DNA of 63,990 nucleotides, filler included, from Circinaria calcarea (lineage: Eukaryota), in assembly GCA_051942165.1 (NCBI GenBank). It is 3 parts of 3 records of this genome, joined end to end, with 100 filler letters (N's around TTAATTAATTAA, not from the genome) between each part and the next. Parts side by side here need not be neighbours in the genome. Positions count along the whole stretch, not along the records: positions 23,714 to 47,198 come from JAVECS010000119.1; 2 more parts are not named here. The stretch is one strand, 5' to 3'. Shown here piece by piece: positions 1 through 63,990 of the stretch. Made by a program: the position numbers and the translations under genes. The notes under the pieces are model-generated. The model was given only the letters and a program-made list of their open reading frames with translations. It had not been told where the DNA came from and ran no database searches. Position 1 is the first letter of the stretch, and each line of letters begins with the position of its first letter.

Positions 1-372
1 GGGTTAGGGGAGGTTTGGGGGGTTTGGAACCGGTGGTGGGTGGGGGTTTGGTGGACATTGATCGTTGTGAGAGAGGTGGGGTGTGATTGATGTGGTTAAG
101 GAGGTAGTCGCTTGGAAGGAGTGGGGTTCATAGGAGCAGAGGATAGGGTGGATGCCGTCTTGGTGGTTAGGGCTGGGGAGGGAATCATCTCAAGGTGTTG
201 GAAAATTGAGGGTGCCGGATGTCTAAAGTCTGGTTGTAGAGGTGGAAGGTGCTACAGCGAAATAGACATATGGTATCTATTCTAATATGCTAGTCTATAT
301 CAATACCTTCTACGAACCACTCCTAGATTGCCACCAATGCCATGCTGATGCTTGGAACTTCCCTTTCCCTAA

Positions 373-1258
<886 letters not shown>

Positions 1259-2138
1259 CTATCGTTATGCCACCTCAACATGACAATGAGCATCTGCATC
1301 AACGTCTACGAGAACCACCGTAGTCATTCGCTACACCCAACATCCAATAGAAACCATCACATCCGAGTACATACACCAACCACATACCGACACAATACAT
1401 TTTACAAATCTCTTCTCCAAATGTCCCAGACAAGCTGACGACAGTGATGAAAAGGCGCCAAAAGGCAATCAATGGTATTCGCGTCAACCAGCGGCAGTGT
1501 AAGGCCGGTGACACAGTGCCCGCAGACATGGACAAGTCCAGCGGTCTGCGGGCCGGGTGAAAAAAATTAGATTAATCATTGATTTCTTCCGTAGAAGAAT
1601 TTCAGAGATTAAACTGAAAAGAACAGATACTACACTTGATCTAAGCCAAAAGGCAAAGAGAGCTGAGGAAAAAAGAAGAAGAGTGGGAAGAGTGGGCGGA
1701 TGGTGGAATATATACCTGAGAGCAGCGCTAGTGGAAGCGACAGCCGGGTAAGTCGGGTGGAACACGGACTTGCAGACGGGTTTTGCTTTCGAGAATGGTA
1801 AATGGGTGCCGCTTCACCAAAAAGCTCATCTGAACATAAAAAGATGTGCTTGGTCTACTTAGAATAATATTGCACACACGGTCCGTCCAAGGTTCATTCA
1901 GTTCTATGCCTTTCAACATGACCTCATACATACAGAGTGTGAAGGGCTCTCTACGACGTGGAACCTACACTATGAACGTGGTGTACAGTTTAGATACCAT
2001 GCATTGATCTCTGTACCTGAAGCATACGTCAAATGATGAGTTATGCTGTTACATTTCTTGCCACCCAATCTGACTGGTGGTCATCGACTGTCTGGCCACC
2101 GAGGTGGGCAGCTAAACCTATCAAGATCCCCCAAGCCT

Positions 2139-4182
2139 TCATGTCCCCTGACTCCTATCATTGTATGCTAGGCAGCCAGTGCTCTCCAGTACCTTCCATA
2201 TCTGCGCACTCTCCGACTTCCCCAGTATTTCCTGTTCCTTCTCTAGCGTACCTCGATCCATCGCCCATTTCACTATCGCCTCTCGTTGCGGCCCGGCGAC
2301 GATCCCTCCGGACTCGGTTCCTAACGCTATGATATACGCCCAATTTTCTGGATAGAGGCCACCTAACAAGTTACTTCTGTATAGCCTAGCATGATTCATG
2401 GTCGTTGGCGTAACAGGCGCAGCAATGATAACAGCCGGAGAAGCGGTTGGCGTCATTGTCAGATCTGACAACATAGTCGACTCCTTCCGTCGCCGAGGAT
2501 GCCGTAGTTTGATAGTCTGGTTAGGGCTCGCAGTTGCAAGGGGGATCAAGACGGACGGTCTGAGTGCGGCGGCTTTCATTGTGCAGACATGTTGGGAAGG
2601 TGACCTGTCTTCTACCTTATGATCCAGATCATCATGCCTAGCTTCAGACATATATCCCCGCGGTCTGAGCAGTAACAGTCTGGCCAACGCTAACATTTCC
2701 AAGGCTTTTATCCAGAGGTCGTTACTCTTGGGCCCGACCTCCCTCAGAGTGTCTCCTTGTATACGACTTCTAGCCCGATCTAGCTCGCCGCTGGTATGTC
2801 GTTGTGTAGTTTGCTCTCCTGTCCCAACCGAGACAGTACTTCTTCGCCGACTGGCCACAGCTTGAGAAGAAGGGCTTGCCAAGGCCTCGGATGCACGTCG
2901 AGCTGAGCTTGTCTGCTTTTGCGGCGTTTCCGCCTCTGGCATTTCCTCGCGTGCAACAGTGCTGTTCAAGGACCCAACTCTGGCTAGCTCCGACAATTCA
3001 AGCACCTTCCTTCCAGTAGTCGTGAGACTTGTATTCGGAAGGTATATTATTCCTAGACATCCCGAATTTACATCATATGCATCCAGCTGCTGCAGGGCCG
3101 GACCAGCTTTCGCAGGCGGTACTAGCGGTAAAAGATCAATTGGCAGATGATGGACGGCAATCACGTAGGAAAGGTATAGGGCACATGTATCCGTCATATG
3201 GGTATCGGATAGGATGAGATATGGCACAGAACGTAGGCCACGTGTCGCTACAAAAGTATGAAAGAGATCTGTCTTAGAGGCACTGTTGCCGTGTTTTGCA
3301 GGAGATATCTTCTGAGGCGTCGTAGATCCTGGTGTGTCAAGGTCAGTACGCATGTCTACTTCCGCAGTGTCTTATCTACTTACCCCTCCTAGTCCGTTTA
3401 GGACTCTGCGGCGTTCGTATGCTAGTGTCCTCAGTGTCGCTGGTAAATCCATCTACCTCACTAGCCATGCTTATCCTCCGCATTTCTTGTTCGAACCCAT
3501 CAATTCCAACAGAGCCATTGATGGGAGCAACTTCATCTTCCGCATGAGGACTTGTCGTAGTCAATAGGTCCAGAGGTTCTTCATTCCCATATACTCTAGC
3601 GAAAACTTCGAAGGCTTTGGGACCGAGAGCATTTCCGCCAAGGTCAACTCTCCGCAAAACACAGCACCTGGAAAACGACTGCAGAAAGAGCTCCCATGCC
3701 TCTGCTTCTTCCTTCGTCGTGATGCTGATGAGATTGTCCGAAAGGTCCAGATCTCTGAGATCGTAGGCGGCCAAAGCAATAACCTTAGCCAACGGTACCA
3801 ACGACTTGACCGTGAGCTGGTTATCTCTGAGACAAATTTCTTCCAACTTGATCACTTCGCCATGCTCGCCCGCGAATTCAATGGTTGTACTGAGTGCCTG
3901 TGCTACTTCATTGAAGCCGTTGTCCGTGAGCATTTTACCTGAGACATCCAGCTCGACGCAAGGGTCACGCAGGGCAGCCTTATGCCCTGCTGCCGGTGGA
4001 ATGCGCTTGAGCTGCGATGAATGAGTCCCACCCTTCCAGTGATGAGATATGAAAACATACCAAATCCTTGGCCACTACTTGCCCAAGCTTCAGACCTTCG
4101 ATCTTTCGCTATATTGCGATGCATCAGCTTAAGATCATAATCTCAAGTGATGACTCACGTTCGTGTAGTTGAGCCGGCCCAT
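2139..4182 (-). CDS. Fungal leucine-rich repeat (RNI-like) protein, multi-exon
   Basis: LRR motifs 'LEEICLRDNQLT', 'LRDLDLSDNLIS', 'LRRVDLGGNALG'. Start MGRLNYTN at 4182, followed by GT..AG introns linking ORFs 3376-3933 and 2139-3353. Confidence 0.75.
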
Positions 4183-4762
4183 GGTGTGTGTGCTCAGTCG
4201 TCGAGTTTGTGAGAGTTTTCCGACTGATGTGAACGTTTCTGCTTGAAATCTAACGGAGTGAGAGAGCTGGTGACAGACCTCAGTCGCTTCAGGTTTGACC
4301 ACAACAAGCTGTCAACAAGGGAAAGTGCAGCCACGAATAAAGCAGCCGCCACATGGCGCAGATCGGGGCAGAAGCAGGAAGTGTGAATTGTCTCCGGAGT
4401 CACAAAGCCCAACTGGCCTTGTCCGTAGCTTCAGGCTTAGCGAGTGACAGGCGAGTGTGTGGTGTTAGGGTATGTATATATCGGATTGTCCCGCGGGTGT
4501 TCCAATCAGCTCAGCCCGATTCAAAAAAGAGGGAAGAAACCAGCTAAGGCATGTCTTATGCATATGGCCGATTCTTACATCATACAGCAAACGGACAGAT
4601 GTCCGAGGATTGGTAAATCACCCCTGGAATGCATCTCCTTAAGCAGGCTGCTCTTCTAATAGTTCCTACGCCGCCAAAGCAAGCACGTCTTACAAAGCAA
4701 ATCTGTTCAAATACCTCCATCGCCGGAAAAGTAGATTTCGAATCAAGGCATTCACCCTATAC

Positions 4763-7700
4763 TCAATAAAAGTCCACAATATCCCCAAACTCTGCAAGCA
4801 GTTCAGGGTCGATGCCATCTACCCAATTGGGCTTCGTATCTTGCGCTACATGTGTTTTCTGGTTGTCGATGTTTCTTGATGGCCGGAGTGACTGACCGCC
4901 ATCGGCGTCGTTAGAAAGTTTTCGCTTCTTCATTGGAGGCGCAATGCTCCACGGATCAGTTCGGGAATCGTCCATTGGGCGTCTTTTCATCTCCTCGGAG
5001 CTATGTAATTGAGAATTTTCCCGCCGGAGTTTCCTAGGACTGCTGGTATGAATGAATAGGAGATCGTCGTTAGGCAGTTTCTGAGACTTTTCGACGCTCT
5101 TTGTTGGTGCAAGGGATACTTGGGTGATCTCGTCCACCTCTGATTTCTGGGAATCTTGATCTCCAGTATACGTCTCCTTGTAATGGTATGCCGTTGACGC
5201 TTCTTTAGGATCTGGAGAATTATATCTCTCTGTCGGTTCTTGGTACCAATCGTCGGATGTTATGGGGACATCAAGGTCAACCATACCAGCTTCCAGCTCT
5301 GATACATCCTCGTCGAATTTCGGACTCGCAAATGGGTCATGGCTCGTTACGAGCCTACGGTCTCGAACTGGGGATGAAGGAGACAAAACAGCGTCCATCG
5401 GTTCATCTCCATAGTCACTTAAGGTCTCAACTTCAATTTTGTCAGATCCAGCGGCTTTCCCGAGGAATGAAATCTGAGTCTGGCGTCCCATAGCGAAGGC
5501 GGTAGATTTTTTGGATGCTATCACACGCGCCGGAGTTACATTCACAGTACTCTTGTGCAGTTTATCCAATGATTTGTAACCCGGGGGTCCAAATTCTCCA
5601 TAATCTTTTCTGGGTCTTTCCGAGGCTAAGTCGATGACATCGATCTTGCGAGGTTGAATCTCGCTTGCGAGCTTCTTGATTGTGAATTTCGAGGCCATGC
5701 TTGCCGAAGATTTGGAAGTTATCTTTTTCGGTTCTCCATGATTTCCTTTGGCGGCTGGTTTTATTGGTCCAACTGTCTTTGGCGGCTTTGGTCGCTTGTC
5801 GACACCTTCACGGCAGCACATGTGTTTGCAACTGTACAAAGTGAGCTTTCGCCATCATTGTATTTGGGCTTTCTTACTTTGTCTTATCTTTACATTTGTG
5901 ATTACAAGCCCATTTTCCATTACCCAGCTGCGTAGGTTCCCACCCTTCCAAATCTGCATGAGAGATATTGGGCAATGAAGAGGTGCGCTGGGATGCTGGA
6001 GAGATACCTTCCGCTTCCCTTGGGAATGACTCGATATGGTTAAAGTCCAGCCCATCCACTAAAGGCATAATAAGCATTTGGAAAGGCAAAAACCGCAAAC
6101 CATTCAAGAAGCCTTACCTGCGTCCACCATATCTCTATCATCAATGTCAGCGTCGAAGAACTCATCTACACTGCTTGCCCCATTGGGGTCTTTGTCAATA
6201 CTGGTTCCACTCTTTGTTCTCTTTCTTGAAACATTCATTCCCAAATTTCTGTTCAAGGATCCACTAATACGGTCTTGTTTGCGGATTGGAGCAGGTGGGA
6301 AGAGCGAATTTGGGAGATTAGGTTTAAGCTCCGCATAACGCATTGTACCCGCTATGATCGGCTTAGCAGAGTTTGTTACTGCATTAGGAGTATGACGCTT
6401 TACCAAAGTCATCGCACATAACGTAACAAGTTACGTATTGACTTGCGTTGACCAGGTCCGCAGAAAAGATTACATCTTGGCCGTTACCAATTTTCTTTGC
6501 GCTAGATATTGTAAGCATTGGCGGGATATCTGCTGGAATGCGCCCCTACCTGAAGCGCCTAAAGTCGATGAGATGCCCGTCCGATCTTTCTGCAACGAAG
6601 CATACGTAAATGTGTCTGCCATTAAACTCACTAGGCACCTTTTCGTTGAGAAAACCTAGCTCAGCCTTCAAGTCCACTTCAACAGGCTTTCCCATTTTGA
6701 TCTCCTGTAAGATGATTAGTCTCTGTGTTCCGATGTTAAGAGTATACGCCACGCCAAACCTTGCCCATCATTTTGACAGTAACTCTCAGCTTCGGAAATC
6801 TACTTAGATGCCCTAGAATCTTTTCACCGTGTCCGGGATTCTTATTGAGTAGAAGATTGAGCCGAGATGGCTCCGTTGCCTCCAGCGCTTCCAGGCTGTT
6901 GATGCCTGCAATTGCGAGCTTGCGTACTGCACTCAGACCAACAGTCGGGATTTGTTTCATTTGGAGCGGCGAATTGTCCCACACTCTGGCACCGAAACTC
7001 CGAGCAAGCTCCAAAGCATGCCTTGCTGCTGAACCATCTCGGAGATGCAGCTGGCAATCGATGAGACAACGTATCAATCGGTGAATGTGCGAGAAGATGA
7101 TAGCTCGATCTTGCTGATATTGTTTTCTATGCTTCGCGAACTGTTCATCGGAAGGGTAGTCGACTCCGCCTAGCTCGGCTTGAATGATGATGGACCGTTT
7201 TTGCATAGCTAGGGCAATATCAACCTTTATGGGGAATTTGATGCCATTGGCCGAGTTCAGTGCTTTATATAACGACTTTTCCCCTCCACGAAAACGAACT
7301 TCATGAAACTCCGCCGCTTCGCACAGTGCAGACAGCTAGAAAGTCAGTAAATCAAGTAGGTAGGCGTGAAAGGCCACCTACTATCTCTGAAATCTTGGCC
7401 TTGGGGGGAAGGCTGAGAAGAGAATTCATAGTCTCATATCTGATATAGTAACGAGCCATAGCATCACCATAGTCAGTGCAATTGAGGTGTCCATCGCCAT
7501 AGACCAAGTTCGTCCCTTGCAGCAAGCGAATGTCTCGTTCGCAAATTTGTTGCATCCTGTCATCCAGGTTCCATAATGCGGTATCGCCATCCAACTTATA
7601 GTGGTTGGGGTTCTGTGAAAGTCGTACATAGAGAAATGTACTAGCTAGCCAACGCTTCGCGGTATGTAGGTCGTGAACAGTGCCTAGACCTATTTCCGCG

Positions 7701-10095
7701 TTCTATGAACCCTTTAGCTATCTTGCAATGACTCAGGACTAAAAAAGTACTCACCAAATGATCGATCAGATTAAGATGCAGACTAGGAACTTAATAAGCC
7801 TTTAGCAAAAGTAATATTCACGGCGACTTACCAGCTTTCCAGAAGCTCCTCGCCAGAGACAAGTTTCTCATATTTCTTGACTTTCTCTTGCCTTGTGAGA
7901 ATAACAGCGATAGCACTATCATCAAATTGTGGCCTTCAAAGCATAAGTCAATACAAAGTCACTCTTACGCTATCTCAGATCTCGGAAGACGTACCTTCCC
8001 GCACGACCTAACATTTGCATCATCTCAATATCTGCATACTCTCTCAATCCCTCATCCTGCCAACTCACGGTATTTTTGATTATAACAAGGTGGCATGGTA
8101 AGTTGACACCGACAGCTAGTGTTGAAGTACAGCAGATTACGCTGATTTGACCATCTAGAAAGCCTTTTTCCACCGTAGCTCTGTCAGAACTGTCTAGCCC
8201 AGCGTGATGAAAAGCGACCCCTGAAGCCATGGTCTCTAAGAACGCGTCAGCTAAATTGTAAAGGTTTGTGATAACCTGCTTACTTCGTAGTTCTGAATCC
8301 AAGACAGTTGGGACCCTGCCAGGAGCAGTCCAGCGCCGATCTCGGAGGCCTTGGCTTGTCCATAAACCTGCAAGAAGCTTGGCAGTCGTGGTAGTAGATT
8401 TCCTTGTGCAACAGAATACCATAATAGGTTTCTTCCGTGAATGCTTCGCGACAATATCAGGCAATCTGCAGGCCGTCAGCATCCTATGAAGGTAATGAGG
8501 TGGCTTATATTAACTTGGCATCGCAGACGGAGTCGAACGCAAAGTCATTACTTCGAGAATTCAGGCCATACACAAACTTCTGAAGCTTCACGGGCCTAAA
8601 TTCCTCCCCAAACCTCTCCTGCTGGGCAGGCAGATGCTGCTTGATATGGTCTTTGCCTAGCCAGGTTGCAATGTCTTCGGAATTTGGGACCGTAGCACTT
8701 AATGCAACAAACCTAACGTTGGAACCAACCGACTTCATCCGAGATACAACAGCTTCTAAAGTCGCTCCACGGGTGTCTTTTAAGATATGTACTTCATCGA
8801 TCAAGAATAGTTTGATGAGATGCATCAACTTAGCATGATCCTTCCACTTTCGAGTCATGCTATCCCACTTCTCCGGCGTTGTGATGATAATGTTGGCACT
8901 CTGCACACTGCGTATTTGCGACTGGTCGGTATCACCTGTCAGCTCTGCACATTGTAAATTTAATGAGTTAAATTTGAGCATCCAGTCTCTCTGCCTTTCA
9001 GCACAGAGAGACTTGGTCGGAGCCATATAGATGATCTTGTACCGATCAGATTTGAAACCTGCGGCCAGCCGACAGATTGCCATCTCAAGAATGGCGGTTT
9101 TCCCGCTACCGGTTGGCGCTGATACTACAAGGTTGTCATCGGACTGGAAGATCGTAGGAAAACACCTTGATTGTACGGCATTGAGTAACGGGAAGGGGAA
9201 CACCGATCGAATGCGATCTGGCAACTCGTTCAATGAGACAAGGCGGATACCCTGGACTACCGGTGGAGAATTACCGAATGTGATCGTTCTGGACTGGGTT
9301 ATAGCAGGCTGAGATTCCGCAGCTGGACTATACAATGTCGGTCGACCTAGCGCAGAGGTACCACCACTGCGACGCGTGTCTTGAAACGTCCTCCGTTGGC
9401 TGACTTGGTACGATGGGCTCGAAGGGACCTCCACGGTTGGGGAAGAACTAAGATTAGGCTGAGAATTTAGCTTAGGATATTGAGAAACTATAGCAATGTT
9501 AGGTATATACGGAACAGCGGTCTCGTCTCGAATACCTCGATTTGGGTAAAATTGCTGGGATGGAGTCCGATCTGCAACCATTAGGAAGGACCACCATCTC
9601 CGAACGCAAGGGAACCTCACAGTTCTTATAGCTGGACGACTGAGATGGTCTGCCCTGGTGCTCTGCTGAGTGCGACATCGCTCCAGAACTTTCTGTGGTC
9701 GGTCTCGGATGTAACGATAATCGACTCCTGCCATTCCCGGCTAGCGACCGTCGCTCAATATCTGGCTCATCTGCTAGAGTACTACCTACTAGGAGGTAAG
9801 CATGCCAGCTATGACAAGGTTCAAGTAAAGATAGAATCCCACCATAAGTATCGGCAGGAGCTTTGAGACACCTGTAGCCCTCGGGTCGGTACAAAGGCTG
9901 CCCTTGCACTACCTGGCCATACGCTGATGGTCCAAGATAGGTTGGCATGTTGCCAAAGGCGTGCTGCGATCTAAGGTTTGGGGTAGCGGTCTGTCTGCTT
10001 GATCCAGGCTGACGATGGTGGAAATAATCATCCACATGATCTGAATAGCCGTTTCCTTCAATGTCAGCCAGTAGTGCTTGCATCTCTTCTTCCAT
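4763..10095 (-). CDS. MER3: Meiotic DExH-box DNA helicase Mer3/HFM1 (Sec63/Brl domain, C-terminal Cys/His knuckle), multi-exon
   Basis: 'VSAPTGSGKT', 'LIDEVH', 'ALSATVPN', 'CTSTLAVGVNLP', 'QMLGRAGR', a Sec63-like region, and 'WACNHKCKDK..CKHMCCREG'. Confidence 0.92.
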
Positions 10096-10858
10096 TGGTA
10101 CATTGATAAGGTATAGAGAGTGGATGATGACTAAAGTTGAAGAATTGATACTGAGACCACCCTCGCTGCTGTAACGTTTAGTATATTGAATATGTCCCAA
10201 TGGAAGAGATGGCAGTGAAGGGGAAAAGATTCGGGGGAGAAGAAGTTTCCAAATCGCTCGAGATTCTCGGATCGGAAACCAGAGGCGGAGATTTCGTCAC
10301 GGTAATAACCCTAATCCCTGACAAATCCATCACGTGCGGGGATACCCAGCAAGATACAACAGACGCCACAGGTGGAGGGAGCACCTTAATCTTGGACTAG
10401 AAAGAACAGGACAAGGCCTTACTTGCTACCTACATGTATTTTGTAATGGATACCCAGAGAAGGCCCATATTTACATCGATCAAATCTCGGTTTTGTTTGC
10501 CAATCCTGTAGGGTCAAATCACCGGTCACTGTCGAATGGAATTCTGTCCCACAGAACACAGAAAGAACAGCCGAACCAATGCTTCGTAGCTGCCCCGCAT
10601 CTGTACACACGGGTATTCACCCTGCCCAGTGAAGAAAATGCGAGATCTAGAAGTCCCAACTCCATCCAATGGCCGTTTATGCTAATCCCGCGAAAGACAG
10701 TCCACCTCAGCAAACCCCCGCAACGCCGGCCTAGGAAGCGTTCATGCCCCGGAGTAACAAATAAATATGATTACCCTGAGAAAACCATGCCGCGCAATGC
10801 AGAATGTCTCGGCACTTTCTTATAATAGCGTCCTCAGGTGAGAAAGACGGTCTCTAAC

Positions 10859-12399
10859 CTACTCATCGCGATGCTTCGCCGCAAAGTAACCCCTTGAAGA
10901 TGGAGACCGAGCGTGATGGAGAAGGGGGGAACCTGGCCGAGATGACGAGAGACCTTCGGCTTTCAACGGTGTCGTTGGCAGCTTCAATGAGGATTCGCCC
11001 ATACGTGCCGATTCAGTATCGATGGTTGTCTTTTCATAGTCATGTATCCGTATCGGAGGTGGACGTGAATGGCCCTGACTGTTGTATAGATATGTGGCAA
11101 ATATGACCACCGAGGTTCCGACCAGGAACTATGCGTCAGGATTAGCCAACCTGGTAATACAGTCGTCAGGATACGTACATTCGGAGTAAGGGTAAAGTGA
11201 AAGAACCACACACTCGCACATAAGCTGATTAAGATGCTAATGCTTGTTGCGAAACTTTTGGCAATAGTGTCAGCATAGTGCACGCACATTGCAACCAGAA
11301 TTCCCCCTAAAGCCTGAAACACTATCGCAACCCATACGACCCCATTGTATCCAATAAAGAAGCTGCTTTTCGCAATCTCTTCCCCGTCTATGAAAACAAC
11401 TCCAATGAATAATGCCGGGAAAAGTGAGTAAAAGGAAAGTTGGACGTTGCGGACCCAGATCGAAGTGGTTGTGTTTGACTCCTTCAATACTTTTTCAAAG
11501 TAGACTGACGCTAAAGCGGATACTGTGCATGCCGCAAGAGCCGCCACCAGCCCCAGTGGTTGGTTTATAGAGGGATGCTCGAGAAAATAATCCTCTTCAA
11601 TCCCCTCATACGTAGCGGAGCGTTTGTGGATCGGGGCTGCAGATGCTCCAGCCCAAGGTCGGAAATGACCAACTGAACGGGGAAAATATGAATGAAGATC
11701 TTTTGGTGGGCCCAGGGATGCAGTATTGACCGTAGGTATCTGGACAATGGCTAGCCCTATCATTAGAAGCCCGAGAGCCATCCATTTCCTCCCCGATAGA
11801 CTTCGATGTAATATCAGGACGCTGAACAGAGCAGTTGGAAGTATTTTGAATTGATATGTGACTTGCATAGTCGCAGCGTCAAGGTTTGAAATGGCAACGT
11901 ATTGGAGAGAGTTTTGCAGTGTGTATAAGCTGGCTGGGATGGCCAGCTTCCAGCTGTCTCCGCTGAATACAGCACCAATAAGGTTGCTAAATAAAGCCGT
12001 AGCTGGCATGGAAGGGGGCAGCGCTCGTGAGATGTCGTAAAGCGCGATCGTGAGGCAAACGCCGAGCTTGAGCACCTCGTTGAGGAAGACCGCGGTCGAG
12101 GTGAAGTACCTTTGGCCGCCGACAAGTGGCATCATCCGGGAGTAGTATAATATCTATGTCCTTCGTCAGGTCCCTGTGAGAAGACCAAGACGAGAGCAAG
12201 ATAGGGGAAAGAAGCTCAATGGAAACCTACAAGAATGAGCGCAGAGTTCTGGATCGTGAGCTACCAGAGAGCATTAGCGGACCATTTTCAATGGGTCTGT
12301 TAACAAACAGCCTACCGTTACTAACGAAACATGCTTCATAGGTATGCCCATCCATGTTGCAGATGCAGAAGCTCGATGAGGCGCCTCCGCCAACGTCAT
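10859..12399 (-). CDS. UDP-galactose / nucleotide-sugar transporter (SLC35A family), multi-exon
   Basis: 'STAVFLNEVLKL', 'IPASLYTLQNSLQYVA', 'YQFKILPTALFS', 'VYFEKVLK', 'WVRNVQL'; many hydrophobic helices. Confidence 0.9.
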
Positions 12400-13637
12400 G
12401 ATAGTGAAGATACTCTGGCACTTTGACTGTTTAAAGCTGAAGCTTCACCGTATAACGTCGTCTAAACCAACTAGCGAATCGATTTGTAGGGAACGAATAG
12501 CAGGTCAGTTGAAAGGAGCGTTTTTGTGGATCTACCCAAAATTCACGATCGACTCAAAAACACGTTCCAAGGAAAATCAATGTACGACGATGGACCCCCA
12601 GCGATCGCGCTTGACCGGGGTTCGGGAGCTGTCGATCCCGTTCTCTTTATTGGGCTCAGCCACGTATATGTTGGCACGCTATTCAGTGGCTTATTTACCT
12701 TATGCCTTCCAATTTGTAGCTTAGGACTTTACCCATTCATGAGCGAAAACTTCTCCTTTCAGTACCCATACTGCTGACCTCATCATTATACCATCTGATA
12801 TGTTGACCAAGAGGGTCGCCTAGGTATATAAGTAATGAAAGATGAGATAAAAAATGATGCTAGACTACACAACATTAGGGCTAGAAGAATACCCTGCTCT
12901 CTGCTACGCCCCAAAAAGAACGGTAAAACTGGTTGTGTTTCTTCACATGTCGGCCAACTCATATCATCCACTTTGTACTTGACAGTGCCCTATTTGGTCA
13001 ATAGAAACACGACTCTAAGCAGGAACTCCCATAGTCTATAGGTATGAGCAAGATTGTTTCATAAAATGTAGGATATCTGACCAAAGAAAGTAATAAAATC
13101 TATTAGGGATATATCCTTTCCCATGTTTCCCAATGCCCCTTCACTTAGGGCCCCGGACCAGGCAACCTGAAAGCCAATAGGCTTCAATCGCCAAATACGC
13201 CGCATCATGCATATCATTCGTCTTCTCTTACGGTGGCTTCACTCCAAAAAAATTCGTCACTGATGATACACCCCTTCTATGATGGCCAGCTTTGGGTTCA
13301 TATGAGAAAGCCTCAGGAAAGGAAACAAGGGCGGTACCAGAAATGTTCGGTGAGTTTGGTGAGGGTTTAACGAGCTAAGGCGTAGGCGGTATCCCTGGCT
13401 TATTGTCGGAGAGCGTACGATCACTGATTGGCCAGGTTTGAGTTGAGAGGAATCACCGCTACAGCTTCCCAAGTTATGTCTCTACTTTTCAGCTACTTTG
13501 CCTTCGATAATCGTAGCTTCTTGAAATTGAGCTGGATCCTCATGTGAGACTGTACCGCAGAAGTGACAAACTATCTTAACGAATCTTGAACCGGGTGGGG
13601 AAGGGATGTCGGAAATATTTGTCTTGAAGAACAACGA

Positions 13638-15512
13638 CTAATGCGTATCTGCAATCGCAGTTTTCGGTCTCTTAGACGAACATCCGAGAGCTTTCTGCTC
13701 GATTGCGTTGTTGTAACCCTCGGCGAAAGCAGCTTGCCGCATGACGGCCCTTTTATTACGAATTGCCTCCAACAAATTTTCTTCCTCCCGTGTCACAGCC
13801 ATAACCCTGTCCGTCTGTAACCGCAATTCCATCGGTATAGGTATGAAAGTATCTTTTCTAGCTTTAGCCGCAATACGAGAGCTAGACTCCCTTGGTGAAA
13901 TATCGAAGGTCGAGCCATCATCTAAGACCATCCGCTTGGGCCTGGCCGATTGGCCTAGACGACTCTGGTGTATTGTGTTGGATGATTTTGAGGAATGCTC
14001 CTGAGCTCTCTTAATGGTCCTATGTGATAAACTGGAGGACCTTGCCTTGATATATCTGGAAATATCAATACTCTGTCTTGGCGGGGTGAGTGCCTTTGAA
14101 CATCCGCGAATATCGTCACCAACACCACAAAGGCCATCTACCTTCTGGGGACGACGGCGACCTTTCTTCATAGATCTCGAATCGCTTTCAATCTCATCTT
14201 CTGACGAGGAGAGTGCAAGGAAGCTTTCAGTATGAAGGTCAACATCGGCAATTCGACTCGGGCTGCTCACCAAACGTCGACTCCTTTGACTTTGCCGAGC
14301 GAAAGCTCTGTTTGGAATGGACAGCGTTACGGTGTTATTGAACTGCGTATCATAGCCTGTCGTAAGCGCGTTCCTTATCTTTGAGGTCGAAGTCCTAATA
14401 GGAGGCGAGAGATGCCAGTCTCCGAAGCTGGATACGTATGGTGACCCTGACCCGCCTTTAACTAACTCTTTATAAAATTCGGACCTGCCTCCATTCTCTG
14501 AATATACTCCGCCTTTCACGCCCCCTAAGCAATCCGGCATTTCTCTTGACTCCAAGTAAGTGTCAGCCGGTAGAGGTGTATGCATAGGAAAAATGGGGCT
14601 TTGAGGTGATGTAATGTTGGTATAGCTAGAAGATCCTTTCGATTTGTTACTTCTCCGTGTCAGCCACTTTGGGTGAGAAGACGACGTGGAGTGGATACTG
14701 CAGCAAGCTAGGGACAAGGTAGAGGGTGAGCTTACGACCCCGTGAGGAGAAAACAGGGGTCCATTCGTGGTTCGTGGATTGGAAAAGAGTGCAGATAGAT
14801 CGAGGTGTGGCGGTCTCTGTTTCCTTATTCTCCTGTTCTTAGTCAGAGGCTCGCCGACCTTTTCTTTGGATGTTTCTCCCGAGTCTGCTTCACCATTACG
14901 CAAAGGAGTCTTTGTGGGCGGGCAACCTTTTCTGAGGGCCATGTAGAGGGCAGAGGAAGCAGAAGTTTGCTGCGAAACGGATATGGGGGTTGGCGAAAAA
15001 TTATGACAGGTGTCTAAGGCGGAAGACGATGTTGACAGCTCAGTATGCGAATCTACCCTTGAATCTATGCTGTTACAGCCACTGCCAAAGCAGCCGAGCA
15101 GAGGAGAGGAACCTCGGGTACAGCATTCGTTGTTCTGATCAGTTATATACTCCTCAATCGGGTCGCATTCAATCTCAAGTAAAATGGTATTGGTCCTGCT
15201 CGTACTCTTCTTCTGAATCCTCCGGACGGTCGACGCACAAGATTTGTTCCCATGTGATTCACTACCAATTATTTCCGTGGGTCCAAGTAGCCTCCCCGCC
15301 CTATGCCCAGGTATTGCAGAAGACTGGCTCTGGACGGGTCCCAGCATCTTTAGCGGTCTCTCGTCTGAGGGGCTTCCCGACCTGTTCCTTGGAGTCGTTC
15401 CGATTATTGAGGCACACAGAGATTGGAGGTACGCGCCATTCGATACCTCGACCGAGGAACAAGATCCTCTTGCTTGCCTTAGAGCAGGCTGGCTGTTTAT
15501 TGTTGAAAGCAT
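13638..15512 (-). CDS. Ser-rich hypothetical protein (possibly disrupted at both ends)
   Basis: 624-aa ORF, low complexity, with a helical motif 'VMAVTREEENLLEAIRNKRAVM'. Protein-like text continues past the flanking stops. Confidence 0.55.
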   Translation of the reverse strand: MLSTINSQPALRQARGSCSSVEVSNGAYLQSLCASIIGTTPRNRSGSPSDERPLKMLGPVQSQSSAIPGHRAGRLLGPTEIIGSESHGNKSCASTVRRIQKKSTSRTNTILLEIECDPIEEYITDQNNECCTRGSSPLLGCFGSGCNSIDSRVDSHTELSTSSSALDTCHNFSPTPISVSQQTSASSALYMALRKGCPPTKTPLRNGEADSGETSKEKVGEPLTKNRRIRKQRPPHLDLSALFSNPRTTNGPLFSPHGVVSSPSTLSLACCSIHSTSSSHPKWLTRRSNKSKGSSSYTNITSPQSPIFPMHTPLPADTYLESREMPDCLGGVKGGVYSENGGRSEFYKELVKGGSGSPYVSSFGDWHLSPPIRTSTSKIRNALTTGYDTQFNNTVTLSIPNRAFARQSQRSRRLVSSPSRIADVDLHTESFLALSSSEDEIESDSRSMKKGRRRPQKVDGLCGVGDDIRGCSKALTPPRQSIDISRYIKARSSSLSHRTIKRAQEHSSKSSNTIHQSRLGQSARPKRMVLDDGSTFDISPRESSSRIAAKARKDTFIPIPMELRLQTDRVMAVTREEENLLEAIRNKRAVMRQAAFAEGYNNAIEQKALGCSSKRPKTAIADTH

Positions 15513-16689
15513 TGAGTATGCCTGTTCTCAAACTGATGCATTACGTCTTGACATGAAACCGCTTGCGGAACTGCCCACAGTTCTCTAGGCTCCACATGAG
15601 CAGATTGATTGGGATGTTGAGTGAGTTTTGAATCCCCAAGTCTGAGGATGACGAGTTGCCAGGAGGGAGGAGAGAAAGGGTGTTGCAAACCTGCAGAGTG
15701 GGGATAACGCTCTGGATCTCCGCATGAATGCTGAAAAGCAAATGCGGGTCATAGCAGACTCGCCATCCGATAGCAGCACCCCTAAATCTTGACATGATGA
15801 CTCTCTATTGGGCTGGCCGACGCCATGCACACAATTGTGGTTGATCATGTTCGCATCTATGGCTAGCGTATCTCTCGCTTTGGACACCAGCAGCCGCTTC
15901 CAGCACGTCTCCCTTTCGAAGCAGTAGTATGTATCTAGTCTGTAACATCTCTCGTGCACCGGAGATTACTTCATAAATCGGAGATATTACCCTGTCCCTT
16001 GCATATTTAGTCTCCCGCGCAACCGCTAAGCCTACCTTGGTCCTTACCCGCAGCGATAAAGGGGGCATGAGGGGACTATCGTATGTGAAGTCAAGCTGAG
16101 GCAATGTCAATGCAGATAAATCCAAGCTACACTCGCTCGTCAAAACACTTCATATATGCGACCCATTGAGCCTTACCACCACGTGCAACCAACTCCAACA
16201 CGATCTCGACTTGTGTTGCTTGGAATCCTAGGACTCAGTCTATCGTAGTGCCTACTGGAAAGTTGGCATGTAACCAGAAGAGATTGAGAATGGAGCGGGT
16301 AAATTAAACTGCTTCTAGGGCTTCCGGCCCAGTGTCTGCAACAGATAATCGAAACAGCTCAGTGGCTTCTGCTGACTCGAGGGCCAAGGCACGCATGGCG
16401 TCCCTGAAGTGGTAATCAGATACGTGCTACCTAGAGCTCTGGTGTTCTTGTCACTGTGACTAGAAACTTGGACGAAACATATAGAGGGGAATAGACTGAA
16501 CACTTGTAGAGCTTTGCCACCAGAGCAGTAGGGCTATGCCCTGTGTACTTAGCACGAGGCGCAACCCACTTGATAGAGTATAGCGACCCTCCCGTTACAC
16601 GGCTCTATCTAGATACAATACGCGACAATTACCGGGTTACAGGCCAAAGATAGATTGAAGGTCAGGATACTCTTATCAAAACATCCCGG

Positions 16690-18299
16690 CTAAAAGCGGC
16701 CTTTTATACGCTTTGCCGGGGCCTTTCCAGTCTCTAGACACGGTCGTTTTGATGCAACTCTTGTCCTGAGGGTCATATTATGAGCAGATGACGGACTCGT
16801 ACTACTGTGATCGCCATAAACCTGGGTGGGCACTAGATCGTCCCTTAAGGAAGGTGATCTGGCCTGGATGCCCGATGGTTAGCGTGAGATAACGTGTTCA
16901 AAGAAGGTATAAACGCACAATGCGGTCGAGTCTTTCACTCATCAAAACATCCGAGGCAGTCTGCAGCGGGTTTGATGGCGCGAATCTGGGGGTTGGTTTC
17001 GTGCACTGGATGAGTTGGGGTATCTGAGGTATCAGGTGGTCCTCGTGACCCTCTTCCTCTACATCCAAAAGAACTGGGAGATAATTCACTTTCAGTCCAA
17101 CACTAGCCAATTTAGTAAAAGCACAATCATGCCCTTAGGGGTCGTCTACCTATGGAATCCTGCATCCATTTGCCCAAGCCTTTGTTCTTTCATCTTCCAG
17201 AGTTCATCGTTAGGGACGAACGTTACATTGTCCTTACTCGTGCTGAAACCTGGCGGGTTGTAGTATTTGGGAGCGTCATTAGTGTAGCAAAGATGAACTG
17301 TAAGGAAGCGGATATCTGTAGGCATTCATTATAAAAACCCCTGCCTCGAGTATGATTTTCCAACCGCTATGCTTACCGGGCAAATCAGGAAGCTGAAGAC
17401 TGAGCTCCATCAAGTGTTGAGATATCAACCAGAGGCCACTTCGTGCGCTCCTGATTGTCACCGCCTCACCACGAGGTCTGGAGAACGTTGTGCCTTTCAG
17501 GTGCTTCATTGCAGTACTGGGATCGATCCGGTACTCAAAGGAGAACGTGTAGGATTCTATAACGTTGGACGGATTGTCCTTGTCGAGGCTGACACTTAGC
17601 TGAACAGCAGCTAGTTTATTCCTTAGTAGAACTTGAGACACTGCGTCCTATAGAAAAAATGATAAGCTTATTGCAGGCCACCTTCTGCAGTAACCACTAC
17701 CCTTACCAACAGACTCAAAAGCTTATCGGATGCTGCTGATTTTCCTCGAGAAATCACATGCATTTTCCAAGCTCTCAATCTTGTACAAGACTCATCTGAC
17801 CTCTCGTCGGATAGGCTATTTACGTAGCTCCGTGGTGGCACGCTGCCCTCAGAGAAAGTCCTATACAACCGTCGAGCGTCCGCACAAATCAAGGTATAGT
17901 CACGATTCTCGAAACATTCGGGAGGTAGCAAATTCCTGTGGCTGGATTAGCTTGGAACGAACTCCATTCAGCAAGGCCATACCTTAGATAACAGATCGAG
18001 GCAAACTGATGGCGGTGGGAAAGGATTAACTCAACCAGCCACTTTCAGTTCATTGCATGCCATCTTACCGAAGCATGCAGGAGTACCTGGACCATTTCAA
18101 AGCTCTGCTGCTGACCGATGATCTGGTCTTGGACAGTGCTTTGTACCTCGCTGAGTTTTGGCACTGGTAGTGACTGGATTGAAGCAGTGTCTTGAACTTG
18201 GCCGATTTGAGCCTCAAGTGTCGGAGGCAAAACCTGCTTCAACGAGGTACGTTGGGCCTGTAACTCTTTTTGACGTTGTTTTTGGCCCTGGCCCTTCAT
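16690..18299 (-). CDS. HOP1: Meiotic HORMA-domain protein Hop1-like, 7 exons (18299-18069, 18005-17983, 17935-17707, 17647-17377, 17315-17150, 17102-16919, 16863-16690), ~425 aa
   Basis: 'QQQSFEMVQVLLHASFASICYLRNLLPPECF', 'NVIESYTFSFEY', 'RFLTVHLCYTNDAPKYYNPPGF', 'MDAGFHSVGLKV'. All introns are GT..AG and the exons sum to 1278 nt. Confidence 0.88.
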
Positions 18300-19867
18300 C
18301 TTGAGACAAGCATATATGAAGGTTATGATACCAAGACCGGATGGACGGGGCGAAAGTGGATATGGAAGGACCAAATCTCAAGAGACTGACGATACCTCAC
18401 TTCGAATGCAGATTCTCGATGAAAACGAGGTGGGATGGACTGCAGGCTATGAATGGAAGAGATCGGCAAGTTTTCACGTTCACGTGACATTGTCAATTGT
18501 GTTCTAGTAGCTCACGGATGTACTGAAAATGAAAGCAAGCTGCCCTGGCCTCGATTGTTTGGAGATACTGGACAGAGTTTTCGTGATGGTTCGGACCATG
18601 TTCTCCACATGGCCTTGCAGCGCGGTACCTTAGCAGTGACCATGAGGTAGTGTTGGATAAGAAAGCTCTGGGAAACGGTATGTGAGCGGAGTCATAGTAT
18701 TAGAAAGCAGGACTTGTCGGTTTTATTCATACTTTAAATCTTTTGACGTATGGAAGATTTATTTCGGAAACCAAGCCCTAGAAGAAGTTGCTTAACCGTC
18801 GAGTAAGCTGACGAGGATAGGGACAAGCATCCAGCTAATGACTTTGATCATATTTCGAGGTAAGTCTGTTCTTGGCCCAGATTACGGATTGGGAGATACA
18901 CACACTCACCCTGTGGTAGAGCCACTGCCAATGGATTAAGACGGGGTGCAAGCAACCTAAATCGCAGACACCAAGAAGAACTGAACCCTCCTTATATCAG
19001 GCTATTTCTTTACTCTAATTACCCTTAAACCTAAAGGTAGAGAGTCTTGCTCTATCCCACCCAAATAACATGTACCGTCTAGTAGTCACAACGTGAGCAA
19101 TATACAGTCACCCCAGTGCATGAACGGCAGCAATTCCCATGCATGAATTCTTTGAGGAGTTTTCAGGGACTAGCTGACCGTCTAGATATTGTGACGCTTT
19201 AGCTGTCCGAAAACTTGAGTGACAGATGGCAAAGAGAGTTGTTTCCGACACCCAAAGCGAGTGACGCTGGTCAAAAGATAAAAGAGTTCAATGTTGAATA
19301 GTGTAGACAGTTTGGAGTCGGACGTCTTGCGCAGTGCTTAACACGTAGTTTGTAGTGTGTATAGTTCTTGCGGGGTGGCGCTGAACAGTGAAGGATCAAA
19401 CTTTGACACCGGAGAGGGACCGAATGAGGCTGATTTTTAGTGTGCCGAGCATGTCAGCTCATCAATCTGTCACCCCTCCATTCTGGACACATTCTTCTCA
19501 TCCGGCTGCCCTTCGCCCTTAAATCGGAGAGAGAAAGGGACGCGTTGTAACTCTACGAAGCCCTCACAACTCCCGCGAGCTTGGTGATATGCTATAAGCT
19601 GGAAAACCCCCGTCGATTGCGCCTGTTCTAACACGCCTCTGATCACGACCTCTGACCCGCGGAACAGGCGATCCGCATCGCTGGCCTCTATCGTATATCT
19701 TCGGAGTACATGTTCACGCAGCGAGGGCTGTGATAGCACCGATATGAGCAGACAGGGCCAGCATCTTTTACCTCTTGAATACTAATTCCCTCTGGGAACG
19801 CGCTTGACCTCGTGTTACACTCGTGTCAACCTCGGAGATATATCTCTGGCCAGCTACCAAGATCAAC

Positions 19868-22800
19868 ATGGAACCACTAGCTGACTCCTTTGTGGAGATA
19901 CCTACCCCGCTGGCTGCAGCGGGGACGGACGACCTCATCTCGTTCACTTCGATGTTGTCGTCCGAATCCAGCCTCCCTTCGGATCTTACCATGCTCGAAG
20001 ACCGCCCGGGGGATCAGCCCTCAGCAATCCATAGCAGCAAGCAACCCAGCGTACATCCTGTTGCGCATAATATGTTCGGACAGTTTTCTTTCGCCCCAGC
20101 GACAAAGACAACTGTGGTAACGACTACGACGACCACGACCATGAACTTTCCACCCCTCCTCATGAAGGCCCCCCTCCATTTGCACGAACTAGACTCGAAA
20201 CTCTATCCTTTGGCAGCTTCTCCAACACCACAGTCCATGAAAAGACTCTATATGAATATGGGAGGCAAGCCGACTATTTTCCGAGAAGCAGACGATGCAG
20301 CAATTGCTCAACACACGGTAAGTGTATTTCACATTGCCCTCATCCAAAATGCTACAAGGGCTTAGCTGATTCTAGACGCGACTATAGTTTCAAAAGCGAC
20401 AGGCGGCTTTACAGCGATCTAATGGCGTCCTCCACCAGGTCTCTAAATTCCCCACCAGTTATGAGACTCCGAAAGCAGGCTCCTTTAGGTCGTTTTCCCC
20501 AAGCCGTGTCAACCAATCTCCCACGCACGGTCCTCGTACTAGGTCTGGGGGGCGATCAAGCTTCTCGAGTTCACTTACTGAGGCTGCGGAGATGGGATCT
20601 GGTCAAGAGCTTAGCACAAAGGGGTCTTCTCTAGCTGGAGGAGAGAATACAAAAGCTAGGCCGTCTAAGTCTTCTAGACTTAATAACATAGCAGTCTACC
20701 AGTCTTCGACCCCCATAACTCCATCATTGGGCAATGTCAGTAGAAACGACGAATCAGACAGTTCTGTACACCATTGTCAGCATAAGCAAGGCCATCAGCA
20801 ATTCCCACAATTAACATCGACTTTGGAATCTGCTAATAGACATACTTCTCAACCACTCAGCCCTCACCCGGAAAGAGGTAACAATGTGTCTTTTATCAGA
20901 GATGATGGGTTGCTTAGCGTTCACGATTTGGAGCCGCTCGAAACCCCGACAGCCATACAATCACGCACTCCTACTATCGCAGCAAGTATTGTACGGCCGA
21001 GTGTTAGGACCGGGCATGGAGATGGGTACGCGGATCCACCTTCTCGCCCCCGACCAGCCGTACTAGACACCACAGCGGCTCAGGACATGAGTCTACCAAG
21101 TCCGAGTCTGTCACCAGTGACAGCAGCAGCGAATCTTCAAAACCGAAGAAGCTATTTTGAAGACATCGCTTCCACGACGCAAAACAGAAATCTTGCGTTC
21201 AACTCTTCCCCTCCTGACAGTCAAGAAAAGGCCCTTGATGTTAACACCGACGTTGATTCTGGTATCCGGACTCAAGCATTAGCAATACCAGATTCCCAGA
21301 TGCTCGACGAGGCTGAAGCAGGCGACCCAAGTCTAGCAACCCCAACCTTAATGGCCATACCGACGATATTAGATTCTTTCGAGGCGATGCCAGCTGAGAT
21401 GAAATCTTACGTGATGTACCAACTCTTGCGACGATGTCCCAAACCGGTTCTACAATTTGTTGCGGATGTTGTGAATCCTGCACTCAAATGTGATTTCCTT
21501 AGCTTACTTCCAGTCGAGCTATCTCAAAACGTAATCGGGTATCTGGATGCAAGATCACTTTGTCGAGCAGCCCAGGTCTCTCGCAAGTGGCGGCAAGTCA
21601 TCGATTCGGACGAGAAAACATGGAAGAGACTTCTTGATGCGGACGGATTTCACGTACCCCAAGGAGAGCTGCAGCAAGCAATCTTGGAAGGATGGGGCTG
21701 GCAACCTGCTCTAGGGACAGATGATTTCGAGCGAGACATTAGCCAAACAGGTATCAACAAGAACGACACCCAATGTCCCGCACTTTGTCCAGGAAATGTA
21801 TCAACATCTCCTGGCATAAACACACAACCGCAGCCAACACCAAGCAGACGAAGTAAGAGGAAGGCAGCTCCAAGATCTAAGCCCACGAGCCGAAAGCAAC
21901 AGAAGCGAAAAGCATCTAACCCTAGTACCGATGCTCAGTTCGACTGCGAGGCAATGATGAGGCATGTGTCTGCCGCAGACGGGCCATATGCCGCAGCCAA
22001 CGCTGCTGCAATTGCTGTCCCATCCCCTAAAATTGGCTTGTTCAGTTTGCAGAACCTACACCTTTACAAGGCTCTCTATCGGAGACATTACTTAATACGC
22101 AAAAGCTGGATGCAAGATGAGGTTAGGCCCAGACACATCGCCTTCAAAGCACATGGCCGACATGTTGTCACATGTCTTCAATTTGATACTGACAAGATAC
22201 TGACTGGTAGCGATGATACAAATATCAATGTGTATGATACTCGCACGGGCGCACTCCGAGCGAGATTAGAGGGACATGAGGGCGGTGTTTGGGCTCTTCA
22301 GTACGAAGGCAACGTACTCGTCTCTGGGTCTACTGACCGGTCTGTCCGGGTATGGGACATTGAAAAGGGAATATGTACACAGGTATTCCAGGGCCACACG
22401 TCAACAGTAAGGTGTCTGCAAATCCTCATGCCTACTGTTGTTGGCAAGACTTTGGACGGTAAGGCCATAATGATGCCCAAGCAACCGTTGATTATTACCG
22501 GTTCCCGAGATTCCAATCTTCGCGTTTGGAAGCTACCAAAACCGGGTGATCCACCTTATACTCAAATAGGAGTACCTCAAGATGATACGGAATGTCCGTA
22601 TTTTGTTCGCGCACTTACTGGACATCATCATTCAGTGCGGGCGATCGCAGCTCATGCCGACACGCTCGTCAGCGGTAGCTACGATTTCACTGTTCGAGTT
22701 TGGAAAATCTCAACTGGTGAGACGGTGCACCGCCTCCAAGGGCATTCTCAGAAGGTTTATAGCGTTGTACTTGATCATCAGCGTAACCGTTGCATTAGTG

Positions 22801-23385
22801 GCTCGATGGACAACCTTGTCAAAGTCTGGTCTCTCGATACCGGTTCTGTGTTATATAACCTAGAGGGCCATTCATCTCTAGTCGGTCTCTTGGACTTGCA
22901 GCAAAACCGTTTAGTCTCGGCTGCTGCTGATTCTACATTACGCATCTGGGATCCGGAGAGCGGACACTGCAAGAACACACTGAGTGCGCATGCCAGTGCC
23001 ATCACTTGCTTCCAGCATGACGGCCAGAAAGTCGTGTCAGGCTCCGATCGGACACTGAAAATGTGGAATGTCAATACTGGGGAGTTTGTTAAGGATTTGT
23101 TAATAGATCTCAGCGGAGTCTGGCAAGTCAAATTTGATGGACGGAGATGTGTTGCTGCCGTGCAACGAAATAACTATACATACATAGAGGTAAGCCGTTA
23201 ACAGCCGGCCTGGAATATAAACGCTAACGTGTTTTCAGGTACTTGATTTCGGTGCCTCTCGAGACGGCGTTCCAGAATCTAAGCGCGGCAAACGTGTTGT
23301 CGTCGACACGGATGGCCTCGAGACTTTTGACGTACACGACGCTCGAGAAAACACAATTGACTTAGACGGTACCGCGGACGAATAA
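19868..23385 (+). CDS. CDC4: F-box/WD40 SCF substrate adaptor Cdc4, 3 exons (19868-20317, 20388-23189, 23239-23385)
   Basis: F-box 'DFLSLLPVELSQNVIGYLDARSLCRAAQVSRKW' plus WD40 repeats ('GHEGGVWALQY', 'GHTSTVRCL', 'GHSSLVGLL'). Confidence 0.95.
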
Positions 23386-23613
23386 CGATCCAGCCAAGAA
23401 ATTGTATCGTTTATTGCATGTTGCCCGTTGATAAGTTAATCTCACTCCACCCAATTCAGAGCTCTGGCTGCTCCTCATGTTCCTGGGCTAGCATACGCCG
23501 TTCATATTCCTAATGATATTAGCATGATACCCAACATGATAATGCCTGCATAACCAAACGGATAGGCTGATCAGCATAGCGACAACGGCGTTCATCTATT
23601 CTAATAACATCTT

Positions 23614-23713
23614 NNNNNNNNNNNNNNNNNNNNNNNNNNNNNNNNNNNNNNNNNNNNTTAATTAATTAANNNNNNNNNNNNNNNNNNNNNNNNNNNNNNN
23701 NNNNNNNNNNNNN
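23614..23713. other. Assembly gap with artificial six-frame-stop linker
   Basis: N44 + TTAATTAATTAA + N44, exactly 100 nt. Confidence 0.97.
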
Positions 23714-23999
23714 CTCCCTTTTTTCCCCCCGCCTTCCCACTCCTTTCGGACTTGGAAATTTTGTCCCCCTTTCGCGCCCCATTGATTGATTGCACCAGCC
23801 GTTGTTTGCGAAACTATTCCTCCGAGCCTGGGCCTCAGCCTCCGGAGTTCCGGGGGGCAGGTTAGGTAGGTAGATAGGGGGTTCGGGGCTATTCGTTTTT
23901 CTCTGTTTCTTTTTGTCGCGACTCGTGGTTTTTCCCCCCCACTGCGCGATTTTGGCAGGCATGCATGCCATGCATGCGGATGGTAAGTTCTAGTTTTGC

Positions 24000-26570
24000 C
24001 GGCTCTACCCCCGATCCGTGGAATAGGGGGATTGTGGGTGGGGGGCTCCGTTGGTGGTTTTTTCTTCTTGGCCCTTTTTTTCATTCTGGTTCGCTCGAAT
24101 CCGTGTGGCGGGGTACTGGGTCGATTTGGCTGTTTTTCTCAAATCGGTCTGCTTGAAGGAACTTGCTGTTGTTTTTGCTGCAATTCGGGGGCTCTGTGTG
24201 CTTTCAATCTGCTTCGAGGAGGTCGTTGGTCTGTTGTTAGGGTTAGTCAATTATTCTTAGATGGCCGTTAGGTCCCGTCTAAGGGGGGGGAAATATGGAC
24301 TCTCCTGTGACTGTGGTGGAACTGAGTGTTGCGGAGGGTTATAGGATGTTCTCTGTAGTAACGGTGGGAATGGGCCACTGCCCGTAGATCATAACTCGTT
24401 CCTTCGGCTTTTTATTGACCATATGGTTTAACATGTAACCGGCGATCCAACAGAGCTTGGGACTCTTCAAGCCGAGCTAGAGGGGCCAAGCTGTACCTGT
24501 CGCGGTACACAGGCGCACCTCTATCTGCCTTGGTTTTTGTAAAGAAAAACGTCAGACCCCGATCATTGTTCTTCTAGTACCAGCGGTTGATATTCTTTGA
24601 CTAATGTTCCTTACTTCACCCGGTTGGTTAAGGTTTCCAGCCCGAGGTGGGCGGACATGTGGCTGAGTCGTCTATGCTTGTTCTGATCCATTCGGCAGGG
24701 AATCGTGGGCCTTTGAAAGATTAACTTCTTGGCGCCGACGCCTGTGGGTCGCTGTTTAGAACGTCGGTGGGTTGAGATATGGTCACTTATTCTCCGCATC
24801 GAGTTCCTCCTTTAGAAGTAGGGCGGGAAGTTTTTTTCATCCGGATCGTTGTCAAATTTGGTGCTGCCAAGCTTGACAGGACTCGTTCCAACACAGAGGC
24901 GGTCTGACTTCCGCGAATGTGCAGTGATTCCTTGCATAGCTTGCCTCGGTTTGTGTGAGAGAGAGAACCGGTAGCTACGAAGCCGAAATTTATCTAAACG
25001 AGTCGCCCTGTGTTCTCTATGGTATTGTTGGAATGTGTGCAAGAATAGCAGAGAGGGATTGTATGAATAATCCATCTAATCCTGATATTTGGTTCCTGTG
25101 AGGTTCTCTTTGGGAAATACCGTATGGGTGCAGATGTTTCATCGTTGTTTGATATTGTTTTCAAGTGCTCAAATCAGCTCACCCTCGCTAGTTTTATTCA
25201 TTCAATTGGAATGCCTTTAAACCGCACTGCTTTCCAAAGATTTCGGACAGTTCTTCTATCTTGGTCGAACGCCCCCGGAAAGTTTGGTCTTTATTGCCCT
25301 TCCGATATTATATTTAGCAAACCCCAGGTGTACTCGATTGGTTTGAGAGCCTTGAGCATCTTCGGCTGTTAACTATGGTTGTGTTGGCGTGCTTATGGGT
25401 AGTTAGCTAATGTACGCTGTGATGATCTCATCTGTAATCTATTATGTAAGTTGTAGAGATCGAATATCATTTTCTCGGATGTTGACACCAGTATACTCGA
25501 TGGTGAAACATGCTTGAGAAGAGTTTTGTAGGTAGGAAAGTAACTTTTCTACCAAAATGTCGGCGGAGTGTGTAACAGGCGTGTTTCCTGGACATATATC
25601 CATCGACTACTCCGTTTCTTGCATAATAGAAACGTAGCGATTGGACCTAAATCCATCGATTGTTTCATGTCTTGCATGATGGAAGAAATGGTGGCTAGAC
25701 CTAAGTTTATAATAATTTCCGTGTCTTGCACAATAGGGGCATTCGGAATGATCATCAACATTGGTGCAAGAGTGTTGAAATACCAGTAAAAATCGCCGAG
25801 CGGGTTTCGAGAAATTTGCAAGGGAGATAAAGTGCTAAAGTCGGCGTGGTAGCTGGAACTTTACCGTTGACAGATAAGGAGAGATAGCATTCCATTCGTT
25901 CGCCGCACAAATCCTGCCATACCAGGTATTCTTCTCTAGGAGGACGCGGTAACAGAGGGGAGTAAAGGAAACACAGTCTTCTAATCTATGTCTCATTTCT
26001 ATTATTCCTAGAAGATAGTGTTTATTGTTTGGAGGTTCGTCCGGCGCGATGATGAGCTTCTGGTAGATTGATTTATTGCAATCAAGAGATCCTACTCCAC
26101 AACGGGCTCTCCTGGCGGTCCTGGCGGTCCTGTTAGAGAGGGTCCTGGTAGAGGCGGTGCTGGTAGATGCAGGTACATGGTAGATCTAGAGGACCTAGAA
26201 GTATCTTCAAAGAATATAGCCGCTGTAATGACTACGGAGTTTCGAGGCACCATATGATATGCAAATACCACTTCCCCTAGCCCGATATTCGGCATAGCCG
26301 GCCAGATTTGATCTTTTGAAGCGGCAATCTTCTCAGATCTGTCTTCGGTAAAGTTTATGCTCATAACACAGGATCTTTTTCGATTTCTCGACGAACGCGA
26401 CTAGAAATTTTCCTGACTCGGGGCTCCTTTCTTTATACGCCCGGTTTAGATAGCAACTCCGGAGTGAACATAAGCCACTGAGTAATCCCTTCTCTAAATT
26501 ATTAGAAGAGTTGGGCAAATGAGTAAATATACGGCCCAATTTTTTCATGAAAGTGATGACTCCCACTAAG
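24000..26570 (-). pseudogene. Decayed SNF2-family helicase/ATPase gene
   Basis: Eroded motifs in the correct order: 'LGEVVFAYHMVPRNSVVITAAIF' (motif I-like, ~26.25 kb); 'IFDLYNLHNRLQMRSSQRTLA' (motif II-like, ~25.43 kb); '*LTA..ML...WGLLNII' (motif III-like, 25375-25310); 'SPKLCWIAGYMLNHMVNKKPKERVMIYGQWP' (start of HelicC, 24464-24372). Many stops and frameshifts. Confidence 0.55.
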
Positions 26571-26941
26571 CTTATATGCAGTAAGTAGTCCAGATACGAC
26601 AGCTACCCCAGTAAAGGACAAGACAGGTTTAATATACTTTTCCCATTAAAACATACCACCCTTAAGCCAAAAAGGGCAAGGTGCCACATCGCGTCACCAC
26701 AAGAAAACTTCTCCTCCTTGCGCAAATTAGCTTATCCTTGAATTCCGGCGGCTTAAGAAGGGTGGGTTGTCTTTTCTTCGATAATATACATGCCCCGGAG
26801 TTTATTCGCAGGTCGAGTCTAGGTACTGATAGTCAAGGCCTTTGTTTTAGGCTTGAAGAGTCTATTAGAGTCCGCTCCAGGTCGTGGGTCCAATGTATTA
26901 AATCCAATGCATGGGCGGTTGATGGCCTTTTACGGCTAGCA

Positions 26942-27455
26942 TCAGTTGCTAGTTATCATAACTATTTCCCCGGTCATCATCCGGCGTAATAGAGTAATTA
27001 GATGCATGTCTTTTTGTTGAAGGGTTACACGCTTTGCGTGTATAGCGCATAGATTTGCCACTGCAATATTCAATTAATATATTAAGTGAAATAATTTACT
27101 TAGAATACTAACTGGAAAAATCGTTTACCAAGAAGCTTTCTGTAGCTTCTTGTATTGCTTCCATCGCTGATGACTGAAATCGTAGATCTGACCGACAACA
27201 CAGCTTTAAGTGAGGATTCTGAATAAGTCTAGTGAAAAGGCCGACTGGAAGCTCTTCCTGACTTTGCTTTCTCCCTCCTTCGGACACTCCTTTACGCTTC
27301 TTATACTCTTTTTTCTTTGCTGCTATTTAACCTAGCAGGGCGACGATTCGAGCACGTAGCGTCTAGTCAATCGTACAAATGAGAGAATGCGTGCAATAAG
27401 AGGAGTAGTCCTTGGCTAAGGAAGAGGAAAGCCGTAGGTTTACTCCCTTTGGCAT
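26942..27455 (-). CDS. Divergent histone H3-like protein (histone-fold core open; N-terminus uncertain, possibly a pseudogene)
   Basis: Spliced translation 'ELPVGLFTRLIQNPHLKLCCRSDLRFQSSAMEAIQEATESFLVNDFS|MANLCAIHAKRVTLQQKDMHLITLLRRMMTGEIVMITSN*'. GTTAGT..CAG intron at 27112-27061. Candidate ATG at 27455 not confirmed. Confidence 0.85.
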
Positions 27456-27589
27456 TTCGATATGCAGTTGTTCAGCAGAGCTCTCTTCGGTAGAGTCAGA
27501 AATGGTACTGGTTATATATACACCTTGATAAATCAACGATGTTTCTTGACTCCCTTCAATGAAGTTGAACAGATCCTAAGTCTTCGCTT

Positions 27590-29000
27590 AAATGGGTCGA
27601 GTATTGGTTCTCAAGGTTTGGATCGAGATTGACTTGGTTCTCCCCAGCAATATTGCCCAATAAACGGAATTGACGAATCCCCTTTCATGATTTGAAAGCA
27701 GTTGCTCAAAGCGATGGACATGGTGTGAAAAGCTGTCTCCGTGATCGCAACAAGCAAGACTGCCAATGCGGCTCATAAATACACTACCACACAGCGCTGC
27801 GTTATCCAAACCACCAGATTTCTTAAACCGGGAACGGAGTTCCGCGCTTGAGTAGATTAGCCTAGGTGAGAATATGCTAAGAAGCGAGTGTACTTCGTTC
27901 CCGAACGCGGAACGGAAGCCTATAGCCGCAAGATAGAAAATATGCTGGGATATTGGTCCAGAGCTTCGACTTTACCTCTATATCCTCGCCATATTGGTGT
28001 TCACTAGGCTATGTGATTGGCTTCTCAATTTTTCGACTTCCCAGTTCCATCTTAATTTACTCTCCCAGTGAACAGCTTCAATCGGTCGCTTCTTCCCTTC
28101 AGCCGCGCTACACCTTCCTTCAGGAAATATGGCACCCGTATAGAGACCGCTGAAACGCGCTGCATATCTCGACTTTTTTTTCATAATAAGACGAGGCTTT
28201 CAGCTCAATTGCTTCAGGTTGAGCTCCTATCAGCCTTTATTTACCGTGCGCTGCATGGTCAGCTATCAATCTCCAAACGTTGTCAAGAACTGAAAAGCCT
28301 ATTGGAAACGTCTCACCGTGTCCCGGCAGACGATTGTGGGACCTAATGACATCGCTTGTAACATCCATGCCATAATTGGGCAGGAGTCTAATCGTAAAGC
28401 TAGATGGGATCGCCATGCCGAATAAAGCCCGTGTGTTTGCGATTCATGGAGCGGTGATTTTTTAAAAGTGGTGCGTACTAATCGTCTTTCTCTGACAAGA
28501 GGTGTGCATAACTTCTGTGAGAAACTTGGTTCAACAGGCTTTGTAACGTTATTAGCCAATAATCCACATAGTAACTTCAAATTTATATAAAGGTCTTTAT
28601 ATCTTTTCCTGCTAAGTAGCAAAACCTGTATGTGGGAAGCGGTCGCGATGTGGGGGAAGGCTGCATGCGAGGAGGAAGCGACATCTCCACCCGCGTGGAT
28701 ATTAGGTATTTTATTGACCCAGGGGCCATTCTAGCAGCTCCTACAGACATGACCACCATTGCATATGGTGCTTGGTCCCATAGAGCCTTGTAGACATCTT
28801 TCCATTGTTCCGACGTGGTGAGATCCGACATGCAGCCATTTTGATTCATGCATTCTATCTTCTCCCTGACAATGTTTGATCACACAAGGAACTAACACTA
28901 TACAGTTGTGAGGTATATAGATACCTTGCTTTGTAGCTGTTGTGTCAATGGATGGCGTTCCCCTACCCACCTGGTCGGTTTGACGTACTTTTCGATCATC
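27590..29000 (-). pseudogene. Decayed gene of unknown function
   Basis: Overlapping protein-like ORF fragments (28583-28849, 28299-28622, 27978-28184) broken by stops, with an intron-like GTATCT..CAG near 28.9 kb. Confidence 0.35.
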
Positions 29001-29213
29001 GTGGGTGACAAAAACTAGTTAAGCTCCCGGAAAACTGTTAGATAAATACCAAAGCTACCCCGGAAAGGACAAAAGCCCAGAGTGCAGGGTCAGAAAGTCT
29101 CCCTTTCTTTTAGTCTTTTAAAGCGAGCTAGTAAGCCGGCAAAATCATTATTATTAATTCCCGCAAATTTGGTTTGCTGGTGCTTTGCGACTGTATTGCT
29201 GATATACTGATTT

Positions 29214-29960
29214 TTAATTCGCCACATCTCTGACTATTACCACGAGAAGCTCCAATCTGGTGGTGTTAGAAAGTCCGACGATGTTACAATACTGGAAAAA
29301 CTTGTAGAAAGCGTTGTAATAGTCGTGATTATCGAGTGTCGGGACGGTTGATTTTCCATCTGAGCTGTAGATGCTGAAGGCATGCAGGAACTTTTCATAG
29401 TTGAAGAACGCACGACCAGAAACAAAACAGCTATACCTCGTTGCCATAGCTTTCCTGTAGCTTTTATAGTATCCTAGTCATGGCACTGATCACAGCGCTC
29501 AACTATTGGACAATCCATCTAGGCCATACACCCCTCAAAGCGTCCGTGAGTCCCACCGGCCAGTGCTCCTGATCTTTAGCCAGGATAACGCCCAGCATCC
29601 CCGGGAGTCTCGTGAGAATCAACGCTATTGATCACGTTGGGTTGATGATTTTCATCGTCGTAGGTCTGAGAAGTGCGAGTATCGAGGCAGCTCATCTGCG
29701 GGTAGCTTTCTCGTTGGCAGCTTCAGCACGCCACTGATCTTTCTTTTGTGCTTAAAGACGCTTGCGAGCAAACTAGGATGGCATATGCTTGAAGATGGAG
29801 TTCGCTCTATCATCTAATAGACCTCGTTAATGCATCTTCGGTATCGTGAAAGTCCTTAATGATATCGTCATAATGGCTTACTCTCGGTCGTCCAAGAAGA
29901 CCATATGCCGGCTAGGGTCATCAGTTTCACGAGGAGGAGTGGCGGAGTCAACGCTTACTC
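29214..29960 (-). pseudogene. Decayed gene of unknown function
   Basis: Protein-like fragments in shifting frames (e.g. ORF 29214-29447; 'GMLGVILAKDQEHWPVGLTDALRGVWPRW'), same orientation as the neighbours. Confidence 0.3.
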
Positions 29961-31149
29961 ATATCTTTCCAGGGAGTATTGGCGGGGGGTCGGTGGGTGG
30001 GAGACAGGTGGCGCATGTATGCTGGTGGAAGGGCGTCTTACACTGGGCGTATTTGCCAAGCCCCACGGTGTCCTCCCGGGAGGTCTGCGTTTCAACCCGA
30101 GAAAAGTGATTATTATCCCGCTCTCTCTCTTCAACACATGCTCCTGGCTCGAGCAAGCGCTGTCTGGCCACATTCAATTAATGTATATTCGGGAAATTCC
30201 CGTCACCCTATCCGTTTACGGAAGATCCGGAAGTCTTGCTGAAGGTTAGAAAAATGATACCAACTAAGCACAATCCACACCCCGTATATGAGGTTCTGAA
30301 AAAACAACTCTTAGCGTACTGCAGCGCTTTGCATCGTTGTCTGCTTTTCATCTCCCTGAGCATAACATGAGTTAATCAACATTGATATTACAGGCCAATG
30401 CCGTTCGTAATTCGGAGAATACTGATAGCCTTTGCGAATGTATGCCGCAATAAGTAGTACCTTGCTGGAGATGACTCGCTTATGTGCGGCTGTAAAAGGG
30501 ATGGCTGTGGAGAAAGCAGAGGAGACTGAAGACTCTCGTTACTCCTGACCTTCTCTGTCTCTACACCTTAAACAGGACCCATCCTCTTATTTCCTCGCCG
30601 AAGCCACATTGCTCTTAGATCCGTCGTAGTAGCTCCGACCAGAGGACTCCAGTAAACAAGTTATCATCATGCCCTTCTTTTGTCTCCTCCGAGAGGATAT
30701 GACAACGTAAGGTAGGTCATCATATCATCTTTTCGGGTGTGCCGCACATAGATACCAAAGCCCTCGGGTCTCGAGGCTTTCAAGGAGATGCGACGTCGAG
30801 GCCTAGCTTAATGCAAATGGTTGGCGCTCGGGTCCGAGTCTCCAAGTAACAAAGGCTCATAATCCTTCATCTGAAACCTCATCCAGCAGAGCCGGCCCCG
30901 GCTACATTCATCCCAGCTAACTCTTCCACCGACATGCCGGAGCAGAATGGGAAAAGTGGGGACCATCTAAAGAAGAGAGCCGCAGACCAGCCGAGCACTT
31001 CCAGCTCTACCAAGAGATATGGCTGACGTTACAGTGCATTCCTGCCTCTGTGGAAACATATACCGGAGCTCCGATATTTATCGATATGCCTTTAATTGCC
31101 CGAGCACCAAACACCTCTTCCAATGGCATTTGTGTGATATTTCACATCC

Positions 31150-34050
31150 CCTATCTAGTCTGCTCTCTCAAGTTAACCCTTGGGTTCAATAAGCCGTAGA
31201 GGTCAGGCTTTGGTTTAGCTGAAAATAACGATTGTATAGTTACCAAGGGTCGTGCTTGTCGCCGTACCGACAATAGGTTTATACCCTCTTTCGTTCAATG
31301 ATTATTGGGATTACTTGTTGATCCGCTTTGTCCGTCAAATGGATTCAACGATGCTCTCTCACAGATGAGACATCCTTAGCAATGTTCTGATCGTGTGCCG
31401 TGTTTTTTTCCCTTTCGCTATAATTGTACCACGATAAGTAAAGGCCACCTTCTTGTCACATTTTTTTTAGAGACCTTTTGTTTCTTGAACCGATCAGAGC
31501 GAAGCTACTCAGGCTTATGAAGAAACATAAGTTCTTAGTACACCGTAGGATTGTATCCATTTTATGCTGCTCAGCGAAGCTAAGCCACTGCAACTTTCAC
31601 TCCCGGTATCCTAGTCCGACGGCATGGGACGTCCGTGGACGACGATGAAGTCGTCAATAAACTTGACTAGTAGATCAAGGTAACCCCCCAAAACAGAAGT
31701 CTTCCAACCGTTTTCGACCTCCAGACCAAGCAGATCTGCGGTTTCAATCACCTGATTGCCAAGGACAAATTTCACCTTCCTTGGTATGGCATCATGATAC
31801 ATTTCCATTAGAAATTCAATATCAACGTGCGACAGGAACGACCACCAGGCCAATTGTCATTGGGCAGTAACCCCCGTTGCCAAAGTCACCATAAACGAGA
31901 CTTTTCGCCATTGAAATAAGAGTCAGGAGTATGTACCTGAGCGCCGTTTCAAAGAACGCGACTACAAGCAGTGGTTCCGAGCAGCCTTCACGCAGGCTAG
32001 AGTGATTCGTAAAGGTTCCAAACCTGTTTCTCCCTCGTGTTTATGGTATAGGCCCGGAGTCCCGGTATTCTGACGACGCCCTACCGCTGGGCAGTTTGGG
32101 CCGGATTATTGCGTTTATTTTCCGCGTAGTATTTAGTATTCGGTCCACACTGATCGTTCTTTCTCTACTATTTTAAAATAGTATACCAAGACCCTGAGTT
32201 CTTTCGCGGTTGAACCTCGTCGTCGTATATCTCGAGCATCAGAACCGAAAAATGACCAATTATCCGATACCTATAATCCTATTCATGCAAACCAGGGATA
32301 TACGACTTCTATACGTCCTAGGTAGATTATTTCTCATTTTTATTAAAAGATTCCTAAAATAAGTGGCTTAATAATGCAATAAAAACACCTAGAATGTCGA
32401 ATTATAGAAATCTGTCACACTTCCTCTGGTTTCCCTCCACGTAATACGATGTTAGTTTACTAGTTTATAATCTCCACAAGACTGACTTACTTTTTGTAGG
32501 GCCAGGGGCTCTACGATTCCCATAGTACTATGGCCTAGTACAGAGAATCTCTGAAGTATCTTGTATAGTTTTCCGCTCATCTGACGTATACGAAGAAATG
32601 ATTATTTTCTTGGAACTTTCAGGCTCTGGTTTAATTCCTCTATTCTTTATAAGTTATTAAACCCATCTGCTCAGGCCTAGTAGCCATAAAGTTTTAGTGC
32701 CCTATGATTGAAACTCTAGAACAACCGTGAATTTGCGGCATTCCCGTATCCCCCGTGATTTTCAAACCCTTCAGGCTGCATATTGTCTTCTCTGTCAGCT
32801 GTTATAAGGATCCAGTGGTTCTCAAGAAAAATCCACTGGAGCAACAACTAGAGAGTCTTGATATCATAACTGTTTCCTTTACATTGGAGCTATTGCCTCT
32901 AGTACTACGGTGAGAGGTTTAGCCATCTGGCCGGCAGACTAATAGTATCGGCTCCGAACCGGAGTATGTTTCAGTTATTCTGTTATCAGTGAGTATAGCA
33001 CGCTCAAGGCATCATTTTATATTTGACCTAGCTCGCGTTGAATAACTGGTTAGATATTTAACCCTCTTTAGGTGAGTCAGAATTTCTAGAAGAGCTTGCC
33101 ACGTGAGCCGTAGATTAGCCAAAGGCAGTGATTTTTAGGATCAATTGCATTACGCTGATAATACAGTACTGTCTTCCAAGATCTTGTGAGCAGTACCCCT
33201 TGCCGGTTTCTTCTGGGGCAGGACGCTTGGGTTTCTGGATGTAGCTATGATGATGGACTCTTGCTCGTTTCGGAGATATTCCTAGTGTGGAGAAAAAAGG
33301 TCTAAAAGACATCGAGAGACACTAGGAGCCACAAGTCGAAGTAGTGGTGAAGTATTCCATGGCTCTTCTCTATGTATATTCGACCAAGAGCGATATCAGT
33401 CAGTATAGTGTCGGTGTGCCTAAGGAGGCTTCGATGTGAGGTGGAGTACTCCCCTTAATTGTTGCAGCCCAAGATCCTGGAATGGCTTTGAGCCTCCCCT
33501 CCTCTCAGGAAATGGTATCTCGCTAGCTTCCTATCCCAAACAATAGATACGCCTTGTTCTTACACGGAAAGTTCGTAGCATAAGATACTAGCGGTAGAGA
33601 AAGTACTTGCTCCACTATTGACTTCACTCACAATTCTCCTATACCGCTCTAATCTCTCACCGAGACCCTACCCTCTTATCATCCCCCGCAGAAACCCATG
33701 GTATTATACTGTAGTTAATAGCCTAGAGATACTTGAATTCTCATGTCTGAGTCGAATCCTTCGAGAGAATGGATGCTATCCATTCTCAATTGTCCCATAC
33801 CGCCGCCAGCCAAAGGAGAGAGGTGTGAGGATGGCAGAGAGGGTCGAGAAACAACCCTGAAGTTATCTCAATATTACTTACTCTTGGTAAGAGCTCAAAT
33901 GGCTGTAGGGAACATGAATCTGCTAAGAGGGTTTGTGAAGATGAAAGGAATAAGAGCTAAATGTGCAGGAGGTTATCGGCTCGAGGCCGGAAGGGGTTCT
34001 ACAAGTACGTCATTCAGGGACCAAAGGCTTCCATTCGAGAAAGTGGTCAT
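31150..34050 (-). pseudogene. Long decayed gene with a C-terminal Ulp1/C48 peptidase-like segment
   Basis: 'VKFVLGNQVIETADLLGLEVENGWKTSVLGGYLDLLVKF' (~31780-31660) resembles the I..DL..L....WL...VI..YL.LL start of Ulp1-type domains. Upstream fragments are stop-riddled, and catalytic His/Cys motifs are not clearly recoverable. Confidence 0.4.
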
Positions 34051-34783
34051 ATATAAAGTACTGTACGAGCCTACACGTTGCGAGTTCTAAGTAGCGATGC
34101 AACGGTATCCTACATCCGTCGGCAAGCCTGTGAGATGCGCAGAACACAGTAAAGCTGCGCCTTTCATAGCTAACAACAGTCTACAATAAGCTCGCTCCAA
34201 AAAAGCTAGCTACAGTGACTGCTTTTCTAGGGTAGCAGGCAGCCAACACTGCTACATGTGCCAGCATTCTCCCTTTCATATTCCCAGTAGATTTTCGTTT
34301 CCCTCGACCACCAAACCGGTCCCGAGGGGATTTCTCAGTCGTTTAAGAAAAGTGCATAGGAAAGAAATTCTAGTTCACCGCCCAAATCGCAAGCAAGCAA
34401 GCATACTTATGTCGAAGGTATTCAGAAAAAAGACAAAGAAAACTCATAAGCTCGTTCCAAGTATCTTAGTAATCTAGGCACGTAGTGAAACTGCATGCAG
34501 CGCCAATAAGAGGGCTGGTCAAGATATGTAAACAGTCAACAGACGAAGCTAGATGCGGGTATGTGATGACCGAAGCAGATCATGTATCGCGTATTTCATG
34601 CCGCCCAGTCAATGGTGATAGGAAATTTATTCCCCGCTCAGTGGATATTTTGACCTCAAAATCAACTAATTGGCGGAAAGAATGCCATCGAGCACAATCC
34701 CAAGTGAAGTCAAACGCACATCAAATGCGGGGCAGGGAGACGTTGGCTCGGCTATGAGCCGTCGCCGAGGTAGCCACGCTGGT

Positions 34784-37173
34784 TTATATTTGCCCTTGTA
34801 GCAAGTGCTGAGCCTGTATCAGCTGACTGGGAGCCGCCATTGTCATGCTTGGCCCTGCCAGAGGCCCTCCTAATGACATGCTCACTCCATTTCCAGACAT
34901 CGTGGTGACGTTGGACAATGAACTTGGTAGGTAGGTATGGCTCTGGTTTGGTGATTCTTCGTCGAGCACACCAAATTCGTGTTCGTCATTCTCGAGATCT
35001 TCGTCGCTATAACCTCCAATTTCGCCATCAGCACGAGGCTCATGGATTCGACGATGTCTACAAGCAACAAATTAGCCGAGAATCGACATCACTTCTTTCA
35101 CGGAGGCAAGGTGTACTAACTGGGCGAGGTTATCAGATCGTGAAAATGCCTTGCTGCAGTGGGGGCAGATGTATGGGCGCTCTTGAGTGTGGGTCCGTAC
35201 GTGCCTAACCGCCGGCATGCAAGGTCAGCGGCTGCAGGTCGCCCCACGTCAAACCACCCGCAGTAGAATCAACTTACCGTTTTAAATGCTCTAGACGCTT
35301 GAAAAGGCGCCCGCAAGTGGGAATTGGACAAGAATGTGACTTCTGCGGGTAGGGACCAAGTTCCATCATAGTAGCACTTCGCGCCCGACGAATGGGGCCT
35401 GATCGGCCAGTGGGACTGGTATTGAGTGAGTGGGGTGTCAACTCATCGTGATAGCTCGAGAAATCGTCATGAGGTTGCATCATGGTCACATTTTGGTGCG
35501 CTGGACTGCCTTCCATAGTGGGCAGGGGTGTGCCCTGACGGGAGAGTTCGAGGAGCTCTTTATGATGCGCAATCATACTCGAGTAGCCGTTGGTGAGAGC
35601 TGGTGGAGAGTTGCAATCGCCTTCATCACCTTCAGCGACCGGGCCCACTGAAGTGGAAACAGACCGGCGAAGATCGCTTGAGCGGTGCGGTGCATGTGGC
35701 ATCCCGTTTGCAGCGACTGCTGCAACGGCCGCCCCGACACCAGGAGGAATCGATGAGCGTCGCCTTCGTTGCTTATAGGTGGGTGAGCCTTCTATGACCG
35801 AATAGACATTATTCGAAGGATAAGATCGTGTGCTAGATGAATATTGTGTGCCTCCAAGGTTCGATGTAGGTAACTGCATCATGGGATGATAGGTATGTGA
35901 AGAGTTTACATCGTGGATTGCGGTATAAAGACCTGTGTCTTCGTTGGCGATGTATGCTGGCTCTGTTCCAAGGTGTTGCGCATGTTGAGGTGGAGTGACT
36001 GGCTCGAAAGAAATACCGCGATTACTGTAGTCTTCGTACTGCGAAGACACAAAGGACGGCGCGGGAGAGTATTCCATGTAAGCAGGCATAGAGGTATGGC
36101 GCTGATGAGCTCTAGAGAGGGGTACTCCGTTTCGATCATACTGTATCTGCCCATAATCCTGCTCCCGTTTTACCAAACTAGACGCTATAGTTGAAGGCAT
36201 CGAAACTTGAGAGTACGCAGCCATTGGATGGATGATTTCTTCCGAGGCGTTGGATATTGATTGCGGTACAAGTGATGGCGGCGGCATCGAATCAACGGCT
36301 CTTATTACAGGAGAAGTTGACTGCGAATATGCATTCCCGGTGTGCGTTGAAAACGATGATGAGTTTGCTTGTTGCGCCTTGGTAAGCTGCTCGAATAGCG
36401 ATTGCGACGAATCAAACTCGAACGATAGCGCTGGCTCGTTCACCGCCATGGTCGTCGCTTCCTGTCCCATTTTCTCCCTCTTGAGATCTCGTTCCAGGGC
36501 ATCGAGGAAAAGCCGGTCATGAGGAACGCTGTACCAATAGAAGACTTTCTGCTTTTTCTGGGTGCGAATACAGTTGTTCTTGTAAAGGAAGTCGAGAAAA
36601 GGACTCTTCGGCTCTTCGAGTGAAGCATCGGTCCCAGACTTCAAATTGCGCAGATCAGAGAAGATACCTTCCTCGAATTTCTTCGAATTCTTCACCGGTC
36701 GGCCGAAGGCTTGGAACCTGAAGGAGAGGCATCGCACAATGTCTGTGCCTGAGATGTGAAAGAGGTTATTCCTACGTCGCCGTGAGCAAAAGTCAAGCAG
36801 GACTCTGGCGGCAGCTCCACTGACCACAGAACACAGGAGACATATTCGCCGGTTGGAAGCAGGAACCTTCGGATATACTGATCTGGCGTCCAGTCGACAG
36901 GAGCAGATATAAGAAAGTACTTGACTACACCACGGTGTCAGCGACGTTGCTTGCCAGCATGTGACGTTTGGTTGGGATCCTGTCTGTAATCCCATCTGTA
37001 ACGTGCGACAGAACTCGTGCTGATACAGCGAGCTCCAGGTGGTACTCACGATTATCAACTTGCTGGAGGGCTACCTGAGCGTCCTGTGGTAAGCTCTGTT
37101 GGGCTTCGTTCGAAAGCATAAAGGTTTCTGGTTTCTGAGGCGGCGCCATTGCCGCGTGATTTTGGGAATACAT
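34784..37173 (-). CDS. steA: Ste12-like transcription factor (STE homeodomain + 2 C2H2 fingers), 5 exons (37173-37050, 36924-36825, 36771-35278, 35204-35121, 35057-34784)
   Basis: '[12 protein letters not shown]', '[35 protein letters not shown]', '[23 protein letters not shown]', '[21 protein letters not shown]'. Confidence 0.97.
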
Positions 37174-40100
37174 GGTGAAGCCTTTTTCGCTGGAGATCCA
37201 ACCCCGTGCTGACAGTATCTGTGACTTGATCTGTATAAGGATGTTGCGCCTATAGGGTTGGTGCCAGGTCAGGGAGGCGGTGCTCGTAGCGTCCTCGAGT
37301 CCACACACGGGAAGATGGAAGCAGGTAAGCCACCGACTCGATCAACGGCAGTAGCAAATAGAGAACAGAAGCGACCGTGGGGTATCTGAGGTTCGGATGA
37401 TACGGCAGGGTATGATGAGGGCCTGCCTCTAACTGTTGCGGTTTGGGGAGGTGTCGGAGATGGAGCGCAGACCTGCCCGGCTTCCTCACCGAAGCGTTAT
37501 GACCGAAAGATATAAGGGTGCTGGGTAGAAATGGAAGTAAGAAACCAACGTCAATCACGAACGACCCTCGCACGAGCCAATTCACGATTCTACGGCGAGA
37601 AGGTCGGGGGGGATTTTGGTGGCCAAGGGGATGAAGGACGACGAGGTGGGATTTGCAAGATGGAACAAATCCGAGGGCCAGCAGGCGATACGTCGGAAAA
37701 CCGGGTGGAGTTTGAGAATTGGAGCGAAACAAGCGCCGAAGGGGGAGAGCCGCTTTTATTTTCCCTTAGCTGATCCTCAGACCATCAGGGGTGGCTGGAT
37801 ACCCCCGGTCCGGCTTAATCAGTAGCCCGAACGGCTTGACGAGTAAGAGTCGGCGAATGACGAGCTGTGAATCTACTGGCGAACTCCCTCATGCGATGGA
37901 TATCGACGGGATCATTGGTGGTTGATACCCCCTCAAGTGCACGTGCTGATCACTCGGGCGCCCTCCCCATCCTAATTCTAATGGCTGTGCGGCGACACCG
38001 ACGAATACCATAGAGTATCACCCCAACCCAGAAAAATCCCCACAGGCAAGGAAAATGGGTTGGAAATTTGGAATCGATGGCCGAAGTTTGGTGACCGACC
38101 GCCTGCCGCGACAGTCAACTTGGGCCTAACTTTGGCCAGCGAGGGTATTGCCGGGTTGTGCAAGGGACTTGTAGAACGGGAGGCGTAGGCGCAGGTACGA
38201 TTGGACTCAGGCAAGAATATCATTACAGAGTGCCCTACGATTTCATTGACAGGCTCGGGAATCAAGTAAAGGTCATTTGGGGGTAGACTGGGGGAATGAG
38301 GACCGCCGGAGGATGATTACTGCCCGATGACAGCTTGTCGCGCGGGGAACGAATCAGTATTGGCCATGGTGGGCAGTGATGGAAGTTGGACGCCTAATCC
38401 TCTCCGTGTCGGTGATGCAAGAGGATGACTTGGTCGAGAGATCGTGGCAGTAAGTCCGTATTGACGACTTTTCAAGGTTCGCGTTAGAGGATGTATGTGT
38501 CCGAATGGGGAATGGGCCGTAGGTCAACCAAGTATCTCCGTGCTCGTCGATGAAACGGTAGATCAGGGGTATCGCTTGAATTACGGCCACTTTATCCCTC
38601 CAAAACATGTGCTTCTGTAGGTGATCCAGGAATGGTGGGAGAGCCGATGTTATTCGCTGCCGGAATAGGATGGTGGGCAGATGCGCAATATTCTGCATGG
38701 GCTTGCCATCTAGGGACTCTAACCAATCAGGCCCGGGTCGAACCGTGTACTTTACCATCCTGGTTTCCAAGACATGACTGAGCCGCCCGATCGGTGCCAC
38801 GGGTGTACTGTTTAACATCGTCTTTGAAGTACCGCATATAGCACATGGAGCTTATGTGCTATCCGACACAGCACTCAGTAGTACAGATGTGCTGATCGGC
38901 CGCCAGGAGCTCATTATCTATATATTCTAGACTCTGAAAAATCCAAGGACAGCGCTGTATACGCCTTAGGCTCAGCGTGGAAGTTCGAAATTCAACAATG
39001 GCTTGACAGGCCCACTGTACCGACTGGATGCATTTTTGCATTATCAATATGAATTAAACTAAAGCGCCGTGCTCAGTTATACTTTGCTTTTTCAAGAGAC
39101 GGAAAGCCGCCTCACCGCTCTCCGTGTCAAAGGAAGTAAGACCAGGTCTTTGAAGCTCTAAGAATACGGAGTAATCGCAGTCTCGTGCTCGACAATAAGA
39201 GGAGCGGTAAACAGCAATCCGATGGTCCAGTGTCGAGCCACGACTTCACAGGATAAGCCAACGTCTTACAGTCGTAGTCACAGTCAATCGGAAGGAAGAT
39301 CCAGCAGCAACGGTAGTAATGTGGCTAGTCTTACAGGATCATGTAGTCGTACCGTAACTGAAGGATGGTGGTGGTCTTCCAACTTTCTTTCGTCACCAAA
39401 CCGGCGGACGGCGGGTTGCACTCACAGGAACGATTCATCTGAAACGTACCCATGACACGCTTACCTTCCCCATGTTGCTATATTTACCCTTCTTCTAGAC
39501 TACCTCGGCAGCGTTTCGCCGCCATCAACGGTTTCGAGCCAATCACAACCATCAGATTTAGCGTTGCGCTTGACGAATCGTTAGACTCCCGCGTTGAATA
39601 CCTCTGCGACAACTGTTGGTGGCATAACCGAAGAATCACTTTGATCTTCCGAGCACGCTCAAAACCAATAGCTCGAGGTATGTATTAGATATGAGGAGGC
39701 GGATAGGTACCTTCACTACACAAAAGGGCGCAGATCCCGCCGCCTAGAACTGCAGACAGATTATCCCCGTTAAAGGAGAAGACTTAGCTGTTGTTCTTGC
39801 GGGAAGCGTGCCGCTGTTGGAGTACTTGTGCCTATTTCTGTACGTGCGAAGTGCCTCCTGCCGGGCATGGAGGATTGGCTCCGAAGCTACTGCGGGTCTT
39901 GGCAGACCTACAGCACGACCTCATGGCTCGAGCAGAGGGGAAAACCCATCCCCTTTCTCTCCCCTCTACCGTTTCTGAAGCGAAGCGGGTAAAGCCCAAG
40001 GCTTGTTTCTGACCATTTGTCCGGAGCTTATGCAGGTACCTGCTGCAGCGGGCACCCTGCGGCTGACCATGTCGTCTTGTAGAGGCTGGCTACACGGGAG

Positions 40101-40788
40101 ATTGAGCGAGGCATTCGATGTCTAAGGGAGGCACTGGGAATTGCGACTCAAGAGGGGTTTTGGCTAGGGCTATTGAAGCTGTTTGGGAACCTCTTTGTTC
40201 TCAGGTTTGCATTTAGCGTAATGATCCTATTTCCACTAGAAGAGGGCGCTCCGTAAGGCACCGTGACATGCTGTGTGAATAAAGGAAGCGGAGGAGTGGC
40301 ACTTGTCTAAGATCAAGGGCCACCGAGAAAGGGAACAGCGACTATCGGAATGGATAATTGCACTAGGCTCTGTAACATATCTCGCAAACACATATGGGCC
40401 CAGGTAGAGTAGTGATACGTGGATCATAAATCCTGTGGCTGAGAACCTAGACTCAGATATTGTGTCTTATGCACATGTTCCCCATTCCAATTAAGTACAT
40501 CATATTAGAGATCTCTATCTGGAACTAAATCCTACTAGCTGCATTCGAAAGACCTCGATTGCTTAAGGATTGCTGCGTATCGTACATCGCGCTAGTCTGT
40601 CCCGTAAAGACAGCTTCACATCTGATCTAGGTTTCCCCAACTTAGTATATGGGTATCAATCGAGTAAGGGAAGAGAGGTGACTAACCGCAAGTGATAGCT
40701 TTGTACCTACTCCCGACTTGAGTGAGCCGCCGAAACTCATTTGGCCCCGGAGAAAGTGGAAGAACATTGGATGCGATCATTCAAACAT

Positions 40789-42777
40789 CTATATCCCAAA
40801 GTAGCTGATACCCAACGCTATCGTGATCCCCACTGAAAACTTTATGACACTCATCTTCAGCCTCGAGGAGTGATTAATTCCCCAGAATACTCCGGGTGTG
40901 TTGCACTGTGGGTAATCCCTGTCCTCGATGCTACCGATGCTACCGTAATTATATTCCAGACCAAACCGTTCCAATGGACAAGCAAACTGCAGGGATGCAG
41001 GGCAGTTTTGTACGAGCCCGTAACACAGTTCTTTGCAAGGCAAAACCTCCATATATGGCCCTGGTTTGATAACTTCATCAATCAAACGATTCCGAGAGGA
41101 GTTTGTGTGCGTTCTTAATCTGTTCTTAGCGCTACCTTGTAAATCCCCGACTAGAAGCGTGCCATTAGTAAAATTTTGAGCGATATTACGGGGTTGAAGG
41201 TGTTGCTTGGGAGAGGAAAAGTCCGCACAACGAGGAATCGTAACAGCGCATAGCCACCGCTTGTACGCTTGGGCACAATCGTCGCAAGTCACAGCAAGTG
41301 AGTATTGAGCAGACGAAGTTGTGTTGCAGGGTACTTGCTCGAGGGAATAGTTGAAATTCAGAGAGAGCTTCAAAGCATTGTCATCGTAGAATTTGGCAAG
41401 GCTACTCGAATTGCTGAAATTCTCGTTGCTGGGATTGGACGGGACCGCATACATGGTGTCGTTACAGAAAGTTAGATTGTATATCAGCTGACAGTTGCCG
41501 TCTAACAGAAATTAGTAACGCCCAAGCTGCTTACGAAGAACTGTGTACATACCACTTTTTGTATTGAAGGAAATGTACTTCGACACGTTACCGCCACCAT
41601 TGATGTTGCCCGGTCCAGGTTTGAGATTTTCTGTAACCTGCATTGCGTAGTACTTTGAACTCCGATTGAGGTTTTTCACATAGTATTGCTGTTTTAGGAA
41701 TCCGCCGCCGGCAAAAGTCATACCAACCTCAACATCTGTGGTATCTAAGCCTTTGATGTTGCCTTTGACTTGGGCGTGATTTCTCAATCCGCAGTAAGAT
41801 CTTGAGATTCCTAGGATGCTGGTATCATTTTGATTGTGCACAAACACGCCGAACCGTGGTCCAGCCGCTAACAATCCCTCCCTCTCGAAGTCGGTTGGAG
41901 TTGAGTTGGTCAGATTATTAGAGACGAACAAGCCAGCGTTGCTATCACTATCGACATAGAAGAGTGTGTTATTCTCCTCATAGGATGCATATGCCGCATT
42001 GATCGAGATCGTCAATTCGTAGTTATATGGACCCTGAAAATTGGAGTCTACAGGTGCAACAACACCAATGTAAACACCGTCCGATGTTGAGTTAGGATGG
42101 TAGGCATATCCATGTTCTGCACGAATTTCGACTTGATTGGCATCCTGTGTGCTCGGATTGGGTCGTTGGTTTTTCGAGCTTTTAGAAACGTAGATTGTTA
42201 ATGGCGGGGGAGGGTTGACAGGATTCGGAACTATCGCAGATGGCTGCTCGCAGACATTCAACGTCAGATAAAACTTTACATCTGTGCTCTGCCTTTTTCT
42301 CAGCTCCATGGCGATATGTCCATTGTCTCCGCTCTCCAAACTGGCCCCTTCATAACGTTTATCTTGATCTGGCGTCCCTGATGACGAGTGTCCATATAAC
42401 TCTTCACTAGAAAATGACCAAAACTGTTGATCCCCTGGTGAGATATCCTTCTTGCCTGGCATATTATTTTCCAATGGATCAATCCGTGAATCCCCCGACG
42501 CCCGTCCGATAATGCTTCGTCCCAATCCTGCAAAAGTGGGCTCATATCCGCGAGCTTTTTCCACTTCGTCCCACCGTACCAAGCCACTGTCCAAAAGATA
42601 TTGCTTCTTGTCCAATATTAAAGGGTGGTTATGATCCCTCTCCTCTATCGAATCCGTGTCGATGGCATAGGCAAAATATGGATTTGAAAACGTAAGGTAT
42701 AAGATGATCAGGACTAAAGAGGCGGTAAACGAGGCCGCAAAACGTGACTGGAGTGGTGTGAACTTGGGGAACTGCAT
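40789..42777 (-). CDS. MID1: Stretch-activated Ca2+ channel subunit Mid1, 2 exons (42777-41553, 41501-40789)
   Basis: 'MQFPKFTPLQSRFAAS', 'SYCGL', 'GNCQLIYNLTFCNDTMYAVPSNP', and a Cys-rich C-terminus 'CDDCAQAYKRWLCAVTIPRC..EVLPCKELCYGLVQNCPASLQFACP'. Confidence 0.93.
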
Positions 42778-43210
42778 CGGTAGTAGTATTGCGAGGATAG
42801 TCCTGCTATCTCCAACAGTTCTTAGAGCCCGAGTTGAGCATAAGCCTTTGCGCGGCTGACGCGTGCGAACCCAACAACAGAGGAATTTTCATAGCAGGCT
42901 AACCATGGATAAAATCGACAGCATGAACGGTCTTGTCGTACCCTAACCAGTATCAAAGAGCTCTGGGAATAAGGGACAAAAAGTCTAAAGCTAAAGGTCA
43001 GCAACAAGATGCGGCGTCAACAGGGCTGAAGTTTAATGGCTAGAATGTCTATCGGGCCGATGGAGTTCCCCGAGCTTCGTGCCCACTAGATGTCGAATAG
43101 CCCAATATTTACCTGTCCAGAGATTCTCTATACTCCTTTTCAAGACTAGGGGCTTAACTGGCTATCAAAGGCATGTTGTATCGGCCTTTTACGGTTTAGC
43201 AAACCGCGGA

Positions 43211-45973
43211 ATGGCGGGCAAACGACTCCTCGATGCCGCCGCTATCCTAAAAGGCTCTCGCGGTGTGGTATCGAAATATATTACACTTCAAGGTCACCAG
43301 TTTGATACATTTAGCAAGACATCCTCTGTTGCTAAAGCTATCAAGCATCAGACTGATAGGATTACTGTTACTTTAAGAGCTGCTTCAGCGCTAAACGAGC
43401 GATTCAACGACCCGTCATCCCACTACTCCACTAAAGCTACAGGTTCTGGAAATTTAAGCCCTGAAACGTCTGAGCTCGAGAAGGATGGTACAGGAGAGGA
43501 AGACTTCAGATCTAAGCAGAAGGAAGGATTGGAACAGGACCATTTCTATACCAGATCTAGCAAGAACAGCACAGCCCAACCTCTTCCTAACGAGAATCTT
43601 GGTGTGAAGCAAGAAACAGCCAAAAGAACCCCACTTCCCGATGGATCTATTCCTCCGGAGGACTCAATCGTCAGCAAGACAGAACAGGATCAAGTAAAAT
43701 ATTCTGAGCCCCAACAAGCGGCACCTGTAAAGGAACCAGTCCGGAATGTAAAACTCGATAAAAAAAGCGAAAAAAACCCTATTTCGTCCGGGAAGAGTGC
43801 TATTCATAAGCCTACAAATCCGACCAACTCCCTACCTCCTCAAAAGGCCAGGGAAGTACAACGCCAGGCGGAATCACAGATCCCCTCTCAATCTGCCGAA
43901 CCTCCAACTTCAGATAGTTTACGTCCAGATAGCACAGCAGCGGCTTTAGGTGCAGATCAAGTGAAAGACGTATACTATACCGCATCATCTACCTCGGGTC
44001 CCGCCCTCTCGTCTCTGCCTCGTGTCAAAATCCCGAAAGTCACTGAAGATGCTCAAGAAATCGACGAGCATGTCGCACAAGCTATCAACCAAGATGTCTA
44101 CTATACGCCGGGACACAAAGGACCCGGTCACACTCTTCCTATAGCGCAAGCTATTCCTGAACAAGATTCCCCATCTGAAGACACGTATTCAGAAATCTTC
44201 CAAAGTCCAAGGGTCGCGAGGCTCCTCAGCGGCAAAAAACAATATGCAAGGATCTCTGATGGTTTGAAAATGCAAGGGCCTCCGCAACTTACCGCCAATC
44301 AAACAAAATCTCCCAAAGACGTCGATCAGAATAGCTACAGCACTCGTCAAGCGGGTACTTCGGACTTGGACACAATTAAAAAAATACCCGCCATAGAGAA
44401 CGCATCCTTGGATTGTGGACAAGGAAAGGAGCACGACTTGGCCGCTGATACGACAAAAGACAACAAGCCTGGTACTCCCAACGAATCTAAGGTGTGTCAC
44501 ATCGATGTCTCATATTGAATGTCGATACTGATCGACTGACAGAAAACCCGGTAGATCCTAGAAGATGTTGCTGCAGGAACTATCAAATCTCCATACCAAA
44601 TGCATGAGTCACGTGTACCATCATCTCGATTTGGCAGGCTCTGGCAGTATGGGGGTCTTGCAACTTCTATGGCATTTGGCGCAGTGGGTGAGAGCTTTCG
44701 TCGTGCTACTGGTACTAGTGGTGGTGACGGGGGCTCTTTGGCTCTCAGTGCAGCCAATATGGAGCGGCTAGTAGCAAAGCTATCTCGTATGCGTGGAGCT
44801 GCGCTGAAATTAGGTCAGATGATGAGCTTTCAAGGTTTGTCGTGTGAGGTCTCTTTTATCTTAAATATTAATGAAATCCTAGACACAAAGATGCTTCCTA
44901 CTCAGATTCACGAAGTACTTCAACGTGTTCAAGACAGTGCAGACTACATGCCAGCATCCCAACGTAATAAAGTTCTCTCAAACAATCTTGGATTGGAGTG
45001 GCGGGATCTCTTTGAGACTTTTGATGAGATGCCAATGGCTGCTGCATCTATTGGTCAGGTACACGGGGCTATCCTCAAGTCCACTGGTCAACGAGTGGCC
45101 GTCAAAGTACAGTACCCCGGGGTTGCCAATTCAATCGACTCTGATCTGAACAACCTTTCCCTCCTCTTAACTGCATCACGTCTTTTACCTAGAGGTCTCT
45201 ACCTCGAAAAGACTATTGCCAATGCCCGTACCGAACTTGCATGGGAATGTGATTATGTGAGGGAAGCGCAAGCCTGCAAGAAATTCCGAGACCTTTTGCA
45301 AGATGAGAAAGACATATTCGTTGTCCCTGCCATTATAGACGAAGCCTCCGGGCCTCAAGTCCTTACAATGGAGCGTATGGAAGGTGTAGGCGTGACCAAA
45401 GTGCACAACTTCACCCAAGACCAGAAAGACTGGATTGGAACCCAGATTCTCCGTCTTTGTCTACGAGAGATTACTGAGTTCAAGTACATGCAAACAGATC
45501 CGAATTGGACGAACTTCCTCTACAATTCTGGCACACAGAAACTAGAGCTCCTCGATTTTGGAGCCTCAAGGGAGTACCCCGACATGTTCATCAAGCCATA
45601 TGTTCGAGTGTTACTCGCCGCTTCACGCAATGACCGGGACGCCTGCCGTGAGTTGTCTATTCAGCTAGGGTACCTGACAGGATACGAGTCACAAACTATG
45701 CTGAGTGCACATATCTCGTCCATGCTCACTCTGGCTGAACCATTCCGAGACAGTTCCCCAGATGTGTATGATTTTCAGGATCAAACCATCACCGAACGAG
45801 TGAAGGGACTGATTCCGGTGATGATTAGAGAGAGGTTGTCGCCACCACCAGAAGAAACATACAGTTTGCATCGCAAACTCAGCGGGGCGTTCCTATTGTG
45901 TGCTCGGTTAGGAAGTAGGGTTAGGTGCAAGGAGATGTTTGCGGCTGCCATGGAAAAGGCTGGGGTATCTTGA
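43211..45973 (+). CDS. COQ8: ABC1/UbiB atypical kinase Coq8, 3 exons (43211-44491, 44555-44834, 44883-45973)
   Basis: '[13 protein letters not shown]', 'AAASIGQVH', '[18 protein letters not shown]', '[10 protein letters not shown]', 'LLDFGASR', '[14 protein letters not shown]'. Confidence 0.95.
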
Positions 45974-46136
45974 GCTTACGGTTTCGATGCATCTGCTCAG
46001 TGTATATATTATATCAGAACAGTAGAATCCAACGTTGACTGAGTCTGTTCTGGTTCTAGTTTGGGTAGATATCCGAACCCCATGCCAAGGCGCACTAGCT
46101 GCTTCATGAGTAGTTGAGACCTGTAAACATGCATCA

Positions 46137-47144
46137 ATGAGTGCCTCCCCTAGCGAGCAAGAACTCAAAGATGAGGTCGATCGTCTTGAGCGCCAGCTCG
46201 CGGCTGCTCGATCCAGGCTGAAGCAGCCTGCTTCTGTTCCTGCAGCACTTCCCAACATCGATCATGGTACCTACCAATCCCTCGCCATCATATCTACCAG
46301 ACCTCAGACTAATACAGACAACCTAGCACCCCCCATCCAACCTTCCACCCTTCACGCCCTCCTCCTCCTTTCCGACTCCGCCCTCCCCCTCGGCTCCTTT
46401 GCCTTCTCCAGTGGTCTCGAATCCTACCTTGCTCACCACAAGCCCCTGCCCCCCACCAGCACCCCACTCCAATCCTTCCACCGCTTCCTGCACCTCTCCC
46501 TCGCATCCGTCGCCGGCATCTCGATCCCCTACATCCGCGCCGCGTACGCCAATCCCCAGCAGCTCGAGACGCTAGATGACGAGCTCGATGCGTCGACGTT
46601 GTGTACCGTGACCCGCCGGGCCAGTGTCGCGCAGGGGAGGGCGCTGCTGGGGGTTTGGGAGCGAGCCCTACGGCCTTCGGGTCCTTCTTCTCCCTACTCT
46701 GTTGCCACCTCTCCTGCCACCGACACGGAAAGTACACATGCAGCAGCTGCAGCAGCAGCCACGAAGGCCCTGACCGCCTTCTCCACCTCCTTCAAGGTCC
46801 CTTCCTCCCAACCCCAGAACACCGACACCCTCCCTCCAACCGGCCACTTCGCTCCCCTCTGGTCCCTCGTTTGCCTCTCGCTCGGCATCCCCCTGGCCCA
46901 AACCGCCTACGTCTTCCTCTTCAACCACGCCAAGGCCGTCCTTAGCGCCGCCGTCCGCGCCGCCGTCATGGGCCCTTATCAGGCCCAGTCTGTCCTGGCG
47001 AGCGCCTGGTTACAGGCGGAGATCCATGCTGCGTTGGAGGGGAATTGGGAGGTCGGCACGGAGGAGGCGGGCCAGTGTGTGCCGGTGATGGAGCTTTGGG
47101 GGGGCAGGCATGAGTTGCTCTATTCGCGGATTTTTAATTCGTAA
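46137..47144 (+). CDS. ureF: Urease accessory protein UreF (probable in-frame intron 46267-46326)
   Basis: 'LLLLSDSALPLGSFAFSSGLES', 'ASVAQGRALL', 'GHFAPLW', and C-terminal 'GRHELLYSRIFNS'. Confidence 0.93.
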   Translation: MSASPSEQELKDEVDRLERQLAAARSRLKQPASVPAALPNIDHGTYQSLAIISTRPQTNTDNLAPPIQPSTLHALLLLSDSALPLGSFAFSSGLESYLAHHKPLPPTSTPLQSFHRFLHLSLASVAGISIPYIRAAYANPQQLETLDDELDASTLCTVTRRASVAQGRALLGVWERALRPSGPSSPYSVATSPATDTESTHAAAAAAATKALTAFSTSFKVPSSQPQNTDTLPPTGHFAPLWSLVCLSLGIPLAQTAYVFLFNHAKAVLSAAVRAAVMGPYQAQSVLASAWLQAEIHAALEGNWEVGTEEAGQCVPVMELWGGRHELLYSRIFNS

Positions 47145-47198
47145 AGGGGGAGTGAGAAGGATGGGAACTGGTTCCTTTTGGGAAGGGGGGTTTAGGGG

Positions 47199-47298
47199 NN
47201 NNNNNNNNNNNNNNNNNNNNNNNNNNNNNNNNNNNNNNNNNNTTAATTAATTAANNNNNNNNNNNNNNNNNNNNNNNNNNNNNNNNNNNNNNNNNNNN
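47199..47298. other. Assembly gap with artificial six-frame-stop linker
   Basis: N44 + TTAATTAATTAA + N44. Confidence 0.97.
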
Positions 47299-47585
47299 GG
47301 GAAGCAGGGGAGGGGAAGGGAGGGATAAATGATTTACCTTTGTACCTGAACACGGGGGCGCATCCGATCACTAGGGTTTTGGCTTTCAGGGGTCCTCGCT
47401 TTTATGGGGGAAAATAATCAGTTTGGGGGAGGCAGGGGAAGCGAAGCGAAGCGCGAGGCGAAAGGCGGGTGTGTGTGTACATGCAACGGAAAAGGGAAAA
47501 GAGAGGGGGAAAAGGAGGATCATATCCTATCTCTTTGCTTTTTCCTTTATCGTTTATCGTTTATCATTGTATGGGTACCCTGTTC

Positions 47586-47800
47586 CAATCAAAATCAAAA
47601 TCAAAATCAAAATCAAAATCTGCCGCAAAGTACGGAGGGAGGGAGGGAGGGAGGGAGAGAGGGAAGGAGAAAGGGGGATTTGTATCTTTAGAGAAAATGT
47701 ATAGAAGATATAACTAACATCTGTGCCCTTTCTAACGAAATATGGGGAAAGAGACCCCCCAAACCCCCTTTCCCAACCAAGCAAACAAGCAAGCAAGCAA
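47586..47800. repeat. Microsatellite cluster (CAAAAT)n, (GGGA)n, (CAAG)n
   Basis: Tandem units seen at ~47586-47620, ~47634-47655 and ~47778-47800. Confidence 0.9.
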
Positions 47801-48177
47801 GATTTTCAGATTTCAGAATTCAAAACCATGGCCATGGCACGAAACCTCAACGCAAAAGAATGCATGGTATGGTGCACTCTATATTTTGTTCTAAGATTAA
47901 TCGGATTTAATTCGAATAAAGCTTCAGGCGGGGGTTCATGGGGGGTATGGGTATATTACATGCTTCGGATCTGAAAAACTCCCCTTTGACTGGTTGCTTG
48001 CTGCTTTTGGAAAAAAACAGGGGATTGTACCCCGAAACGAACAGGTGCGGCCCACGAACGAACGCCCTTGACTATGCATTTGTTTTCCCCACGGACGCCT
48101 TCGCTCAAGGCAGGACAGAACACCTCACCCACACCCACGCTTTACCCTTAGCAAATGCAAATAATAAACAGCATAAA

Positions 48178-51100
48178 TCACCCCTTCGGTTGCCCTGCTC
48201 CCCCTAAGCGCGCACCTGCTCCCTTGAGATTCAACTTTAACGTCAACTTCGGCCTTGCCTCATCTAGCGGCGCTGTAGACCGCTGTGAAGGTGGCGGCAT
48301 AGCCCCGGTTGACGCCTGCCGCTGCGCGCCTTGGCTTCCAGGCTTCTTTGGCGGTTTCAGTAAGGTTCTAGTTGGTGCTGGGGCAGTAGACGTGAAGCTC
48401 GAATTGCTGCCTTGGCGTTTTAGAGTCGGGGATTGTGTGCGGGGTTTCTTGACAGCAGGGATCCATTTGGGAGGAAGAAGGCTTGTGCGAATGCGGGACG
48501 TCGTTTTGAAGTTTACCATATAGCTGTGTGTTCTGTCTTTGAAGGATGAAGGTGAGGGCAAGGGCTGCTGGAAGGGTTGATTTCACGTTAGTACCCAAAT
48601 CGGGGTGCTAGTCTGGCAAGGGACAATGTCGCTTACCTTGCCGTAACTAATAAATCTTCGATATCGAGGATACTTTAGGACAACCAACATGCTTGTTTCC
48701 GGTGTGTAAAGGAGACTGCAGATTTCCAGGAGCTCGCCAATTTCTCGGATAGTCAGTATCGGCGATCGGATTACCTCCCATAATGCAGTCTTCAGTACCG
48801 CGTTCTCTCCAAGCTCGAGTTTCAAGGCAGCCAACGCGCCAGGGATAGTTTGCTTCCGTGCGAGATTGGCTTGTCGGGCATCTGTTAATGACTCTTGTTC
48901 TATGATGAGTCCGTCCTGTGGTTGTGCAGAACCGTGAGCGGTGGAAGTACTCTCTCCAATAGCAATCGAACCGAGGAATTTCCCAAAAAGTCGAAGCATT
49001 TGTTCCCGAATGTAGGGAGAAGGGTCAGTACTTAGAACGCATAGGAACCAGCGGAGTAGAGAGTTATTTCTAACCATACCAAGCTCCATGAGATTGTTGA
49101 ATGCACTAATACGCAGCTCTTCATAACAACCATCACGAGTATACTGGAGGAACTCCGTTGGGTTGATTAGGCTCATGCTTGCTTTGGCAATTTTCCTCTT
49201 ACAGTCAAGACCAGTAATGGAAAGGACATTGTGATAGGAAGGTATCCACTGGTCTAACCGCCGGTATCGATCTATTTCCTCAAGGCACGCATTGAAGAAT
49301 CGAAGGTCGTCCCCTTCGAGTCCGTCCGCGTCAAGCATGTCGATGTCTTGATTGGCTTTCGAGGCGAGAGCATCGGCTAAACCATTCATGAGAATGGCAA
49401 GGTAGTGACAATCGGAAAACTAATACCCGTTAGTCAGGCGAATGATGAAGGAACCGTTGCTGAGCTCACCTCATTGTTGGAGTTATCATTGTATCTCAAT
49501 TTCTCAAAAAGAAAATTGCGGACTCTGAAAGGCGCTTTACCACTATTATCTCGTACTTTCGAAATGGCTTCTGGGATTGCCTTCTGAATGCAGTAAGAAG
49601 CACGATCCGAGAAATCGTTGGATCGCGTTATTGGGGAGTCCGGGAAACAAAAATATTCCTGAAAGGCCTTTTCCAAGTGAAACAGACCCAGCCAGTCTAT
49701 CTCATCTTTCGCATGTTTGCTAAGTGCTGCCGCGGCTGCAGTACGTACGCCATGGAAATATCGGCCGTCAACTAGAGTGCGTACAAGTATGGTGGACACA
49801 AGACGGTGCTCCCGTTGCGCAGCCATATATTGGATAGACTTGAAGCAGTTAGCGTTAGCATTGATTAGCGCATCTCTAGATATCACATCACCTCCAACTG
49901 AGCGACAACATCCCTATCTTGCTGTAGTTGCGATTGGTACATGTACCCAGGCATAGCGATGGACATTTTGCAAATCCATTCAAAGTCCGCATCCATACGA
50001 ATCCATTCATAAGATTCTTGGCTCATTCTCTCTTCGTCTTCTTTTCCCCACTCCACCAACCTCCATCTTCGGATTTCTTCTTCCGATTGCAAGACGTCTC
50101 CAAGTGAGTAAAGCAGAACATCGTCGTGCGTGTCGGCAGAATAGTCGATTGCTGAGCTACCAGTAGTTCTCTCCTTCTGCCTACGACTTCGCTTCAGTCG
50201 TTTATATTTCGTATTATAAGGAATGTCGAATTTGGTCATGGCATCTTTGATCTCGACAATATGCTCATAAGGAGTCCCATCTGCTTCATGAATCCGGATG
50301 GTCATTGGTCCCTGTACTCATTAGCGGACATATGGTTAGTTGAAATCAGATGGTTGGTACAGTAAACACAGGCTGTACCAAGCCAGCATAGACAGCGTTC
50401 ATGTCTTCCTTAACGTCACGCATAAACGTATCCTTTTCCAGATCACGATCCATAGGGGTTTCGCCTTGGACCTGCTGTATGAGCATCTCAACAACAAGCT
50501 TCTTCTTATTGAACCGTTGGGTAACGCGGAAACGTGGACATCCAGCCTCAAAAACCCATTGTCTGAAGAAAGTATCTAGCTTGGCGTGTCCAAGCTTCTC
50601 ACAAGTCTTCATGAAGTAGGGGGTAGTAATCGCGCTGTTTGCCAGTTCGCCTACTTTGGCGTTGAGGAATACTCTTGAGATAATGCGGGACAGTCCTGAA
50701 GAGCCACTGGCTTTTGCAAGACGTCTATCAAGGATGAAGAGCACAAGGGGCGCTTTAATAGCAATAAATTCCATTTGAGAAGAGTCAAGATGGGTCAAAC
50801 TTCCAGTATCGTAAATTGATGGACGAGCAACATCTGCTTCACACACTCTATCTGCAGCCTTTTTCTGCTGGAAGCGGTACTCATTATTGCCAGAAAGCTT
50901 TTTCATAAACATATCTGTGATGAAATAAGCTATTCCAACAACGGCCCAAGTATCTGCTGGCTCCTTCGATACAATATTTACACCCATCCACTGGGAAGCC
51001 AAAGCATGGACCAGCTGACGGGTAACTTGATCCAGAGGCTCAATGATATCCTCTGGAAACAATAATCGATTACTGCACATCGTCAACGAGGCTGTGTCAA

Positions 51101-52402
51101 CACAATCTGGGATCATCTCATCCACGAAGCATATTTTGTAGCTGGAGAAAGGGTAGGATCCGTAAGTCAGCGTAAAAAAGTCTATAGCCTTTACAACAAT
51201 CAGCGAACACGAAGATGAAGTCAAAAGCGTTCCAATACCTTGGCCATTGGGAGGCATGTGTTTTTTAGATCATTAATCCTCCCAGGTAGACAAAATCCAT
51301 GTACCGGAACAGCATTCTGCCCAAGCTTTTCGTCCTCATCAAGCTCACGAAACTCCGCAAGATTGGCATGTTCGAAGGGCCCAATTGCGAAGCCAATGTG
51401 CCGTGCTGCTACTGCAGTAGTGCAAATGAAAGATGTGGTTTTCTTTCTTGGATCGAGAGAATCTGTAATCTATTAAAGTCAACCAATGCACCTGTCTGCT
51501 TTCAATGGCTTCATTACTTCGTCTGTCATGTTTCCAGAGCAAACGATTACAAGGTCCATAGCTTGATCTTCGTTGTTAAACTTTGATAAACCATCTTCCA
51601 CTTCAGCTTCGTTATGATCACCGTTTACCCCATTACCAACAACAGCGTCTTTACGTTCTGTATACTTCAATGCATCCCCAATAGTTCGAGCACATTTGAT
51701 TGAGACTTCCCATGTACAGCGGGAGTCAATAACGTCGAGGCAGGGGAAGAGGCAAGAGGCGGCAGATGGCGAGGAATTTTGCGTGTACGCGTGTGGATAT
51801 CGAAGATCACCCTCCTCCCAGCCAACGAAATGCAGACCATCCCGAATATCTTCAATGGTGAACTCGACACGGAAGATGATGGGAGTGAATCGGACAACCT
51901 GCTCGATGGCGGCTTTGGTGTTCTGGGTTAAGTCGATGATGATGGCGTCGTTGGGAATCCCTCTATTACCCTCTGCTGTTTTGACGACCAGTGGACTCTG
52001 AGTATCGGGGGCGAAAGGGTCTAGTTCCCCAATCCTGATGCTCTTTGGTATGTTTACCACCAATTCTGGTTCTGGCCTGACTTTCAACTGGTTTTCTATC
52101 CGCTGTTGAAGTAGATGATACTGATGGACGCCCGCTCGCCAGGGAAGCGTAGACTCTTTGTAAGGATCTGAGTATTCCCAGCTGGTGACTGGCTTGCCAT
52201 TTATGCTGGGACGTAGGATCTGACATTGTCGGCAGTTCAGACGTATGGTTTTGAGATCCGTGGAGTCGGGAATGATTGTAATTTCAGTCCTTCCCGATAA
52301 GCGTCGCTGCGCAAGGTTTAAGTCGAGCTCGACCTTCTGATGGGACACTGAGAATCCAAGTCCAGGAAGGGGGGCCGCGGGGACTTCCACCAAGCCAACC
52401 AT
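48178..52402 (-). CDS. TAF2: TFIID subunit 2 (aminopeptidase-like fold), multi-exon
   Basis: 'HQKVELD', 'LNCRQC', 'CLFPCLD', 'YGSYPFSSY', 'GPMTIRIHEADGTPYEHIVEIK', 'EWIRMDADFEW', 'QDRDVVAQLE', 'RYFHGVR', 'YNDNSNN'. Confidence 0.95.
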
Positions 52403-53136
52403 TCCGATGACTCGAAGCTTTCTAGCCCAGACCGATGTGCAGTGATTCTTAGTCTGCGCACACGGCGCAAAGTTAAAGTATCAGGGAATGAACGCCAGAG
52501 AGAGACGTCGGCGCGCAGGATTGAGATTTAACAGCCGTGGCTTCATCATGCAAGAACACACTTGGTCAAATCCAAGGGTGTACGTGTAATGTGTTCCTCA
52601 TCCACTCCCATAGGTCCTCCTAAATGTCGTGGGTCAATCGGTCGTTGAAATCCCTCGAATGCTTGTCCACAGGTCGGTGCTGGTGGAAATTGAGGTTCTG
52701 GGCTATGAGCGATCTCATTGGTCACTGCAACCTCGCCTGTCGAAGACGTAAGTTTACACCCAACGTGAGGACTTACCAACATCAAACAACGTCTGGAGCA
52801 ACTCACCAATTGGATTTGAAGACGTTCCATATGATGGCCATGATACACATCATGTACTATAATATCGCTTGCGTAAAGTCTCTGGATGTGAAACCTCTCA
52901 TGATTCATATGCAAATCCTGGAGGACTCCAACGCCCCCGGATTTTGCTACAAAGACCTCACAAGGTAATCACTCATGCCCTTTGCTGGAAGCATTTACAG
53001 CATCGATCTCTAGCTGTCTATATCCTGTCATCTTTCCTACCGTTCCTTAATACAGTATCCTAGTCCATTAGTCTTACTTCCAAGCTCCTGACTTGCTCAA
53101 CCTTCAACGCCTTATCTTGTTCGTTTTCAGATCGTT

Positions 53137-53831
53137 ATGGGTTCTTTGTTTGCGAGGAGGCAAGAGGTTATAGAGGCTCATAATCCACACGGTACGTGGT
53201 GGTATTCAAGGGTTCGTATCTAGCATTGGAAGTGGATTACTGTTGCTCACCTTCTTCCTATTAGACTGCATTAGCCATAAGGTGGACTGTCCTGGGCGGG
53301 ATCTTCCTAATAGTAATAGTGTGGTTCATTGGCGGATACTATCATGCGCAGAGGAGGATCAAGAAAGGGCTTCCCCCATTAGCATATCATAGGGTAAGTC
53401 TGCCAACCACTAGAAGCATTATCCGCACGCTGAAGGCAATCAGTGGCTACTGCCACGGTCGCAGCGCAAGCGTCTTGAGTCTTCGCTCCAAAATCAATTC
53501 TCCTTTTACCGAGAGCAGGAAATCAGCGGATATGACATGCGATTGGATTCACCACCTGGTATGTGTCGCCTCATCTGAGTTCAGCCCTTGTATTGAGGCT
53601 GACAATACAGTCTATGATCATAATCAAGTTCCACCACCAATATATCAACCACCGCAAGCGGCATATAAGATAAACTCTGTGCTGGGTTATGATGTGCCTC
53701 CACCAGGCCCACCTCCACAGCCGTCATCGTCAAAGGTGAGACAAGAGAACAGATTCCTCGAGACACCTCCACCAACCGCACGATCAAGTCGTTCAGCTTG
53801 GGCGGGCAGGCTCGACACCTTCATACGATAA
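53137..53831 (+). CDS. Single-pass membrane protein of the RCR (chitin synthesis regulation / Congo red resistance)-like family, 4 exons
   Basis: 'WWYSR|TALAIRWTVLGGIFLIVIVWFIGGYYHAQRRIKKGLPPLAYHR|WL', followed by a Pro-rich tail with PPxY-like 'PPPIYQPP'. Confidence 0.75.
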
Positions 53832-54035
53832 TACCCTTGCTGGTGGATTGACTGGATTCGATTGTAGGGAGGAGCTCTGGGCGCATACCGGACACAGTTG
53901 GATATAAACTTTACATGCAGATCTCCTGTCAACAGAGCCATAGCTGAATCCTTTATCTCTAGCTTGCGTAGGGTAGAGTAACATACAGACTTTATTACAC
54001 CATTGAGGGTAGTTCATGCATTGCGCCTCAGAAAG

Positions 54036-54653
54036 CTATCCGAGATCCATTGCATCTTCGTCTTCTTCATATACTGCGTCTGGAATAGTACTGTGCTGTT
54101 GTGACCGAGGAGCCTCCGTTTCCGGCGCCTGCTTCTCCCTTGCCCTAGCCCGAGTCTCGAGAATAGCCTTGCGAACACTGTCCTGCTCCTTTGGAATCGA
54201 TAAAGACTCCGGGATGTTATACAGTACTATCTCATTGCTTATCGGCGGCTGACTCTGGCTTATGAGAACGGACTTAGGAATCTTTGTCAATCGCTGCTCG
54301 ATGTCTGGTAGAAAGAGAAGCTTCTCTTCCTCTGATTCAATGTCGGAGACCTCTTCGTCCAGGTCGTGAATGTAGACTTTGTCCCTCGTGTCGTCGAGTC
54401 GCATAGAATCACTGAAGGCATTTGAACGTTTGCGACGTTCCGGAGTTGGTGGCTTTACGGGGGTGTAGAGCTTGCCGATATGTTCTGTAACGCTACATTA
54501 GAACTTGGATGGATGGCATAAAAGGTGAAAATCTCACTTACCAAGGCTAAGTAGATTAAACCGCTTGGCCAGCCGCTGTTCGCTCTCGAGATTATCGTCA
54601 GCGTGCCTTTTTTGTCTATGCGTCGTAAACGCCCCATTGACCCCATCATCCAT
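54036..54653 (-). CDS. Conserved fungal hypothetical protein, 2 exons
   Basis: 'EQRLAKRFNLLSL' exon with GTAAGT donor, then 'MRLDDTRDKVYIHDLDEE..IVLYNIPESLSIPKEQDSVRKAILETRARARE'. Confidence 0.7.
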
Positions 54654-54779
54654 TGCCCTCCACGATTTTAAAAGTCAGAGTCGCGAATGCGACAATGACC
54701 AACGGTAGAGAAGGCTAATCGCGTCTTGCTTCATCCAAAGTACGAACCGGTGTGCACAGACATCAAGTTAGTATGCTTG

Positions 54780-57700
54780 ATGAGAGGTGTTGGTAGCATT
54801 AGGAGTTGCGGACTCAATCTGAGTCACGGATATTCAAAGTTTGTTGTCAATAAAGTCCCACTGTTTCCCATCCACTTCAAGTTATCTTGCACCTCCCATT
54901 CGCACATAAGAAAACATAAAATGTCCGAATTCAATAGTGAGATTGTCGGCGCAAACGGGGAACCCCAGTGGTCTGCTGTACGCGTCCGAGAGACATTTCT
55001 TGAATATTTCAAGAAGAATGGGCATACTTTTGGTGAGCAGAATGCAGATGACAATTCATTCCTCGGGCTTACGAAAATGATAGTACCCTCATCGCCTACT
55101 GTACCACATTCGGATTCGACTTTACTCTTCACAAATGCTGGCATGAACCAGTACAAGCCCATATTCCTTGGCACGGTCGATCCCCAATCCGAATTTGGCC
55201 AACTCAAGCGTGCAGTAAACACGCAGAAGGTATGTTCTCCCAGTCGAGTATGAACGCGGTCACTGACCAGCTCGCACAGTGCATCCGTGCTGGAGGCAAG
55301 CACAACGTGAGCTCTCCCTCGCAGCACCGTGGCCTATAGCTCACTCTCTCAGGATTTGGATGATGTGGGAAAAGATAGTTACCACCATGTAAGTGCTTCA
55401 GGCATGCTGCTTTCACCCATCTCCTTACGTTTGTCCACAGACGTTCTTTGAAATGCTTGGAAATTGGAGTTTCGGGGACTATTTCAAGAAAGAAGCTATC
55501 CACTACTCATGGGAGCTACTTACCAAAGTTTACGGCTTGGATCCTGACCGTCTCTATGTTACCTACTTTGAGGGATATAAAGCCGGTGGCCTGGAACCTG
55601 ATACGGAAGTGCAAGAACTCTGGAAATCCGTTGGAGTTGCGGATGATCATATCCTTCCTGGCAATATGAAGGATAACTTCTGGGAAATGGGTGACCAAGG
55701 ACCCTGTGGACCTTGCAGTGAAGTCCATTACGACCGGATTGGAGGCAGAAATGCAGCGCACCTGGTAAATCAGGATGACCCAATGGTCTTGGAAGTGTGG
55801 AACAACGTCTTCATTCAGTATAACCGTGAGTCGGACAGGTCACTGCGATCACTCCCAAGCAAGCATGTTGATACAGGAATGGGATACGAGCGGTTGGTTT
55901 CGGTGCTACAAAACACAATGTCCAATTATGATACTGATGTCTTCACCCCACTATTCGAATGTATATCAAAGGTCACGGGAGCACGAAAATACAAAGGGAA
56001 TTTTGGAGAGGAAGACGAGGATGGCATCGATACAGCATATCGAGTTATTGCAGACCATGTACGGACTCTGACGTTCGCCATCTCCGACGGTGCTGTCCCT
56101 AACAATGATGGTCGTGGATACGTTATACGAAGGGTCCTTAGGAGAGGAGCACGCTATGCCAGAAAATACTTCAATGCGGAAATTGGGAATTTTTTCTCAA
56201 AAATTGTACCTACTTTGGTTCAGCAAATGGGTGATATGTTTCCAGAGATCAGGAAGAAGGAGTCGGATGTGAAAGAGATCTTGAATGAAGAGGAAGAGTC
56301 ATTCTCCAAAACCTTGGACCGAGGAGAACGGCAGTTCGAAAACTACGCACAACAAGCGAAGCTCAAGGACTTGAAGAAACTACATGGTACTGATGTTTGG
56401 CGATTGTATGATACGTTTGGTTTCCCTGTGGATTTGACACGGTTAATGGCAGAAGAGAGGGGACTAGATATTGACGACGATGAAGTTGAAGATGCTCGAC
56501 TAAGATCCAAGGAAGCCAGCCGTGGCCAGAAGAAAGGCGCTTCGGATCTTCTAAAGCTGGACGTTCATGATCTTGGCAGTTTAGCGAAGATGAACAATGT
56601 CCACAAAACAGATGATAGTGCGAAATTTGGAAGGTCTAATATCTGTTCACAACTCAAAGCAATCTACCACGCCAAGCAATTCCGAACTGATACCAAGGAA
56701 ATCCCGATAGGAGACCAGCTGGGCGTGATCTTAGACCGGACCAACTTTTATGCCGAACAAGGTGGTCAAGAATACGATATGGGTACAATTATCATCGATG
56801 GTGTGGCCGAGCTTGAGGTGCAGAACGTGCAGGTCTATGCCGGCTATGTACTGCATACTGGATACATGAAATATGGTTCGTTGGCAGTCGGGGATGAAGT
56901 AATCTGCGAATACGATGAGCTTCGAAGGTGGCCCATACGGAACAACCATACCGGCACTCACATTCTAAATTACGCACTTCGAGAAGTCCTCGGTGACGGG
57001 ATCGAACAAAAAGGGTCACTTGTCGCGGCGGAGAAACTCCGATTCGATTTTTCACACAAGTCGGGGATATCGGATGCACAACTAGCAGAAATTGAGGACA
57101 AGTCGACCTGGTATATCCGGCAAAATTGTACAGTGTACGCTAAGGATGTCCCGCTTGCGACAGCCCGCGAAATCGAGGGTGTTCGTGCTGTCTTCGGAGA
57201 GACATATCCAGACCCTGTCCGGGTAGTGTCCGTGGGTGTTGAGGTCGAAGAATTACTCAAAAACGTCAAGGATCCAAAGTGGAGGGACGTCAGCGTTGAA
57301 TTTTGCGGTGGTACGCATGTGCAAAAGACAGGTGACATCAAAGACCTAGTCGTTCTGGAGGAGAGTGGGATCGCTAAAGGTGTTCGCCGGATCATAGCTG
57401 TTACAGGTGAAGATGCGCATGCCGTTCAACGAGTAGCAGCTGAGTTCGATGAACGCCTGTCGAGACTGGAGAAGATGCCCCATGGCCCCGAAAAGGATCA
57501 GGAGATCAAAGCCATCAAGATCGAATTACCCCAACTGTCCATTTCCGCGTTATCCAAGTCAGGTTTCCGTGAGCGCTCCAGCAAGGTCGAAAAGGCCCAG
57601 CTAGACGATCAAAAGGCACAACAGAAGGCGGAGTCGAAGAAGGCGTTGGATGCCGTAACGGATTACTTTGGAAAATCGGAGAACAAGGACAAGAAACAGC

Positions 57701-58085
57701 TCATCGTCCAATTACCAATCAACGCGAATGCAAAGGTAGTAGGCGAAGTGTTAAACCATGTTAAGACAAAGAGCAAGGACAAGTCAGTGTATATTTTTGC
57801 CGCAGACAAGCAGGAGGGAAAAGTCGTCCATGGTTGTCATATTTCAGAGGTCAGTCTCCCTTTCGTGCCTGTGGTAGGTCTGTGCTGACTCCTACGAAAA
57901 ATCAGGCAGCCAGCAAGAAAGGCGCTTCTGCAAGTGACTGGGCAAGCGCAGTATCTGCAGTTGTAGGAGGCAAGGCAGGCGGCAAGGGCTCTACGAGTAT
58001 CGGTAATGGCACGAACGCTGACAAGGTGGATGAAGCTCTGGAAGCGGCGACCAAGTACTTGGAGAATTTCAATCTTTCGTCGTAG
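54780..58085 (+). CDS. ALA1: Alanyl-tRNA synthetase (cytosolic start 54921; upstream in-frame ATG 54780), multi-exon including micro-exons 55280-55306 and 55353-55388
   Basis: '[12 protein letters not shown]', '[37 protein letters not shown]', '[16 protein letters not shown]', editing motifs 'NHTGTH' and 'EFCGGTH', and C-terminal 'GGKAGGK'. Confidence 0.97.
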
Positions 58086-60171
58086 ATGTATTTAATGTAT
58101 TGGTTGGTTAAAGATAGAATAGAATAGGGGGTCCGGCTCACTTGCCTGTTCGCAATTTGGCTATGCTGTACTACGATTGTCTGTTTGTGCTCACAACAAC
58201 CATATTCCCGTGATACACGAGATAGATACTGTACATAGTCCTGATAGACTTATCGATTTGAAGACATCTTCTTCTCCTCAAAACCCAAGGAAACTGATTG
58301 GCGCGCCATTGTAGATCGAAGGCTGGCGCAATGATATTGAGGACTCGGAATCCCTGAAAATACATCAGATTGAAAACTGCACACCCCAATGATCTAATGC
58401 TAGTTCTCAAAGATCACAGGTAGATTAGAGCAAACCTCGGCTCTCTCGAAATTGACCAAGCGATCTGTTTGAAGCAGTTCAGTCTCCCTCCACTGGCTAT
58501 TCGTCTATCAGGCTGTTCATTTCCATGGAGCATCACTTATACCTCGTCTTCCCTCACCCTTACCTTACTCTCATCTCTCTCAAACGAGAAGACCTCCTTT
58601 GGTATCAGTTTAGCATTGACGGGAGGGTTGGTGGCACTTGGACTGACAGCTTGCCCCCATGGCTGTCCCACACACTGGTGGCAGCATTGGAAAGGAGCGG
58701 TGTATAATATGGGATGGAGAAAGGTATAAGATTGGGGGCCAACTCTTCTGTGACTACGAACGGTTGTTGATGACCCGGAAAGGGCTCTCTGAGGTATTTG
58801 GCCGAAACTCCACCAGTAAGCTGCTAGACCAAGTGTGCTTCTTCATTTGGAGCAAGTTGGCCCTTGGAATATACCTTAAGACTTATTCCTGTGCATTCAC
58901 AACTATTCACCATTTTCTATAATACGATAAAGCTCTTATTGCTCTTGATTTCTTATTATCCCCAGCCTACCTCGAATCTCCTACAGAATCACCCATATTG
59001 TAACGAACCTGGCAGTAGATTCATTACCTCAAGCTCTCAGAGTCTTGTCCTGTTTCGCGAGTTTAGTAGCAGCTTTAACACGGAAGCACTTTTGGTACAA
59101 TATTTGCTGGATGATTTGCTCCGGACAAGGGATTCATAGATATTGACAACGTTCCGGATGAAGTGGACGAAGATGAGGACGATTTCTCGCCATGGCTAGC
59201 ACTATCGTCGAAGGAACAGTCTCAAGTTCTAAATTCGGCCAGACCAGTGAAAATGCCATCCACGCCTGCCTGTTCTTCTCAATGACGGTCCTTTGGTAAA
59301 GTCAGCATCGAAAGCTGGGGCATTCAGCAGAAAGGACTGTCCGTCGGACAAAGAAACGAGCTATCAAAAATGCCAGCGTCACTGTTCCTTTGAGAATGTT
59401 TATGAGCTCCGACCCCTTTAGCGCCTGAAAGGCCTTCCAGTGGAATTGTTGGAAGAGTATATTTTGGGTTGCAATGTGTCCAACGCATTCCGCCTTCCCA
59501 GATTATTACCCTATCCAAGTCTTCTGTTTTCATCAAGACACATCAAGAAATTCTTAGTCATGCAGACCATGCGCTGGTCTTATGACGATCTATTGACTGA
59601 TACATGCAATTGATGGGTCGGGTGAAGGGACGACTATCAGAGAATTCAGCAGGAAATACTCGCCATGCCGTGGTTTACATATGGCCTCTTTTGATAGAAA
59701 GTCAGGAGAGGAACCTTCTCGATATTTTCCTTCCCCCGTTATCGTACATGGGCGGTTGCGAACACTACAGCAGGATTGTTGGCAGCAGTAACAAAGATCC
59801 ACTTATTTTGCGATGGATGCGACAACGATCTTGCCGCGTAGGGCGCAAAGATGAAGGAAAAGGGGGATGAAAGGGGCGCGTGGCGGAGGCAGGAACTGTG
59901 CTTGCGATGTCCTTGAAGCTTTTTGCTAGCCCACAGGTCCCGCATCTCTAAAATGAAGCTCAAATCGTGAAATGAAGAAGGGACATTTGGAGTAGTACAC
60001 GCTTTGATAGATGATATCCTGGTCCTATATACATGACTTCGTAAACACGTTAGACCAACCACACTCCTATCCCCCTCCTTCGTGTCATCGCATTCTTGAA
60101 ATCTCATCCCATCATCCCAAACCCTAACAAACATACACAAGTGAATGAGAATTCACAACCAAAAACGTCCA

Positions 60172-60808
60172 TCACCGACAAGTCTCCAGCATCTTCCGCA
60201 ATACGCCCATCAGCTGCGCATTTTCCAACGCAGCCGCCACCCTCTCCTTATCCCCCAGCTGCTTATTCACCTGTTCCGCTGTACTATGCGTCCCTTCCTT
60301 GATTCTCACGTCTACCCTAAACCTCGGGGGTAATGCTTGTTCCAGCCGCACTCGGACTCCCAAGCCAATTACGGTGGCGAGCGAGCAGTGCGTGATCGTA
60401 GGCGTGATCTCGACAAGGACAGTTTGGAGAGTGCGGTTTAGGGGTTTTATGTGGATGTCGGGAAGGTTTACCACAGCAAGAGAGCCAAGGGAGAGAGGGT
60501 GTTCGGGGTCGGAGATTGTGGAGATGAGGTCTATGAGGGGGGCTCAGTTTAGCTTTTTGGGTATAGGATTTGGGAATCGTACCATAGACTTCTTGCTCGT
60601 CTATCGGCTCCACCGCATCGTCATCGCTCTCGGAATCTGAAGACAAGTTGGCTGGCGCAAAGGGATCGCTCAGGTAGGCGGGAGATGGTACGCTGTTGGC
60701 GAAAATTCTAGGGGTGTTTTGCTTTATATCTGAGGAACCTCGTGGCCGCCTGGTGGGGAGATCTGAGGCGTTGCGGACCGTTGGGTTCGCATTCTGAATG
60801 TCGGACAT
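60172..60808 (-). CDS. CIA2: Cytosolic Fe-S assembly protein Cia2/MIP18 (FAM96B), 2 exons (60808-60583, 60530-60172)
   Basis: 'IDEQEVYDLISTISDPEHPLSLGSLAVV', 'TPTITHCSLATVIGL', 'VNKQLGDKERVAAALEN'. Confidence 0.95.
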
Positions 60809-61056
60809 GATGATGAAAAGAAGTAGGATCTTCGAGCGGTGATCGAGGTACCTATCCTATATTGATAAAGGCAGTAATGGATAGAAGCATGTAGAAGTAT
60901 GAAATTTGTTAGCAAAGTCGTCATTCTGGGTCTTATCGATAAGGGCTTGAGATAAGCTTTTGAGGCTCAAACAGTAGTCTAGACCGTATTGGACGCGCTT
61001 TTTCTTCAACAACGAAGCTCCAGTAATTCGCCGTCCAGCTCTAGAAAATCTAAAAG

Positions 61057-63990
61057 ATGGATGATCTGTACGACGAGTAAGTCGCGGCAATTCATCGTCA
61101 GGGTACTTCTGCTGAATTCTAATACAGGTTTGGTAACTTCATCGGAGAGGCGGAAGAGTCTGAAGAAGAATCACAAAATGGAGTGAACGGCGCAGACGCT
61201 TATCTCGACGATGATGAAGTGGAGGAGGATGCAGTTGACAATGATCAACAGCTGATGCAGCTTGATGGTATAGATAGAACCCTCTTCTGCTATGACAGGA
61301 GCGTCTAATTTCTTTCAGATGACGGACCTTCCAATGCTGTTGTACTGCACGAGGACAAGCAATATTACCCTACCGCCCAGCAAGTTTACGGGCCCGATGT
61401 CGAGACCATGGTACAGGAGGAGGATGCGCAACCCCTTAGCCAGCCTATCATTGCGCCAATACAGCAGAAAAAATTTACAGTCCAAGAGGTTGACCTACCG
61501 CGAGTACACTTTGCGAGGGACTTTATGACGGATCTTATGAACTTCCCAGATCAGATCAGGAATATCGCATTTGCTGGTCATTTGCATCACGGGAAAACAG
61601 CACTCATGGATATGCTGGTCATGCAGACGCATGATCTGGATGAGCGGTTAGAAAAGAGGACCGGAAGGAAAAGGGATGAGCAACTACGATATACAGATGT
61701 CCACGTGCTTGAAAGGGAACGAGGTATTTCAATAAAATCAGCCCCCATGAGTTTGGTCCTTCAAGGCACCCGAGGAAAGTCCCATCTTTTCAACATAATC
61801 GATACACCCGGTCATGTCAACTTTGTAGACGAAGTCGCAGCTGCCTTCCGTCTGGTCGACGGGGTCGTTTTAGTTGTTGATGTCGTGGAAGGTGTTCAAA
61901 TCAATACAGAACAAATCATCAAATATGCGATATTGGAAGATCTGCCTCTAACGCTGATAGTCAATAAAATGGACCGGCTGATACTGGAATTGAAGATACC
62001 ACCCACAGATGCATATTTTAAGCTCAAACATGTTATAGAGGAAGTCAACACTGTCATCGAGAATACCTTGCCAGGACAAGGAGAGAAAAGACGATTGAGT
62101 CCTGAAAAGGGCAACGTTGCGTTTGCGTGCAGTAGTATGGGATGGTGTTTTACGTTACCTTCTTTCGCTAAAATGTACGCCGAAAGCTACCCTGAAGTCA
62201 ATGCCAAGGAGTTCGGGCTGCGGCTCTGGGGCGACATATTCTTCAACCCTAGAAGACGATCATTTACTCGAAAAGGCGTGGAAGAGCGATCGAAGCGAAC
62301 TTTTGTCAACTTTGTACTGGAACCCATCTACAAACTCTATTCGCATACAATTAGTGAGAGTCCTGAGGATCTCAAGGAAACATTGAAGACATTAGGGATT
62401 TATTTAAAACCGTCCCAATACAAAACAGATGCAAAGGATTTGCTGAAGCTTGTTTGTGAACGGTTCTTTGGCGGAGCGGAAGGCTTCGTTGACATGGTTG
62501 TCGAGCATATTCCATCGCCGGCTGAGGGGGCAAAGAAGAAGCTAGATCGTTATTACACCGGGCCGACCGATACGAAAGTTGCTTCTGCAATTGGGAATTG
62601 TGATCAAGATGGTCCTCTTGTCATCCAGATTACAAAGCTCTTCAACACACCAGATGCTTCAAGCTTCTATTCCTTTGGTCGAGTCATGAGTGGGACGGTA
62701 AAGGCTGGCCAGCAGGTGCGGGTGCTGGGTGAGGGCTACACTATCGATGACGAGGAGGACATGGCGATATCTATAATCTCCGATATATGGATTGCAGAGT
62801 CGAGATACAATATCCCGACGAGTGGCGTGCCGGCTGGAAATTGGGTTCTTGTCAGTGGTATCGATAATTCAATTGTGAAAACCGCGACACTGGTTCCGCC
62901 ACGATTAGAAGATGATGAGGATGCTTACATCTTTAAACCTATAAAGCACTTTACAGAGTCGGTCTTTAAGGTAGCCGTTGAGCCGATCAACCCTTCTGAG
63001 CTACCGAAGATGCTGGACGGGCTCAGGAAGATCAACAAAAGCTACCCGCTGATCACGACAAAGGTTGAAGAGTCAGGCGAGCATGTTATATTGGGAACAG
63101 GTGAACTGTACATGGACTGCGTCCTTCACGACTTGCGACGACTATACTCCGAAATGGAATTGAAAGTCTCGGATCCAGTAACAAGATTTTGCGAGACGGT
63201 TGTTGAGACTTCGGCTATCATGTGCTATGCTTTGACCCCTAACAAGAAGAATAAGATTACCATGGTAGCAGAACCACTGGAAGATGGTATCGCGCAGGAT
63301 ATTGAGTCAGGGAAGGTAAGCATCAAAGACCCTATACGGAAAGTCGGTCAATTCTTCGAGGAGAACTACGACTGGGACAAATTAGCTGCCAGAAGTATCT
63401 GGGCGTTTGGACCTGACGAAATGGGGCCCAACATTTTGCAAGACGACACCCTTCCTTCGCAAGTAGACAAGAAGCTTCTAGCAACTGTTCGCGATACGAT
63501 ACGGCAGGGATTCAGCTGGGGTACTCGGGAAGGGCCTCTTTGCGAAGAGCGTGAGTTCTGTTCTGGTGACTTGTCAATATGACAGAGGATGCTAAAGTCG
63601 TACAGCAATCCGGAATACCAAATTCAAGCTAACCGATATATCTCTTGCTCCCGAAGCTATCTACCGCGGCGGTGGCCAAATTATACCGACTACCCGCCGA
63701 GCTATCTACTCCTCGTTCCTTACCGCCTCTCCACGCCTGATGGAACCCCTTTACACAGTCTCGATGACTGGGCCTGCCGACTCAGTTTCATCACTCTACA
63801 CAGTTCTCTCTCGCCGCCGTGGCCATGTATTGTCGGACGGTCCCATCGCAGGAACACCTCTTTATGGCGTACGGGGCTTAGTGCCTGTCATTGACAGCTT
63901 TGGTTTTGAGACAGATGTCAGGATACATACACAAGGACAGGCAATGGTAAGTCTGGTATTCGAGAAGTGGAATGTTGTACCAGGAGATCC
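61057..63990 (+). CDS. SNU114: U5 snRNP GTPase Snu114/EFTUD2 (runs off the window end)
   Basis: 'MDDLYDEFGNFIG', '[11 protein letters not shown]', 'GHLHHGKT', 'DTPGHVNF', 'NKMD', 'GTGELYMDC', 'REGPLCEE'. Confidence 0.97.

Follow-up and report, generated by a model that had tools for sequence, protein, structure and literature searches.

Locus and genomic surroundings

On the minus strand of the window, the whole 64-kb stretch of Circinaria calcarea DNA that was analysed (63,990 nucleotides), two open frames at 27326-27113 and 27060-26945, with a GT..AG intron of 52 nt between them, encode a sequence of the histone H3 family. The first frame (27326..27113) is preceded by a TAA at 27329-27327. 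Pfam PF00125 was run on each of the two exon pieces: the 71-aa piece (exon 2) matched with an E-value of 2.4e-5 and 25.0 bits, just missing the cut-off of 26.4, and the 38-aa piece (exon 3) matched with an E-value of 4e-6 and 27.5 bits, above that cut-off. When canonical H3 was used as tblastn query against the 64-kb window, the locus was the single place found (E 1.9e-9). Based on the Pfam matches to each piece and this tblastn E-value, the H3-family sequence with its 52-nt intron is confirmed as real and not a chance match.

A Ste12-like gene (35075-37308, minus strand) precedes the H3-like gene by 7.7 kb in the same orientation and comprises a main ORF (35274-37070), an STE domain (PF02200) and a C2H2 zinc-finger exon (35075-35224). 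Between 24.2 and 35.0 kb, the 11 kb around the gene, there is no ORF of at least 150 aa. Besides the H3-like frame and the Ste12 zinc finger, the 118 stop-to-stop ORFs of at least 45 aa at 24.0-35.3 kb gave six Pfam matches at chance level (E 0.003-0.043, each under its own cut-off). Neither H4 or another histone-fold ORF, in agreement with the first-pass annotation, which had seen no adjacent H4 gene, nor a transposase, reverse transcriptase or other mobile-element domain was detected among these 118 ORFs. Within 23-36 kb, the assembly linker formed the only direct or inverted repeat of at least 30 nt, and the gene locus (26.7-27.7 kb) has no similarity to the rest of the window.

The gene-poor interval 24200-35000 is unusual in an otherwise gene-dense window and has a GC content of ~0.455, compared to 0.487 elsewhere. 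Halfway through a run of N at 23614-23713 stands TTAATTAATTAA, with a stop codon in each of the six frames; the run looks like a contig-joining linker, so that the sequence left of 23.6 kb may not be contiguous with the rest. The Rfam search gave one hit in the window, at 1473-1666 on the minus strand, where a U2 spliceosomal RNA gene is present in full length (RF00004, 152 bits).

Gene model and flanking signals

The best model reads, in the direction of transcription, as follows. A TATA-like box, TATATATAA, is located on the minus strand at 27512..27520, 57-65 nt upstream of the candidate ATG, where it may serve as promoter element; this exact sequence occurs once in the window, and matches of the looser TATA[AT]A[AT][AG] number 11 over the two strands of the 64 kb. 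Candidate exon 1 (27377..27455) starts with the ATG at 27455, comprises 26 codons plus one base and begins with MPKG. It is followed by candidate intron 1 (27323..27376; 54 nt, GTACGA...TAG) and by exon 2 (27113..27322), which encodes a degenerate αN, α1, loop 1 (DLRFQSSA) and the start of α2 (QEATESFLV). Intron 2 (27061..27112; 52 nt, GTTAGT...CAG) interrupts in phase 1 the codon aligned with H3 D106, and its excision gives the exact H3 spacing from FLV to NLCAIHAKRVT. Exon 3 (26945..27060) encodes the end of α2, loop 2, α3 and a C-terminal extension of 13 residues, and is closed by a TGA stop codon at 26942..26944. An AATAAA at 26801..26806, 136 nt after the stop, is a possible polyadenylation signal. 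All these features are on the minus strand. The exons of 79, 210 and 119 nt give 135 codons plus the stop, and the predicted 135-aa product has a pI of 9.66 and 21 lysines and arginines.

Exon 2 has no in-frame ATG upstream of α2, so a 5' exon is required and the whole model hangs on candidate exon 1. The 26 residues predicted from this exon have no likeness to a histone tail and no homology support. All 5' models were enumerated by combining every upstream ATG with each in-frame GT and each AG located between 27345 and 27280. One of the 25 resulting models (ATG 27455, donor 27376, acceptor 27323) has an intron of 46-70 nt. As reference, candidate introns joining long open frames of neighboring genes were collected (n = 9, after two antisense to the alanyl-tRNA synthetase ORF were dropped); seven of them measure 46-70 nt, a range into which the 54- and 52-nt introns of the H3-like gene fit. 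A clean CTRAY motif near the 3' end is present in six of the neighboring candidate introns and in neither intron of the H3-like model. Candidate intron 1 is the weakest part of the model: its donor GTACGA has no T at +6, it has no clean CTRAY branch motif, and its acceptor is a tandem TAG-CAG (27320-27325) that offers in-frame sites 3 nt apart (27323 and 27320), with a difference of one codon.

Other 5' ends were set aside. Models from the ATGs at 27776, 27721 and 27688 were dropped because they need introns of 311-378 nt and donors GTCAAT or GTTTAT. A first exon of four codons (donor 27443) is possible, but it requires AAG, GAG or another poor acceptor and an intron of 129-147 nt.

The first-pass annotation had placed a divergent H3-like gene at 26942..27455, split by an intron at 27112-27061, with a candidate ATG at 27455 and an acceptor near 27323. 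Its coordinates, strand and frame were right, the two frames do join across the intron with H3 spacing restored, and its proposed 5' end coincides with the only enumerated model that has an intron of usual size. With a TATA box, an ATG, introns of usual size and an AATAAA, a coherent transcription unit can be drawn, in which transcription and the first exon are predicted features.

Alignment with canonical H3

The alignment with H3 can be traced from about K36 to R131, with about 44 of 96 residues identical to canonical H3 (~46%). Exon 2 covers about K36 to F104 and has lost three residues at one place and two at another and gained two at a third; all three gaps are multiples of three. Identity is not uniform but clustered in unbroken runs of 8-9 and 11 residues. 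DLRFQSSA, which is loop 1 with R83, and NLCAIHAKRVT, which covers the end of α2 and loop 2 with C110, H113, K115, R116 and T118, are identical to canonical H3, and QEATESFLV is present in the first part of α2. Further residues kept are F67, R69, L70, the QEA.E..LV of α2, K122, D123, L126, L130 and R131.

Outside these blocks the fold is damaged. The αN helix (PGTVALREIRRYQKSTELL in H3) is unrecognizable, with scattered identities, a deletion of three residues and a GG pair in its place. Two residues are deleted before F67, and α1 is followed by an insertion of two residues that include a proline. R63/K64, R72, R128 and R129 are lost in the alignment, and the added proline stands at the end of α1. 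As the two extra residues align between α1 and loop 1, the α1/loop 1 region is longer by two residues than in H3 and loop 1 may be slightly longer. After the position of R131 follow 13 mostly hydrophobic residues unrelated to H3, which has four or five residues there. A frame-shifted reading of α1 (RKSFQS, +1 frame) was set aside since it needs a net insertion of 17 nt, against 6 nt for the in-frame alignment.

No remnant of an ARTKQTARKS-like tail was found by tblastn with canonical H3, near the gene or elsewhere in the 64-kb window; the lone tail-like match, 21 residues on the plus strand at 7320-7382, is at chance level (E 6.0). As this tail is absent, so are K4, K9 and K27. The core motifs quoted earlier (DLRFQSSA, QEA.E.FLV and NLCAIHAKRVT) are thus all in place, and the strongly altered αN/α1 region, the missing tail and the slightly extended C-terminus were all described correctly; candidate exon 1 does not resemble the tail either. 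The statement that loop 1 is not obviously lengthened as in CenH3 calls for a slight correction in view of the two added residues. The claim that a protein devoid of the K9 and K27 contexts could not carry heterochromatin marks is sound as sequence logic, and would apply on condition that the protein is produced and incorporated into chromatin.

Search for relatives

An exhaustive HMMER search with the 71-aa exon against 1.84 billion cluster representatives yielded 17 proteins at E ≤ 1e-3 with 44-51% identity. Seven of these 17 were inspected and all proved to be concatenated or duplicated ordinary H3. In the JGI metagenome contigs, 17 loci were retrieved, which comprise ordinary H3 and other variants of H3 and reach 40-74% identity in the best matched segment. 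No relative closer than ordinary H3 was found among the 1.84 billion representative proteins or the JGI metagenome contigs. Word-based searches of 5.8 billion clusters (longer and similar lengths) gave no match to the H3-like exon, and the ESM Atlas returned only generic histone clusters for exon 2 (scores 0.87-0.91). One metagenome H3 variant (loci L008/L009, ORF from ~2581), of eukaryotic origin, has a normal-looking tail and about seven extra residues in loop 1.

Relatives of the fungus are nevertheless represented in the same protein collection. The neighboring Ste12 ORF matches proteins there at 93-97%; its nearest named homologues come from the lichen-forming Xylographa opegraphella (86%) and Lambiella insularis (84%), with many further Lecanoromycetes among the named matches. 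The nearest Atlas clusters of the alanyl-tRNA synthetase in the window are ascomycete. Since no relatives were found although the lineage is sampled, the gene is either restricted to a narrow lineage or was never called by gene predictors. This lack of relatives speaks against a function conserved over long times, and no other observation counts more heavily against the gene. Full-text searches of the literature, judged mostly by search summaries, likewise gave no paper that describes a tail-less H3 paralogue from filamentous fungi.

Selection or decay

A neutral-decay simulation was started from the natural H3 coding sequences of metagenome loci L003 and L012, both of which were mutated down to the observed identity. 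Each was used for the 96-codon stretch and for the 65-codon core, resulting in four set-ups of 2000 replicates each. The frame stayed free of stops in ~6% of the replicates for the 96 codons and in 23-24% for the 65-codon core. An identity run of at least 11 residues was left in 0.4-0.55% (96 codons) and 1.5-1.75% (65-codon core), and runs of at least 11 and at least 8 occurred jointly in 0% and 0-0.05%, respectively. The patchy identity thus argues for past selection on the protein and against uniform neutral decay, which rarely leaves such runs. We conclude that the H3-like protein sequence was probably under selection during much of its divergence.

The codons of the conserved blocks were compared with those of 11 genes in the window. 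Six of 19 block codons end in G or C, and both leucine codons, the isoleucine codon and the valine codon are the least-used synonyms. With this codon choice, the blocks do not resemble what recent copying of, or gene conversion by, a strongly expressed histone gene would leave, in a test that is weak (p 0.08 if the GC3 of the parent was 0.5). The codon log-likelihood ratio of the H3-like gene is 0.10, against 0.13 ± 0.06 for gene segments and 0.04 ± 0.06 for intergenic ORFs; because codon bias in this genome is weak, codon usage is uninformative.

The closest contender, which we hold to be a serious possibility that falls somewhat short of even, is a non-functional relic: a partial H3/CenH3 duplicate that lost its 5' part and is unexpressed, its frame kept open by luck or by recent death. 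Such a relic would explain why neither an orthologue nor an annotated protein was found in proteins and metagenomes when relatives are sampled, why the homologous exon has no ATG and no tail remnant, and why αN and α1 are damaged. The uninformative codon usage and the low GC3 of the gene (0.38-0.41, versus 0.50 in the 11 window genes) point in the same direction, as does the frequency at which the core stayed free of stops in the simulations. The weak splice signals and the position in 11 kb where no other coding sequence is recognizable likewise speak against a living gene. Its open frames carry little weight too: stop-to-stop frames in the adjoining non-coding DNA reach 90-143 codons, so the 72- and 43-codon frames are not unusual by length, and the earlier argument of an open core amid neighbors full of stops is weak. 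An extra H3 copy with an unrelated N-terminus has a precedent in 'H3_2' of Aspergillus oryzae, as it appears in the supplementary alignment of Yun & Nishida 2011 (PMC3029354). Against simple decay stand the identity runs of 11 and 8, the rarity of which under uniform neutral decay (0-1.75%) is given above, the fact that every indel is in frame, the retained GT..AG ends and normal size of the intron, and the position of the TATA box, ATG and AATAAA in the right places. A relic of a formerly selected variant, however, looks the same as a living variant by these data, and we consider a functional tail-less variant and a relic to be at about even odds.

Repeat-induced point mutation (RIP) was considered as source of the divergence. 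The composite index is negative for 24.2-35 kb (-0.23), which means that the region has no strong RIP signature and that RIP is rejected for it, and is marginal for the 579-nt locus (+0.11), where the slightly positive value would suit a relic. A processed (retro-copied) pseudogene is contradicted by the 52-nt intron and by the lack of flanking repeats.

H3 versus CenH3 ancestry

The comparison with CenH3 was made by eye against the supplementary alignment and the intron table of Yun & Nishida 2011 (PMC3029354). This alignment carries no CenH3 labels, and rows with RWQS and long divergent N-termini were taken as CenH3. In these rows, all fungal CenH3-like sequences have RWQS, an αN of the form RY[KR]PGT.AL.EIR and LPF[AS]R; those of Pezizomycotina additionally start with MPPK, end with RRIRG.WGG and have 3-6 extra residues in loop 1 (PMC3029354).

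The H3-like gene shares features with both sides. It does not have RWQS, with W at H3 position 84, but reads RFQSSA with F84 as in H3, and the CenH3 αN and LPF[AS]R[LV]V motif are absent. RFQSSA, Q120 and L130 are H3-like. A95, F99 (E[AS]FL in the rows; ESFLV here), Q121 and the replacement of Q68 by T are CenH3-like, as read by eye from the rows of PMC3029354, and T96, A107 and L119 are common to the rows Laccaria H3_10, Malassezia H3_3 and Ustilago H3_3 in the same alignment. The gain of two residues at the loop 1 boundary is smaller than the 3-6 extra residues of the Pezizomycotina CenH3-like rows (PMC3029354). In structural searches, the best 60 of 178 PDB matches to exon 2 (E ≤ 1) are all H3, with no CenH3 among them. 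Exon 3 fits both about equally: the best H3 among the solved structures scored 26.5 bits, and Schizosaccharomyces pombe Cnp1, which holds both the second and the third rank of 167, scored 26.1 bits.

The position of the 52-nt intron, in the alignment column of H3 D106, is 'site 26' of PMC3029354. Four introns are tabulated there for this site, including those of Cryptococcus neoformans H3_1 and Ustilago maydis H3_3, which were assigned by column number, and of Laccaria bicolor H3_10, assigned by tab count. In the same table, site 26 is free of introns in the H3 and CenH3-like genes of all 10 Pezizomycotina species, and the introns near H39/P43 and L70/V71 of those Pezizomycotina genes are missing from the H3-like gene (PMC3029354). 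Judged by these residues and introns, the gene is not a typical fungal CenH3, and a CenH3-like descent appears as defensible as descent from H3. The earlier decision to set CenH3 aside was sound in so far as RWQS and the conserved αN are lacking, and too quick in view of the two extra residues at the α1/loop 1 boundary, F99, A95/T96, A107 and the intron at the D106 site.

That the gene is a fast-evolving resident CenH3 of this fungus is improbable. The extra residues between α1 and loop 1, the replaced Q68, the residues matching fungal CenH3-like rows (A95, F99) and basidiomycete rows (T96, A107, L119), the intron shared with Cryptococcus H3_1, Laccaria H3_10 and Ustilago H3_3, the near-equal scores of exon 3, the non-H3 tail with its extended C-terminus and an MPKG start that faintly resembles the MPPK of Pezizomycotina CenH3-like rows would all suit such a gene. 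The features found throughout the rows of PMC3029354 (RWQS, a conserved αN and LPF[AS]R) and the RRIRG.WGG end of the Pezizomycotina rows are nevertheless all missing, the best 60 PDB matches of exon 2 are H3 without exception, and a resident CenH3 would be expected to have annotated orthologues in relatives, whereas nothing closer than ordinary H3 was found among the representative proteins. Least probable of all, and marginal, is a gene fragment that a mobile element carried in or that was acquired from a different fungal lineage, for example a basidiomycete. This could account for the intron site and residues common to basidiomycete CenH3-like genes and for the 11-kb surroundings devoid of recognizable genes, but is opposed by the lack of mobile-element domains among the 118 ORFs, of repeats (linker aside) and of resemblance between the locus and the rest of the window, and by the absence of a close donor sequence in the protein and metagenome searches.

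Proposed origin and meaning

Judged from its sequence, the locus is a previously unannotated, strongly diverged H3-family paralogue in an ascomycete that apparently forms lichens. Our preferred reading, to which we assign a probability of roughly 0.48, is a lineage-restricted, strongly diverged H3/CenH3-family paralogue shaped by selection on its DNA- and H4-binding core. An H3/CenH3-family gene would have been duplicated, after which selection would have retained those elements of the fold by which DNA and H4 are gripped, namely loop 1 with R83, the end of α2 and loop 2 with K115-R116-T118, the α3 residues D123, L126 and L130, and, in the H3-H3' interface, C110 and H113. After the duplication, the N-terminal tail would have been replaced, αN would have decayed and the length of the α1/loop 1 region would have changed. 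If translated, the product would be expected to pair with H4 and to bind nucleosomal DNA along its central turns. The ends of nucleosomal DNA are held by αN contacts; a product lacking these contacts as well as K4, K9 and K27 would be expected to form loosely wrapped particles that are invisible to tail-directed marks. A more specific version, which we regard as rather unlikely, is a third fast-evolving H3-family gene in lichen-forming ascomycetes, an old H3/CenH3 duplicate that keeps an intron of the basidiomycete CenH3 type and whose product, without tail and αN, would pair with H4 in particles with loose DNA ends that could carry no K4, K9 or K27 marks.

The repertoire of H3 variants is small and for the most part old, comprising H3.3, CenH3 and some lineage-specific forms in testis or pollen. 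To our knowledge, filamentous fungi are generally held to possess H3 and CenH3 only. If the gene is selected, it would be a new histone variant for a poorly studied fungal class, and an H3 fold devoid of tail and αN would offer a natural experiment on a nucleosome without the main sites of heterochromatin and Polycomb marks. If it is a relic, it would show how a histone copy decays, with the DNA- and H4-binding blocks persisting longest.

Comparison with known systems

Among non-canonical core-histone paralogues in ascomycetes, H4E is an H4 variant of unclear function that is described as widespread through Pezizomycotina, expressed, nuclear and interacting with H3 (PMC10878826). The H3-like gene resembles H4E (PMC10878826) in belonging to this class of paralogues and differs from it in being known from sequence alone, with no orthologue found. 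Aspergillus oryzae 'H3_2' is, in the alignment of PMC3029354, likewise an extra ascomycete H3-family gene with an H3-like fold and an N-terminus unrelated to the H3 tail. Its fold is nearly identical to H3, which marks it as a young copy, whereas the gene described here is ~46% identical in a patchy manner. The row illustrates that partial H3 duplicates exist in other filamentous ascomycetes (PMC3029354).

With fungal CenH3 (CENP-A/Cse4/Cnp1/hH3v), the gene has in common a non-H3 N-terminus, a slightly longer α1/loop 1 region, an extended C-terminus, a replaced Q68, F99, an A107 of the basidiomycete type and the D106-site intron of three basidiomycete genes, as far as the rows and the intron table of PMC3029354 show. 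It differs from CenH3 in having no RWQS, conserved αN, GDP.P motif or RRIRG.WGG end, and its divergence greatly exceeds that of every CenH3-like row in the same alignment. From the H3 genes of the 10 Pezizomycotina species in PMC3029354 it is set apart by its intron site, which they do not use. Compared to canonical H3 (fungal hH3), it has no tail with K4, K9 and K27, no recognizable αN and no paired H4 gene seen beside it, and carries a C-terminal extension; what it shares with canonical H3 is the histone fold from α1 to α3, with DLRFQSSA and NLCAIHAKRVT identical, and, at a predicted 135 aa, nearly the length of H3.
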